Positions 1 to 64,000 of a DNA stretch of 64,000 nt are shown here, in pieces. The notes under the pieces were generated by a model. It had not been told where the DNA came from, did no database searches, and saw only the letters and a program-made list of their open reading frames with translations. The stretch comes from a phage, in the sequence record PZ402301.1; one strand, written 5' to 3'. Within the stretch, counting starts at the first letter, position 1; the number at the start of each line of letters is the position of its first letter. A program made the translations under genes and the position numbers.

Positions 1-545
1 GCGGTTTTTGGAATATTGTCACGCTCTCCTCGCGCCATCCAATAAACAGGAACATTTAATATTTCACTCGCATGATCGCAATGGTGAGCGAGATCGTCAA
101 TGTAACAAATTACGTTATATTTCTCTTTTGCCTTTTTGAACAACTCTTCTTTTGAAGAATCATGACCACACATCATTACTTCTGAGAAGGCACCAGGAAA
201 AAGAGCATTCAAATTAAATTGACGATTCAACAGAGCGTCAATAGAATCACCTAATGCTGTAACAGCTACAAAATTATAATCTTCTTTTAATTTGTTAATT
301 ACACACAGGGCATCTTTATACGGAGACAAATAACGAATAAAATCTGAACGATTGTATTTTTCAATTAACTTGACGCCAAGTTCTTCGTCACAATTAAAGA
401 GTTTACCCGGAGAAATAAATTTCTCATCTTGGATCATTTTTAAAATATGTTCTAATGGAAGATTATATTTCTGAGCAAAATAAGGAAGGCCTGATTGCCA
501 GCTTAAACATACACCATCAATATCAGTCAAAATAGTTGGCTTCAT
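1..545 (-). CDS. HAD-superfamily hydrolase-like protein (possible 5'(3')-deoxyribonucleotidase type), partial; 3' end lies beyond window start
   Basis: ATG at 543-545 overlaps stop of next ORF (ATGA); frame open to position 1; N-terminal DIDGV motif typical of HAD phosphatases. Confidence 0.6.
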   Translation of the reverse strand, partial: MKPTILTDIDGVCLSWQSGLPYFAQKYNLPLEHILKMIQDEKFISPGKLFNCDEELGVKLIEKYNRSDFIRYLSPYKDALCVINKLKEDYNFVAVTALGDSIDALLNRQFNLNALFPGAFSEVMMCGHDSSKEELFKKAKEKYNVICYIDDLAHHCDHASEILNVPVYWMARGERDNIPKT

Positions 546-1006
546 AGAGAGTCTCTTAATAGGTTTAACACATCAATAAATTCAGCTTCGGTTAGTATTG
601 TATCATCTTTTGTTAGACCACTAGCCATGCTGTGCTTCAAAACTTTTCCTTTCGAGGCTTGTAATGCATCACGAAAGCCCTTGTTTTGGATCGCTGCTTC
701 AAAATATGCATTTGTGTATAAATCTTTCCACGCTGAGGAGTATCTTGAAAATGGAACTCCGAGCCAGAAGAGGGTCCCACGGTCCTGAGCTCTTGCATAA
801 GACCTTCCAGCTTGTTGGGCGGCAAGCCCGGATAACCCAAATATACGTCTTTGTTGTTCAACATTTTTCACCTTACACCCTTGGAGGAATCCTTCGAGAC
901 CTCCAAATTGAATACCATCCATAACGAAAGGCCATTGGGCGAAATTACTTAATGCACATGATGGCCATCTAAAATTGCTTCTTATCTCTAGCTCAGACAT
1001 TTTCAA
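542..1006 (-). CDS. hypothetical protein, 154 aa (gene 30.x-like early ORF)
   Basis: ORF track; stop/start coupling with neighbours; position left of rIII as in T4 30.x block. Confidence 0.6.
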   Translation of the reverse strand: MKMSELEIRSNFRWPSCALSNFAQWPFVMDGIQFGGLEGFLQGCKVKNVEQQRRIFGLSGLAAQQAGRSYARAQDRGTLFWLGVPFSRYSSAWKDLYTNAYFEAAIQNKGFRDALQASKGKVLKHSMASGLTKDDTILTEAEFIDVLNLLRDSL

Positions 1007-1199
1007 TACTTATAATTTCAACATCAGCCCAATGACCATAGCAAGGAAGACGAAATTCAACTGGCCAGTTAGGGTCCTTTTCTAATATAATAGACTTAAC
1101 TTGTGGTTCTTCATGTTCATCGGTATACGGACCTTTATACGTTACTTTATATGTGACCTTAATGTACTGAATTCCAAAAATCTTATTAATTATATTCAT
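993..1199 (-). CDS. hypothetical protein, 68 aa
   Basis: ORF track; tightly packed in same-strand early block. Confidence 0.45.
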   Translation of the reverse strand: MNIINKIFGIQYIKVTYKVTYKGPYTDEHEEPQVKSIILEKDPNWPVEFRLPCYGHWADVEIISIENV

Positions 1200-1393
1200 A
1201 CTAATTCCTTTAATCCATAGATAGGAGATAATTCATCACCCATACGAAGGTCTTCATTTCCATCTACCCAGGAAACAATATAAGCCTCTTTTATTTGAAT
1301 ACCACTCCATTTAAATGGAGGTAGAACCTTAGAAATTAATCCAGGTATACCGACTCCCTTTAATTCAACAGTTTGACCCAAAAAGAATTTCAT
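1196..1393 (-). CDS. hypothetical protein, 65 aa
   Basis: ORF track; start overlaps stop of upstream ORF at 1393. Confidence 0.5.
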   Translation of the reverse strand: MKFFLGQTVELKGVGIPGLISKVLPPFKWSGIQIKEAYIVSWVDGNEDLRMGDELSPIYGLKELV

Positions 1394-1680
1394 TAGAACC
1401 TCATCTGAAAACCATGCGATTTAACATTACCGCCGTCAATATCAGAAATGTTAATTTCACGCGCAATTGAAGGGTCAATGTCAATTTCACGATTGAGTTT
1501 AGCGATAGCTAGAGTATCACGCCCATTTACAGTACGGAACTCTAAAGGGCAGACTGCATTAACATAGTTTTTAATCGATTCACTGGTAGGCTGCAAATGA
1601 GCAGGAAGGTCTTTAGGCGCCTTAGAGAAAACTACTTCGCAAAAATTTTTACGAGTATCAAAATAAGTAGTCATAAACAT
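1393..1680 (-). CDS. hypothetical protein, 95 aa
   Basis: ORF track; GAGGAAAA Shine-Dalgarno upstream of ATG at 1680. Confidence 0.55.
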   Translation of the reverse strand: MFMTTYFDTRKNFCEVVFSKAPKDLPAHLQPTSESIKNYVNAVCPLEFRTVNGRDTLAIAKLNREIDIDPSIAREINISDIDGGNVKSHGFQMRF

Positions 1681-1720
1681 AGTATTTTCCTCAGTAAGGG
1701 GCCGAAGCCCCTATTTTATT

Positions 1721-2098
1721 TTAAATATCAAATTCATTAAGAACTACATCAAAGATCGCTTCAAGATGCTCAGGTTTAGCTCTGTTACTCAGAATATGAC
1801 GAATCCAAGTTTTAACCAGAAGCTTACGATTGACGCCATTCCAGCAAGGATGAGTACCTAAATCGCGTTGACGGAAATCATCATCTAATGCGATTTTAAA
1901 AGAAGAATCTTCTTTCGTGATTGAAACCGTGATGCCATTTTCAAATCGCATATAAACGTAGTTAGGAGTCATATACTGTTCAATTTCGCATACTGATCCA
2001 TTTTGATGTTTCCAAAGGCAGATAGTATCAATAGAACCTGCAATACCGTTAGAAACATATTTACGTTCAAAGTTGATGTAGTTCATTTTATTCTCCAA
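1721..2098 (-). CDS. hypothetical protein, 125 aa
   Basis: ORF track; early promoter-like element immediately upstream (2105-2152). Confidence 0.6.
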   Translation of the reverse strand: MENKMNYINFERKYVSNGIAGSIDTICLWKHQNGSVCEIEQYMTPNYVYMRFENGITVSITKEDSSFKIALDDDFRQRDLGTHPCWNGVNRKLLVKTWIRHILSNRAKPEHLEAIFDVVLNEFDI

Positions 2099-2104
2099 GA
2101 TGTT

Positions 2105-2152
2105 TAATTGCGGTACAGGTATATAATATCATATCCTGTACCAAAGTAAACA
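2105..2152 (-). promoter_or_regulatory. early promoter-like element (GTTTAC -35, TATTAT -10) flanked by inverted repeat
   Basis: rc reads GTTTAC...TATTATAT; GGTACAGG/CCTGTACC inverted repeat flanks the -10. Confidence 0.5.
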
Positions 2153-2153
2153 A

Positions 2154-2486
2154 TTATTTTACTACTTTCCAGTGCTGCATGTCAAGTTTACCAACTTTTT
2201 TCATCTTCTCAATTAAGCGTTCTGCACGTTGGCGAGCTGTAACATAATACCATTCGCCTAATTCATTTTGTTCAATTTTTCCAACGATTACTGTATTCAA
2301 TTCATAAATCCAACCAGTAAAGAAATTATGAACTTGAATTGTAAAGGTGAAATCTGTTCCCATACCTTCTGTTGTTTCTACTTCAATAATATCACCTTCA
2401 ACTGCCATTAAGAACCACATAGTTTCGTTATATTCACCATTGAAACATTTAGCTTTAACCGCAGCGTTCAGATTAATCGTTTTCAT
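2154..2486 (-). CDS. hypothetical protein, 110 aa
   Basis: ORF track; AAGGAGAA RBS upstream of ATG 2486; promoter-like element 2505-2545. Confidence 0.6.
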   Translation of the reverse strand: MKTINLNAAVKAKCFNGEYNETMWFLMAVEGDIIEVETTEGMGTDFTFTIQVHNFFTGWIYELNTVIVGKIEQNELGEWYYVTARQRAERLIEKMKKVGKLDMQHWKVVK

Positions 2487-2504
2487 TTTATTCTCCTTTG
2501 TTTG

Positions 2505-2545
2505 TGTAAGATAATACTATCACAAAGGAACCATACTGTAAACAA
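2505..2545 (-). promoter_or_regulatory. early promoter-like element
   Basis: GTTTAC -35 (rc of 2538-2543) with TAGTATTAT -10 region. Confidence 0.5.
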
Positions 2546-2561
2546 CTTTGTGCAATCTTTG

Positions 2562-2592
2562 GAAAATAAAAAAGGACTCCCGAAGGAGTCCT
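2562..2592 (-). terminator. rho-independent terminator
   Basis: Hairpin GGACTCCttcgGGAGTCC (UUCG loop) followed by U-run on minus strand. Confidence 0.7.
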
Positions 2593-2596
2593 CAAC

Positions 2597-2773
2597 TTAT
2601 GCTTTCTGCTTACCAAAACGAGAAGCATCATCTCGAAGAACCGCACGTGCTCGGCGCATGATCTTCTCAACAGTTTGATTGATACGAGAGTTCGACCCAC
2701 GCTTGTAACCAGCGCGTTTAGAATCACCAACTTTCTTTTCAACTGCTTTCTTTGCTTTAGCTTGTTTTGCCAT
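2597..2773 (-). CDS. small basic protein, about 58 aa (start moved to internal ATG MAKQAKAKK)
   Basis: Internal ATG at 2771-2773 with AAGAGAA RBS; lysine/arginine rich; followed by hairpin terminator. Confidence 0.5.
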   Translation of the reverse strand: MAKQAKAKKAVEKKVGDSKRAGYKRGSNSRINQTVEKIMRRARAVLRDDASRFGKQKA

Positions 2774-2967
2774 TATAAATTCTCTTTTAAATGAAAATGC
2801 AGGACTTATTGGCATTGCCTGCGAAAGCCCTCAAGGGGTACTTAGGTTTTGAATATTTACCGACAGGATAACCATAAACCTCGTCAACATTCAAGAGGTA
2901 CACCGTAAAACAAAGTTCGACGGCTCCTCGATTTTAGCTCACACTAAGGCAGTGAATCTCCAATAAA

Positions 2968-3216
2968 TTACTTCAGTGTTACCACAAAGTGACGAACTGC
3001 TTTTCGTGCAGCAGAAGCCAGAGGCTTAGCATATTTAAGTTCATCTTTTTCCTGGAGCTCAGCAGCTAATGCAGTTTGAGCAGGATTCAGATGTTTGAAA
3101 TAACGCAGGATTTCAAGGGCTTCGGCTTCAACATCAATAGATGCGCCATAGTTTTCGTGACCATTATTCCATGCGTTTCGTTGCAGTTCAAGAGCGTGTT
3201 GTAATTGTTTAATCAT
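2968..3216 (-). CDS. rIII: RIII lysis-inhibition accessory protein
   Basis: 82-aa product, length and sequence (MIKQLQHALELQRNAWNNGHENYG...) match remembered T4 RIII; position next to gene 31. Confidence 0.85.
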   Translation of the reverse strand: MIKQLQHALELQRNAWNNGHENYGASIDVEAEALEILRYFKHLNPAQTALAAELQEKDELKYAKPLASAARKAVRHFVVTLK

Positions 3217-3355
3217 TTAAAAATTCTCGTTAGAGATTAAAACTCGGTAGTCACGTTCTTCTGAATTTCATCTTCTTTCGACAGATCTCTCAGTTGTAGA
3301 CTACCACGTAGAATTGTTCGGTTAACTTATTATTCCGACACCCAATTCATATTAT

Positions 3356-3363
3356 TATTTATA
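3356..3363 (-). promoter_or_regulatory. putative late promoter (TATAAATA) upstream of rIII
   Basis: Reverse-complement TATAAATA in 31-rIII intergenic region. Confidence 0.4.
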
Positions 3364-3699
3364 TCACTTATAAAGACACGGAATAGCTTTATAGTGACAA
3401 GTAACGAATTTTTGTTTAATTTCTTTTGGCTGCTTAAGACCCAGAGCTACAAAAGGATGTGGAACGTTTCGAATTTGACCAACTGGAAGAGAAGTCAAAT
3501 CACCAACTTCACAGAAACCTTCAGGAACATCAGGACCAACAGAGTGAACTACACACAGTTCAGGAACTTCACCTTGAACACGTTTACCGATAATAAGTCC
3601 TGATTCTGTAACTTCTTCATCACCGGCTTGTGCAGGTTCAGAAACTAAAATAACGTATTCACCGACAGCACGAATTGGTAGCTGTTGTACTTCAGACAT
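3364..3699 (-). CDS. 31: gp31 head-assembly co-chaperonin (GroES-like)
   Basis: 111-aa product, T4 gp31 length and sequence pattern; synteny rIII-31-cd. Confidence 0.9.
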
Positions 3700-3755
3700 C
3701 GTTTTTCCTTTTTGTTAACAGATGAATTAATAATAACAAATAATTCTTAAAGCAT

Positions 3756-4064
3756 TTATTTACCAATAAATTGAAGTAAATGCTCAACTTTCATGCCATT
3801 AACGGAAATCAATTTGTCAATAGAAAAACCTCGCCATGCACCGAGCTCAACATCAAATACCGGAATCATATCAGTAGATTCTTTCCGAGTAGATTCAGTC
3901 AATTTACCGGTTTGCATAGTTGGCATAAAGTCAGCATCACGAGTGCCTTTCATAGTACGAATAGTACCATCAGACTTTTCAAAAACCACGTTTGAAATAC
4001 CCATGGACAATTTAGTTTTCAAAATTTCACGAATTGCTACTTTCTGTTCAGTTGTCAGTTTCAT
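3756..4064 (-). CDS. hypothetical protein, 102 aa (31.1 position)
   Basis: ORF track; between 31 and cd as T4 31.1/31.2. Confidence 0.6.
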   Translation of the reverse strand: MKLTTEQKVAIREILKTKLSMGISNVVFEKSDGTIRTMKGTRDADFMPTMQTGKLTESTRKESTDMIPVFDVELGAWRGFSIDKLISVNGMKVEHLLQFIGK

Positions 4065-4301
4065 TTATTTACCTATTACAGTTTTAATATGAGTTGTTCC
4101 ACGTTCTTTAAGAGTGGAAAGCAATTTTTGGCATTTTTCTAAATCAGATTTCCAACTATACGGTCTATCAATACAAACCCATTCTGACTTATAATACTGC
4201 TTCCATTTAGAGAAAAAATATTTCTTATACTCTACAGCAAATGAAATGTTCTCATTAGAATAAGAACTAATTGCTGTGAGCTGTACCAAACGAAATTTCA
4301 T
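4065..4301 (-). CDS. hypothetical protein, 78 aa (31.2 position)
   Basis: ORF track; start abuts stop of upstream cd. Confidence 0.55.
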   Translation of the reverse strand: MKFRLVQLTAISSYSNENISFAVEYKKYFFSKWKQYYKSEWVCIDRPYSWKSDLEKCQKLLSTLKERGTTHIKTVIGK

Positions 4302-4882
4302 TATTCACCACAGAATTCGTTGATATTTTCCCAATTTAACTTATTCAAGTTTTTCTTAGGAACATTAAACACTTCAATACCCGCATTTCGCAGAATATCA
4401 TCCCAGCCAGGTTTATTTTTATCGTATGTTTCGCAATAAACCAACTTTTTAATTCCAGATTGAGCTATCGCTTTTGCACAATCTGGGCAAGGAGAAAGTG
4501 TTACATACATAGTAGCACCTTCAATTGAAGAACCATTTCGCGCAGCAAACAAAATCGCATTTAGTTCAGCATGAATTTCATTTTTAGACGACCATTCAGA
4601 GTGAGCACTACGGTGTTCTTTCGCCAAAACAAAACGATCAGTTGAACCAAACGATACACATTCGGGCTTATGTCCTTGAATGATAGTATGTTTAGGTTTA
4701 TTCAACAACCAACCTTGCTCAGCAGCATAATCACAACAGTTCACACCACCTGCCGGAGAACCGTTATATCCGGTAGAAATAATACGTCCATTCTTTTCAA
4801 TTACTGCTCCTACCTTCCAGGAGCAACATTTTGATTCTTGTGATACTAAATATGCAATTTGAAGTACTGTACTCGCTTTCAT
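4301..4882 (-). CDS. cd: dCMP deaminase
   Basis: 193 aa; cytidine/dCMP deaminase zinc motifs HAELNA and PCPDC in translation. Confidence 0.9.
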   Translation of the reverse strand: MKASTVLQIAYLVSQESKCCSWKVGAVIEKNGRIISTGYNGSPAGGVNCCDYAAEQGWLLNKPKHTIIQGHKPECVSFGSTDRFVLAKEHRSAHSEWSSKNEIHAELNAILFAARNGSSIEGATMYVTLSPCPDCAKAIAQSGIKKLVYCETYDKNKPGWDDILRNAGIEVFNVPKKNLNKLNWENINEFCGE

Positions 4883-5217
4883 TTCATAATCACCAGATAA
4901 GCAGATTTAGCAGTTTCAACACGATAAATTTCGTGACGAAGTTTAGTTATACTTTTAATAACAGAACTAATTATATTCTGCCCATCTTTAAAGCGGTTTT
5001 TCTTATCAATAAAAATTGCACCAGCCATCTTTTTGTGAAGCTCAACTGGATACTTCGTCACAATAATAGCATCATACACAGAAGGATGAATACTATTCAC
5101 TAGAGTATCGTTCATCAAAGTTATTCTAATGAACTGTGCTGTTTCAGAATCAAGCGCTCTATGATCGCCAGTATCATTTTCAAGACAATTATCAATTATA
5201 TCAGTTAAATTCATCAT
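4879..5217 (-). CDS. hypothetical protein, 112 aa (cd.x block)
   Basis: ORF track; overlapping stop/start with neighbours. Confidence 0.55.
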   Translation of the reverse strand: MMNLTDIIDNCLENDTGDHRALDSETAQFIRITLMNDTLVNSIHPSVYDAIIVTKYPVELHKKMAGAIFIDKKNRFKDGQNIISSVIKSITKLRHEIYRVETAKSAYLVIMK

Positions 5218-5450
5218 AGTACGCCATACACCCTTTGTGCTTCAACTAATCCATCAAAATCCAGTTTAAGATGTGTTATTTGGTCACCATCACCTGGATT
5301 CACAATTACTAATACTGAACGAGGAGTTTCGGTAATAACACGAACCGATGTTTCTGGAAATCGTTCAGAAACCTTATTTACCAATTCCTGAGCAAATAGT
5401 TTAACTTTTTCTTGGAATTCTTTAACAGTAATTGGTTTTTCACTTAGCAT
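5214..5450 (-). CDS. hypothetical protein, 78 aa
   Basis: ORF track; coupled to flanking ORFs. Confidence 0.5.
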   Translation of the reverse strand: MLSEKPITVKEFQEKVKLFAQELVNKVSERFPETSVRVITETPRSVLVIVNPGDGDQITHLKLDFDGLVEAQRVYGVL

Positions 5451-5971
5451 GTTGATCCTAGCTCCTTACTTTCAACGTTTTTAACTAATTTGACAGAAAC
5501 TAATTCAGCATCTCGGGTAATCATTACCGGACCTTCTTCATACTCTTCAAGATATTCTAGAGCTTTCTTTTTAGCTTCTTCCTTCGTATCAGTTTGAGCA
5601 TAGATATAGAACATACAACCAGTAATACCTACTACTTTCCACTTAATTTCTTTATCAGCTTTAATTTCAAATTTACTTGTAGAATCATCTTTTTGAACTT
5701 CTTCGAAAAAAGAATATTCTAACATATAAGCAATTGAAAATAACGGGCTAACTTTATAGGATTCACCCATTACATCAACAGCTTTATACCAACAATCATC
5801 AATTTCACGTTTAATGCTAATAACATTTTTCGCAGGATCTATTTTTACTTTAAATGAATTTTCCCCAATAAACTGGGCAATTCGTTTATTAGCCCCGCAA
5901 GTTTCATTAAAAATATCTTTATATCCAGCTTTAAAGCGATAAACCTTATCTTCTTCAAACCATTCGCTCAT
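5444..5971 (-). CDS. hypothetical protein, 175 aa
   Basis: ORF track; early promoter-like element 5997-6032 just upstream. Confidence 0.6.
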   Translation of the reverse strand: MSEWFEEDKVYRFKAGYKDIFNETCGANKRIAQFIGENSFKVKIDPAKNVISIKREIDDCWYKAVDVMGESYKVSPLFSIAYMLEYSFFEEVQKDDSTSKFEIKADKEIKWKVVGITGCMFYIYAQTDTKEEAKKKALEYLEEYEEGPVMITRDAELVSVKLVKNVESKELGSTC

Positions 5972-5996
5972 TTCAATTTCCTCATTTGTTTTGGTA

Positions 5997-6032
5997 GAGC
6001 TATAATATCACAACTCTACCGTAAAGTAAACT
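5997..6032 (-). promoter_or_regulatory. early promoter-like element
   Basis: GTTTAC (rc of 6026-6031) and TATTATA -10. Confidence 0.5.
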
Positions 6033-6033
6033 A

Positions 6034-6309
6034 TTAAATTGCTTTGAATTCTGATGTCTGTGATTCAAAGCGAATATCGCCTTTTATGACTAGCTCAGCG
6101 TCAAGACCGAATACGACAATAATATGAGCAGAACCTGGATACAGAGTAATTGCAATAGAATCCACCTGGTCTGGAAGCAAAGTATTCAATACATGAGTCA
6201 CTTGAGCATGAATTCGAAGCTCAGCTGCATTATCAAGCTTTTCAAACATATTATTAGCGATAATTTGGCTAAACACTACTTCTACGATTTTAGAATAAGT
6301 CGGAAACAT
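6034..6309 (-). CDS. hypothetical protein, 91 aa
   Basis: ORF track. Confidence 0.5.
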   Translation of the reverse strand: MFPTYSKIVEVVFSQIIANNMFEKLDNAAELRIHAQVTHVLNTLLPDQVDSIAITLYPGSAHIIVVFGLDAELVIKGDIRFESQTSEFKAI

Positions 6310-6311
6310 AT

Positions 6312-6512
6312 TTACCTCACATAATTTTCTTCAAGCCAATCAATAACATCCAACGCATTATCAAAAGTTGAACCATCTACTATGTCTTCTGTTTCATAAT
6401 CAAGAATATCTAAGTCTATTCTTCCATCAACAATAGGCCATAAACAAAATAGATATTTCTTTTCTTTTTCAATTTTATCACAAAGTTGATAAATCTTTTC
6501 TATGTTATTCAT
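6312..6512 (-). CDS. hypothetical protein, 66 aa
   Basis: ORF track; acidic small protein. Confidence 0.45.
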   Translation of the reverse strand: MNNIEKIYQLCDKIEKEKKYLFCLWPIVDGRIDLDILDYETEDIVDGSTFDNALDVIDWLEENYVR

Positions 6513-6701
6513 AAGTTTTCCATGGTAAAGGCAGTTTAGTTTTCTTTACTGTTAGTTCAACATCAGGATTCTTTTCCCTTAATTTAAGGCATTCCTCCCA
6601 AGCTCTGATTTCACTAGTGAATACACAAAATTGTCCATTACTAGTACCAACTAAACCACTATTTACAATAATAATAGCCCAAGTTTCATGATGTAAAGCC
6701 A

Positions 6702-6702
<1 letters not shown>
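6505..6702 (-). CDS. hypothetical protein, 65 aa
   Basis: ORF track; start abuts pseT stop. Confidence 0.45.
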
Positions 6703-7927
<1,225 letters not shown>

Positions 7928-7930
7928 TTA

Positions 7931-8161
7931 TTATTTCTCAACCAATGATTGAATATAATCATGTAGGTCTTTAGATGCTTTACCCCACTTATTTTGGTAT
8001 TCATTTTTAAGATTAGCACGTGATTGAGCTAATAAAACATCATTAGTTGGAGGTAAAGATTCTAACCGCTGAATCTGGCGTCCGTAAATCATTGCAGCCA
8101 TCTCGGATTCATAAATCAATCCTTTGAGATGTTCAAATTGATGCCATGAAATCATTTGCAT
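7931..8161 (-). CDS. hypothetical protein, 76 aa
   Basis: ORF track. Confidence 0.5.
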   Translation of the reverse strand: MQMISWHQFEHLKGLIYESEMAAMIYGRQIQRLESLPPTNDVLLAQSRANLKNEYQNKWGKASKDLHDYIQSLVEK

Positions 8162-8451
8162 TTATCCTCTTTTAACTCTTGGCGATAATAACATATCATA
8201 GTTTTCTGATCATGTACATATCGTTTTACATCATTAAGCCAAATACGAAATTCCTGGGAATCTTCGAATGGCATACCGACCCAAGCTTTACCATCGATAA
8301 CTTTAACTTGCCAAGATAGTTTAGCTTCATCATATGACTTTATCTGCACAGGCCAATTAGGATGAACTGTTTCTTTCTTTACTTCTAGAGGATTTGTCGA
8401 ACAACCAACTAGAAGACCAATAGATAATATTACTGCTGATAGTTTAATCAT
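8152..8451 (-). CDS. outer-membrane spanin lipoprotein (o-spanin, pseT.2-like)
   Basis: 99 aa; signal peptide with lipobox LVGC; partner of upstream i-spanin; T4 pseT.2 position. Confidence 0.7.
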   Translation of the reverse strand: MIKLSAVILSIGLLVGCSTNPLEVKKETVHPNWPVQIKSYDEAKLSWQVKVIDGKAWVGMPFEDSQEFRIWLNDVKRYVHDQKTMICYYRQELKEDKCK

Positions 8452-8801
8452 TTAGAAAGGTCCTGGATGTCTTCTGCGAACTTGTTGAAGGAGTTGTTGA
8501 TTTGTTTTTCAACCAATCCTGGCTTATGAGCCACCACATCCGCCTTCTTTGCATCTTTGCGCAGTTTTTCATTTTCACGCTCAATAGCAGCAATTGCCTC
8601 ACGATTTTTATTATTCATCGCATCAATATAATTATACTGAATTCGCAAATTATCTAATGCTAAAGCGTTTTCATTGGATGTTTTTGTAATTTCAGTAACC
8701 GATGTTTCTAATCTTTCTACCTTATTTTTTAAAATAATAGATGTTCCGCCAAATGCTATCACAAGTAATAGCAAGCCTGCTGTCGTATTACTTAATTGCA
8801 T
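8448..8801 (-). CDS. inner-membrane spanin (i-spanin, pseT.3-like)
   Basis: 117 aa; N-terminal transmembrane helix followed by coiled-coil-like charged region; overlaps o-spanin start. Confidence 0.7.
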   Translation of the reverse strand: MQLSNTTAGLLLLVIAFGGTSIILKNKVERLETSVTEITKTSNENALALDNLRIQYNYIDAMNNKNREAIAAIERENEKLRKDAKKADVVAHKPGLVEKQINNSFNKFAEDIQDLSK

Positions 8802-9298
8802 AAAGTTTTAATAACCTCTACAATATCGTCTTGAGAAAGACCGTTAATTAAAATATGATGTTCAGCCGGAGATTTAGAAATTTTAAAGCATGCCTCAACA
8901 TCTTCTGCCATATCTGATGCACTACGATTTGGATTACTAATTCCAAGACGATGTTTTCCCGTCAAAGGATTAACGATGATGTAGCATTTACAGTTATTGA
9001 TATGAACATTAGGTTGAGTCTGATTAATGAACACATCACAATCATATTTCGCAAGCTGATTTTCTAAAAAGACTTTCATCTCCTCAACCGCATCAGGAAG
9101 CATATCACGGGCTTGCTCAAGACGACGATTTCGATATTCTTTAATAGTCGTTTTCCGCTTGACTTGCTTAGCTAAATCTTTCTTAAGATCGGTGATATAT
9201 CCAACTCGACGATTTCCTTTAAATACAGAAATCCCATCTGTAGTATCACCGTATGCTTCAACGACCATTTCAGTAGTAATAAGCTGTAAATCCATCAT
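8792..9298 (-). CDS. alc: Alc, inhibitor of host (cytosine-DNA) transcription
   Basis: 168 aa vs T4 Alc 167 aa; position between pseT block and rnlA; GAGGA RBS. Confidence 0.8.
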   Translation of the reverse strand: MMDLQLITTEMVVEAYGDTTDGISVFKGNRRVGYITDLKKDLAKQVKRKTTIKEYRNRRLEQARDMLPDAVEEMKVFLENQLAKYDCDVFINQTQPNVHINNCKCYIIVNPLTGKHRLGISNPNRSASDMAEDVEACFKISKSPAEHHILINGLSQDDIVEVIKTLCN

Positions 9299-9323
9299 AA
9301 AGTCCTCATGTTATGTCAGTAAG

Positions 9324-9357
9324 ACTACTATAACACAACACGAGGGACTTGTAAACA
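9324..9357 (-). promoter_or_regulatory. early promoter-like element upstream of alc
   Basis: GTTTAC (rc of 9351-9356), TATAGT -10. Confidence 0.5.
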
Positions 9358-9359
9358 GC

Positions 9360-10947
<1,588 letters not shown>

Positions 10948-10974
10948 AATAAAATGGGCCTTGCGGCCCACTCC

Positions 10975-12144
10975 TTAAAAATATTTTTTAAAACTCATCA
11001 TAACTTTATCATCAACATCATTATCAATCTGTGCTACAAGGTAAGATGACAGTTCTACTTCTTGCGGTGCAGATTGAACATTATCAGAATTAAGATATTC
11101 ACGAATCCAAGGATACGGATGTTTAACCGGAGCATCAGTAATTGGGCATGGAAGACCGCACTGTTTCATACGAGATACAGTTAAGTAATCAATAAAGCTC
11201 CACATGCTATTTGTATTTAATCCAGGAACATCGCCATCTTTAAATAAATGAACTGCCCAATCTTTTTCTTGGCGGTTAACTTCCATGAAAATATCAACTG
11301 CTTCTTGTTCACATTCTTGAGCAATTTTAACCCATTCATCACCATCAGTGCCAAGTTGAAGTTGACGAATAATATATTGGGTGCCTTTAAGGTGAAGCTG
11401 CTCATCACGTGCAATGAACTTCATAATCTTGGCATTACCTTCCATGATTTCCATGTTCTTATGGAAGTTAAAGGTACATGCGAAAGATACATAAAAACGA
11501 ATAGCTTCCAGTGCATTGATTACATGAAGGCAAAGATAAAGAGATTTCATTAGTGCTTGTTTAGTACATTCAACAACTTTGCCTAACTCTTCTTTGCGAA
11601 ATCCTTCTGATAAAATTCCTTCATAATCTTCAACCGCATTCTGATATTCACGAGTCTTAACTAGAACATCATCGTAATAGCGACCAATGGACTCGGCACG
11701 TTTCATAATAGCTTTATCTAATACAATCTCATCAAATACCTTTGACGGATCAGTATAAAGATTTCGCATGATATGGGTATATGAACGGCTGTGAATAGTT
11801 TCACTAAAAGTCCATGTAGCAACCCATGTATCAAGACTTGGGTCTGAAATTAACGACATAAGTACAGCAGACGGTGCACGACCCTGAATGCTATCTAGAA
11901 GTGATTGATACTTCAAGTTATTAGTAAAAATATCTTGCTGATACTGAGGAAGCTTGTTAAATTGCGCAGCATCCATCATTAAGTTTACTTCTTCAGGACG
12001 CCAGAAAAATGATAATTGCTTTTCGGTTAAATCTTCAAAAACTTTATGGCGTTGAATATCATAACGCGCAATACCAAGACCTGAACCGAAGAACATAGGT
12101 TCTTTTAAAACATCAACTGGATTTGTATTAAAAACTGTGCTCAT
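10975..12144 (-). CDS. nrdB: ribonucleotide reductase small (beta) subunit, uninterrupted (no intron)
   Basis: 389-aa continuous ORF; ferritin-like R2 sequence; T4 has a group I intron here, this copy does not. Confidence 0.9.
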   Translation of the reverse strand: MSTVFNTNPVDVLKEPMFFGSGLGIARYDIQRHKVFEDLTEKQLSFFWRPEEVNLMMDAAQFNKLPQYQQDIFTNNLKYQSLLDSIQGRAPSAVLMSLISDPSLDTWVATWTFSETIHSRSYTHIMRNLYTDPSKVFDEIVLDKAIMKRAESIGRYYDDVLVKTREYQNAVEDYEGILSEGFRKEELGKVVECTKQALMKSLYLCLHVINALEAIRFYVSFACTFNFHKNMEIMEGNAKIMKFIARDEQLHLKGTQYIIRQLQLGTDGDEWVKIAQECEQEAVDIFMEVNRQEKDWAVHLFKDGDVPGLNTNSMWSFIDYLTVSRMKQCGLPCPITDAPVKHPYPWIREYLNSDNVQSAPQEVELSSYLVAQIDNDVDDKVMMSFKKYF

Positions 12145-12195
12145 AAATTTTCCGCTTAGTTAATAGATAGTGACTCGTCCGTGAGTCAAATTATA

Positions 12196-14460
12196 TCATA
12201 ATTTACAGGATGAACAATCTTCAGCTTTTGGAGTTTCTATTTCATAATCATCAGTACCAGAACCGTCACGGGTATTATGATAATAGAAATTTTTTCCGCC
12301 AAAATACCAAAAATACAAAAGGTCATCAATCATTACAGACATTGGAACCTTTCCTTTTGGAAAAATCTGCGGGTCATAATATGTATTCGCTGAAGCTGAT
12401 TGACATACCCATTTCAGCATAATAGCTACCTGCGTAAGATAAGGTTTATTTCCTTTCTTAGCTAATTTCCATGTATAATCATATAGGTCTATGTTATGCT
12501 CAATATTGGGCACGACTTGATTAAAGGAACCCTCTTTTGATTCTTTAACAGAGACTGGTCCACGTGGAGGCTCGATACCGTTTGTACTGTTAGAAACTTG
12601 GGAAGATGACTCACATGGCATAAGTGCTGATAATGTGCTATTACGGATGCCAAAGAGCTTAAGGTCTTCCCGCAGCGACGACCAGTCACAAACGTATTTT
12701 GGAGCTGCGATTTGGTCAATCTTTTTATTGTACCAGTCGATAGGTAATTCGCCTCGAGACCAACGAGTGTCTGAATAATATTCGCAAGGTCCTTTTTCTT
12801 TTGCGAGCTTAATGGATGCTTTAATGAGTCCATACTGTAATCTCTCAAATAGTTCATGTGTTAAATCGTTAGCATCTTCATAAGAAGCAAAATTACTTGC
12901 CAGCCAAGCTGCATAGTTAGTAACACCGACGCCAAGGTTTCGACGCTTTTTAGCTTTTTCTGCTTCAGGAACTGGATATCCTTGGTAATCCAAAAGATTA
13001 TCAAGAGCGCGTACTTGAACTTCTGCTAATTCATTAATTTTATCTTGGTCTTGCCAATCGAAGTTATCCAACACAAATGCAGATAACGTACACAATCCAA
13101 TTTCAGCATCAGGACCATTCACGTCATTTGTTGGAATAGCAATTTCACAACACAAGTTGCTCTGACGAATAGGTGCCTTTTCACGAATAAATGGAGTATA
13201 GTTATTCGTATTATCAATGAACTGTACATAAATCCTTGCTGTTCCTGATCGTTCAGTCATGAGCAATTCAAACAGTTCACGGGCTTTAATACGCTTTTTG
13301 CGAATATTAGGGTCTTTTTCTGCGGCTTCGTACAATTCACGGAAACGGTCTTGGTCTTTAAAATAAGAATAATAAAGCTCGCCACCCATTTCGTGTGGAC
13401 TGAACAAAGTAATGTAGTCGTTCTTTCCAAAACGTTCCATCATCAAATCATTCAGTTGAACGCCATAATCCATATGACGGATACGGTTTTCTTCTACACC
13501 TTTGTTATTTTTCAAAACGAGAAGATTTTCAACTTCCAAATGCCAAATAGGATAATAAGCAGTAGCAGCGCCGCCACGAATTCCACCCTGTGAACATGAT
13601 TTAACAGCAGTCTGAAAATGTTTCCAAAAAGGAATAACACCAGTATGACGCACTTCACCTGTGCCAATCTTAGAACCTTCGGCACGAATCATACCAACGT
13701 TAATACCAATTCCAGCGCGTTTGGAGATATATTCAACAATTGAAGCGGAAGCTTTGTTAATAGACTTCAGCGAATCACCTGCTTCAATAACAACACATGA
13801 ACTAAACTGTCGAGTTGGAGTACGGCAACCAGCCATAATAGGAGTTGGTAATGAAATCTGTCGAGTAGATACTGCTTCATAAAAACGAATAACATGTTTT
13901 AATCTATCAACAGGTTCATCTTGATGCAATGCCATTCCAATAGTCATAAATGCAAACTGCGGAGTTTCATAAATTTGACCAGTGGTTTTATCTTTAACGA
14001 GATATTTTTCTTTTAATTGCATCGCCCCGGAATAAGTAAATTCCATATCCCGCTCGTGCTTAATTTTTGATTCTAAAAATGTAATTTCTTCTGCAGAATA
14101 TTTTGACAACAATTCAGGGTCGTATTTACCTTCATTTACACAGTAAGAAATATGGTCAATAAATGAACGTGGTTCATACTGACCGTAAACATGCTTACGA
14201 AGAGCAAACATTAAACAGCGTGCAGCTACGTATTGATAATCAGGCTCTTCAACTGAAATAGAATTCGCAGCAGCCTTAATTACAATAGTCTGAATGTCAT
14301 CAGTTGTCATTCCATCACGGAGATATGATTTAATATTTTCATATAATTCATAAGGATCTACAGATGTTCCTTCAGCTGCCCAAGATAAAACTTTAATAAT
14401 TTTTTGTGGGTCAAAGCTCTGAGAAACACCACTACTTTTGATAACATTAATTAATTGCAT
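12196..14460 (-). CDS. nrdA: ribonucleotide reductase large (alpha) subunit
   Basis: 754 aa, same as T4 NrdA; class I RNR motifs. Confidence 0.95.
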   Translation of the reverse strand: MQLINVIKSSGVSQSFDPQKIIKVLSWAAEGTSVDPYELYENIKSYLRDGMTTDDIQTIVIKAAANSISVEEPDYQYVAARCLMFALRKHVYGQYEPRSFIDHISYCVNEGKYDPELLSKYSAEEITFLESKIKHERDMEFTYSGAMQLKEKYLVKDKTTGQIYETPQFAFMTIGMALHQDEPVDRLKHVIRFYEAVSTRQISLPTPIMAGCRTPTRQFSSCVVIEAGDSLKSINKASASIVEYISKRAGIGINVGMIRAEGSKIGTGEVRHTGVIPFWKHFQTAVKSCSQGGIRGGAATAYYPIWHLEVENLLVLKNNKGVEENRIRHMDYGVQLNDLMMERFGKNDYITLFSPHEMGGELYYSYFKDQDRFRELYEAAEKDPNIRKKRIKARELFELLMTERSGTARIYVQFIDNTNNYTPFIREKAPIRQSNLCCEIAIPTNDVNGPDAEIGLCTLSAFVLDNFDWQDQDKINELAEVQVRALDNLLDYQGYPVPEAEKAKKRRNLGVGVTNYAAWLASNFASYEDANDLTHELFERLQYGLIKASIKLAKEKGPCEYYSDTRWSRGELPIDWYNKKIDQIAAPKYVCDWSSLREDLKLFGIRNSTLSALMPCESSSQVSNSTNGIEPPRGPVSVKESKEGSFNQVVPNIEHNIDLYDYTWKLAKKGNKPYLTQVAIMLKWVCQSASANTYYDPQIFPKGKVPMSVMIDDLLYFWYFGGKNFYYHNTRDGSGTDDYEIETPKAEDCSSCKL

Positions 14461-14777
14461 AAGTCCTCAACTTGAAAATCGTCTTTAAACAATCGGTTAA
14501 CTATATGAGCTATTATATCACCATGACACGGCTTTGGTTTACATGTGCATCCTAGCCTCATTCCACGTAAAGGCTCTAAATGTGCTTTAGTTATTTCTCC
14601 GGATTTAATTCGACGTATAAAATCTTTTTTGAATAATTCAATGGCAGCCTCCCGGCTGCCAGCATCTTTACCGACGTAATTTCCCCAAAATGTACCACGG
14701 TGAATATTAACATCAAAGTCGGATTTATATTTATTCACTACCCGGCATAGACGGCCCGCGTGGTAATAATTCGTCAT
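14451..14777 (-). CDS. hypothetical protein, 108 aa (nrdA.1 position)
   Basis: ORF track; coupled to nrdA start. Confidence 0.6.
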
Positions 14778-14994
14778 ATTGTTTTTCCGTTAAAACAGTA
14801 ATATCATAATAACAATCAGAAGAAGTTTTAACTGTAGAAATTTTATTATCAAAATACTCACGAGTCATTTTATGAGTATAATATTTTTTGCCATAAATGA
14901 TAATAGGCTGTTCTGGTCCTGGAACTTCTAACTCGCTTGGATTAGGAAGTGTAAAAAGAACGACACCAGAAGTATCCTTAAATCGTAAAATCAT
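14731..14994 (-). CDS. hypothetical protein, about 87 aa (nrdA.2 position; start moved to ATG with GAGAGGA RBS)
   Basis: Internal ATG at 14992-14994 preceded by GAGAGGA. Confidence 0.5.
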
Positions 14995-15017
14995 ATATCC
15001 TCTCAATTAAATTAAAA

Positions 15018-15878
15018 TTACACCGCCATCTTTCCTTTCAAGACACCGTGGGACTGATAATCTTTGAGAACGAAATCCCGTGCTGTCATATATTCAGTTA
15101 ACCAATACATTTGAGTTTCAGTATCGCATTGACTGAATCCATTAGGCCAATTAATACTGAGTTTGCATAGATCCATAGGAGTTCTATTTAATATCTCTTT
15201 GCATTGCTCAATATGGTTAGAATAAATGTGTGTATTACCACCCGAGAATACCAAATCGCCCGGAACTAGTTCACACATGTCAGCAACAATATGCAAAAGA
15301 GCAGCATAACTCGCGATGTTAAATGGAAGACCGAGGAAAACATCTACCGAACGTTGATACCATTGGAGGTCAAGGTATCCGTTACGCACATTAAACTGAT
15401 AGAACATATGACAAGGAGGTAATGCCATCTGCTTGAGTTCAGCTGGATTCCATGCCGACACAATTTGACGCCTATCGTTGGGAAATGTTTTAATACGATT
15501 AACAACTTCTACAATTTGATCTACACCACCAAAATCACGCCACTGTTTTCCGTAAATTGGACCAAGTTCACCGCTATGATAACCTAAGTCTTTGGCCTGG
15601 TTTTCGTAGTTTTCATCCCAAATTGTTTTTCCTGCAATTAAAGATCCATGAGTACGTTGACGTAAATCATTTACGTTAGTACTTCCTGATAAGAACCACA
15701 ATAACTCAGAAATACATGCATTCCAGGCGAGCTTCTTAGTCGTTACTGCAGGAAAACCTTTAGTTAAATCCCAGCGTAATTTAGTACCGAACAAAGCAAT
15801 TGTTCCTGTGCCTGTTCGGTCATCAGTTTCATAGCCATTTTCAAAAATGTCTTTAATTAAATCTTGGTATTGTTTCAT
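15018..15878 (-). CDS. td: thymidylate synthase, uninterrupted (no intron)
   Basis: 286 aa continuous; active-site PCH motif (LPPCHMFYQF); T4 td carries an intron, absent here. Confidence 0.95.
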   Translation of the reverse strand: MKQYQDLIKDIFENGYETDDRTGTGTIALFGTKLRWDLTKGFPAVTTKKLAWNACISELLWFLSGSTNVNDLRQRTHGSLIAGKTIWDENYENQAKDLGYHSGELGPIYGKQWRDFGGVDQIVEVVNRIKTFPNDRRQIVSAWNPAELKQMALPPCHMFYQFNVRNGYLDLQWYQRSVDVFLGLPFNIASYAALLHIVADMCELVPGDLVFSGGNTHIYSNHIEQCKEILNRTPMDLCKLSINWPNGFSQCDTETQMYWLTEYMTARDFVLKDYQSHGVLKGKMAV

Positions 15879-15922
15879 TTAGTACCTTATATAAATTATA
15901 ATACATTTTATGAAGCTAATAA

Positions 15923-16282
15923 TCAATACGGTTTAGCATCAAATTTTCTTTCGATTTCAGGAGTGAAATATAATTCTTTACCACGTTTGGAAAAACGACC
16001 AATAATATGATAATTATTCTCATCAAACGTGATATTACCAATATCCATAGCTTTCAACCAAATATCGATATTTCTATCTAGTTTTATATCAAAATTCCAA
16101 TACGGAGAACTATTACCAAAAATACTACAAGCGGATTCAGTGAAACAACTGCTATAAATCTTGCCTTTAGGAACTACTAATTGATAGACGCCTTTAATAA
16201 ACTGAGGACCCTGCCATTTTGGTTGTTTCGCGTCTTTTTCTAATAGAATAGGGTAATAATTAAAATTCATATTTTCCGCCAC
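15923..16282 (-). CDS. hypothetical protein, 119 aa (115 aa from first ATG), inserted between frd and td
   Basis: ORF begins 8 nt after frd stop with GTG (16280-16282) or ATG (16268-16270); no recognisable motif. Confidence 0.6.
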   Translation of the reverse strand: MAENMNFNYYPILLEKDAKQPKWQGPQFIKGVYQLVVPKGKIYSSCFTESACSIFGNSSPYWNFDIKLDRNIDIWLKAMDIGNITFDENNYHIIGRFSKRGKELYFTPEIERKFDAKPY

Positions 16283-16290
16283 GTGTTATT

Positions 16291-17117
<827 letters not shown>

Positions 17118-17125
17118 ATTATCTC

Positions 17126-17461
17126 CTAATATAAAGGATCGGGAACATATCCACTGGCTTTAATCATTTTGATTAACGTTAGCAGTCCTTTATTAACTGC
17201 TTGTGAGATTTCATTAAAAACTTCATCACTAAAAAGTTCTAACACTCCCTTCTGAACTTTTAATTTACAACCAACAATTTCGTCATCGCCTATAGTAAAT
17301 TCGTTTCCGCCAATTCCACCGAAAAACTTAATTACACCAGTTAACTGTGTTCCACGAGAATATGGGTCGTGTGATAAAGTAATATGAGTCACCCCAGGTA
17401 CAGTTTTAAATTGGCAGCGAATGTTTACTTGTGAAATTCCAGTTACGTGAATGTCAGACAT
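17126..17461 (-). CDS. hypothetical protein, 111 aa
   Basis: ORF track. Confidence 0.55.
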   Translation of the reverse strand: MSDIHVTGISQVNIRCQFKTVPGVTHITLSHDPYSRGTQLTGVIKFFGGIGGNEFTIGDDEIVGCKLKVQKGVLELFSDEVFNEISQAVNKGLLTLIKMIKASGYVPDPLY

Positions 17462-17471
17462 AATATTTTCC

Positions 17472-17714
17472 TCAAACAGACTTTTTCACAATTTTCCAAT
17501 CAGCTTTAAACTGTTCAACGTCAGAATGGTAAATCCAGAATCCTGCGCTTTCTCCATCCTCATAAAGAGGGCATCCATCACATTCATCTTCCCATCCCAT
17601 ATCACGTAAAAGATGTTCAGCTTTTTCAACGAGTTCAGAATCTTTACCGATGATATTAAAATACCATTTACCTTTAACTTCTGAATCTTTGATGCTCTGA
17701 CGTTGTAATCTCAT
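17472..17714 (-). CDS. hypothetical protein, 80 aa
   Basis: ORF track; promoter-like element 17738-17770 upstream. Confidence 0.55.
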   Translation of the reverse strand: MRLQRQSIKDSEVKGKWYFNIIGKDSELVEKAEHLLRDMGWEDECDGCPLYEDGESAGFWIYHSDVEQFKADWKIVKKSV

Positions 17715-17737
17715 TTTATTCTCCTTAGTTGATAGGG

Positions 17738-17770
17738 TAATAGTATCATACTACTACCCTTCTGTAAACT
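17738..17770 (-). promoter_or_regulatory. early promoter-like element
   Basis: GTTTAC (rc of 17764-17769), TACTAT -10. Confidence 0.5.
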
Positions 17771-18134
17771 ACTTTTTGAAAGTTTTTCGCAAAAGTTCAA
17801 TGATTTCATCTACATTGTTTTCGTCTACAATGCAGTGAATTTTTGTTACGCCAGAAACCTTGTCTTTGACTTCATCTTCTTCAGAAGTCGATTCTTTATA
17901 CTCGCGAAAACAATGAAATTCGTCTTCACAGACGTTGAAGTAAAAATGCTTTCCATTTGCGCATTCAATGTGTTTTATTACTCTAAATCCATCAGCAAAG
18001 AAAGCTTCTTTAACTTCAAACCATCCGCCATTATCTCGAATAGCTTTAACTATTGATGAATTAGAACGCGGGCGATAATTAATAAATGTATCAATAAGTC
18101 TTGGAACAAGTTCATATTTTCTACCAATATACAT
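17769..18134 (-). CDS. hypothetical protein, 121 aa
   Basis: ORF track; cysteine/histidine-containing small protein. Confidence 0.55.
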   Translation of the reverse strand: MYIGRKYELVPRLIDTFINYRPRSNSSIVKAIRDNGGWFEVKEAFFADGFRVIKHIECANGKHFYFNVCEDEFHCFREYKESTSEEDEVKDKVSGVTKIHCIVDENNVDEIIELLRKTFKK

Positions 18135-18178
18135 TGTGTTTTCCTCATTTTAATAGGGGCTTGATAGCCCCTTAATAA

Positions 18179-18412
18179 TTACTGCTCAATAAATCCTGTG
18201 TAAAATTCTACATCTTCAGCATCCATACCGTCACAATATTCATTAACCATAAATTGTTTAAGACGATTTAAAGGACCTTCAATAACAACTGAAACATTGC
18301 AATTGGGGTCATTTAGTGCGCTTGTAATACGGAGTTCAGGATAACGATTACGAATAATTTCTTCAATATATTCAAAATCAACAACATCAATATCAATTTT
18401 AGCCATGTTATT
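18179..18412 (-). CDS. hypothetical protein, 77 aa (start moved to [10 protein letters not shown]...)
   Basis: Track ORF runs through promoter and terminator; internal ATG at 18410-18412 lies just downstream of promoter 18451-18483. Confidence 0.55.
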
Positions 18413-18450
18413 TTCCTCTTTAATCATCATCAGCAGTATTGCCGATAGTT

Positions 18451-18483
18451 GTATAGTACCACAGTATGCTTTGGTTGTAAACC
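18451..18483 (-). promoter_or_regulatory. early promoter for the frd.x-frd-td transcription unit
   Basis: GTTTAC (rc of 18477-18482), TACTATAC -10; immediately downstream of gene 32 terminator. Confidence 0.6.
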
Positions 18484-18504
18484 GTTTTGTGAAAAAATTT
18501 TTGA

Positions 18505-18533
18505 AATAAAAAAAGGGGACCTCTAGGGTCCCC
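18505..18533 (-). terminator. rho-independent terminator downstream of gene 32
   Basis: Hairpin GGGGACCctagaGGTCCCC followed by U-run on minus strand. Confidence 0.75.
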
Positions 18534-18555
18534 AATTAATTAGTAATATAATCTA

Positions 18556-19464
18556 TTAAAGGTCATTCAAAAGGTCATCCAGGTCCGTGTCATCAGCACT
18601 AGATGAACTGCCAGAGCTTGAGCTCATAAAATCATCTTCAGTTTTTGTTTTGAAGTCATCAACATTAAATGCATCCAAATCATCAGCAACTTTATCGGCT
18701 TTCTTAGCAGCAGTCGCTGCGGCACCACCCATAGCAGCAGTTCCCATAACTTGACTGAACTTAGTGCTCAGTTCTTCAAACGATTTGAATTTATCTTTAG
18801 AAGTCATTTCAGAAAGGTCAACCATTTGTTCGAACAGTTCTTTCTGGAAAGATTCATCATCAATGTTTGGAATCGCAGATTGATTCAGGAATTTAGATTC
18901 GTCGTAGTTACTAAAACCAGAAACTTGTTTAACTTTCAGTACAAAGTTAGTACCTTCCCACGGACAAGTTACATCAACCGGAGTTTCACCCATTTCAACA
19001 TCAACTGCAATCATTGCATTGATTTTATCCCAGATTTTCTTACCGAAACGGTATTTAAATACTTTACCTTCATTTTCTGGAGCGGCTGGGTCTTTTACTA
19101 CAAGAATGTTAGCCCAGTAAGAAGTTTTACGTTTAACAAGACCGTATTCTTTATTGTCAGTGTTGTACAAATCATTTTTACTGATGTACTGACATACTGG
19201 GCAAGAATCGTAATCACCGTGGGTAGATGAACAGTTTTCAATATACCATTTACCATTTTTCTTGAAACCGTGATTTACAAGAATTGCGAATGGTGCTTGT
19301 TCATCATTTTTAGACGGAAGAAAACGAATTACTGCTTGACCGTTACCCGCATTGTCGAGTTTCAGTTTCCACTCGCCTTTATCTTCAGAAGAAAAACCAC
19401 CTTTATTTCCAGCCAGTTTAGCCATTTGTGCAGCGAGTTCAGCAGTAGATTTACGTTTAAACAT
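18556..19464 (-). CDS. 32: gp32 single-stranded DNA-binding protein
   Basis: 302 aa; matches T4 gp32 including acidic C-terminal tail [22 protein letters not shown]. Confidence 0.95.
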
Positions 19465-19530
19465 TTTTATTTCCTTTTTAATTTAATTAACAGTTGGTGC
19501 TATGACGATGTATGACCTCATAGCTGGTCA
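19465..19530 (-). promoter_or_regulatory. gene 32 translational operator (AU-rich leader with UUAAA repeats)
   Basis: Leader reads ...UUAAUUAAAUUAAAAAGGAAAUAAA-AUG; T4 gp32 autoregulation site is of this type. Confidence 0.6.
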
Positions 19531-19547
19531 GTGAGATAATTATAATC

Positions 19548-19555
19548 TATTTATA
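19548..19555 (-). promoter_or_regulatory. putative late promoter (TATAAATA) upstream of gene 32
   Basis: Reverse-complement TATAAATA about 85 nt upstream of gene 32 ATG. Confidence 0.45.
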
Positions 19556-19563
19556 ATAAGCAA

Positions 19564-20217
19564 TTAGTACTTACAAGATTTCACAGTTTCAATAAAAACA
19601 CTTTTAGCTTTCTGCGAATCAATATTTAAAATTTTTCTATAAGCCTTTAACTTTATAGAATAATTATTCCAGACTAAATTATCAGTCTGTTCATCATGTT
19701 TATCGATTATATTTAAAAACGAATCAAGCAAGATAAACGTCTCAAACGAAATTATATTCGATTGAAGTAGTTTAAAAATATAACTTGATTGAACTTTTGG
19801 ATTATACTCAAAGATTTCTTTAAAAGCAGAAACTTCAACTTTTTTACTAAAATAATAAATGTTGCGAATATCTTCTTCAAACTTAAATTTAATTTGCTTT
19901 AAGCGTCCGATATATTCACGATAAAACACAAGTGCATCAGCGTCAGAGATGTCACCAATCCAAGCATCTTGGTTAGCAACAAGATTGCTTATAAAGATTA
20001 AAGCAAGTTCCTTTAATTTATATTTTTCTGATAACTTCTGGAAAAAATACTTATCCCTTCGCTTTTGATAAGCGGCATCAGACACCCGCATGCACCAATT
20101 ATACTTAATTACATCATACTTTCCATTCATATGTTGTTTTATCATTAAGTATAATTTATAAACTGATTTACCATCAATGTATCTTTCACCACCAGCAGGC
20201 ATGCGGAGTTTAATCAT
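19564..20217 (-). CDS. 59: gp59 helicase loader
   Basis: 217 aa, same as T4 gp59; synteny 32-59-33. Confidence 0.9.
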   Translation of the reverse strand: MIKLRMPAGGERYIDGKSVYKLYLMIKQHMNGKYDVIKYNWCMRVSDAAYQKRRDKYFFQKLSEKYKLKELALIFISNLVANQDAWIGDISDADALVFYREYIGRLKQIKFKFEEDIRNIYYFSKKVEVSAFKEIFEYNPKVQSSYIFKLLQSNIISFETFILLDSFLNIIDKHDEQTDNLVWNNYSIKLKAYRKILNIDSQKAKSVFIETVKSCKY

Positions 20218-20552
20218 AATAGAAAATCTAATGTATTAGTTTTTTCACAACGAACAACAGAAGGACGTAAAAGATTTTCGTCAATAGCTTCTGACTGAAT
20301 TTTTTCAATTATACCCGAAGGAATAAATTTAGCAAATTGAGTTTCAGGAATAGAATTTTCTTCCAAGAATGCTGTTGTAGCTTCAAGATAACTCATTCCA
20401 AACTCTTCTACCATTTTTTCAATAATAAATCCATTTTCTTGGCGGTCAAGAAGCTTTGCAATTTCATCCTTTTCTTTCTTAATTGAAAGTTCTTTTTCTG
20501 AAAGACCGGTCTCATCGACCGGACGAATATCATTTAGAGAAAACTGTGTCAT
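20214..20552 (-). CDS. 33: gp33 late-transcription co-activator
   Basis: 112 aa from ATG at MTQFSLND; overlaps gene 59 start. Confidence 0.85.
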   Translation of the reverse strand: MTQFSLNDIRPVDETGLSEKELSIKKEKDEIAKLLDRQENGFIIEKMVEEFGMSYLEATTAFLEENSIPETQFAKFIPSGIIEKIQSEAIDENLLRPSVVRCEKTNTLDFLL

Positions 20553-20799
20553 AAAGTTCAACTACCTCTTCAGTTTCAGCTTCAAACACATCACGGTTAT
20601 CTTTATGATACAAAGCTAACAGACGATTAAACATCTTGCCATCAACGCCAAGTTCATCTTTGGCACGAATTCGAATGTCTTTAATCAATTCATTATAACC
20701 GGAAATTTTCAGTTTATGATCAGATGCTTCTTTGATAAATTTAGCTAAGTCTTCGCCATGGATAGCTTCATCAAATTCAACCATTTCTTTTTTAGCCAT
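20530..20799 (-). CDS. dsbA: DsbA double-stranded DNA-binding protein
   Basis: 89 aa, T4 DsbA length; position between 33 and rnh. Confidence 0.8.
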   Translation of the reverse strand: MAKKEMVEFDEAIHGEDLAKFIKEASDHKLKISGYNELIKDIRIRAKDELGVDGKMFNRLLALYHKDNRDVFEAETEEVVELYDTVFSK

Positions 20800-20807
20800 T
20801 ATTCACC

Positions 20808-21725
20808 TCAAAATTCATTAATGCTATTAGTTAATTTAGAAAGACCCGCTTTTACAAAATATGAATAAATTTTGCCACGCGGTGGTAATTTATATGAATT
20901 ATAGTAATTCACAATGTTTGAAGCAATATTATCAGGAATATAATCAAAATCAATTAGAACTAAATTTTCTTTATACCGATTATATTCAGATTCAGTGAGA
21001 AGCACCTTAGCTTGCTCACGGTCATTAGCAATAGCTTCAACAATAGAAGTTTTCATTGAAGGAGTTCGTTCACCTTCAACTCTGGTAAACCAAAAGTCAG
21101 ATCGTACTTTAACTGAAGCGACGTTATCCTTTTTATCACCCTTAAGAATTTTAGTCATGCAGTCAATTTCAGCAGAACCGCTTTTAATTTTAACCCATTT
21201 CTTGTGCATCGGTGACCATTGCTTAACATTTGGATACTTATGAAGTTGGGTAAAGTCACCATCCGATGAAATGATTAAAATCTTATGTCCTTCTAAAGAA
21301 AACTTTTTAACAAGAACAGCAATGTGATCATCTGCTTCATACTTATCAATATCCATAACAATGTATGGCATATAAGCTTTCAATTCATCTATAACTTTAT
21401 GACTGGATTCAAAATAACCTTCCCAGTCCCAAGTAGATTCTTCTCGTGCTTTTCCGCGGTTTTTCTTATAATAATAAGCGAAATCACGACGCCAGTATCC
21501 AGATTTCGCGTTATCAATACACAATACAATTTTAGTGTATCCAAGAGTTTTTGCTTTTTTGACATTAAACTTAATTGAGTTCAATATCAAATGACGAACC
21601 ATTGATAAATTAATTTTTTCTTTATCTGGGAAGTTTACCAAAGCAGTTGAAAGCGCAATTTGACTAAAGTCAATTAAGCAAATTCCTTCTTTGTAATCTT
21701 CATCCAGCATCATTTCTAAATCCAT
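20808..21725 (-). CDS. rnh: RNase H (5'-3' exonuclease / flap endonuclease)
   Basis: 305 aa from ATG at MDLEMMLDED; T4 RNase H length; promoter-like element 21752-21784 upstream. Confidence 0.9.
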   Translation of the reverse strand: MDLEMMLDEDYKEGICLIDFSQIALSTALVNFPDKEKINLSMVRHLILNSIKFNVKKAKTLGYTKIVLCIDNAKSGYWRRDFAYYYKKNRGKAREESTWDWEGYFESSHKVIDELKAYMPYIVMDIDKYEADDHIAVLVKKFSLEGHKILIISSDGDFTQLHKYPNVKQWSPMHKKWVKIKSGSAEIDCMTKILKGDKKDNVASVKVRSDFWFTRVEGERTPSMKTSIVEAIANDREQAKVLLTESEYNRYKENLVLIDFDYIPDNIASNIVNYYNSYKLPPRGKIYSYFVKAGLSKLTNSINEF

Positions 21726-21751
21726 ATGAACCTCGTTCAATTAGTGAGATT

Positions 21752-21784
21752 TCTATTATATACCATCCGAATCTTAAAGTAAAC
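21752..21784 (-). promoter_or_regulatory. early promoter-like element upstream of rnh
   Basis: GTTTAC (rc of 21778-21783), TATATAAT -10. Confidence 0.55.
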
Positions 21785-21786
21785 AA

Positions 21787-21794
21787 GTATAAAT
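21787..21794 (+). promoter_or_regulatory. late promoter TATAAATA for gene 34
   Basis: Exact TATAAATA about 36 nt upstream of gene 34 ATG. Confidence 0.8.
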
Positions 21795-21829
21795 ACTTAT
21801 TATTGAAAACACAATAGGAGCCCGGGAGA

Positions 21830-24800
21830 ATGGCCGAGATTAAAAGAAAGTTCAGAGCAGAAGACGGTCTGGACGCAGGTGGCGATAAAATAATCAACGT
21901 AGCTTTAGCTGATCGTACCGTAGGAACTGACGGTGTCAACGTTGATTACTTAATTCAAGAAAACACAGTTCAACAATACGATCCAACTCGTGGATATTTA
22001 AAAGATTTTGTAATCATTTATGATAACCGCTTTTGGGCTGCTATAAATGATATTCCAAAACCAGCAGGAGCTTTTAATAGCGTACGCTGGAGAGCATTAC
22101 GTACTGATGCTAATTGGACAACTGTTTCATCAGGACCTTATCAATTAAAGTCAGGCGAATCAATTTCAGTTGATACTGCAGCTGGTAATGACATTACATT
22201 TACTTTACCATCTTCCCCAATTGATGGAGATACTATCGTTCTCCAAGACATTGGAGGAAAACCTGGTGTTAACCAAGTTTTAATTACCGCTCCGGTGCAA
22301 AGCATTGTAAATTTTAGAGGTCAGCAAGTACGATCAGTACTAATGACTCATCCAAAATCGCAGATAGTTTTAATTTTTAGTAATCGTCTGTGGCAAATGT
22401 ATGTTGCTGATTATAGCAGAGAAGCTGCAGTTGTAACACCGGCAAGTCTTTATCAGGCGCAATCTAACGATTTTATTGTACGCAGATTTACTTCCGCTGC
22501 GCCGATTAATATTAAACTTCCGAGATTCGCTAATCATGGCGATATTATTAATTTCGTCGATTTAGATAAACTAAATCCACTTTATCATACAATTGTTACT
22601 ACATACGATGAAACTACTTCAATACAAGAAGATGGAACTCATTCCATTGAAGGTCGTACATCGATTGATGGTTTCTTGATGTATGATGATAATGAAAAAT
22701 TGTGGAGATTGTTTGACGGGGATAGTAAAGCACGTTTACGTATTATAACAACTAATTCTAGTATTCGTCCAAATGAAGAAGTTATGGTATTTGGAGCGAA
22801 TAACGGAACAACCCAAACAATTGAACTTCAGCTTCCAACTGATATTTCTATTGGTGATACTGTTAAAATTTCCATGAATTACATGAGAAAAGGCCAAACA
22901 GTTAAAATCAAAGCTGCTGGTGAAGATAAAATTGCTTCTTCAGTTCAATTGCTGCAATTCCCAAAACGTTCAGAGTATCCGCCTGAAACTAAATGGGTGA
23001 CTGTTCAAGAATTAGTTTTTAACGGCGAAACTAATTATGTTCCAGTTTTACAGCTTGCTTATATAGAAGATTCTGATGGAAAATACTGGGTTGTACAACA
23101 AAACGTTCCAACTGTAGAAAGAGTTGATTCTTTAAATAATTCTACTAGAGCAAGATTAGGCGTAATTGCTTTAGCTACACAAGCTCAAGCTAATGTCGAT
23201 TTAGAAAATTCTCCGCAAAAAGAATTAGCAATTACCCCAGAAACATTAGCTAACCGTACTGCTACAGAAACTCGTAGAGGTATCGCAAGAATAGCAACTA
23301 CTGCCCAAGTGAACCAGGATACTACATTCTCTTTTGCTGATGATATTATCATCACTCCTAAAAAGCTGAATGAAAGAACTGCTACAGAAACTCGCAGAGG
23401 TGTTGCTGAAATTGCGACGCAGCAAGAAACTAACGCAGGTACTGATGATACTACAATCATCACTCCTAAAAAGCTTCAAGCTCGTCAAGGTTCTGAATCA
23501 TTATCTGGTATTGTAACCTTTGTATCTACTGCAGGAGCTACTCCAGCTTCTAGTCGTGAATTAAATGGTACAAACGTTTATAATAAAAACACTAATAATT
23601 TAGTTGTTTCGCCTAAAGCTTTGGATCAGTATAAAGCTACTCCAACGCAACAAGGTGCAGTAATTTTAGCAGTTGAAAGTGAAGTAATTGCTGGACAAAG
23701 CCAAGAAGGATGGGCAAATGCGGTTGTAACGCCAGAAACGTTACATAAAAAGACATCGACTGATGCAAGAATTGGTTTAATTGAAATTGCTACGCAAAGT
23801 GAAGTTAATACAGGAACTGATTATACTCGTGCAGTCACTCCTAAAACTTTAAATGACCGTAAAGCAACTGAAAGTTTAAGTGGTATAGCTGAAATTGCTA
23901 CGCAAGTTGAATTCGACGCAGGCGTCGACGATACTCGTATCTCTACACCATTAAAAATTAAAACCAGATTTAATAGTACTGATCGTACTTCTGTTGTTGC
24001 TCTATCTGGATTAGTTGAATCAGGAACTCTCTGGGACCATTATACCCTTAATATTCTTGAAGCAAATGAGACACAACGTGGTACACTTCGTGTGGCTACG
24101 CAAGTTGAAGCTGCTACAGGAACATTAGATAATGTTTTAATAACTCCTAAAAAGCTTTTAGGTACTAAATCTACTGAAGCACAGGAAGGCGTTATTAAAG
24201 TTGCAACTCAGTCTGAAACTGTAGCTGGAACGTCAGCAAATACTGCTGTATCTCCAAAAAATTTAAAATGGATTGTGCAGAGTGAACCTACTTGGGCAGC
24301 TACTACTCTGGTAAGAGGTTTTGTTAAAACTTCATCTGGTTCAATTACATTCGTTGGTAATGATACGGTTGGTTCAACGCAGTCATTAGACTTGTACGAG
24401 AAAAATAGCTATGCGGTATCACCATATGAATTAAACCGTGTATTAGCAAATTATTTGCCGTTAAAAGCAAAAGCTGTAGATAGTAATTTACTGGATGGTC
24501 TAGATTCATCTCAGTTCATTCGTAGGGATATTGCGCAGACGGTTAATGGTTCACTAACCTTAACACAACAAACGAATCTGAGTGCCCCTCTTGTATCATC
24601 TAGTACTGCTACGTTCGGTGGATCAGTTTCAGCAAATAGTACACTAACTATTTCTAATACTGGAACAGCGACTCGTCTGATTTTTGAGAAAGGACCTCAA
24701 ACTGGAACGAACCCAGCGCAGACGATGACTGTCAAAGTGTGGGGGAATCAATTTAGCGGGGAATCAGATACAACACGTTCTACTGTATTTGAAGTTAGTG

Positions 24801-25699
24801 ATGAAACGTCTAGTCACTTTTATTCTCAGCGCAATAAAGCTGGTAATATAACATTTAATATCAATGGCACAGTAACACCGATAAATGTGAATGCTTCAGG
24901 AACATTGAATGCGAATGGCGTTGCAACATTCGGTAGTTCAGTTACTGCTAATGGCGAATTTATCAGTAAATCGTCGAATGCTTTTAGGGCAATAAACGGT
25001 GATTACGGATTCTTTATTCGTAATGATGGTGCTAACACCTATTTTATGCTTACTGCATCTGGTGATCAGACTGGTGGGTTTAATGGATTACGTCCATTAT
25101 CAATTAATAATCAATCTGGTCAGGTTACAATTGGTGAAAGCTTAATTATTGCCAAAGGTGCTACTATAACTTCAGGTGGTTTAACTGTCAACTCGAGAAT
25201 TCGTTCTCAGGGTACTAAAACCTCTGATTTATATACCCGTGCGCCAACATCTGATACTGTAGGATTCTGGTCAATCGATATTAATGATTCAGCCACTTAT
25301 AACCAGTTCCCGGGTTATTTTGAAATGGTTGAAAAAACTAATGAAGTGACTGGGCTTCCATACTTAGAACGTGGTGAAGAGGTTAAATCTCCTGGTACGC
25401 TGACTCAATTTGGTAACACACTCGATTCGCTTTACCAAGATTGGATTACTTATCCAACGACCCCAGAAGCGCGCACCACTCGCTGGACGCGTACATGGCA
25501 GAAAACCAAAAACTCTTGGTCAAGTTTTGTTCAGGTATTTGATGGGGGTAACCCTCCTCAGCCATCTGATATTGGTGCTTTACCATCTGATAATGCTATA
25601 ATGGGGAATCTTACTATTCGTGATTTCTTACGAATTGGTAATGTTCGTATTATTCCTGACCCAGTGAATAAAACGGTTAAATTTGAATGGGTTGAATAA
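21830..25699 (+). CDS. 34: gp34 long tail fibre proximal subunit
   Basis: 1289 aa, T4 gp34 length; internal repeated tail-fibre motifs; late promoter TATAAATA at 21787-21794. Confidence 0.95.
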   Translation: MAEIKRKFRAEDGLDAGGDKIINVALADRTVGTDGVNVDYLIQENTVQQYDPTRGYLKDFVIIYDNRFWAAINDIPKPAGAFNSVRWRALRTDANWTTVSSGPYQLKSGESISVDTAAGNDITFTLPSSPIDGDTIVLQDIGGKPGVNQVLITAPVQSIVNFRGQQVRSVLMTHPKSQIVLIFSNRLWQMYVADYSREAAVVTPASLYQAQSNDFIVRRFTSAAPINIKLPRFANHGDIINFVDLDKLNPLYHTIVTTYDETTSIQEDGTHSIEGRTSIDGFLMYDDNEKLWRLFDGDSKARLRIITTNSSIRPNEEVMVFGANNGTTQTIELQLPTDISIGDTVKISMNYMRKGQTVKIKAAGEDKIASSVQLLQFPKRSEYPPETKWVTVQELVFNGETNYVPVLQLAYIEDSDGKYWVVQQNVPTVERVDSLNNSTRARLGVIALATQAQANVDLENSPQKELAITPETLANRTATETRRGIARIATTAQVNQDTTFSFADDIIITPKKLNERTATETRRGVAEIATQQETNAGTDDTTIITPKKLQARQGSESLSGIVTFVSTAGATPASSRELNGTNVYNKNTNNLVVSPKALDQYKATPTQQGAVILAVESEVIAGQSQEGWANAVVTPETLHKKTSTDARIGLIEIATQSEVNTGTDYTRAVTPKTLNDRKATESLSGIAEIATQVEFDAGVDDTRISTPLKIKTRFNSTDRTSVVALSGLVESGTLWDHYTLNILEANETQRGTLRVATQVEAATGTLDNVLITPKKLLGTKSTEAQEGVIKVATQSETVAGTSANTAVSPKNLKWIVQSEPTWAATTLVRGFVKTSSGSITFVGNDTVGSTQSLDLYEKNSYAVSPYELNRVLANYLPLKAKAVDSNLLDGLDSSQFIRRDIAQTVNGSLTLTQQTNLSAPLVSSSTATFGGSVSANSTLTISNTGTATRLIFEKGPQTGTNPAQTMTVKVWGNQFSGESDTTRSTVFEVSDETSSHFYSQRNKAGNITFNINGTVTPINVNASGTLNANGVATFGSSVTANGEFISKSSNAFRAINGDYGFFIRNDGANTYFMLTASGDQTGGFNGLRPLSINNQSGQVTIGESLIIAKGATITSGGLTVNSRIRSQGTKTSDLYTRAPTSDTVGFWSIDINDSATYNQFPGYFEMVEKTNEVTGLPYLERGEEVKSPGTLTQFGNTLDSLYQDWITYPTTPEARTTRWTRTWQKTKNSWSSFVQVFDGGNPPQPSDIGALPSDNAIMGNLTIRDFLRIGNVRIIPDPVNKTVKFEWVE
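23170..24260 (+). repeat. imperfect tandem coding repeats within gene 34
   Basis: Repeated unit ...TATETRRG.A.IAT...ITPKKL... recurs several times (e.g. 23261 and 23381). Confidence 0.6.
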
Positions 25700-25707
25700 G
25701 AGGTATT

Positions 25708-26823
25708 ATGGAAAAATTTATGGCAGAGTTTGGACAAGGATATGTCCAAACGCCATTTTTATCGGAAAGCAATTCAGTAAGATATAAAATAAGCATAGCG
25801 GGTTCTTGCCCGCTTTCTACAGCAGGACCATATGTCAAATTTCAGGATAATCCTATCGGAAGCCAAGCATTTAATACAGGTCTTCATTTAAGAGTTTTTG
25901 ACCCTTCTACAGGAGCATTAGTTGATAGTAAGTCATATGCTTTTTCGACTTCAAATGATACTACATCAGCTGCTTTTGTTGGTTTCATGAACTCTTTGAC
26001 GAATAATAGACTTGTTGCTATATTAACTAGTGGAAAGGTTAATTTTCCTCCTGAGGTAGTATCTTGGCTAAGAGCCACAGGAACGTCTGCTTTTCCATCT
26101 GATTCTATATTGTCAAGATTTGACGTATCATATGCTGCTTTTTACACTTCTTCTAAAAGAGCTATTGCATTAGAACATGTTAAATTAAGCAATAGAAAAA
26201 GCACAGATGATTATCAAACTATTTTAGATGTTGTATTTGATAGTTTAGAAGACGTTGGAGCTACAGGATTTCCTAAAAGAACATATGAAAGCGTTGAGCA
26301 ATTTATGTCAGCGGTTGGTGGAACTAATAACGAAATTGCACGTTTACCAACTTCATCCGCGATAAGTAAATTATCTGATTATAATTTAATTCCTGGCGAT
26401 GTTCTTTATCTTAAAGCACAGTTATATGCTGATGCCGATTTACTTGCGCTTGGAACTACAAATATATCTATCCGTTTTTATGATGAATCGAATGGATATA
26501 TTTCTTCAACACATGCTGAGTTTACTGGACAAGCTGGGTCATGGGAATTAAAGGAAGATTATGTAGTTATTCCAGAAAACGCAGTAGGATTTACAATATA
26601 TGCACAAAGAACTGCTCAAGCTGGTCAAGGCGGCATGAGAAATTTAAGCTTTTCTGAAGTATCAAGAAATGGCGGAATTTCAAAACCTGCTGAATTTGGC
26701 GTCAATGGTATTCGAGTTAATTATGTCTGTGAATCTGCTTCACCTCCGGATATAATGGTACTTCCTACGCAAGCATCGTCTAAAACTGGTAAAGTGTTTG
26801 GGCAAGAATTTAGAGAAGTTTAA
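25708..26823 (+). CDS. 35: gp35 long tail fibre hinge (knee) protein
   Basis: 371 aa; position and size as T4 gp35. Confidence 0.9.
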   Translation: MEKFMAEFGQGYVQTPFLSESNSVRYKISIAGSCPLSTAGPYVKFQDNPIGSQAFNTGLHLRVFDPSTGALVDSKSYAFSTSNDTTSAAFVGFMNSLTNNRLVAILTSGKVNFPPEVVSWLRATGTSAFPSDSILSRFDVSYAAFYTSSKRAIALEHVKLSNRKSTDDYQTILDVVFDSLEDVGATGFPKRTYESVEQFMSAVGGTNNEIARLPTSSAISKLSDYNLIPGDVLYLKAQLYADADLLALGTTNISIRFYDESNGYISSTHAEFTGQAGSWELKEDYVVIPENAVGFTIYAQRTAQAGQGGMRNLSFSEVSRNGGISKPAEFGVNGIRVNYVCESASPPDIMVLPTQASSKTGKVFGQEFREV

Positions 26824-26827
26824 ATTG

Positions 26828-26855
26828 AGGGAGCCTTCGGGTTCCCTTTTTCTTT
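26828..26855 (+). terminator. rho-independent terminator after gene 35
   Basis: Hairpin GGGAGCCttcgGGTTCCC followed by TTTTTCTTT. Confidence 0.7.
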
Positions 26856-26862
26856 ATAAATA
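26855..26862 (+). promoter_or_regulatory. late promoter TATAAATA for gene 36-37-38
   Basis: Exact TATAAATA 24 nt upstream of gene 36 ATG, just after terminator hairpin. Confidence 0.8.
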
Positions 26863-26885
26863 CTATTAAAATAAAGGGGCATATA

Positions 26886-27542
26886 ATGGCTGATTTAAAA
26901 GTAGGTTCAACAACTGGAGGCTCTGTCATTTGGCATCAAGGAAATTTTCCATTGAATCCAGCCGGTGACGATGTACTCTATAAATCATTTAAAATATATT
27001 CAGAATATAATAAACCACAAGCTACTGATAACGATTTCGTTTCTAAAGCTAATGGTGGTACGTATTTAAATAAAGTAATTTTTAATAAAGGAATGACTGT
27101 TCCTGGTGCAGGGTCAGGTGACAATGGTATTTTTGCTGGTCCTGGTGATAATGCCACGTATGATACTACAAATATGGATATTGTTTCGTGGTATGGTATT
27201 GGTTTTAAATCATCACAAGGAACAGCAGGTAGAACTGTAGTAATTAACACGCGAAATGGAGATATTAGCTCAAAGGGTGTAATTGAAGCATCACAAATAC
27301 GCGCAGCTTCATTATCTCCAGTAAATAATTATGACCTTACACGGAAAGATTATGTTGATGGAGCAATAAATATTGTTACAGCAAACGCAAACTCTAGGGT
27401 ATTACGCTCTGGAGATACTATGACAGGAAATTTAACTGCGCCAAACCTTTTTTCACAGAATCCTGCATCTCAACCCTCACATGTTCCACGATTTGATCAA
27501 ATTGTTATTAAGGATTCTGTTCAAGATTTCGGCTATTATTAA
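26886..27542 (+). CDS. 36: gp36 long tail fibre distal connector
   Basis: 218 aa; preceded by terminator hairpin and TATAAATA late promoter. Confidence 0.9.
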   Translation: MADLKVGSTTGGSVIWHQGNFPLNPAGDDVLYKSFKIYSEYNKPQATDNDFVSKANGGTYLNKVIFNKGMTVPGAGSGDNGIFAGPGDNATYDTTNMDIVSWYGIGFKSSQGTAGRTVVINTRNGDISSKGVIEASQIRAASLSPVNNYDLTRKDYVDGAINIVTANANSRVLRSGDTMTGNLTAPNLFSQNPASQPSHVPRFDQIVIKDSVQDFGYY

Positions 27543-27550
27543 GAGGACTT

Positions 27551-30500
27551 ATGGCTACTTTAAAACAAATACAATTTAAAAGAAGCAAAACTGCAGGAGC
27601 ACGTCCTGCCGCTTCAGTATTAGCCGAAGGTGAATTGGCTATAAACTTAAAAGACCGCGTACTTTTTACTAAAGATGACCAAGGAAATATCATTGATCTT
27701 GGTTTTGCTAAAGGCGGTAGCATTGACGGGAATGTTATTCATATAGGAAACTATAATCAAACTGGTGATTATACTTTAAATGGTACCTTCACTCAAACCG
27801 GTGATTTCAATTTAACTGGTATTGCTCGAGTAACTCGCGATATTATTGCCGCCGGGCAGATTATGACTGAGGGTGGAGAACTTATTACAAAAAGTTCAGG
27901 TACATCGCATGTTCGTTTTTTCGATGGCAATAGCCGCGAACGTGGAATCATTTATGCCCCGGCTAATGATGGATTAACTACGCAAGTAGTTAATATCCGC
28001 GTTCAAGACTACGCCGCTGGTGATGAAAGCACCTATGCATTTTCAGGCAGTGGCCTATTTACTTCACCTGAAGTATCAGCATGGAAATCTATTTCATCTC
28101 CACAAATTCTGACCGATAAAGTTATTACAAATGGGAAGAAGACAGGCGATTATGATATCTATTCATTAGCAAATAACACTCCGTTGGCAGAAAGCGAAAC
28201 GGCTATTAACCACCTCCGTGTTATGCGAAATGCCGTAGGATCTGGTATATTCCATGAAGTTAAAGATAACGACGGGATAACCTGGTACGCCGGTGACGGG
28301 TTAGATGCCTATCTTTGGTCGTTTACCTGGTCCGGTGGATTGAAAGCAGGCCATTCTATTTCTATAGGTCTTCCGGGCGGCTCTAAAGGATATTCTGAAT
28401 TAGGGACTGCTTCAATTGCTCTTGGTGATAATGATACCGGATTTAAATGGCATCAGGACGGATATTTTCATACAGTAAACAACGGAACAAGAACTTTCAT
28501 TTACGGTCCTGCGGAAACACAAAGCCTTAGAAAAATGGTTATGGGTTATTCTCCGGATGGGATTCTTATGACAACGCCACCGACAGAAAACTATGCATTA
28601 GCCACTGTTGTTACTTATCATGATAATAACGCGTATGGCGACGGTCAGACTCTTTTAGGTTATTATCAAGGCGGTAATTATCATCACTATTTCCGTGGTA
28701 AAGGTACTACAAACATTAATACTCACGGCGGTTTGTTAGTTACTCCCGGTAATATTGACGTTATTGGTGGTTCTGTTAATATTGATGGTAGTAATAATGC
28801 TTCTACGCTGATGTTTAGAGGTAACACAACTGGTAGCAGTTCAGTTGATAATATGACAATTTCTGTATGGGGTAATACGTTTACTAATCCTAGTGTAGGT
28901 AATCGTAAAAATGTCATGGAAATTTCTGACGCAACTAGCTGGATGAGTTATATTCAAAGACTTACTACCGGTGAAGTAGAAATGAACGTCAATGGTTCAT
29001 TTGAATCATCCGGTGTTACTGCTGGAAATAGAGGAGTTCACACAACAGGCGAAATTTCATCTGGAGCAGTGAATGCGCTTCGCATTTGGAATGCAGATTA
29101 TGGAGCCATTTTTAGACGTTCAGAAGGCAGTCTTCATATTATTCCAACTGCTTACGGTGAAGGTAAACATGGCGATATCGGTCCACTTCGCCCGTTTAGT
29201 ATGGCTTTAGATACTGGTAAAGTTACTATTCCAGATTTACAATCAAGTTACAATACGTTCGCAGCAAACGGCTATATTAAATTTACTGGTCACGGTGCAG
29301 GCGCTGGTGGTTATGATATTCAGTATGTTCAAGCAGCTCCTATTTTCCAGGAAATTGATGATGATGCTATAAGCAAATATTATCCTATTGTTAAACAGAA
29401 GTTTTTAAACAGTAAAGCGGTTTGGTCTTTAGGTACTGAAATTAATTCGGGTACATTTGTTTTACACCATATCAAAGAAGATGGATCACAAGGCCATACG
29501 TCTCGTTTTAATCAAGACGGTACTGTTAACTTCCCGGATAACGTTCAGGTCGGTGGTGGTGAAGCTACTATTGCTCGAAATGGTAATATCTGGTCTGATA
29601 TTTGGAAACCGTTTACTTCTGCCGGTGATACTACAAATATTCGCGATGCTATTGCGACTCGTGTTTCGAAAGAAGGCGACACGATGACCGGTAAATTGAC
29701 TTTATCGGCAGGCAATGATGCTCTTGTTTTAACTGCAGGCGTGGGTGCTTCATCGCACATCCGTAGTGATGTAGGTGGTACAGGTAACTGGTATATAGGC
29801 AAAGGCGGCGGCGATAATGGTCTAGGTTTTTACAGTTACATTACACAAGGCGGTGTATACATAACAAATAACGGCGAAATATCGCTTTCTCCTCAAGGTC
29901 AAGGAACATTTAATTTTAATAGAGACCGCCTTCATATAAACGGTACACAGTGGACTGCGCACCAAGCTGGCGATTGGGCAAACCAATGGCGACAAGAAGC
30001 GCCGATATTTGTAGATTTTGGCTACGTCGGCAATGACTGCTATTATCCTATTATTAAAGGAAAATCTGTTATTACGAATGAAGGATACGTATCTGGTGTT
30101 GATTTCGGTATGCGCCGTATCACTAACCAATGGGCTCAGGCTATTATCCGTGTTGGTAACCAGGAAAATGCTAGCGATCCGCAAGCTATCTTCGAATTCC
30201 ACCATAATGGAAACATGTACGTTCCTGACATGGTTAAAGCTGGAGTAAGAATATCAGCTGGTGGAGGTGACCCTGCATGGACAGGCGCATGTGTTGTTAT
30301 TGGTGATAATGACACTGGGTTAGTTCATGGCGGTGACGGTCGTATTAACATGGTTGCAAATGGAATGCATATTGCTTCATGGTCGTCCGCTTACCATCTC
30401 CATGAAGGTCTTTGGGATACCACTGGTGCTTTGTGGACTGAACAAGGAAGAGCTATTATTTCTTTTGGTCATTTAGTCCAACAAAGCGATGCCTATTCCA

Positions 30501-30862
30501 CATTTGTCCGCGATGTTTATGTCCGTTCTGATATTCGTGTTAAAAAAGACCTTGTTAAATTTGAAAATGCTTCTGAGAAGCTTTCTAAAATTAACGGTTA
30601 CACTTATATGCAGAAGCGAGGCCTAGATGAAGAAGGAAATCAGAAATGGGAACCTAACGCCGGTTTGATAGCTCAAGAAGTTCAAGCTATTTTACCTGAA
30701 TTAGTTGAAGGTGACCCTGATGGTGAAGCTTTACTTCGTTTGAACTATAACGGTGTAATTGGTTTAAATACAGCTGCAATCAATGAGCATACTGCAGAAA
30801 TTGCAGAACTTAAATCAGAAATCGAAGAACTTAAAGCATTAGTTAAATCATTGTTAAAATAA
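27551..30862 (+). CDS. 37: gp37 long tail fibre distal subunit with C-terminal intramolecular-chaperone-like domain
   Basis: 1103 aa; conserved N-terminus [45 protein letters not shown]; C-terminal SDIRVKK motif plus coiled-coil tail. Confidence 0.9.
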
Positions 30863-30863
30863 T

Positions 30864-30896
30864 AAGAGGGGCTTCGGCCCCTTGGGGGTTTATATG
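30864..30896 (+). promoter_or_regulatory. gene 38 translation initiation region with hairpin between Shine-Dalgarno and AUG
   Basis: AGAGG followed by GGGGCTTCGGCCCC hairpin then ATG 30894; hairpin would bring SD and start codon together. Confidence 0.6.
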
Positions 30897-31670
30897 GCAG
30901 TAACAGGACCGTGGGTAGGATCGTCTGCAGTAGTTAATACAGGACAAAATTGGATGGGTGGCGCGGCCCAACGATTAAGAATGGGCATTCCGTTTTGGAT
31001 GAGTAATATGATAGGTCGATCTGTTGAAATAATTCACACGCTTGGAGCAGACCATAACTTCAATGGTCAATGGTTCCGAGATAGATGTTTTGAGGCAGGT
31101 AGTGCACCTATAGTGTTTAATATCACCGGAGATTTAGTATCATATTCTAAAGATGTTCCTTTATTCTTCATGTACGGAGATACACCAAATGAATATGTTC
31201 AACTGAATATACACGGTGTAACGATGTATGGCCGTGGCGGGAATGGCGGTAGCAATAGTCCTGGCTCAGCTGGAGGTCATTGTATTCAAAATGATATTGG
31301 TGGGAGACTAAGAATTAATAATGGCGGAGCTATTGCTGGCGGCGGTGGCGGCGGCGGTGGCGGATATTATTCTCCTTTTTCACAAATGAGATTGACATTT
31401 GGCGGTGGTGGCGGTCGTCCGTTTGGCGCGCCGGGCGGATCTATTGATATGCAATCAGGAGCAACTGCCGGTACTATTTCTGCGCCTGGCGCAGGGTCTG
31501 TGAACGGTATCTATAGCGGCGGGTCTGGTGGTGAAGTTGGCTCCGCAGGAGGTAGATGTAATATTCGTGGTCAAGGATATGAATACGATGGCGGAGCTGC
31601 TGGTTATGCCGTCATAGGGTCTACGCCAACGTGGCAAAACGTTGGAGCAATATATGGTCCAAGAGTATAA
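30894..31670 (+). CDS. 38: gp38 receptor-recognising adhesin (T2-type, glycine-rich)
   Basis: 258 aa from ATG 30894; poly-Gly tracts ([21 protein letters not shown]) as in T2-type gp38 adhesins; far longer than T4 gp38 (183 aa). Confidence 0.85.
31338..31364 (+). repeat. (GGN)9 glycine-codon tract inside gene 38
   Basis: ggcggcggtggcggcggcggtggcgga encoding poly-Gly. Confidence 0.8.
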
Positions 31671-31700
31671 TTTGAATAAATATCCTTAAAAGGAGGGTCT

Positions 31701-32357
31701 ATGGCAGCACCTAGAATATCATTTTCGCCCTCTGATATTCTGTTGGGTGTTCTAGATCGCTTGTTCAAAGATAACGCTACCGGGAAAGTTCTTGCTTCCC
31801 GGGTAGCTGTCGTAATTCTTTTGTTTATAATGGCGATTGTTTGGTATAGGGGAGATAGTTTCTTTGAGTACTATAAGCAATCAAAGTATGAAACATACAG
31901 TGAAATTATTGAAAAGGAAAGAAATGCACGCTTTGAATCTGTCGCCCTGGAACAACTCCAGATAGTTCATATATCATCTGAGGCAGACTTTAGTGCGGTA
32001 TATTCTTTCCGCCCTAAAAACTTAAACTATTTTGTTGATATTATAGCATATGAAGGAAAATTACCTTCAACAATAAGCGAAAAATCACTTGGAGGATATC
32101 CTGTTGATAAAACTATGGATGAATATGCAGTTCATTTAAATGGACGTCATTATTATTCCGACTCAAAATTTGCTTTTTTACCAACTAAAAAGCCTACTCC
32201 CGAAATAAATTACATGTACAGTTGTCCATATTTCAATTTGGATAATATCTATGCTGGAACAATAACCATGTACTGGTATAGAAATGATCATATAAGTAAT
32301 GACCGCCTTGAATCAATATGTTCTCAGGCGGCCAGAATATTAGGAAGGGCTAAATAA
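31701..32357 (+). CDS. t: holin T
   Basis: 218 aa; single N-proximal transmembrane segment and large periplasmic domain; AAGGAGG RBS. Confidence 0.9.
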   Translation: MAAPRISFSPSDILLGVLDRLFKDNATGKVLASRVAVVILLFIMAIVWYRGDSFFEYYKQSKYETYSEIIEKERNARFESVALEQLQIVHISSEADFSAVYSFRPKNLNYFVDIIAYEGKLPSTISEKSLGGYPVDKTMDEYAVHLNGRHYYSDSKFAFLPTKKPTPEINYMYSCPYFNLDNIYAGTITMYWYRNDHISNDRLESICSQAARILGRAK

Positions 32358-32630
32358 TTATTTGTTTGTATACATCTCTAGATATCGATATACACCCTCA
32401 AAACCCTCGTTGAATTCGTCGATGAGGGTTTTCTTATCTTCTTGGGTTAATTCAGAAACAATTTTACGGAATGAATTCTGATTTAACTTTCTACCTTCAT
32501 GCGTTACTCCAATCTCATTCAGAAATGCAATAAAATTAGCACGATTCTCAACAATATCTTCTCTGGAAAATTTAATCAAAATAGACGCAACAGTAATAAT
32601 TTCACGAACTGTATCAATGTTTTTATTCAT
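32358..32630 (-). CDS. asiA: AsiA anti-sigma-70 factor
   Basis: 90 aa; sequence MNKNIDTVREIITVASILIKFSREDIVENRANFIAFLNEIG matches T4 AsiA. Confidence 0.9.
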   Translation of the reverse strand: MNKNIDTVREIITVASILIKFSREDIVENRANFIAFLNEIGVTHEGRKLNQNSFRKIVSELTQEDKKTLIDEFNEGFEGVYRYLEMYTNK

Positions 32631-32791
32631 TAACTATACCACTCAATTAGTTGACTTTATTATAATATCATCAGACACTTGATTTGTAAACTGGTCTGTG
32701 TTATTTTCTTCAAAAATTTTTTCTACGAATTCCTTGAACGACTCGCGTTCCTGAGCTACATTATGCTCGATTACCTTTTCAAGATTATGAC

Positions 32792-33070
32792 TCATTCAAA
32801 ATAATCTTCAATTTCGTAATCATGGACATAAATCATTATAGTTTTTAATACATCATCAATACTTTTTCCTGGAGCTGGAATTACGTAAAAATATCCTGCT
32901 TTTGAGAGGTCTTTATAAGTTCCAACCAAGAAATCATTATTCTCGAGATGTAGTTCTTCAACTAATTCATTAACAATTGAGTGGTATAAATTTGGTAGAA
33001 GCTTATATAGCTTTTCTAGAATATCAATTTTGATTGTATATTGAACCACAGATTGAGAATCAATAATCAT
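32792..33070 (-). CDS. arn: Arn anti-restriction (McrBC inhibitor) protein
   Basis: 92 aa; acidic DNA-mimic-like composition; position asiA-arn-motA. Confidence 0.8.
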   Translation of the reverse strand: MIIDSQSVVQYTIKIDILEKLYKLLPNLYHSIVNELVEELHLENNDFLVGTYKDLSKAGYFYVIPAPGKSIDDVLKTIMIYVHDYEIEDYFE

Positions 33071-33153
33071 AGACCTTCCCCTTATGTTTCTGTTTGCGAT
33101 TAGATTCTTTAAACGCTTTCTTCTTATCCTTATGGACAGAAGCTTTATTAAAA

Positions 33154-33372
33154 TTATGTTTTGCGACTAAATTGTTCATAGTGCTGAATTACCTCTCTTA
33201 AACATTTGCATGTGAATGAAAACTTTTTAGCTACACCACATTCAAATATATGTTCTCTTAAATCACGTGTGTCAGTATATCCCATCTCAACAATAAAATG
33301 CCGTATTAGATTTTTATCTTTATCGTTGAGGGAATTAAAATAATCGGATTTTGAATTAATTTCCCTGGCCAA
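33154..33372 (-). CDS. hypothetical protein, 72 aa (arn.1 position)
   Basis: ORF track; cysteine-containing small protein. Confidence 0.55.
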   Translation of the reverse strand: MAREINSKSDYFNSLNDKDKNLIRHFIVEMGYTDTRDLREHIFECGVAKKFSFTCKCLREVIQHYEQFSRKT

Positions 33373-33652
33373 ATTGAATCACCTTCAGTTGACGTTTTAG
33401 TTCTTTTATCATTTCTTCGTTCATCGCAATATAAAGATCGCGTAAAGCAGGTTTTAACATTCCATTTACTGGAGAACTAAATGGACATACATAATCTTTT
33501 CCTACAAGCTTTTTAGTTAATTCCATATCACAAAACTGAAATGCGGGTTCATTGGCATAAATTCCCCAATTAGTTGACATCATTTTATTGGCATATTCCA
33601 ATGCCTGGATTTGATTCATAATTCCATCAATTTGAAACTTTTTAATATTCAT
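33356..33652 (-). CDS. hypothetical protein, 98 aa (arn.2 position)
   Basis: ORF track. Confidence 0.55.
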   Translation of the reverse strand: MNIKKFQIDGIMNQIQALEYANKMMSTNWGIYANEPAFQFCDMELTKKLVGKDYVCPFSSPVNGMLKPALRDLYIAMNEEMIKELKRQLKVIQFGQGN

Positions 33653-34113
33653 TAGTAAAGGTCCTCAGAGTAAAGTTCTTTTTCACTACCGCCGCGTTCG
33701 ATACGTACTTGTCCAGCGTAAGTTGCAATAATCATTGCTTCTTCACGGGTCCAATAATTACTATATTGGTCAATAAACCCTTGGTCATCATCACAAACTT
33801 GTTGAGTAACTAATTGAGGTTTAACTACATCTAAAACTTCTGCCATATCTTTAGAATAATGACGAGCGCCTGGAATAACAAGAGTTCGTCCATCTTTTAA
33901 TCTAAAACGGTTGGCTGCGCAAACAATCCGTCGTTGGTACTTTTGGTTTTCATCCCAATATGCAGACTGCCAACAGATTTCAGGAACTTCTTTTAGAATA
34001 TCTTCTTCTGTGCATTTATAACCATGTGCTTTAAATTTTTCAGCAAGACTTTCTGGAGTCTCACGAGATAAAGGAACATTCAGCATTTTTAAACGATTAA
34101 TAAATGGATTCAT
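33652..34113 (-). CDS. hypothetical protein, 153 aa (arn.3 position)
   Basis: ORF track; stop/start coupling. Confidence 0.6.
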
Positions 34114-34439
34114 TTAAACCATCCTTTAATACGTTGCCACAAAGTTTTCTGTTGAGCTTTGTTAACACCAATTGATCGAATAACTGGTTGAGATTCCTGG
34201 AATTCTTTATAATCAGCAAGGTAAATTTCGTAAGCTGAATCAGTAAAGGAACTTATCGCTGCCATGAAATTATTGCGAATACCTACTGGAGCATCTTTAC
34301 TTTCACGAATAATCATGTATTTGCCAGTCTTAATCTTTACGATGGTTCCAAGATAAGCTCCGTGGTACCAGATATCCCACCCCTCTTGAGTGGGTTCTGC
34401 ACAACGACGAAGTTCATTAACAATTTCTAACTTGTTCAT
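34110..34439 (-). CDS. hypothetical protein, 109 aa (arn.4 position)
   Basis: ORF track. Confidence 0.55.
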
Positions 34440-34449
34440 TATTTATTCC

Positions 34450-35085
34450 TCACAGTTCAGATGCTACGGTGATTACTGCTTCAATGTTTTCTGCAGAGCG
34501 TTTAATGTCAAGATACACATTACCATTTTTAGCGATTTTGCATGACATTCCGATATCAGTAAATTTCTGAATATGATGTTCCATCATTTTGTATCCAAAA
34601 ATTCGCATATTTCCATTGTTGTTAATTTCAAAATTACGAATTCCGTGAGTGCGTTTTTCTAAAATAGCGAGATAGTTACTACGATAAGTTTCAACCTTTT
34701 TAAGAACAAATCCATTTTCATCTAAAAGTTTTAACATGAAGTCTTTATCTTCTTCCATATCGGAAGTAATCTCACGAGCTTTACGGGTTGCTCGTTTTTT
34801 CAGTAGTTCCGGAGCATTTTCCTGTGCGTATAAAGTTGCTGCATTTGAAATAATATCCTGAGCTTCACCAGTAATGATTAATCCATCACCAGATTTCTCC
34901 ACCAGGCCTTTTTTAATCAATACCCCAATATTACTATTAACTACTGCGTTACCTAAATCTGGATGCACCTCACGAACTTCTGCAGCTGTAATGAAATCTT
35001 TCTTAGCAATGGTAATTAAAATCGCAGCAGTTTTTTCATTCAGAACATCGTTAGAAGCTTTGATGATGTAAGTTACTTTAGACAT
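34450..35085 (-). CDS. motA: MotA middle-transcription activator
   Basis: 211 aa, T4 MotA length and sequence pattern; promoter 35124-35157 upstream. Confidence 0.9.
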   Translation of the reverse strand: MSKVTYIIKASNDVLNEKTAAILITIAKKDFITAAEVREVHPDLGNAVVNSNIGVLIKKGLVEKSGDGLIITGEAQDIISNAATLYAQENAPELLKKRATRKAREITSDMEEDKDFMLKLLDENGFVLKKVETYRSNYLAILEKRTHGIRNFEINNNGNMRIFGYKMMEHHIQKFTDIGMSCKIAKNGNVYLDIKRSAENIEAVITVASEL

Positions 35086-35123
35086 TTTCTAATCTCCGTA
35101 ATTCTGTATCAGTAGTTGATAGT

Positions 35124-35157
35124 TGTATAGTACCACAGTATGCTTTGGTTGTAAACC
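35124..35157 (-). promoter_or_regulatory. early promoter upstream of motA (near-identical copy of 18451-18483)
   Basis: GTTTAC (rc of 35151-35156), TACTATAC -10; about 70 bp nearly identical to promoter at 18445-18517. Confidence 0.6.
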
Positions 35158-35177
35158 GTTTTGTGAAAAAAATTTTG

Positions 35178-35207
35178 AAATAAAAAAGGGAGAGCCTCGG
35201 CTCTCCC
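35178..35207 (-). terminator. rho-independent terminator upstream of motA promoter
   Basis: Hairpin GGGAGAGCC-GGCTCTCCC followed by U-run on minus strand. Confidence 0.7.
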
Positions 35208-35213
35208 TAAAAT

Positions 35214-35363
35214 TTACTGCATGACTGTGATAACTGTCATGATAACACGTTGAATTCCGAACGCAAGAAGACCTCCTGCTACGGCTGGAACAACACCTAA
35301 ACCCGCCAGTAAAATGCTACCGGATACTAATGCAGCGCTTGTAATACCAATGAATGGACTCAT
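35214..35363 (-). CDS. small hydrophobic membrane peptide, 49 aa (motA.1 position)
   Basis: Found by reading; ATG 35361-35363 overlaps gene 52 stop (ATGA); glycine/alanine-rich transmembrane sequence; not in ORF track (<60 aa). Confidence 0.55.
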   Translation of the reverse strand: MSPFIGITSAALVSGSILLAGLGVVPAVAGGLLAFGIQRVIMTVITVMQ

Positions 35364-36688
35364 TTGATTTCCTCTAAATCTTTAGTGTATTCTGTAACTA
35401 CATCAGTAGTTTTCCAATATTCGTTTTCTTCTTTTTTAGCTTTAGCTTCTTCAGCAAGTTTCTTTGCTTCGTCGGAAGTCATATGAAAAATGTTCATTCC
35501 AACTAGTTTATCAACATAAGAAGAATACATATCAATTTTAGAAAGTTCTTCAGTCAGTTCTTTGCGAGTTTTACCTTGTACAACAATTTCACCTGAAATC
35601 ACTTTCTTAATGAAATGTGCCTTGGCAAAGGCTAAACGAAATGCTGATTCAGTTTCTTTGATTTTATTATCAATTCGTTTTTGGACATAAGTTTTACGAA
35701 CTTCAACGAAGTCTTTGATTAAATCAACTACGTTATCGTAAACTTGCAGCTTTCCTTTCTCATTAATGACGGTAATATTCTGAGAACGACGCTCAATCAA
35801 TCCAAAGTCTTTCATAATTTTTGCATGGCGTTCTTCTTCGTTATCGCTCAAAGAATATTCTTTACGGAATTTAACTTTGAAGCCAAAACCATGCTCACCA
35901 CAAGCATCATCCCATGTAATGAAGCCTTTATCTTCAAGCGGGTCTAAGATTTTACTCACGTAAGTTTCACGATCATACTTATACGGAATCTCAGTGATAT
36001 TCATTTGAGTTCGTGAAGTAAACTTGTACGTTCCACGAATTTCATATTGACCGTCAATTTCAACGACTTCACCACGAAATTCTGGGAATTCTACCTTCGG
36101 TTTAGTTACTTTCTTTCCTTGAAGAGCTTGTAGTACAGCTTTCTTGACAGAAGAAACACTATGAGGAAGAATGTAAGTTGCATAACCAGTTGCAATACCG
36201 GAAACGCCATTAAGAAGAACAGTAGGAATAATAGGCAAATAGAAAGCAGGCGGAATGTGTTCTTTATCTTGATGTACCGGAGCATATTCAGTATCTTTAT
36301 ATACGCTATAGAAATTTTTACTTACACGAGCAAAAATATAACGGCTTGCAGCTGCTTTTTGAACGGTACGAGAACCAAAGTTTCCTTGACCATCTAACAA
36401 AGGAAAGTTATTATTCCAAGTATTAGCCATCAAAGCCCCCGCGTCTTGCGCAGAGTTTTCACCATGATGATATCCAAGGTCAGCTACACCACCTGCAATA
36501 GAAGCGAGCTTGTGAAACTTATCTTTATTTCCTCGCGCCAAATCAAGAGCTCGAGCAATAACAAACCGTTGAACTGGCTTAAATCCATCAATCATATTTG
36601 GAATAGCACGATTTTCAACCGTGTACATAGCATAAGCCAATGCTTCATTATCAATGATACTTTTTAAATCGCGATTATTCAGTTGCAT
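35360..36688 (-). CDS. 52: DNA topoisomerase II medium subunit (GyrA-like)
   Basis: 442 aa, T4 gp52 length; type II topoisomerase A-subunit features. Confidence 0.95.
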   Translation of the reverse strand: MQLNNRDLKSIIDNEALAYAMYTVENRAIPNMIDGFKPVQRFVIARALDLARGNKDKFHKLASIAGGVADLGYHHGENSAQDAGALMANTWNNNFPLLDGQGNFGSRTVQKAAASRYIFARVSKNFYSVYKDTEYAPVHQDKEHIPPAFYLPIIPTVLLNGVSGIATGYATYILPHSVSSVKKAVLQALQGKKVTKPKVEFPEFRGEVVEIDGQYEIRGTYKFTSRTQMNITEIPYKYDRETYVSKILDPLEDKGFITWDDACGEHGFGFKVKFRKEYSLSDNEEERHAKIMKDFGLIERRSQNITVINEKGKLQVYDNVVDLIKDFVEVRKTYVQKRIDNKIKETESAFRLAFAKAHFIKKVISGEIVVQGKTRKELTEELSKIDMYSSYVDKLVGMNIFHMTSDEAKKLAEEAKAKKEENEYWKTTDVVTEYTKDLEEIK

Positions 36689-36692
36689 AAAT

Positions 36693-36833
36693 TTACCATA
36701 CTAGTGAATGTAGTGCCATAATAACATCAGAAATGAAAAGCACGACTTGAATTAATCCGAACATTACTCCATAATATAGTGCTACCAATAAAGTAGCAAG
36801 GGCTAATGAATAGCCCAAGATTTTCTTAATCAT
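36693..36833 (-). CDS. small hydrophobic peptide, 46 aa (52.1 position)
   Basis: Found by reading; ATG overlaps ac stop; single predicted TM helix. Confidence 0.5.
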   Translation of the reverse strand: MIKKILGYSLALATLLVALYYGVMFGLIQVVLFISDVIMALHSLVW

Positions 36834-36984
36834 TGGTAGATAACAACACAAATGTTAAATATGCACACATACCCTGGGCTAAAGCTTGTGAAAACACACT
36901 ACTAGCATCGATACAGATAGTTAAAACACATGCTACTATCCAACAAATAAATGAAATAACTCCTAATAGTTTTGCAATATTCAT
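36826..36984 (-). CDS. ac: Ac-like small membrane protein (acriflavine sensitivity), 52 aa
   Basis: Found by reading; GAGGAAAAT RBS; hydrophobic; lies between stp and 52 as in T4. Confidence 0.6.
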   Translation of the reverse strand: MNIAKLLGVISFICWIVACVLTICIDASSVFSQALAQGMCAYLTFVLLSTND

Positions 36985-36991
36985 ATTTTCC

Positions 36992-37072
36992 TCACTGGCG
37001 TCCGAAGACGCCTTTAGTTTTAAGATTGTTACGATAGAACTGCATTACATGTTCGTTATGGAAATTACTCAT
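36992..37072 (-). CDS. stp: Stp peptide (activator of host anticodon nuclease PrrC)
   Basis: 26-aa [29 protein letters not shown], matching remembered T4 Stp; ATG overlaps ndd stop. Confidence 0.8.
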
Positions 37073-37527
37073 TAGTATGCCTGCAAAACAAATTTAAAGT
37101 TATCAGCCAACATACGATTCATTTCTTCAAGCGTTTGATACTCAGAATGATGATTACGAGTAAACGCTAAAGCTAACTGACCTTTTCCAAATCCCGTCGT
37201 CAGAGGTTTCATCTTAGAAGCAGGTAGATAAAATACCGTGTATGGAACATTGTTATTTGCAATAGTACGCGCAAGCTGAGATCGACGCTGGCGAATATGA
37301 CTTAGAACTGCACTGAATCCTTGCTTAGAACGCTGATTACCTACATAAAATCGCGCAGATACACACGGACTATCAAATGGACCACCAAATTTGCTTACTA
37401 AAAAGTAAAATCCAGGGTTAGACAAAATGTCTTTATGTGGAGTTCCAAAAACCCATTCACCGCCCTTGATTGTACCAATAACAGTTGCGCCTGCATTATT
37501 CAAATCAGTAACAGTCATATATTTCAT
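37072..37527 (-). CDS. ndd: Ndd nucleoid-disruption protein
   Basis: 151 aa, T4 Ndd length and sequence pattern. Confidence 0.85.
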
Positions 37528-37586
37528 GTTATTTTCCTCTAATTATTTTCTACTCCAAGGCCGCATGAATACACACGGCCGATAAA

Positions 37587-37802
37587 TTAATCGTCGCAGT
37601 CGACGCTCAATTCCCAGAACTCTTCTACGGTATAAGTTTCAGTATCATTTTCAATACAGAAACGTTCATTACTGTTATTTGCTAAAGTAGCGTTAACTGT
37701 CATTTTCTCGCTAGTGCTTTTAAGAGGTGAAATACGAATTAACTGATCACCATTATCTAAACAGAAAATTTCACCGACCTTTACATCTTTAAAAATTTTC
37801 AT
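37587..37802 (-). CDS. hypothetical protein, 71 aa (ndd.x block)
   Basis: ORF track. Confidence 0.5.
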   Translation of the reverse strand: MKIFKDVKVGEIFCLDNGDQLIRISPLKSTSEKMTVNATLANNSNERFCIENDTETYTVEEFWELSVDCDD

Positions 37803-37917
37803 AATTCACCTCAAGGAGTATAAAATCCAAACGCAGTTGTTGACCATCCCATCCAGTATGGGAAATTTGCACCAATGTAAAACATAAGAATATAAAACCA
37901 ACCACTCAGCAAATTCA

Positions 37918-38136
37918 TCATTTTACACCATTCCAAATTGTTTCAACCACAGATTTTAAGCCATTTTGATGAATGTCCATTCCGACAACTGCCATCAAAT
38001 AGATTCCAACTACAGCTGAACCTAAGGCGAAAATCAGCATGAAAATGAATAAAGCTGGAAAAATATTATCGAAAAACCATTCCATAAATGTAAAAGCACT
38101 ACGTTTACGCTTCATATTTTCCTCACATAAATCCAA
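37918..38136 (-). CDS. small membrane protein, 72 aa
   Basis: ORF track; two hydrophobic segments. Confidence 0.5.
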   Translation of the reverse strand: MDLCEENMKRKRSAFTFMEWFFDNIFPALFIFMLIFALGSAVVGIYLMAVVGMDIHQNGLKSVVETIWNGVK

Positions 38137-38236
38137 AATAAGCGTTTAATACATCAATCATTAAAACGATTGGGAATATACTCAAAACTACTAGTATTAT
38201 AACTACATTCCATATAGCTTTAACAATCTTTTTCAT
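38123..38236 (-). CDS. tiny membrane peptide, 37 aa (track ORF trimmed to ATG behind promoter)
   Basis: ATG 38234-38236 with GAGGAA RBS directly downstream of promoter 38259-38295. Confidence 0.4.
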   Translation of the reverse strand: MKKIVKAIWNVVIILVVLSIFPIVLMIDVLNAYFGFM

Positions 38237-38258
38237 TTTCTGTTCCTCTGTAGTTGAT

Positions 38259-38295
38259 AGGGTAATAATACCACAGAGGAACAGTCTTGTAAACA
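38259..38295 (-). promoter_or_regulatory. early promoter-like element
   Basis: GTTTAC (rc of 38289-38294), TATTATTAC -10. Confidence 0.5.
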
Positions 38296-38301
38296 ACTTT
38301 T

Positions 38302-38400
38302 TTAAAAATATTCGTAATAAATGTGAATGCCAATCACTACTGCCGAAACTTGCGCAACCCACCATGCACAAGCAATAAGTACAGAATTCAAAATTTTCAT
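38302..38400 (-). CDS. tiny hydrophobic peptide, 32 aa
   Basis: Found by reading; GAGG RBS; ATGA overlap with upstream tiny ORF. Confidence 0.35.
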   Translation of the reverse strand: MKILNSVLIACAWWVAQVSAVVIGIHIYYEYF

Positions 38401-38483
38401 AATAACCTCATCACAAAAGTAAATGTTAAACAAATTAATGGAATACTAATTAACCAAATAAAACACCACCACAATGAACTCAT
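38397..38483 (-). CDS. tiny hydrophobic peptide, about 28 aa
   Basis: Found by reading; ATG overlaps stop of 90-aa ORF (ATGA). Confidence 0.35.
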   Translation of the reverse strand: MSSLWWCFIWLISIPLICLTFTFVMRLL

Positions 38484-38752
38484 AGTTCAATCTCAGCGAT
38501 TTTCATTTCATTATTATTAATAGCCGCTTTAAGACTATCTGAAAGAATTACATCCCAGTGGTCATTCATATGACCATTAACTAAACGTGTAATTTCTTCG
38601 GGAGTTGAAAAATAAGGCGTATCAGACTCCCAATGCGATAGTCCCAAGCGAGTATAAATCATACCTTCATCATCGCTAGAATATTCAACTGACACAAACT
38701 CATCAGTTATTTTATGTTTAGCGTAATAAAATTTAAATTTCATTTTACTCAA
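38480..38752 (-). CDS. hypothetical protein, 90 aa
   Basis: ORF track; coupled to neighbours. Confidence 0.55.
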   Translation of the reverse strand: MSKMKFKFYYAKHKITDEFVSVEYSSDDEGMIYTRLGLSHWESDTPYFSTPEEITRLVNGHMNDHWDVILSDSLKAAINNNEMKIAEIEL

Positions 38753-38955
38753 TAATCCGCTAAAAGATCGACGATTGCATCACGAAGACACTTATTCGCA
38801 ATACGTTTAAGAGCAATTTCAGTTTCTGGAGCATTTTGAATAATCATTGAATTCAATTCAGCCTCAGCAAACTGAAGTTCTTTGACTAATTCAGCTTTAT
38901 ATTTTCCTTGCCCTTTCTTAGCTTTTGCTCGTTTTAATTCAGCTGTAGTAAACAT
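38749..38955 (-). CDS. hypothetical protein, 68 aa (track ORF trimmed to ATG downstream of promoter)
   Basis: ATG 38953-38955 with GGAGA RBS; promoter 38987-39020 lies inside the longer track ORF. Confidence 0.5.
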   Translation of the reverse strand: MFTTAELKRAKAKKGQGKYKAELVKELQFAEAELNSMIIQNAPETEIALKRIANKCLRDAIVDLLADY

Positions 38956-38986
38956 TTTATTCTCCAAATCTATATCAGTTGATAGT

Positions 38987-39020
38987 TGTATAGTACCACA
39001 GTCCTTGTGGTATGTAAACC
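38987..39020 (-). promoter_or_regulatory. early promoter-like element
   Basis: GTTTAC (rc of 39014-39019), TACTATAC -10. Confidence 0.5.
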
Positions 39021-39035
39021 GTTTTGTGAAATTTT

Positions 39036-39593
39036 TTAAATGGAAAGATACCATCCGTTGTAGTTGCTTTTTCTTACAACTTTACGAAGGTCTTCTCTAT
39101 CACCGATGAACTTCGGAGTGTACTGGATGACACCTGGATGAATTTCTTTAGTGTTGAATATAATTATACAGTCAGCGACTTGATGATTTAGAATGGGCCC
39201 TAGATTTATTCCAGAACCGTATGGATACTCTCCGCTGCATCCGGTTGTTACCGAAATCCAACGTGAGTCAGTTTGATGTGTTTTGACTTCTACACGAAGC
39301 CCGCAGTATCTTGGGTGCGCCAGTACATCCCACGCATATGTATACGGGTCATTAACATCCTCTTGGCCTTTGTTAACATACCCGCTTAGCCAATCTGCTA
39401 CAAAAAACTCTGCATACACAGCGATACGACATCTTTCAATGACTTCTGCTTTATCCTGGTTCGGGTTTTGTTTTAAAGAGTATCTTGCTGTATCAGCAAT
39501 TTTGACCTTCATTTCACTAGTCAAATCATTGTTCGATAGGGTAAATGTCGGAATCTGAAATAGTCTCTGTAAACCTGGATTCGTTTTCTGCAT
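39036..39593 (-). CDS. denB: endonuclease IV
   Basis: 185 aa, T4 DenB length; position between ndd block and rIIB. Confidence 0.85.
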   Translation of the reverse strand: MQKTNPGLQRLFQIPTFTLSNNDLTSEMKVKIADTARYSLKQNPNQDKAEVIERCRIAVYAEFFVADWLSGYVNKGQEDVNDPYTYAWDVLAHPRYCGLRVEVKTHQTDSRWISVTTGCSGEYPYGSGINLGPILNHQVADCIIIFNTKEIHPGVIQYTPKFIGDREDLRKVVRKSNYNGWYLSI

Positions 39594-39855
39594 TTAGACT
39601 TTCCTTTTTACCACTAAGATAAGCGTTATGTACTTTAAGAGTGCCGTAATAAATTCGATCATTTTCATGTAAAGACTCACTGTCAAGTTCATCGAGTTTC
39701 TTTTTATCCATGACTATAACATCATTACAATAAAGAAACCCAAGTTTTTCGTGACCAAACTCGAATTTATTGCAGTACACAATATTAGCGTGATGATTTC
39801 CGTGCAGTTTAATCTCTTTTATGTCGGAATCACCGATATTCATACAATAAATCAT
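39526..39855 (-). CDS. hypothetical protein, 109 aa (denB.1 position)
   Basis: ORF track; AAGGAAAAA RBS; overlaps denB start by about 68 nt. Confidence 0.55.
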   Translation of the reverse strand: MIYCMNIGDSDIKEIKLHGNHHANIVYCNKFEFGHEKLGFLYCNDVIVMDKKKLDELDSESLHENDRIYYGTLKVHNAYLSGKKESLNAENESRFTETISDSDIYPIEQ

Positions 39856-39893
39856 AATTTTTCCTTAAAACAAAAGGGCCGAAGCCCCTTATT

Positions 39894-40088
39894 TTATTTA
39901 AATTGTGCAATTCTTTTCTCTAAACAATCCGCGTAAGATTTCATTGAGATGAACTGCGAAAGCAACAGTTCTTGCTCAACTGCATTAACCGTTGAAAACT
40001 TTTCACTTTCTAAAAATTTGCTCAGTGCATTAATTTTGAGCATTAATTGATCGTATTCTTCTTTTACTCGTGCTTGATAACCTAACAT
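39894..40088 (-). CDS. hypothetical protein, 64 aa
   Basis: ORF track; AAGGAAAA RBS; flanked by UUCG hairpins. Confidence 0.5.
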   Translation of the reverse strand: MLGYQARVKEEYDQLMLKINALSKFLESEKFSTVNAVEQELLLSQFISMKSYADCLEKRIAQFK

Positions 40089-40116
40089 AATTTTCCTTAG
40101 TTAAGGGCCGAAGCCC

Positions 40117-41055
40117 TTATTTAAATTGTTCAGTAACGTCTTCAACTACTTCGTATTGGCAGGTACGCATTTTAGCGTCGTTATAATCAATCGGAATTGA
40201 TACTACATCGCGAGGATGTACTTTAACTTTTACAACTCGGCTGGTTGAACTGCCAAAGTGACGAATATAAGATTTAGAACACACATGCAGACCACGAGAA
40301 CAAGTTTGTGTATCATCGTCATTCACACGAGTACGTGGCATTTTAACTACTTTGCCAGGACTGTTATCAAAAGTATTTGAATGACAGTCAAAGTAATTAC
40401 TGCGAACTACTTTCCAAGCATAGAAGTAACCGTCTTCTGTAATTTCAATATCGTTTGCTACCAAAAAATCAAAGAGTCGAGATACTGCTTTTTGGCTTGG
40501 GTTTTCCAGCAGATTTTCCAAGAACGGAAAATAAAATTCAAAGTTTTCGCCTTTTTCCATCGAATCAAGAATACGATCAACTAAACCAGATCGCAATTCA
40601 ATATTTTGATAGAACAAGCTTCCACCTTCAATTCGAACATCACCGGAAATATATTTTTCAACAGCGCGACGAACGTTAATTTTTTGCGCTGCTTCTTCCA
40701 ATTTATCTGCAACAAGCAGATTAAGAATTTCTTGGAAGTTTGAATGAGTATTAGGAGTTGCGTTATAAGTTACACCGTCAACAGTAATTGAAATGAATTT
40801 TTTAGATGCATTCCAAATAATGTCAGATTTAGCAACTGGAGCAATAGCTGCATCGCTCTTAACTGTAACTGTAATGTCACCGCTAATGGTAACTTTGGAG
40901 CGCTCAGCTTCTTCAGCATTTTTCAAAACACGACGGATTGTGTCAACCGATACACCTTGCCAATCAGCCAATTCCTGTTGGGTATAATTACCACTTGAAT
41001 ACAATTTAACAATTTCAGCTTGTTCGTTTTTGGTCAGGCATTTAATATTGTACAT
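40117..41055 (-). CDS. rIIB: RIIB membrane-associated protein
   Basis: 312 aa, T4 rIIB length; adjacent to rIIA. Confidence 0.9.
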   Translation of the reverse strand: MYNIKCLTKNEQAEIVKLYSSGNYTQQELADWQGVSVDTIRRVLKNAEEAERSKVTISGDITVTVKSDAAIAPVAKSDIIWNASKKFISITVDGVTYNATPNTHSNFQEILNLLVADKLEEAAQKINVRRAVEKYISGDVRIEGGSLFYQNIELRSGLVDRILDSMEKGENFEFYFPFLENLLENPSQKAVSRLFDFLVANDIEITEDGYFYAWKVVRSNYFDCHSNTFDNSPGKVVKMPRTRVNDDDTQTCSRGLHVCSKSYIRHFGSSTSRVVKVKVHPRDVVSIPIDYNDAKMRTCQYEVVEDVTEQFK

Positions 41056-41066
41056 AATTTTCCTTA

Positions 41067-43244
41067 TTAGGCCGCAAGGGCCTTCATAGTTTTAGCGATT
41101 TGGGAAACTTCATCATCACTTAAAGAATTGCGATAACCGATGAAGTCGGAAACAATACGGAATTTCTTGGTAAACTCAGCAACCATTTTATCACTGTTTT
41201 TTGAAGCATTATTTGATAATACATCAAAAAGATTAGTTACCGTCCAGATGTCATGACCGATGGTATCTTTTCCACCGTTGAAATATACACCCTGTAATGA
41301 ACTAACCATATTAGCGAGTCGTGTATATTCTTCGGAAACTTCATCTACACTGAAGTACTTCATCATAAAATCTAACTCAGGATACTTGATAATTTTATCA
41401 ATATATCGTTTAGCTGAACTTGAATAACCTACATACTTATCATAATCTACATCATCAAAAGCATCTACATATAAATCACGCAAAGTTTCAAAAATACATT
41501 GACACTGACCAAGTTCTTTTACCTTTTTCTGTAAAAGTGGACGAATAACATAAAATTCATTAATGCCAATAAGATTAGCCATACGAATCAAAATATTCGT
41601 AGATGGATGACAAAGCGATGTAGTACCATCCATAGAGAAAATATCAGAACGATGCATGTATGCTACATAACCAGTAATTTCATCTGCTTCTGACGTAAGT
41701 GTAAACAATTCCTCTTTTTCCCAGCGCCCGTCTTTAATTTCAAACTTAAATGCAGTAGCAGTTTTAGGACGAGGAGCTGTACTTTTTACTGCCTTTGGAA
41801 TATAACTTTTAACTAAAGCTTCGATTTCTGACAAATAATGAATGTTAACTTCATCACTTTCAAACATTGCCATAATATCAGGAAGCAAATCAATCTGCGA
41901 TTCTACTTCTGGATTAATAAACAGAAGCCGCTCATTGTGATGAATATTTAATGCGTTATTAAATTCACTATCATCTAACGCGCGTGCTAATCCACGGACA
42001 ATATTAACACGATTTTTAGTATTATCAATAACAATATTAATTTTTGTCGTATTAATACCAAACAGACGATAGCTTGATGCAACGGCTGAAGTTTCATGAC
42101 TTTGCTTAATGCGTTTCAGTCGAGGGTCAAGATTTACTTCATACACAACCCCTGCATTGCATAACTTACTGTCAGGTTCAAACATGCTCTGCATCTTTTT
42201 ATATGACAGATTTTTAGTCGTAAATTTGACTGAATTACTAATCATATAATCTCGAGCAGAATACCCCATCTTCATCAATTCACGGTATGTATGACGAGGA
42301 GATGTAGATTCTTTAAATCGTTTTACATCTTCATTAAATGCCTGCTCACTGAGCTCTTTAACACGCTCAATAATATTTTTACGAGTACGATCATCCAGCG
42401 AAAGAGCCTCACGCGATGGAGCAATATCAAGTGAACCCATTGGAAACTTAATATAATTCACTTCATTGCGAATGCTTAACCAGTTACGGTCTCTAATAAC
42501 ACCATCAATAGGATAAACAATACCACCATAGATAGCGTACAATCCACCACGATCTGGCCAGTATCTTTCTGGATTTACACCGTAATAGTCATCAAAATCC
42601 GGAAAATAATCAATTTCGCGGTCAAGACCATTAATAATAGCCAAATCTTTGAATGGTCGCATGATATAAGAAACTTCATAAGCAAAGTTTCTAAAGTCTT
42701 TTTCTTCAACCGGAACTACGATTTCAATGCCAGTTTTATCGTCTGGACCCATTTCTTTTACGAATGTAGGTTTAATCTGCGGACCGTCACCATCCATGTA
42801 AGCTACATAACCACGAATTTCACCTTTATGATATGAAGTAATACTAAATGTATCAGTATAACTAAACGGAGATTTAGAACCTAAACCAAATCCACCAATG
42901 AAATCATTAGATTCAGCCTTAGATGAACTAAAGTATGAATTATACAACCCAGGAGAATTATCATCACCCTGAATATCAAAATCGCTCATACCTGGACCAA
43001 AATCTCGGCAAACAAATCGCGGATCTAATCGTCCTGGAACTTGAATGATAAATTTTTCAGGATTTCCATTAAGAGCATGGGCATCAATCATGTTGGTAAT
43101 CAATTCACGGACTACTGCGCGAATCTTGTTTGTATACAAATCAGATGACAGAATTTTAAATACTTTAGGAGATGCTGTGATGCTAAATGCTTTTGATTTA
43201 GAACCATTGCCAAGAATTGTTTCTTTTTCAGTGGTGATAATCAT
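41067..43244 (-). CDS. rIIA: RIIA protein (GHKL ATPase-like N-terminus)
   Basis: 725 aa, T4 rIIA length; synteny rIIB-rIIA-39. Confidence 0.9.
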
Positions 43245-43254
43245 AATTTCCTCA

Positions 43255-43458
43255 TTAATTCATATTGCGTTTAATAACTTCAGCAACTTCTAGTAGTTCA
43301 TCTTTAGTTGCGGTGTCGGATTGAATTTTATCTCTAATATCCTTAAAGCGGTTTTTAAACTCTTCGGCTTCTCCCATATCGAAAAAGCGTTGAATGATTC
43401 TATATTCTCGATGAACTGCTTTATCAAAAAGTTCTAAATTTACTCTGTATGATTTCAT
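43255..43458 (-). CDS. hypothetical protein, 67 aa (rIIA.1 position)
   Basis: ORF track; promoter 43479-43514 upstream. Confidence 0.55.
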
Positions 43459-43478
43459 TTCAATGTCCTCATTTGCCC

Positions 43479-43514
43479 AATTAATTATACCGCATCCTTG
43501 TGGTAAAGTAAACT
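43479..43514 (-). promoter_or_regulatory. early promoter-like element overlapping gene 39 stop
   Basis: GTTTAC (rc of 43508-43513), TATAAT -10. Confidence 0.5.
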
Positions 43515-45333
43515 ATTGGCTCATCCATTCTTTACGAAGGTCAGCATTATCTCCCATGAGCATTTCAAAAAGCTCTTTCCAGTTCTCAGGAAGTTTAACA
43601 ACATCATATACTGGATTTTGAATCATCTCACGATATTCAGATTTTTCCAAAGAGCCAAGTCCTTTAATATAACGGATGCTATGTTTAGGTAGAGCATCTT
43701 TAGCACTCTCATATTCAGCGACTGTATAAAACCATTCTTGTTTTTTACCGACCTGAGCGATGATTACAGGAGTTTTGACAAAGCGAATTCTTCCTTGTTC
43801 AAACAGTTCTGGCCAATTACTGAAAAATCCGAGCAGAGAAGGATAAATGCTTCCTAGACCATCGTGGTCAGCGTCAGTCATAATAGCAATATTATGATAA
43901 TTCAAGTTTTCGGCTTTTTCACCAAGAACTAATCCAGTGATTGCGCAAATATCAAACAGTTCTTTGTTTTTAAGCATATCAGCATATGACATACCCCAAC
44001 TGTTGAGAACTTTACCACGTAATGGATAACCACCATGAAGTTCTTTATCACGAACATCAATAAGATATCCGATAGCGGAATCACCCTCAGTCAAGAAAAG
44101 AGTAGTGTCAGCATCTTTACCACAAAGATTCGCTTTAATATGTTTATGAACCTTAGCTTTAGAAGCCTTTTTAGCTGCTTTAGTTTCTGCTGCTTTTTCT
44201 GCCGCCAATTTACGAGCCAAGGCAGCTTCAATGATTGGCATTAAAATTGCTTCATTGTTTAAAATAGCGCGTGAAATCTTTTTAGCATCAAGCTGAATAT
44301 GACTACGAATTTCACCAAAAGGAGAAGTCAAACGCTCTTTAGTTTGAGAATCAAATCGCATGTTTTTCATATCACGAACAAACATAACGATAGTCAAACA
44401 TTCTTTAACGCGTGCTTTAGTTACATCAATTTTAAATTTACGTTTGATTTGTGGAATAAGGTCTTCACAAATATCATCCATAACACAGTCAATGTGATGA
44501 CCACCATTCTTAGTATGAATGTTATTGACGTATGTTAATTGACGAAAACCATCCGGTGAACGACCAACCGCAATAGAGCAATTTTCCTGTTCTTGAACGA
44601 TAGCATGCTCATCATACTGGCGTGCATACTTCTTAAAATTGCCCTGAACCTTTTTACCATTAAAGGTAAATTGAATATCAGGATAAACTACTGCAAGTGT
44701 CTGGAGACGATCTAGTGTAATGTCAAGATAAACTTGAGATAGCTCATTAGTTTCAAATGACATAAAATCAGGAATGAAAGTAACGCGAGTTCCTTTCCAT
44801 TTTCCAGGAATAGTTTCCCATGATTTATTTTCCATGCCGTTTGAACAACGAACTACAATATTATTTTGACCGTCGCCAGTTTCACCGACAAACATCACAG
44901 AAAAAATGTTAGTTAAACTAGAACCAACACCGTTCATACCGCCAGTGACGCGTTCTTTGTCATCACCGAAGTTACCACCTGCTTTTGGAATAGTCCAGGC
45001 AGCAACAGGACCAGGAATTTCTTCACCAGTAGGTGTTTTAACCATCGCTTGTGGAATACCGCGACCGTTATCTTCAACTGTTACTTGATTGTTTTTGATA
45101 GTAACATTAATTTTATTTGCGAATTTAAACTTAGTACGAATACCTTCATCTACTGAGTTATCGATAATTTCATCAATAAGCTTAACAAGACCAGGTACAT
45201 ACTGAACACTTTCCCATTTACCAAACAGAAAGCGCTCATGCATTTCATTAGCAGAAGAGCCAATATACATGCCGCTACGCTTTTTGATATGTTCAATATC
45301 GCTCAGAATTTTAATTTCATTCTTAATCATCAC
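43513..45333 (-). CDS. 39: DNA topoisomerase II large subunit (GyrB-like ATPase plus TOPRIM); single ORF equivalent to T4 genes 39 + 60
   Basis: 606 aa continuous ORF; T4 splits this into 39 (516 aa) and 60 (160 aa); C-terminal TOPRIM-type region present. Confidence 0.9.
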   Translation of the reverse strand: MMIKNEIKILSDIEHIKKRSGMYIGSSANEMHERFLFGKWESVQYVPGLVKLIDEIIDNSVDEGIRTKFKFANKINVTIKNNQVTVEDNGRGIPQAMVKTPTGEEIPGPVAAWTIPKAGGNFGDDKERVTGGMNGVGSSLTNIFSVMFVGETGDGQNNIVVRCSNGMENKSWETIPGKWKGTRVTFIPDFMSFETNELSQVYLDITLDRLQTLAVVYPDIQFTFNGKKVQGNFKKYARQYDEHAIVQEQENCSIAVGRSPDGFRQLTYVNNIHTKNGGHHIDCVMDDICEDLIPQIKRKFKIDVTKARVKECLTIVMFVRDMKNMRFDSQTKERLTSPFGEIRSHIQLDAKKISRAILNNEAILMPIIEAALARKLAAEKAAETKAAKKASKAKVHKHIKANLCGKDADTTLFLTEGDSAIGYLIDVRDKELHGGYPLRGKVLNSWGMSYADMLKNKELFDICAITGLVLGEKAENLNYHNIAIMTDADHDGLGSIYPSLLGFFSNWPELFEQGRIRFVKTPVIIAQVGKKQEWFYTVAEYESAKDALPKHSIRYIKGLGSLEKSEYREMIQNPVYDVVKLPENWKELFEMLMGDNADLRKEWMSQ

Positions 45334-45399
45334 TTATCCTCGTTTGGTTTCGGGAATATTATACTCCGGTAATCATAAAGCTAAAGGCCCGAAGGCCTT

Positions 45400-45672
45400 T
45401 TATTTAAAACGGATAGTTGAATCCTTAAAGAACAGCCCAGAACACACAGTTCCTTCTACTTTCTGCCCGGTAGGTCCAATAGCACGAAATCCAGTATGCT
45501 GGAAATCATTTTCAGAGCAACCGAACCAGTTGTATCCAGTGATTTCAATATTAGTAAAACCGCTTGAAGACAAAACTTTGGTTGCGTTATCAGCATCAGT
45601 ACATCCTACTAAAGATACTGCTAATACTAATGCCGCGATAGAACGATTAACATATTTCATAATTTCACTCAA
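45400..45672 (-). CDS. putative lipoprotein, 90 aa (39.1 position)
   Basis: Signal peptide with lipobox LVGC. Confidence 0.6.
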   Translation of the reverse strand: MSEIMKYVNRSIAALVLAVSLVGCTDADNATKVLSSSGFTNIEITGYNWFGCSENDFQHTGFRAIGPTGQKVEGTVCSGLFFKDSTIRFK

Positions 45673-46036
45673 ATTTAATGGCTTGAAGGAGACTAATAAT
45701 TCTCAAGCGACTTCTTTCATCTTTAACTGTAAAAGAAAGAGGGTCACCAGATTTCATAGTGATAGTGCATTCAAAATCAAAATCTTCAGGAACTTCTTCG
45801 AAGAAGTCAAATTCTTCATCATAAATTAGAACATTACTCTGAAAACTGTGAAGAATTTTTCCATCATTTCCAGATGCTGTACTAATCATTGTAACATTAT
45901 GGCCTTTCATATCTTCAACGATAAATTCGCTTGTAGATATTACGGCATTAATAGAACTATTCCTATAAATAGAAGAAAGTAAATATTTCTTTTCTTCACC
46001 TTCGCGAACACGATATTTCTTACCAATTTTAAACAT
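45665..46036 (-). CDS. hypothetical protein, about 123 aa (39.2 position)
   Basis: ORF track; likely start ATG 46034-46036 with AAGGGTGA RBS (track starts at GTG). Confidence 0.55.
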   Translation of the reverse strand: MFKIGKKYRVREGEEKKYLLSSIYRNSSINAVISTSEFIVEDMKGHNVTMISTASGNDGKILHSFQSNVLIYDEEFDFFEEVPEDFDFECTITMKSGDPLSFTVKDERSRLRIISLLQAIKFE

Positions 46037-46038
46037 AA

Positions 46039-46215
46039 TCACCCTTTAAGTAAGTCGTAAAATCCACCATTCACATGCTTAGGAGCAGAAGGCCGACGAG
46101 TAGACAAACGATGACATTTAGGGCAAACATCATTTTCTCGTTCAGAAATCTTTTTAATTTTTTCATATTCATGCCCACAATCTTCGGATTGGCATTTATA
46201 ATCATACATTGGCAT
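46039..46215 (-). CDS. zinc-ribbon small protein, 58 aa (FmdB-like CxxC...CxxC)
   Basis: Found by reading; MPMYDYKCQSEDCGHEYEK...CPKCH; AAGGA RBS; not in ORF track (<60 aa). Confidence 0.55.
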   Translation of the reverse strand: MPMYDYKCQSEDCGHEYEKIKKISERENDVCPKCHRLSTRRPSAPKHVNGGFYDLLKG

Positions 46216-46217
46216 AA

Positions 46218-46637
46218 TTATTCCTTAAAATGTGCTTTCAACATCTGATACAAGGACCATGCCTGTTCATTATTTTCAATAGTAACTTTCATTACCGGGA
46301 ATTCTGTGAAATCTTCTATTTGTTCTTGCTCTTCCTGCTCTTGTTCTTCAGCAGCCTGATATGGATTTTCCACTTCATCAAAGAACCCAGCTTCGTTAGT
46401 AGAGAGCCAGATAAAGTTTTCATCAAGGATATCACCGCCGGCACAACGTTTGAGTACACCTATGGATGTCATAATTTTAGTAGGACGCCCAAGATAATCA
46501 GCATCTAAAATTTTAAAAGGCTCCATACCTAAACGTCGTGCATAGATTCCGTTATCAGTATGGTCTTTAATAAAATTTTCTTGAGCTTGTTTATTTTTAA
46601 ATTGATACCATTTATTAACTTCAAATTTAATAGCCAT
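46218..46637 (-). CDS. hypothetical protein, 139 aa with acidic [10 protein letters not shown] stretch (T4 goF position)
   Basis: ORF track; assignment to goF is by position and size only. Confidence 0.55.
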
Positions 46638-46852
46638 TAATAAATTTCCTTCCAGTAAGTTGTACCGTCTTCAGTAATTTCACGAAATACACCATAAATT
46701 GGCTGTTTATCACCGACTTTCTCATACACATAAACAGAAGTCAAGTGAGTAAACTTGCTAGTATGTTCCTTTTGAACTACTACCAAATCTGGATCAAATA
46801 ATACATCTTCAAATTCGTCATTAGTGCAGTTCTGAACAATTTTACGTTTCAT
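46637..46852 (-). CDS. hypothetical protein, 71 aa (T4 cef position)
   Basis: ORF track; size equals T4 Cef; positional assignment only. Confidence 0.55.
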
Positions 46853-46865
46853 TACAATTTCCTCA

Positions 46866-47147
46866 TTAATTGAACAGTGGAGCGATGCGTTTCAGAAGAG
46901 TAGCAGCACCTTTGGCGAATTTTACATCATGAAAAACAGTTTCTTCTTCCGTTACAACACGAACTTTAATGTTTTCACAATCCCAATTTTTGCGAACAAT
47001 CTTCAAAAGCTGCAGTAAATCTTTACATTCAGCAATATCGATAACACATCCACGAGAATCTTCCATTATCGCACGATAACCATAAGCCATACCATAATCG
47101 TTGAAAGATTGTTCGATGATAATTAAGTTTTCCATTTTATTCTCCAA
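46866..47147 (-). CDS. hypothetical protein, 93 aa
   Basis: ORF track; palindromic promoter-like region upstream (47160-47205). Confidence 0.55.
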   Translation of the reverse strand: MENKMENLIIIEQSFNDYGMAYGYRAIMEDSRGCVIDIAECKDLLQLLKIVRKNWDCENIKVRVVTEEETVFHDVKFAKGAATLLKRIAPLFN

Positions 47148-47232
47148 GTTATTTTCTGTATCAGTAGTTGATATTGATATAGTACCATAATCAACTACTG
47201 ATGTATATAGTTTTATGAAAAAATTTTAAACT

Positions 47233-47730
47233 TTATGCACAGCGGGCTTTGCTATAGTGTTTAATCCAACTTTCAGGAATGGCTTTGTATGTTCCTAAAA
47301 ATACCGCGTTGTACAACTTAACGCCATCTTCTACCCATTGATCGGTAATGTATGCACACATAGCGCGAGTACGACGTTTTTGAACAACCCCTTCTTCGTC
47401 TTCGGTAAATTCAAATTCATAAGGAGCGACGAACTTAATAGCTTGACCGAGTTTCCACTTAAAGTCTACGCCTACATGCGAAGTATCAATCGTTTCAATT
47501 CCTTTAGCAGGAACAGCTTTCAAAAAAGCAGACTCAAGAAATTTCGCACGAACATAGCCAAACTGAGGTTTAGACTTTCCATCTTTAGGAATGATACGCA
47601 CTTTTACTTCAGAATCTTCATCTTTAACGCCATGTTTAAGCTGAATGCTTACAATTTCGACCAATTTTCCTGCTGCTTTAGAACGGGATTTATCAGATAC
47701 ACGAGCAATTTCACCAATATTAATAATCAT
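47233..47730 (-). CDS. hypothetical protein, 165 aa (T4 motB position); paralogue of next ORF
   Basis: ORF track; shares C-terminal motif C.Y/W.TDQW(V/I)EDGV with ORF 47807-48349. Confidence 0.6.
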   Translation of the reverse strand: MIINIGEIARVSDKSRSKAAGKLVEIVSIQLKHGVKDEDSEVKVRIIPKDGKSKPQFGYVRAKFLESAFLKAVPAKGIETIDTSHVGVDFKWKLGQAIKFVAPYEFEFTEDEEGVVQKRRTRAMCAYITDQWVEDGVKLYNAVFLGTYKAIPESWIKHYSKARCA

Positions 47731-47771
47731 AGTTATCTCTCACTTGTTAAAAAGATTTTATACTCCACGGG

Positions 47772-47805
47772 ACCATTATACTCTGATCCCAAGAGTTTGT
47801 AAACT
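47772..47805 (-). promoter_or_regulatory. early promoter-like element upstream of 47233-47730
   Basis: GTTTAC (rc of 47799-47804), TATAAT -10. Confidence 0.5.
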
Positions 47806-47806
47806 A

Positions 47807-48349
47807 TTAATTTAAAATAGCTACCACCGCACTACGAGGTACTACACTAAAATCGCCTGCATGCACAACATTCAGAAGTTCAACGCCATCTTCAATCCAT
47901 TGGTCTGTTACCCAACCACAGACCGAAATAAATGGGGTCTTGATAGCTACAGCACGAGTTAAAAGGTCGGTAGGGTCTTGTTCTTCAACTTCTTGGAACA
48001 GGATGAACTCTGCTTCATAAACCAGGATTTTCTCTATTTTGTTATTGTCTAAACGACGACCGTGAATGACGTAAGATTTGGCAAACCAGCCACTTTTGGC
48101 AAATTCTTCAACAATAAATTCGCCTTCGCCAAAAACATCAGTCAAAGTTTTATGGCCGGAAATCAAGGCATTAGTTTTAATTTCAGGTTCAACCAGTTTG
48201 TAGGTTTTGCCGATTTCAATAGCGGTAGTCATAGTAGGTTCCTTAATTTCCAGTGGTTCAACAGGGCATACATAAGTGCTTACAACATCAAAATCAATCA
48301 GTTTAGCTACCGGATTTGGTGTGTATTCAGGATTATAATTAAATTTCAT
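47807..48349 (-). CDS. hypothetical protein, 180 aa; paralogue of 47233-47730
   Basis: Shared motif GWVTDQWIEDGVELLNVVHAG vs AYITDQWVEDGVKLYNAVFLG. Confidence 0.6.
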   Translation of the reverse strand: MKFNYNPEYTPNPVAKLIDFDVVSTYVCPVEPLEIKEPTMTTAIEIGKTYKLVEPEIKTNALISGHKTLTDVFGEGEFIVEEFAKSGWFAKSYVIHGRRLDNNKIEKILVYEAEFILFQEVEEQDPTDLLTRAVAIKTPFISVCGWVTDQWIEDGVELLNVVHAGDFSVVPRSAVVAILN

Positions 48350-48351
48350 AT

Positions 48352-48852
48352 TTATCTCATTTCAATAAAATCTACGAGTTCAGCATGCGATTTGCGGAAC
48401 ATTACTTGGTGCCCGCCAATGATAACTTCATCTTCAGGAACTTCATATACAGCAAGATAAAATCCTTTAGAAGATAATTCTTCACGTTCTTCTCGTGTGA
48501 ACCATCTCATCATATCATATTCACTAGCGAAAGCAAAATGATAAAGAGCTATAAACCATCCTGGAATATGATATTCTACTCCAACATAATCTTTCTTGAA
48601 CTTAGTATTAATTACTATATTAGCGTTTTTAACTAATAGTTTATCTTCGTGCGGTAAAGGAATTCTTTTATTATTATCGCTATGATGCATAAAATTAGGT
48701 CTATCATAACCTACGTGTAATAACCACTCTTCGCTCCATGAATCTATTATACTCCTGTACGGCGTTATTTGAACACAAAGATTTCGACGTATTGTTATAG
48801 CATCTTCATGATTAAGAATACTAAAAGATGATTCAACACGATAAATTTTCAT
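48352..48852 (-). CDS. hypothetical protein, about 166 aa (start moved to ATG with GAGGA RBS)
   Basis: Promoter 48874-48910 lies inside the longer track ORF; ATG 48850-48852. Confidence 0.55.
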   Translation of the reverse strand: MKIYRVESSFSILNHEDAITIRRNLCVQITPYRSIIDSWSEEWLLHVGYDRPNFMHHSDNNKRIPLPHEDKLLVKNANIVINTKFKKDYVGVEYHIPGWFIALYHFAFASEYDMMRWFTREEREELSSKGFYLAVYEVPEDEVIIGGHQVMFRKSHAELVDFIEMR

Positions 48853-48873
48853 TTTATTATCCTCAGTAGCTAT

Positions 48874-48910
48874 GATGTTATAATACCACAACTAACCGAG
48901 GAAGTAAACA
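48874..48910 (-). promoter_or_regulatory. early promoter-like element
   Basis: GTTTAC (rc of 48904-48909), TATTATAA -10. Confidence 0.5.
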
Positions 48911-48915
48911 ACTTT

Positions 48916-49599
48916 TTATCGTTTTGTTGGAAGAGACAGAGGATCGCACTCTTCCTCTGACGGAGCATCTTCAAGACCCATAGCATATCGCAAAGCATAC
49001 TTCATCATCAGGATGTCTTTCGCACAGTCATGAATAGAATCATGTGCAACGAATCCATCTAAAGTTCCCTTTGGAAGAGGACATGTGGTCATATCACGAA
49101 CAAGAAGAAGTGCTTCAATTCTGGTACGAATATCACGCTGATTCCAGAATTTACATGGTTCTAACTTAAACGTGTCAAGCTCATTCTCGGAAACGCCGTT
49201 AAGACGTTGAATATCGCGAATGAGATCGACTAAAATTGGAAAATCAAACGACATTCCACGGCACCAACCCTGAGATTTCCAAGGATCGATATTATGCGCA
49301 TTGATGTAATCATTAAATTTTACAATACCATCGATAGTGCTTACATCTTCATCTGATGGCGCAATATTTTTTCGAGCTTCAGGAGACTGATTTTTCCACC
49401 ATTCGATAGTGCTTTTAGTAAAAAGACGATGTCCTTTTTGGCTTTTTAAATCAAACTTGATTTTAATGCCGCGTGAAACTAATTCATCGAATGTTTCAAC
49501 TACTTCTGGATTAGGGTCAAAGGCAATAACAGCCAAATCAATAACAGCTGCCTTTTCACCGCTTCCCATTGTTTCAAAATCTATAATAAAATCAAACAT
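48916..49599 (-). CDS. dexA: exonuclease A (DnaQ-like 3'-5' exonuclease)
   Basis: 227 aa, T4 DexA length; N-terminal DFET exonuclease motif (IIDFETMG). Confidence 0.85.
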   Translation of the reverse strand: MFDFIIDFETMGSGEKAAVIDLAVIAFDPNPEVVETFDELVSRGIKIKFDLKSQKGHRLFTKSTIEWWKNQSPEARKNIAPSDEDVSTIDGIVKFNDYINAHNIDPWKSQGWCRGMSFDFPILVDLIRDIQRLNGVSENELDTFKLEPCKFWNQRDIRTRIEALLLVRDMTTCPLPKGTLDGFVAHDSIHDCAKDILMMKYALRYAMGLEDAPSEEECDPLSLPTKR

Positions 49600-49874
49600 T
49601 AAATTTTCCTCGCTAAATCACGAATTTGACCTACAGTATAATCTTGGATATAAACTTTATTAATGGGCTCATCAATAAATTTTGCCATAGATTCAATATC
49701 TTTTTGTATCTCTTCAAGACTGTATACTATCTTTAAAGCTTTTTCGCGAATAGTAACATTATCAGGTCCTGAATTTTCTTGAATGACAGCTTTAACATTT
49801 GCCATAAGAGATTTAAACTGATGCAAACTTAATTCAATCATTAATAACCGCCTTATAAAGATGGCTAATTTCAC
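49599..49874 (-). CDS. hypothetical protein, 91 aa (dexA.1 position)
   Basis: ORF track. Confidence 0.5.
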   Translation of the reverse strand: MKLAIFIRRLLMIELSLHQFKSLMANVKAVIQENSGPDNVTIREKALKIVYSLEEIQKDIESMAKFIDEPINKVYIQDYTVGQIRDLARKI

Positions 49875-50079
49875 CTAAAACATAATCACTGATTGTAACA
49901 GTTTTCACTTCACCGCAAAAGAATTCTAATGCAATCAAATCTCGTTCAATTTCTTCCAATTGAAGCATTAACTTTCCCGATTCAATTTTCACGTTTTTGC
50001 GATTTTTACTATAAGCTATTTCATAAATTTCGCTCACTTTATCTTGAAGTAGATAAAACTGGTCTTTAGTTATTTCCAC
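49834..50079 (-). CDS. hypothetical protein, 81 aa (dexA.2 position)
   Basis: ORF track; GAGGAAG RBS. Confidence 0.5.
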   Translation of the reverse strand: MEITKDQFYLLQDKVSEIYEIAYSKNRKNVKIESGKLMLQLEEIERDLIALEFFCGEVKTVTISDYVLGEISHLYKAVIND

Positions 50080-50100
50080 GAATAGCTTCCTCGAATTTAA

Positions 50101-51420
50101 TCATACGTAAAACACATCATAACGACCACGAGTGACACCAACATAAAGAAGCTGCTGAGCTAGTTCAGCATCTGCATAATGGATACAAGGCGTATAGATA
50201 AAAGCACGGTCTACAGACATGCCCTGAGCTTTATGGAATGTTGATGCAGGAAGTGCTTTCACTTTACTAAACTGCGATTTAGCATCCCAAAAATCACTCC
50301 ACGGAGCTTTTCCACCTTTATTCCAATTTTTATAAGTTTCTGCCGTTTTACCTAAAAATAAGTTAAACTTATACAGCTCTTCATCAGATGAAATTATTTT
50401 AATCTTTTCACGATAATATTCATCATCGCCGTAAGTTTCTACTGTTAAATCCCAATGACGAATTAGATATTCTCCAGAAACACCACGAGCTTTAACAAAC
50501 GTCGATGTATACTCTGCTTCTATAATACGAACTAATTGTCCGTTATTAAAAATAATTTCTGACACAGGCTTTCCATCAATTTTATATGTTTTAATTAATG
50601 GTTCCTGCATTACAATAATTTCACCAACGATAAAATCTTTATCAGTTTCAAAAATCTTTTTGCGAATAATGTTATTTAACTTATCAACAGATTTATTCGT
50701 AAATGCCATTACACGATTTTCAAACAAATCATCTAGTGATTTTACGATTGAAAAATAATTTACCATAAAATCGCGTAAAGCGGTATCACCGGTAAATCCA
50801 CGTACTCCATGTCCGTCAATAATTTTATCATAAATCCACTTACCGTTACGAACATCAGTAGCTACATCAATAATAGGAGCATTACTGCGTTTAACTTCAG
50901 TGAGTTCACATTGATAAAAATCTTTGTGCGTAAAGAATGGACTGATATAAGCAGTGTTTTCTCCTGGGTCAACAGGTCTAATTTGCTTATTATCGCCTAT
51001 TCCAATTATAGTACACCATGGCGGGATAGTCGAAAGCAGAATTTTAAATAGCTTTCTATCGTACATTGACACTTCGTCGCAGATTAATACTCTACATTTA
51101 GCCAAATCCGGTACTTCTTTTTGTTCAAAAAGAACGTTTTCTTCATATGTTACTGGGTTAATTTTGAGAATACTGTGAATAGTACTCGCTTCTTTCCCTG
51201 ACAGTTTTGAAAGAATCTTTTTAGCCGCATGTGTAGGAGCTGCTAAAATAATTCCAGTTTCGCCTGTAGATATTAAAGCTTCAATGATGAACTTAGTAAG
51301 AGTAGTCTTACCAGTACCGGCAGGTCCATTAATAGTTACATGATGTTTCTTTTCTTTAATAGCCCTCATAACGATGTTAAAGGCATTTTTCTGACCTTCG
51401 GTCAAATCATCAAATGTCAT
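50101..51420 (-). CDS. dda: Dda DNA helicase (SF1)
   Basis: 439 aa, T4 Dda length; Walker A GPAGTGKTT. Confidence 0.9.
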   Translation of the reverse strand: MTFDDLTEGQKNAFNIVMRAIKEKKHHVTINGPAGTGKTTLTKFIIEALISTGETGIILAAPTHAAKKILSKLSGKEASTIHSILKINPVTYEENVLFEQKEVPDLAKCRVLICDEVSMYDRKLFKILLSTIPPWCTIIGIGDNKQIRPVDPGENTAYISPFFTHKDFYQCELTEVKRSNAPIIDVATDVRNGKWIYDKIIDGHGVRGFTGDTALRDFMVNYFSIVKSLDDLFENRVMAFTNKSVDKLNNIIRKKIFETDKDFIVGEIIVMQEPLIKTYKIDGKPVSEIIFNNGQLVRIIEAEYTSTFVKARGVSGEYLIRHWDLTVETYGDDEYYREKIKIISSDEELYKFNLFLGKTAETYKNWNKGGKAPWSDFWDAKSQFSKVKALPASTFHKAQGMSVDRAFIYTPCIHYADAELAQQLLYVGVTRGRYDVFYV

Positions 51421-51728
51421 CGTAAATTCCCTGCAATTGGTATACTAACAATACGCCCAGTATCTAAAATTCGCCGATATAATCTTTGTGTGTCTACATC
51501 AGGCTTAACATGTTTAACTTCTATTTTATTAAACCAAAACTTGCGTGGAGTCTCAACTAATCTCGGAATTCCCATACCTAAAGCTAGTCGATACTGATCT
51601 TTAAGAGTTGTAAATACTTTATCAGCAATCTCCCTTTCAAAAAATACAGCAGGACGATGTTCATCAAGAGGAACAGGCACCGCAAATCCATCTTTATCTC
51701 TATACACTATCGCATATACATAAAACAT
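51417..51728 (-). CDS. hypothetical protein, 103 aa (dda.1 position)
   Basis: ORF track; coupled to dda start. Confidence 0.55.
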   Translation of the reverse strand: MFYVYAIVYRDKDGFAVPVPLDEHRPAVFFEREIADKVFTTLKDQYRLALGMGIPRLVETPRKFWFNKIEVKHVKPDVDTQRLYRRILDTGRIVSIPIAGNLR

Positions 51729-51729
51729 A

Positions 51730-52476
51730 TTATCCTCGGATAAGTTTAAAAATTGAACAATTTAGCGGGTATCCTCTTTTCAGTTTAAGTTTATCAATAA
51801 AAGACAAGTTTTGATACCGCTCTACACCTTGAATAATTTTATCACACATATCATATTGCATTTCTGCTTCTGACAACTTTTTCACGGTTTTCCAATCTGA
51901 GCCTTTAAGAAGAACGTTTAATTTAACAACTTCAGCGCCTTCTGCTATACGAGAACCATCAATACGAGCTTTAAGTGCTATAATCGTTAGCTTAACGTCA
52001 GAAGTTTGTTTTGATTTAGAAAGCTGAGAAATGTGCTCAATTCGGTTTTCACGTTTTTTCTGTATAGCTTTAATTTGATTATAAGTCTTTTTGATTTTAG
52101 CCCATTTCTTTTCATCTAAATTTAGTTTATGAACTTTTTTCGCAGATGAACGACCAATTCGCAAAGCAAATAAATCACGCTTTTCAATCAACTCTTCTAA
52201 AGTATAATCAGAACGAAATGTATTATACTTTTTCTTTACTGCAATAACATTCCCTTTAATGTATCCAACGTTATTATCAAAACGTTCTAATGATAATTTC
52301 TCTCCTTCAATACGATTATCAAAAGGTTCTCCTGAGTAAGCGCAAACTTTCTGATCTAAAATGTTCTTAATGTAATTGAAGTCTAAGTTAAAATCTTTAG
52401 AACGTCTTTTAGCAGATGCCTGAGTATGCTCTAGACGACGTGTAATTTTACGAATTTGATTTTTAGACAGTTTCAT
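51730..52476 (-). CDS. hypothetical protein, 248 aa (T4 srd position) with degenerate HNH-like segment
   Basis: ORF track; segment CAYSGEPF...SLERFDNNVGYIKGNVIAV resembles a degenerate HNH fold; positional srd assignment. Confidence 0.6.
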   Translation of the reverse strand: MKLSKNQIRKITRRLEHTQASAKRRSKDFNLDFNYIKNILDQKVCAYSGEPFDNRIEGEKLSLERFDNNVGYIKGNVIAVKKKYNTFRSDYTLEELIEKRDLFALRIGRSSAKKVHKLNLDEKKWAKIKKTYNQIKAIQKKRENRIEHISQLSKSKQTSDVKLTIIALKARIDGSRIAEGAEVVKLNVLLKGSDWKTVKKLSEAEMQYDMCDKIIQGVERYQNLSFIDKLKLKRGYPLNCSIFKLIRG

Positions 52477-52502
52477 ATTTTTCTCACGGACGGGTTAACT
52501 AC

Positions 52503-52537
52503 TTATACTATAACATTTTTACTTCAGCTTGTAAACA
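52503..52537 (-). promoter_or_regulatory. early promoter-like element
   Basis: GTTTAC (rc of 52531-52536), TATAGTATA -10. Confidence 0.5.
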
Positions 52538-52592
52538 ACTTTATGAAAAATGCTTTAAAACTTTCATGGTATAATGAATCTAAGTCCTTCCA

Positions 52593-53195
52593 TTATAGAT
52601 TAAATCCTTCAAAATCAAGAGTATAGATAGTGTATGTTGAATACTTTTTATACTCATATCTATCTGCAATTCTAAATACACTTCCAGCTGGTATCATTAC
52701 TTCTTGTTCATCTGAAACTAATTCCATATTACGATAGCGATGGCTATCTGGAAATTTAAAACTCGGACTATATTCTTTACAACGTAAAGCTTTTATAGCA
52801 TACTCCTGGAAATTAAATACCATAGGAGCTTTGAATTCAAAAATAACTTGCGTGTTGTATTCTAATCCAGAAGCAAAATGCAGAGCTATATTTTTATCAT
52901 ATGAAGCTGATACTACTTTATCAAATGTAATAATATCAATTCCTTGATTTAATACCTGCTTAGTCTCAACTGGAACACCTCTCCAAAGAGGTTTATCGTT
53001 TGGAACCAAACGAGATTTGATTATTTCATTTAACCAAGAATGATCGTCTGGCTTATTAGTAATACAATGAATTAAAAGTTCAATTTCAGATAAATTAAAT
53101 CCTTCAGAAAGTAATTCTTCACGAATAGAAGCACGCACCGATGCATCCATTGATTTGATTTTAAAATCTTTTAATTGCATTGCTGAATATTTCAT
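52593..53195 (-). CDS. modA: ModA ADP-ribosyltransferase
   Basis: 200 aa; R-S-E ADP-ribosyltransferase triad pattern (LWRG, SASYD, EQEVMIP). Confidence 0.8.
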   Translation of the reverse strand: MKYSAMQLKDFKIKSMDASVRASIREELLSEGFNLSEIELLIHCITNKPDDHSWLNEIIKSRLVPNDKPLWRGVPVETKQVLNQGIDIITFDKVVSASYDKNIALHFASGLEYNTQVIFEFKAPMVFNFQEYAIKALRCKEYSPSFKFPDSHRYRNMELVSDEQEVMIPAGSVFRIADRYEYKKYSTYTIYTLDFEGFNL

Positions 53196-53827
53196 TCAAC
53201 TACCTCGATATCATACACTTTAAATGTTCCAAATGAATCGTGTAATTTTTCTTTTGAAATAGAAGTTATTTTATACTTTCCAATTGGAATCATCCATTCT
53301 TGTTCACGTACAATCATCATTAAGTTATCAGTACGTTCTGAATCTAATCCATCAGTATCTTCATATGTATACTTAAACTCAGTATTAGGAGAAGAAAGTA
53401 TAATATCGCTGATATGGTCAGAGTAATTAAAAGCTTTATCAGTTTTTAAGCGAAATATTATTTCAGTGGAATATTCAACATAAGAAAAACCGCATGCTGT
53501 GTGCAAACTAGTAGTAAATGAATCTACTCTGTTCGTTGAAAACACTTCTCCAACTTGTAAATCTTTAATGAGTTCTTTTGTCGATTTTGATATACCACGA
53601 TATAACTGATAAGGTGATTCAGTTAAATGCTTTTTAACGATTTTATTCAACTGCCGATGAAGAGCTTCATTCTTTTTGGCTTCCATACATTGCCAAAGAA
53701 CTGACTGTTCAAAGTCAGTAAATTTTTCACAGACCTTTTTATACATATCATATTGAAAATCGACACTTTCAGCTTTTATAGATAACTGTTCAACATCTGC
53801 AAGATTAATAATCATGATAGCCTCCAT
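53192..53827 (-). CDS. modB: ModB ADP-ribosyltransferase
   Basis: 211 aa; R-S-E pattern (LYRG, FSTN, EQEWMIP); paralogue of modA. Confidence 0.75.
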   Translation of the reverse strand: MEAIMIINLADVEQLSIKAESVDFQYDMYKKVCEKFTDFEQSVLWQCMEAKKNEALHRQLNKIVKKHLTESPYQLYRGISKSTKELIKDLQVGEVFSTNRVDSFTTSLHTACGFSYVEYSTEIIFRLKTDKAFNYSDHISDIILSSPNTEFKYTYEDTDGLDSERTDNLMMIVREQEWMIPIGKYKITSISKEKLHDSFGTFKVYDIEVVE

Positions 53828-53837
53828 ATACTTCAGA

Positions 53838-53872
53838 AGCTATCATATCATTGTTAGGAAGGAAAGTAAACA
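53838..53872 (-). promoter_or_regulatory. early promoter-like element upstream of modB
   Basis: GTTTAC (rc of 53866-53871), TATGAT -10. Confidence 0.5.
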
Positions 53873-53882
53873 ACTTTTTGAA

Positions 53883-54065
53883 TTATTTTGCCCAGGGAGC
53901 CCAGGGCGGAGGGTCAAGATGGTATGAAGCCAGTTCTTCTAGAAGAGCATCTGGGGCTTCAATTCCATAATTCTGTAATACTATACGGTACTCTTTCTTA
54001 TAATCACTAGAATCATTCTGGATATTCGTAGAATGATTATCTTCTAACATCTCAAATAAATCCAT
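53883..54065 (-). CDS. hypothetical protein, 60 aa
   Basis: ORF track. Confidence 0.45.
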   Translation of the reverse strand: MDLFEMLEDNHSTNIQNDSSDYKKEYRIVLQNYGIEAPDALLEELASYHLDPPPWAPWAK

Positions 54066-54073
54066 ATTAATTC

Positions 54074-54544
54074 CTAGCGATAAAAACCAAAATAACGATT
54101 AGCTTCAATAATCTTTCTTTCTTCTTCGGACATTCTCCAGCGTAGTCCAACATCAAAATGAGCCCAGACCATCTTAACAAATGCATTTATATCTTTAATA
54201 TCTTCAATAATGAATGTTTTACTTTTAGAAGGTTGACTCGCTAATTTAACTTTATCGTCTTCAAACAGGTCAAAAAGACCATATTCATGAGCTCTTTTAT
54301 AGCCTTTAATAGTTAAAGCTTCAGAAGAAGAAAATGGTGAATCAGTATTCTGCAAAATATCTTCAGTATGCTTTATAATTAGAATAACATTTTCTGGATA
54401 TTTTCTTTCTTTTATATCTTTAATTAAAATATCTGGATTTTCTGCTAAAGGAATAATTAATGAGCACTTTTTGTCAAGTGTATTTACCGATTTACCTTCT
54501 TTAGACATAAATTCTATTGAATAATGTTTTGCTACTTCAATCAT
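54074..54544 (-). CDS. hypothetical protein, 156 aa
   Basis: ORF track. Confidence 0.55.
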
Positions 54545-54701
54545 GTGATTTCCTTTTGCCTACTAATGGGCCGTCAGGAATTTTGTTTTCCTGGATATAT
54601 TTCTCATTTTCTTCCATCATTTTACTGCCAATTTTAAGAAGCAAATCCAATGCTTCATTTGCTTTAGCCTTGGCCTCTTCTAGCGCCATATCTCTGTTCA
54701 T
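54537..54701 (-). CDS. hypothetical small protein, 54 aa
   Basis: Found by reading; ATG 54699-54701 with GGGGA RBS; not in ORF track. Confidence 0.4.
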
Positions 54702-54901
54702 GATTTATCCCCATAGATGTCTCTCATCAATTTAAGCGCTGAGCGTTCTAATTTCTTTTCTTTCTCAACGCTAATCATTGATTTCATCCATTCTTCTGAT
54801 TCATTCTGCATTTCTTTATTTGCTTGTTCAACCCAACCATCGTCAATGTACATTGAGTTTGGTCTACTGAACCATTCAAGCATTTTCTTCAGAACTTTCA
54901 T
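54698..54901 (-). CDS. hypothetical protein, 67 aa (start uncertain)
   Basis: ORF track; no clear RBS at first ATG. Confidence 0.4.
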
Positions 54902-55361
54902 TTGTTTTACCTAAAACAACAGTAGGAGCATCATCAAATTCATGAATTTTGAGTAAATTTGGATGTAAACTATTCCACACAGAAGAAATAAAGTATGATA
55001 ACGCATCTTCACTCGCAATTATAAATTTATTTCCTTTATCTATTTTCCAACTATATAATGAATCATACGAATAGAAAGATAAAGGTTTATCATTATATTG
55101 TTCTGCACTAACATTAATGTATTCGGATTTAGTAAATGCTTCAATTGCTCTAAACGGAATATTTGGTACAGTTTCAATAATACCAATCTTTTTAAGCTTT
55201 ATTTCAGCATCTTCTGGAACTGGCATTGAAACGAAATTTTCTACTAGATACATTGGGTCACAATAACCCTTATCAATCATTACTGCTACTGTAATTGGAA
55301 TATCTTTAGCAAACGCCATGCTATCACTGCTAATATACATTTCAAACAAAATCGCTTCCAT
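54876..55361 (-). CDS. hypothetical protein, about 161 aa (T4 mrh position; start moved to ATG with GAGGAAA RBS)
   Basis: Internal ATG 55359-55361; positional assignment only. Confidence 0.55.
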
Positions 55362-55369
55362 AATTTTCC

Positions 55370-55711
55370 TCAATCGCAAGATGTAGATGAACAACTAGAA
55401 TCACAAGAACTTCCACATGAATCGCCCGTCCATGCATGAACAGGAACATTAGTGTCATATGAATCAGAACTAGACTGTGTATTCTGCGTATTAGATGATG
55501 TAGTAGGTGTTGACCAACGCCAAGGATTTTTATAATATTCCTGGGCTTCTTCATAAGTCATAGTAACCGCTTCTACTGTTCCATCTCTCATATAAACATA
55601 TTCAACTACAGTTAAAGGAAGGTAGTCATTTGAAATAGGAACTACACCTTCTCCAGGAGCTGTAGAGAAAAAATCCGTAAAGAAACTTTTAAACCAATTA
55701 AAGATAAACAT
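55370..55711 (-). CDS. hypothetical protein, 113 aa with Ser/Cys-rich C-terminal tail
   Basis: ORF track; C-terminus [15 protein letters not shown]. Confidence 0.55.
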
Positions 55712-55923
55712 TACAAAAAGCCTCTTTGAAATTCGACTCTTTGAAATCCACCCCAGTCAGTGTATCGCATTTCAGCATTGAACTCGACTGAACCATCTGC
55801 ATGCATCATGAATGAATGCGTGACGATATCACAATCCCAGCTTTTCATACCCCATTTATCAGAGATAGCTTTATCAAGAACCTTCTGGAGGTCTTCATTT
55901 GGTTTAATCCAACGATTTAACAT
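55711..55923 (-). CDS. hypothetical protein, 70 aa
   Basis: ORF track; promoter 55946-55980 upstream. Confidence 0.5.
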   Translation of the reverse strand: MLNRWIKPNEDLQKVLDKAISDKWGMKSWDCDIVTHSFMMHADGSVEFNAEMRYTDWGGFQRVEFQRGFL

Positions 55924-55945
55924 AGTGCTCTCCTCTATAAGATAA

Positions 55946-55980
55946 TTCTATTATACCATACTCATTGTGGAAAGTAAACC
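55946..55980 (-). promoter_or_regulatory. early promoter-like element downstream of soc terminator
   Basis: GTTTAC (rc of 55974-55979), TATAAT -10. Confidence 0.5.
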
Positions 55981-55984
55981 GGTA

Positions 55985-56013
55985 AAATGAAAAAGGACTC
56001 CCGAAGGAGTCCC
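55985..56013 (-). terminator. rho-independent terminator downstream of soc
   Basis: Hairpin GGACTCCttcgGGAGTCC, same stem as 2573-2592, followed by U-run. Confidence 0.75.
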
Positions 56014-56018
56014 TGAAT

Positions 56019-56264
56019 TTATTCACCAGTTACTTTCCACAAATCTTCGTTTGCAGCAATCCACGCAGCGCGTTGATTTTCTTCATATACTGTAGAATAT
56101 GCTGCTTTTTCTGAAGGGAATGTCTGGTAATGAGCGCCAGAAATTTTGTGAACGTCAGAATAAAGAGGGAAAGCTACAGAAATTTCCTTTCCTTCAATTT
56201 TCTTATTTCCATCTAATTTCTGCTCAAACGTTTTGATATTAACATAACCGCGAGTACTAGCCAT
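56019..56264 (-). CDS. soc: Soc small outer capsid protein
   Basis: 81-aa ORF; sequence MASTRGYVNIKTFEQKLDGNKKIEG... matches T4 Soc; own late promoter; hairpin terminator downstream. Confidence 0.9.
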   Translation of the reverse strand: MASTRGYVNIKTFEQKLDGNKKIEGKEISVAFPLYSDVHKISGAHYQTFPSEKAAYSTVYEENQRAAWIAANEDLWKVTGE

Positions 56265-56294
56265 GTAATTCTCCTTTTATTTAAATTACATGAT

Positions 56295-56302
56295 TATTTA
56301 TA
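56295..56302 (-). promoter_or_regulatory. late promoter TATAAATA for soc
   Basis: Reverse-complement TATAAATA about 30 nt upstream of soc ATG. Confidence 0.75.
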
Positions 56303-56346
56303 ATAATTCTCGCGGCTTTTAAGTCGTCGTTTAAATAAACAAGCTA

Positions 56347-56865
56347 TTAATAACCTCGGTCTTGACGAGCGAAGTTTTCAGCATTTTTCAGATAATAAAG
56401 TTTAAAGATTTCTTCAGCAGTAAGGCCGAGACCTTGGAACATGTTCAGAACGAAATGAAGAATATCAATCATTTCGAATTTAATTTCCAACTGGTCTTGT
56501 GGAGACAAATCAGTAATTAGAGTTTCACGGCGTTCACCATGCTGTGACTTCCAAGGCTTCCATACAGCAGATGCATCTTTTTCACCATTGCTCATACCAC
56601 CAAGAGAAGTCAGAAGTTCGCGGAATTCATCATCAATGTAATCTTTCTGATTACGCAACCAATCAACAACTTCACCTGCAGTAGCCAAATCATCAGGATG
56701 ACGGTTATATTCAGGTTTATCTTTAGCTAAACGAACCTGCAAAGATTTCTGCATATCAAGCATAACCTGCAGCGGGTCTTTTTCATCACCGAGAATATCC
56801 CAGTATTCATTTTGAGCTTTATCAGCGCCTTCGATCAGTTGACTACATTCGTTAAAGTATGCCAT
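56347..56865 (-). CDS. 56: dCTPase/dUTPase (gp56)
   Basis: 172 aa from ATG at MAYFNECSQ; MazG-like nucleotide pyrophosphohydrolase pattern. Confidence 0.85.
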   Translation of the reverse strand: MAYFNECSQLIEGADKAQNEYWDILGDEKDPLQVMLDMQKSLQVRLAKDKPEYNRHPDDLATAGEVVDWLRNQKDYIDDEFRELLTSLGGMSNGEKDASAVWKPWKSQHGERRETLITDLSPQDQLEIKFEMIDILHFVLNMFQGLGLTAEEIFKLYYLKNAENFARQDRGY

Positions 56866-56925
56866 TATTTTTCCTTTCAATTCATTAATAAGTTAAATAA
56901 TTATATCATTTGAATATATAAGCAA

Positions 56926-58265
<1,340 letters not shown>

Positions 58266-58285
58266 TATATTATCCTCAGCAGTTT

Positions 58286-58321
58286 ATTTTATAATACCAC
58301 AACAAGCTGAGAAAGTAAACA
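58286..58321 (-). promoter_or_regulatory. early promoter-like element upstream of the 186-aa ORF and dam
   Basis: GTTTAC (rc of 58315-58320), TATTATAA -10. Confidence 0.55.
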
Positions 58322-58369
58322 AATTTTGTAAAATTTGCGATAAATATTTAATTTAAAGGAGGACGACGC

Positions 58370-58570
58370 ATGGTACAAAAATTAATGGCACTTGTTAATG
58401 CCATCAAAGGTAATAAAAAACGTATAGCTTTTACTATTTCTGCTATGATAGGAATTTTACTTTGGAATTTTGTTTTATCGCCAATTGCTATTGCTCATGG
58501 CGTTAATATTCCAGTAATTACTCTTGATACATTCGTAGATTTAGCATTTGCTTTGGTTGGGTTAATTTAA
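58370..58570 (+). CDS. hypothetical small membrane protein, 66 aa, on opposite strand to flanking early genes
   Basis: AAGGAGG RBS 7 nt upstream of ATG; two hydrophobic segments; stop overlaps gene 61 stop convergently. Confidence 0.45.
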   Translation: MVQKLMALVNAIKGNKKRIAFTISAMIGILLWNFVLSPIAIAHGVNIPVITLDTFVDLAFALVGLI

Positions 58571-59595
58571 ATCTTAGCATATTTAGATAGCCGCATTTTA
58601 GCCATCAACCCTTGGGCAATATTATTTTTCATATATTCCATAATTTGTTCAGGGGTTGCACCTTCCTTTCTAATCATATCATTAACATCTTTTGATTTCC
58701 AGGGAGATTTATCCCAAAACATAACCCTTTCTCCTGCATCAACTAATTTAGTCATTCGTTTAATAGTGTCAGGATGACGAGGTTCATTATCTAAAACCCA
58801 TACACGTCTATCTTTAAATGGAACAATTTCTAGGTCTAATTGACCACCTGTAATAGCTATACCATTTTCAATAAAAAGTGAATCTATAGGTCCTTCTAGA
58901 ACATATACATCACCATCTTTGACCCGTTCAACGCCATAGATTTTTGTTGCCTCAGGATAAGCTTTGATGGTGATATATTTTTGAGGAGCATCTTTCTTTA
59001 ATGCACGGCCTTGAAAAGACTCAGCTTTTCCATTAGCATTATAAATTGGAATAACAAGACGAGGCTCAGGTATTTCCTTTTTATATGTTCCTGGCGCTAT
59101 ACTATTAACTAATTTAGGCCATTCAGTTGTAAACCAAAGATATTTCCATTTATCCTTTGGAATACAACGGGCTTTTACATATTTTATAATTGGATGGTCT
59201 TCCGCCAGTTTATCTAATCTAACGCATGACGGAAGAGATTTAATTATTTTCTTCTCAGGTTGTTTAGGAAGTTCTTTAGGTTTTTCTACTGGACGACTTT
59301 TACCTTTTTCTTTTCTTATTTCAAAGATATACTCACGATATAAATCAGGTTCAAACTCCTTTAAATATATTCCGATTGGTGCATGATAGTTACAGTTATA
59401 ACAATGAATATTTCCTTCATTATTATCGCCGTAATACCATCCACGGGCTTTATTTTGGTCGGTTTTTGAATCTCCACAAACAGGGCATCTAAACCGCAAT
59501 TTAAAAGTTGAACTATTATTTACTTGTGTGAATTTAGGTAAATGAGCTAATGCACGGTATGCAAACTCATTATCAATCCAAGGTATTGATGACAT
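58567..59595 (-). CDS. 61: DNA primase (gp61)
   Basis: 342 aa; N-terminal zinc ribbon CPVC...CYNC; TOPRIM-like region. Confidence 0.9.
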   Translation of the reverse strand: MSSIPWIDNEFAYRALAHLPKFTQVNNSSTFKLRFRCPVCGDSKTDQNKARGWYYGDNNEGNIHCYNCNYHAPIGIYLKEFEPDLYREYIFEIRKEKGKSRPVEKPKELPKQPEKKIIKSLPSCVRLDKLAEDHPIIKYVKARCIPKDKWKYLWFTTEWPKLVNSIAPGTYKKEIPEPRLVIPIYNANGKAESFQGRALKKDAPQKYITIKAYPEATKIYGVERVKDGDVYVLEGPIDSLFIENGIAITGGQLDLEIVPFKDRRVWVLDNEPRHPDTIKRMTKLVDAGERVMFWDKSPWKSKDVNDMIRKEGATPEQIMEYMKNNIAQGLMAKMRLSKYAKI

Positions 59596-59763
59596 TTTTA
59601 CTCTTCTTTTTCTTTAGATTCCTCTTTTTTCTTTTTAGGAATCTGTTCAGGACCTTTATTTACTACAGCACCTGACGTTGTTCCAGTAGAGATATTTTCA
59701 GGATTACCACCTGAATCTCCAGCGACCATATCTTCTTTGATAAATTCTTTATATGTTTTCATA

Positions 59764-60120
59764 TTAACCTCTATTCATAAAAGCATTAAAAATTTGGTCA
59801 TCAATCGATGGAATAGCAACCTTTTCGGCATCATTTAGCAAATCATTAATTTCATCAGATAGCATAACGCATGTACCTTTATTTCCTGTAATTGTTACTG
59901 CACAATTACGAACGTTTTCTTTATCAAATTTTAGGTTAATATTTTCGTAGTGAAAATCCTTTAATGCCGAATATATTTTTAAAATGAAATTGTCTTTTAC
60001 TACAATAAACCCAACCTCACTATTAAAACGTGGTTCATGGAAACTGTAATAAACCTTTTCATCTATAAAATCGTATGAAATTTTTTCCATTTTTAAATAT
60101 GAAAATTCAGAACTATACAT
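59764..60120 (-). CDS. hypothetical protein, 118 aa (61.x block)
   Basis: ORF track. Confidence 0.55.
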   Translation of the reverse strand: MYSSEFSYLKMEKISYDFIDEKVYYSFHEPRFNSEVGFIVVKDNFILKIYSALKDFHYENINLKFDKENVRNCAVTITGNKGTCVMLSDEINDLLNDAEKVAIPSIDDQIFNAFMNRG

Positions 60121-60132
60121 ACTAACCTCTAA

Positions 60133-60426
60133 TTACTCACCTACCACTTCAGCGATGATATTTTTATTATTGAAGTTTTTATCACAATACAGAACGTAAT
60201 TATACTGCATTACACCACCAGACTTAAGCTGTTTTTGTACTTCAGCTTTCATTTCAGGGCGATCACGCTCAACGATATTCATAATATCTGCTTCAATCTG
60301 AGTTTCAACCTCAGTCTGATCTGCGGTCATAGACCATTCACACAAATCTTTATCATAACCTGCCATAGCAGGCTGAGCAGCACAAGAAGCCAAAGCAAAA
60401 ATTGCAGCAAAAACAAATTTTTTCAT
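60133..60426 (-). CDS. sp: Spackle periplasmic protein (superinfection exclusion / lysozyme inhibitor)
   Basis: 97 aa; cleavable signal peptide MKKFVFAAIFALASCAAQPAMA; position and length as T4 sp (61.3). Confidence 0.8.
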   Translation of the reverse strand: MKKFVFAAIFALASCAAQPAMAGYDKDLCEWSMTADQTEVETQIEADIMNIVERDRPEMKAEVQKQLKSGGVMQYNYVLYCDKNFNNKNIIAEVVGE

Positions 60427-60449
60427 GATAATCTCCTCAGTAGTTTATG

Positions 60450-60485
60450 TTTATATAATATCTCAATTTCCAACAAAAGTAAACT
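60450..60485 (-). promoter_or_regulatory. early promoter-like element upstream of sp
   Basis: GTTTAC (rc of 60479-60484), TATATAA -10. Confidence 0.5.
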
Positions 60486-60738
60486 ATTTTATTTTCTCAA
60501 GTTCGTTAATCAATAAAAGTTCTCTGACGCTAAAAACAAAGAAAAATGTGTTTCCATCAACCAGAGCATGACCGCTAATAGAACACCCTCTGCGGAATTT
60601 AGAAACTTCACAATCTAGAACTGTAAAGGGTTTTAATCCTATGACTTTAGCTGTGCGTCTATTCAGTTCACAACCACTTGCGAATTTTTCCAAATCTTCT
60701 TCTGATTTAAACTGATATTCTCTATTAACTAGCATCAT
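60484..60738 (-). CDS. hypothetical protein, 84 aa (61.4 position)
   Basis: ORF track; promoter 60766-60800 upstream. Confidence 0.5.
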   Translation of the reverse strand: MMLVNREYQFKSEEDLEKFASGCELNRRTAKVIGLKPFTVLDCEVSKFRRGCSISGHALVDGNTFFFVFSVRELLLINELEKIK

Positions 60739-60765
60739 TTTCTTTTCTCCGCGATTAGCTGATAG

Positions 60766-60800
60766 AATTACTATAACACAACTCTATCAGCTTGTAAACT
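60766..60800 (-). promoter_or_regulatory. early promoter-like element
   Basis: GTTTAC (rc of 60794-60799), TATAGTAA -10. Confidence 0.5.
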
Positions 60801-60822
60801 ACTATTTTACTAGCATCAATAA

Positions 60823-61044
60823 CTATTTCTCTAACTTGACGATTTTACGAAAGTATCTTTTGCATTGACGAATCTGTCGCTTCGTAGGGCGCACAGCAAA
60901 CTTAATAAATTCCACTCGACCAAATGGAGGGCTTTCTTCTGCTGGAATATCTAACACCAATTCCCACGTATCTGCAACAAGTGCTTTGAATTGAGTATTT
61001 TTCCTGACATTATACGGAGTAGGTTTAAATAAAACAATGTGCAT
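60823..61044 (-). CDS. hypothetical protein, about 73 aa (start uncertain)
   Basis: Track ORF overlaps dmd; trimmed to internal ATG 61042-61044. Confidence 0.4.
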   Translation of the reverse strand: MHIVLFKPTPYNVRKNTQFKALVADTWELVLDIPAEESPPFGRVEFIKFAVRPTKRQIRQCKRYFRKIVKLEK

Positions 61045-61045
61045 A

Positions 61046-61228
61046 TTATCCTCGGCAATCCACTTCGCATACTTTCTTGTCATCAATGAAAGCTTTAACT
61101 AATGCTTTATTAACTTCAGCATATTGAGTAGTAGCCCATTGAACGTCGTCTTTCATCATTGTGATTTCTTTAGTAAACATGCTTTCATTCTTAAACCACC
61201 CCATAAAAACTACCTTTACCAATTCCAT
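61046..61228 (-). CDS. dmd: Dmd antitoxin-like protein (inhibitor of host RnlA/LsoA toxins)
   Basis: 60 aa, T4 Dmd (61.5) length and position next to gene 41. Confidence 0.75.
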   Translation of the reverse strand: MELVKVVFMGWFKNESMFTKEITMMKDDVQWATTQYAEVNKALVKAFIDDKKVCEVDCRG

Positions 61229-61252
61229 AACAATCTCCTCATTTAACCAACA

Positions 61253-61287
61253 AGACTACTATACCATAGTCTTGTCAGCTTGTAAAC
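61253..61287 (-). promoter_or_regulatory. early promoter-like element upstream of dmd
   Basis: GTTTAC (rc of 61281-61286), TATAGTAG -10. Confidence 0.5.
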
Positions 61288-62714
61288 TAAAATTTTAATT
61301 CATTTGCCAAAGCATCTAACTGGGCTCGAGTAGATTCGTTTCTTTGATAGCGATTCTGCTCAGCCTGAATCTGCTGTGAACCTGCTACTTCGTTAACTTC
61401 AGTTGGAGTAGAATCTTGCTCAATTTCTACCCATTTTTGATTTCCTTTTTGAACACCCATCAAAAACTTATTCCATTTATTCTTATCACCATATCGTGAT
61501 TTGATTTGCTTAATGAGTTGTTGTTCAGCAGCTGCTAACTCCTCGGTTTCAATGACCGCAAGCATAAAATCAGCTGTTGCTGGAAGACCGGCGGATTCTG
61601 CAATATCGCTCATGTTAACATCAGAAGAATCCCAAGCTTGCTTACCAACCTGTGCTGCAGTCCAAAGAACAGTTTCGGTTTCAACAGCCAGAGCACGCAA
61701 TTCCTCTGCGATAGCTTTAACAGTTGTGTAACTATTTTCTGAATAAACTCTGATGCGACAAGATTTACAAATACCCAGATAGTCAACAATAATGATTGTT
61801 GGAACAAAATTCTTCTTGAGCTTCAATTCGTTCAAAAGAGAACGAAATGTATTAGCGTCTGCTCCACCAGTAGGATACTGTTTGACGATTAAACGTCCAA
61901 GAGTAGATTTCTCACGCCATTTTTCCATTTTTCCTTTATACTCAGCGTAAGAAATATGCCCATCATCAATGTCATCAAGAGAAACGTCAAGCATATTAGC
62001 ATCAATACGTTTAGCACAGACTTCTTCTGCCATTTCCATGGAAATGTAAAGAACATTATGTCCGAGCTGCAAATAATCTGCTGCTAATGAACACAATCCT
62101 AATGACTTACCAACGTTAACACCAGCCATTAAAACGTTCAGTGTTCCAGTTTCAGCTCCGCCTTTAGTAATTTTATTTAGAATTTTGAGTTTAAATGGAA
62201 CTTTACGAGCTTTATTCATATAAGATAGCCAACGTGCTTCGTAGTCATCCATCCAATCATGACCGACGTAGCTATCAAATGAAATTGATAATGCTTGGCG
62301 CATGATGTCAGGAATAGCACCTACATCTGGCATTTTCTTATTTCGTTTTTCTGGAGGAAGCTCAGCATTGGTTTGGATTTCAATTATTTTAGATGTGGCG
62401 TTAAACATCGCCCTTTGCTGAACATATTTTTCTGTTTCTTTTACTAACCAGCTGTGGTCTTCCGGAGAATCGGTTAGTTTCGAAATAAGTGTTTTTACAC
62501 CAGAATATTCTGTTTCAGTAAATGAACTATTTTCTAATGCAACATTTAACGCATTAATAGATGGAACGCTATGGTACTCATTGACATGAGATTTAATTAA
62601 TTTGAATGTATTTTTAGCTGGACCACTTTCAAAATATTCTGAATCCATATATGGCCAAACTTTTGAAAAATAAGCTTGATCAAATATGAGATGAGAAAGA
62701 ATAATTTCTACCAC
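61287..62714 (-). CDS. 41: replicative DNA helicase (gp41, DnaB-like)
   Basis: 475 aa, T4 gp41 length; Walker A GVNVGKS. Confidence 0.95.
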   Translation of the reverse strand: MVEIILSHLIFDQAYFSKVWPYMDSEYFESGPAKNTFKLIKSHVNEYHSVPSINALNVALENSSFTETEYSGVKTLISKLTDSPEDHSWLVKETEKYVQQRAMFNATSKIIEIQTNAELPPEKRNKKMPDVGAIPDIMRQALSISFDSYVGHDWMDDYEARWLSYMNKARKVPFKLKILNKITKGGAETGTLNVLMAGVNVGKSLGLCSLAADYLQLGHNVLYISMEMAEEVCAKRIDANMLDVSLDDIDDGHISYAEYKGKMEKWREKSTLGRLIVKQYPTGGADANTFRSLLNELKLKKNFVPTIIIVDYLGICKSCRIRVYSENSYTTVKAIAEELRALAVETETVLWTAAQVGKQAWDSSDVNMSDIAESAGLPATADFMLAVIETEELAAAEQQLIKQIKSRYGDKNKWNKFLMGVQKGNQKWVEIEQDSTPTEVNEVAGSQQIQAEQNRYQRNESTRAQLDALANELKF

Positions 62715-62723
62715 ACTTACTCC

Positions 62724-63068
62724 TTAAAATAATTTAAATTTTTTCTTTGACCTTTTATTAAATGCATCTTGTAGTTGCATTGTAATACATTTTTCTACAT
62801 GAGGAGCTAACTCAGCTTTTCTTTCTTGGTCAAGAACAGCAAAGTCCATTACGACTTTTCCATCAACCCAATCTAATTTTGTCACATACACAATGTGTGT
62901 AGAACCGTCTTCTAGTTTAATGACAATCTCCTGGATAACATTTTCCATAGCAGATTTAATTATCTTAAGAGATTCATTAAAAAGACGTTCTTTTCTTTCT
63001 TCTTCCCCCTCCGAAGAGGGGGATTCATCGATAATTTCTAGATCTAAATCTAAATCATCTTTATTCAT
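62724..63068 (-). CDS. 40: gp40 head vertex assembly chaperone
   Basis: About 114 aa from ATG 63066-63068 (track ORF starts upstream at GTG and overlaps uvsX); position uvsX-40-41. Confidence 0.75.
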   Translation of the reverse strand: MNKDDLDLDLEIIDESPSSEGEEERKERLFNESLKIIKSAMENVIQEIVIKLEDGSTHIVYVTKLDWVDGKVVMDFAVLDQERKAELAPHVEKCITMQLQDAFNKRSKKKFKLF

Positions 63069-64000
63069 TAAATTCTTCCATATCACTTAACTGATCTAGG
63101 TCAGTTTCTAAATCAGCTGCTGATTTACTTTTACTTTCTGGAGATTTAAATTTTTCAACCTTTGAGTTAATCAATTCATCAACTTCAGCTTCAACAATTT
63201 CATTACTATCAATAGCACCTAACTGATAAGCGCGTTTAATAGCATCTCGGAATGGTTGATGCTTAAATAAAGGACCCCAGAATGTAGTACAGTTGGTATC
63301 TTTTGCACGCCAAGATTTTTCTTCGCGAATCATCTCGCCGGTTTCTTCATCAAGAAATTCACGAGCATACCAGCCATTTTTAGGTTTTACTACAAATCCT
63401 AATTCAAGAGCCATATCTAACAATCCAGAATAAGGATCGATACCACCGTCAAATTTAACATCAATAAAGAATTTACTTTTTTCTTTAACAGTACGAGATT
63501 TTTCTACATTTAGAACAAATTGATACCCCTGAAGATCAGAACCATCTTTAATCTGGCGCTTACCGATAATGAATACAGTATCAGCCGAATACATTACGCC
63601 TGTACCACCTGTCATCACGGTTTTACTAAACATTTCAATTGTTTCAATTGTATGGTTAACCGCAACACATGGAATGTTTTTAATACTAAAATAAGGAGTA
63701 ACAATACGGAATAATGACTTCAGTGATTTAGCACGAGTCATATCTGCCACAGATTTTTCATTCAAGGCATCTTCCGTTTCTTTCTTAGAAGCCATATTAC
63801 CGATTGAGTCGATGAATACAATAACTTTTTCACCGCGCTCGATAGCTTCAAGCTGATTCACCATATCAATTTTCAGTTGTTCAACTGACTGAATTGGCGT
63901 ATGAATTACTCGTTCAGGGTCAACTCCCATGGACCGCAAATAAGCTGGAGTAATACCAAATTCGCTATCATAAAATAGACAAACCGCGTCAGGATATTTG
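63061..64000 (-). CDS. uvsX: UvsX RecA-like recombinase, partial (5' end beyond window end)
   Basis: Open frame continues to position 64000; visible 313 aa resemble T4 UvsX C-terminal two-thirds. Confidence 0.9.
   Translation of the reverse strand, partial: KYPDAVCLFYDSEFGITPAYLRSMGVDPERVIHTPIQSVEQLKIDMVNQLEAIERGEKVIVFIDSIGNMASKKETEDALNEKSVADMTRAKSLKSLFRIVTPYFSIKNIPCVAVNHTIETIEMFSKTVMTGGTGVMYSADTVFIIGKRQIKDGSDLQGYQFVLNVEKSRTVKEKSKFFIDVKFDGGIDPYSGLLDMALELGFVVKPKNGWYAREFLDEETGEMIREEKSWRAKDTNCTTFWGPLFKHQPFRDAIKRAYQLGAIDSNEIVEAEVDELINSKVEKFKSPESKSKSAADLETDLDQLSDMEEFNE

Follow-up and report, generated by a model that had tools for sequence, protein, structure and literature searches.

The DNA analysed here (the window) is a 64-kb segment of a Tequatrovirus (T4-like) genome, in which a 1.1-kb stretch around the open reading frame (ORF) of interest is 99.2% identical to Escherichia phage GEP001 and has matches in 504 phage records. 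This ORF encodes a 66-aa protein with the translation MVQKLMALVNAIKGNKKRIAFTISAMIGILLWNFVLSPIAIAHGVNIPVITLDTFVDLAFALVGLI, and its neighbours are the primase gene (gene 61) and the restriction endonuclease (REase)-like and dam genes (Table 1). A sequence-only reading of the window had described a gap of about 300 nt between a 186-aa ORF and gene 61 that holds this plus-strand ORF, an AAGGAGG site 7 nt before its ATG, a convergent arrangement with gene 61 in which the stops overlap, and an upstream motif one base off the T4 late-promoter consensus. The layout bears this description out. The gap, which extends from the end of the 186-aa ORF at 58265 to the start of gene 61 at 58567, measures 301 nt, and the ORF and its Shine–Dalgarno (SD) site lie within it as claimed. 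The TAA of the ORF (58568–58570, plus strand) and the stop codon of gene 61 (58567–58569, minus strand) share a TTAA, beyond which the ORF overlaps no other coding sequence (CDS). The motif begins the element GATAAATATT at 58339–58348, whose first eight bases match TATAAATA at 7/8 positions.

Table 1. Features of the dam.1–gene 61 locus, in window coordinates.
Feature	Position	Strand	Basis or detail
186-aa REase-like ORF	57705–58265	-	ORF listing
Late-promoter-like box GATAAATA (T4 consensus TATAAATA at −13 to −6)	58339–58346	+	sequence
Shine–Dalgarno site AAGGAGG	58356–58362	+	7-nt spacer (acgacgc) to the ATG at 58370
dam.1-family CDS, predicted small membrane protein, 66 aa, ATG start	58370–58570	+	sequence and ORF listing
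Terminator-like hairpin and U-run, inside dam.1 codons 5–13	58382–58407	-	11-bp stem, then TTTTTG
TTAA, overlapping convergent stops of dam.1 (+) and gene 61 (-)	58567–58570	.	sequence
Gene 61 (DNA primase), convergent neighbour that anchors the synteny	58567–59595	-	ORF listing, profile matches

The 66-aa protein matches the PHROG family phrog_2024, to which function is unassigned, with an hmmscan E value of 8.2e-31 that aligns residues 2–66 to positions 1–65 of the 65-position profile. The gene is named dam.1 in T4T (HM137666.1, protein ADJ39749.1), a genome from the Karam laboratory whose origin has been described (PMC2993671). The T4T gene has the same position, orientation and 4-nt overlap with gene 61 as the window ORF, which differs in an SD–ATG spacer of 7 nt as compared with 4–6 nt in relatives and in being flanked upstream by the 186-aa REase-like gene, which is mostly deleted in T4; the two copies show no other difference of substance. 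In the T4 reference genome (NC_000866.4/AF158101.6), the ORF is present (NC_000866.4 17738–17938, plus strand; 92% identical to the window ORF) but unannotated, and hundreds of other records annotate the dam.1 homologue as a hypothetical protein. The gene is therefore already known as a prediction in public annotations (dam.1, phrog_2024) and is not a discovery; because most modern annotations already predict the ORF, the present finding is incremental.

More specific names occur on a few homologues and do not withstand inspection. The label 'putative head morphogenesis protein' in T2 (copy at AP018813.1 16631–16831) and T6 was transferred by similarity, and the same record also gives it to gene 61.1; 'Holin', 'DNA packaging ATPase' and 'dCTP pyrophosphatase', each found on single homologues, are unsupported and uninformative. 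Neither the 66-aa protein nor a divergent paralogue matched any entry in Pfam, NCBIfam or PADLOC. An exhaustive HMM search of 1.8 billion representative proteins retrieved only six clusters, all from the family itself, and no remote homologues, while a Foldseek comparison with viral models returned family members, two probable distant relatives of ~63 aa and otherwise non-significant helical matches. Across the family, structure and defence-library comparisons, no match pointed to a function. Literature searches covering dam.1, T4 late promoters near dam and gene 61, ribosome profiling and differential RNA-seq (dRNA-seq) retrieved no mention of the locus, and the T4 proteome, transcriptome, CRISPRi-ART, HIDEN-SEQ and transposon papers retrieved are likewise silent on it. 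A T4 dRNA-seq study reports 150 phage transcription start sites, 22 of them antisense.

This annotation gap has practical weight. A very large phage family has T4 as its reference genome, and many omics and genome-wide knock-down studies start from annotated CDSs only; the CRISPRi-ART libraries, for instance, were designed on annotated CDSs. Such screens can easily omit a gene that occurs in essentially all of the ~500 Tequatrovirus records and in related genera but has no entry in NC_000866 or AF158101. At 66 codons, it is also a small and cleanly mutable target.

Conservation among T-even relatives, which the sequence-only reading had proposed as a check together with synonymous-site constraint, is evident. 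A tblastn search yielded 693 phage records that contain the ORF, and the alignment covers at least 80% of the query in 687; identity to more than 500 Tequatrovirus records is 90–100%. The number of records with at least 80% protein identity to the ORF (504) is about equal to the number carrying a primase at least 95% identical (502), which indicates that essentially every Tequatrovirus keeps the gene. We extracted 18 loci, namely 12 from Tequatrovirus (10 of which entered the statistics), 4 from Mosigvirus and 2 from Gaprivervirus, and the ORF is intact in all 18. In the ORF frame (+0), the pN/pS ratio (Nei–Gojobori, summed over pairs) is 0.169 among the ten Tequatrovirus copies and 0.149 among the four Mosigvirus copies, and variable sites at the first, second and third codon positions number 9/2/12 and 6/1/14, respectively. 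Frame +0 is the sole frame free of internal stops; the remaining five contain 1–10 each. The low ratio in antisense frame −1 (0.19–0.25), a frame that has stops, is a mirror effect of the coding frame and was set aside. Between genera, protein identity falls to 48–55% and synonymous sites are saturated. By these substitution patterns, the 66-codon ORF is a genuine protein-coding gene under purifying selection.

Convergent homologues flank the primase 3′ end in five genera of Tevenvirinae: Tequatrovirus, Mosigvirus, Gaprivervirus, Dhakavirus and Jiaodavirus. In the Mosigvirus phages ST0 and ZQ3, which have no dam, the homologue sits between gene 56 and gene 61 and overlaps the primase stop by 4 nt. 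The Gaprivervirus VR25 carries two tandem, diverged paralogues (positions 1495–1692 and 1701–1901 of the extracted locus L015), the second of which overlaps the primase stop; for the first paralogue, two Gaprivervirus copies compared with each other give a pN/pS ratio of 0.68. An unannotated ORF of this second type occupies the 290-nt gap between genes 61 and 56 in the Dhakavirus JS98 (minus strand, 2226–2426 of locus L020), and the second-type homologue carries an Asp inside the hydrophobic helix. The same 4-nt stop overlap recurs in T4, T2, Mosigvirus, Gaprivervirus (second paralogue) and JS98. In the Jiaodavirus KMI13, a 63-aa homologue of a third type is separated from the primase stop by an 18-nt gap and does not overlap it.

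The variable cassette of the locus, which consists of dam, the 186-aa ORF or neither, starts a few bases upstream of the ATAAATA box. As judged from this synteny, the gene is linked to gene 61 and not to dam. It is absent from the primase position in the Krischvirus Brandy and the Karamvirus AS6 and is consequently not a feature of every member of the T4 superfamily. In the Foldseek comparison, the predicted model resembles a 63-aa protein from another Karamvirus. A profile search extended the family to 116 clusters (90% identity), among them proteins from Slopekvirus-type Klebsiella phages, and none of these clusters has an informative name.

The promoter-like and ribosome-binding elements are conserved together with the ORF. 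An ATAAATA core lies 12–23 nt before the ATG in every genus examined, with diverged flanks, and a GGAG(G/A) motif follows it on the 3′ side in all homologues. The base that precedes the core (position −13) is G, A or C among homologues and never the consensus T; it is G in the window, a deviation that may make the promoter box weak. T4 late promoters are defined by a TATAAATA-type box ~6 nt upstream of the start site and need no −35 element, and GATAAATA departs from that box at this one position. Geiduschek and Kassavetis list 50 T4 late promoters, of which 32 are perfect matches to TATAAATA; A replaces T at −13 in nine, and the remainder mostly carry a single deviation (PMC2988020). The annotation of phage Lutter marks the same 8-mer as a promoter.

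Both elements are scarce in the window. ATAAATA occurs at 14 sites as compared with 36.4 ± 5.4 expected from dinucleotide shuffles (both strands), and none of 100 shuffles fell below 14, a depletion that would fit selection against spurious late promoters. Of the 14 sites, four are located 18–30 nt before the ATG of an ORF of at least 66 codons, and the genes behind them are gene 36, the holin gene t, soc and dam.1. The boxes of gene 36 and soc are both TATAAATA, and that of t is AATAAATA. AAGGAGG is found only three times in the 64-kb window: at dam.1, at the ribosome-binding site of t and, in antisense orientation with no ORF behind it, inside a 286-aa ORF that we take by eye to be thymidylate synthase. 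The rarity of AAGGAGG, the depletion of ATAAATA and the conservation of both elements across genera together argue that these features exceed chance. In the predicted mRNA fold, the SD site and the AUG are unpaired.

The dam.1 start region therefore resembles those of the T4 late genes t, soc and gene 36, which share a NATAAATA box 18–30 nt before the ATG and a strong SD site. The likeness is greatest for t, whose box is also off consensus at −13 and whose SD site is the identical AAGGAGG. The dam.1 region differs in its G at −13 and in lying inside a counter-clockwise early block, convergent with an early gene. This setting, which the sequence-only reading had found unusual, bears on timing. 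All early and middle transcripts of T4 run counter-clockwise, which is the minus strand here (PMC2988020), so that a plus-strand gene at this position could only be late. Late, gp55-dependent expression is the reading best suited to the box and the orientation, and is probably correct.

The dam.1 protein is predicted to be largely helical. An AlphaFold2 (AF2) model built from a nine-sequence alignment (mean pLDDT of 77) contains helices at residues 2–12, 16–42 and 52–63. The hydropathy profile places a transmembrane core at residues 19–42, with Kyte–Doolittle values of at least 1.6 at centres 27–36 (19-residue window). The C-terminal helix (52–63/66) comprises 12–15 residues and is both hydrophobic and amphipathic, with two aspartates (D53 and D57) and a hydrophobic moment of 1.44, as compared with 0.37 for the transmembrane helix. 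Of the two hydrophobic segments claimed from the sequence, then, the first stands as one full predicted transmembrane helix in both AF2 and hydropathy, whereas the second is too short, or at best marginal, to cross the bilayer and is probably not a second transmembrane span. The five Lys/Arg residues of the protein are all N-terminal to the transmembrane helix, with none after residue 18, a distribution that by the positive-inside rule suggests an N-in orientation.

Conservation within the protein is concentrated in and just after the helix. W32, N33 and G44 are invariant among 18 representatives with less than 80% identity to one another, and P38 (17/18), P48 (15/18), G64 (16/18) and an acidic residue at position 53 (Asp or Glu, 17/18) are nearly so. 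The family signature W32-N33-x4-P38-x5-G44-x3-P48, together with a basic N terminus, is complete in the window protein. A conserved Asn in the middle of a membrane helix usually drives helix–helix association, and its presence here suggests that dam.1 works by associating with itself or with a membrane partner.

The periplasmic end of the helix also carries a pattern like that of a signal peptidase I site, with a Pro at −5, small residues at −3 and −1 within (A/L/V)40-x-(A/T/S)42, which (H/Q/N)43-G44 follows, and a K/R-rich n-region; in the window, residues 38–44 read P-I-A-I-A-H-G (nt 58481–58501). Cleavage at this pattern, if it occurs, could leave a 24-aa acidic, hydrophobic periplasmic peptide instead of an anchored protein. 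A hydrophobic stretch of ~24 residues with an invariant W-N pair is more typical of a stable anchor than of a signal peptide.

The ORF is the genuine T-even dam.1 (PHROG 2024) gene, and we consider it likely that it encodes a late membrane protein acting through helix contacts; its late timing, membrane topology and mode of action are what we infer from the features above. A short monocistronic late message would start near 58352 from the gp55-type promoter GATAAATA and would be translated from the strong SD site. The product would be a 66-aa inner-membrane protein with its basic amphipathic N-terminal helix (five Lys/Arg) in the cytoplasm and residues ~19–42 crossing the membrane. Both the conserved (H/Q/N)-G-x3-P turn and the C-terminal helix, which is acidic and amphipathic, would then lie at the periplasmic face or dip back into the bilayer. 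Trp32 and Asn33 in the middle of the helix, with Pro38, Gly44 and Pro48, would make specific helix–helix contacts, either in self-association or with a membrane protein of the host or the phage late in infection. Such a protein would serve as an accessory modulator of a late membrane event and not as an enzyme. The sequence-only reading had offered a late-expressed small membrane protein as one of two possibilities. The pN/pS ratios, the intact ORF in 687 of 693 records, the conserved ATAAATA and SD elements and the transmembrane helix all support it, with the timing deduced from the promoter-like box and strand.

This predicted architecture recalls the small single-pass bacterial membrane regulators AcrZ, MgrB and MgtS and the small T4 membrane proteins Imm, Ac and RI. 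These share with dam.1 a length of ~50–100 aa, one transmembrane helix and the lack of an enzymatic domain, and the likeness extends to a conserved polar transmembrane residue that could mediate helix–helix binding. There is no sequence or fold relationship between them and dam.1, and T4 Imm is expressed early, unlike dam.1 as placed here. A more ambitious version, which we regard as unlikely, would make dam.1 a near-universal, late-made membrane factor of T-even-like enterobacterial phages, whose Trp-Asn helix would bind a specific membrane protein of host or phage and so control a late membrane event, with its convergent transcription damping primase expression at the same time. The event would then be, for example, lysis-inhibition signalling or membrane-associated head assembly, and protection against superinfection or against a membrane-based abortive defence would be further examples. 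If true, this version would bring into the T4 late programme an overlooked gene that is absent from the reference annotation.

The other possibility named in the sequence-only reading was an antisense element. In an RNA-level role of this kind, late transcription from GATAAATA would run into gene 61 and shut off primase expression by antisense pairing or collision, along with read-through expression of dam, and the ORF would be incidental or secondary. Several features of the locus accommodate such a role. The two genes converge and their stops overlap, so that a terminator has no space between them; the 57600–60200 interval contains no predicted terminator-like site on the plus strand; and close linkage to the 3′ end of the primase gene persists from genus to genus. 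At several sites in T4, both strands are known to be transcribed, at different times (PMC2988020). An antisense role leaves unexplained, however, why pN/pS is low in one frame, why the SD site and ATG are conserved, why the protein occurs as tandem paralogues and why the W-N/P/G/P pattern is invariant at 25–50% protein identity; moreover, the Jiaodavirus ORF does not overlap the primase gene. We therefore judge a primarily RNA-level role unlikely, and the constraint on the protein frame means that the antisense alternative is not needed to explain conservation. With no plus-strand terminator predicted behind the ORF, dam.1 transcription may, as a secondary side effect, act in antisense on gene 61. 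A type I toxin system would pair a small hydrophobic toxin ORF with a dedicated overlapping antisense RNA; early read-through from gene 61 would be antisense to the ORF, but no dedicated small-RNA promoter was identified.

A role in lysis, in which dam.1 would be a small holin, a pinholin or an antiholin-like factor, appears more improbable still. The protein is small, hydrophobic and probably late, holin t has a closely similar arrangement of promoter and ribosome-binding site, and the homologue in phage OE5505 is named 'Holin' in UniRef/BFVD. It likewise has the small size and at least one transmembrane domain expected of a holin (AF2 helix 16–42, hydropathy) and so shares with holins of classes I–III and pinholins a small, probably late and membrane-embedded product. 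It differs from them in lacking a charged hydrophilic C-terminal tail, ending instead in ALVGLI (C terminus FVDLAFALVGLI), and in lying outside a lysis cassette, with no adjoining endolysin or spanin gene. Furthermore, the phage carries its own T holin elsewhere in the window (PF11031, E = 2e-117), dam.1 has no holin match in Pfam, PHROG or NCBIfam, and no evidence backs the label on the OE5505 homologue.

That the ORF arose by chance in an AT-rich spacer whose DNA is constrained by the minus-strand mRNA, the dam-unit promoter or a hairpin is effectively refuted on comparative grounds. In its favour, the minus-strand hairpin and the early dam-unit promoter region extend over the 5′ portion of the locus, and the ORF has no entry in the T4 reference annotation. 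The hairpin, however, occurs only in Tequatrovirus whereas the ORF is intact in all genera examined, substitutions are concentrated at synonymous sites with 1–10 stops in every other frame, and the protein motif persists beyond recognizable DNA similarity.

The hairpin is a terminator-like feature of the early strand, downstream of gene 61 and ahead of the promoter for the REase-like/dam unit that follows. Its predicted fold has a free energy of −12.4 kcal/mol in the window and −8.9 kcal/mol in T4, with z = −2.7 in both. It is absent in Mosigvirus and Gaprivervirus and is thus not part of the conserved function of the gene. As a structure specific to Tequatrovirus, it was rejected as the cause of ORF conservation.

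The upstream neighbour in the window merits a brief description. The 186-aa ORF contains an invariant D72...E85-x-K87 motif and has weak profile matches to PADLOC REase_II (E = 8e-5) and Pfam DpnII (E = 0.002, below the curated cut-off), matches that suggest a protein resembling type II restriction endonucleases. The ORF ends in a stop codon that shares a TAATG with the dam ATG. T2 carries this gene at 97% identity. T4 is without 549 bp corresponding to window positions 57785–58333 (junction at 1466/1467 of the extracted T4 locus L003), a deletion that lies between TTTG(T/C)GAT microhomologies, and it keeps an 87-nt 3′ remnant of the REase-like gene in the annotated dam–61 intergenic region.
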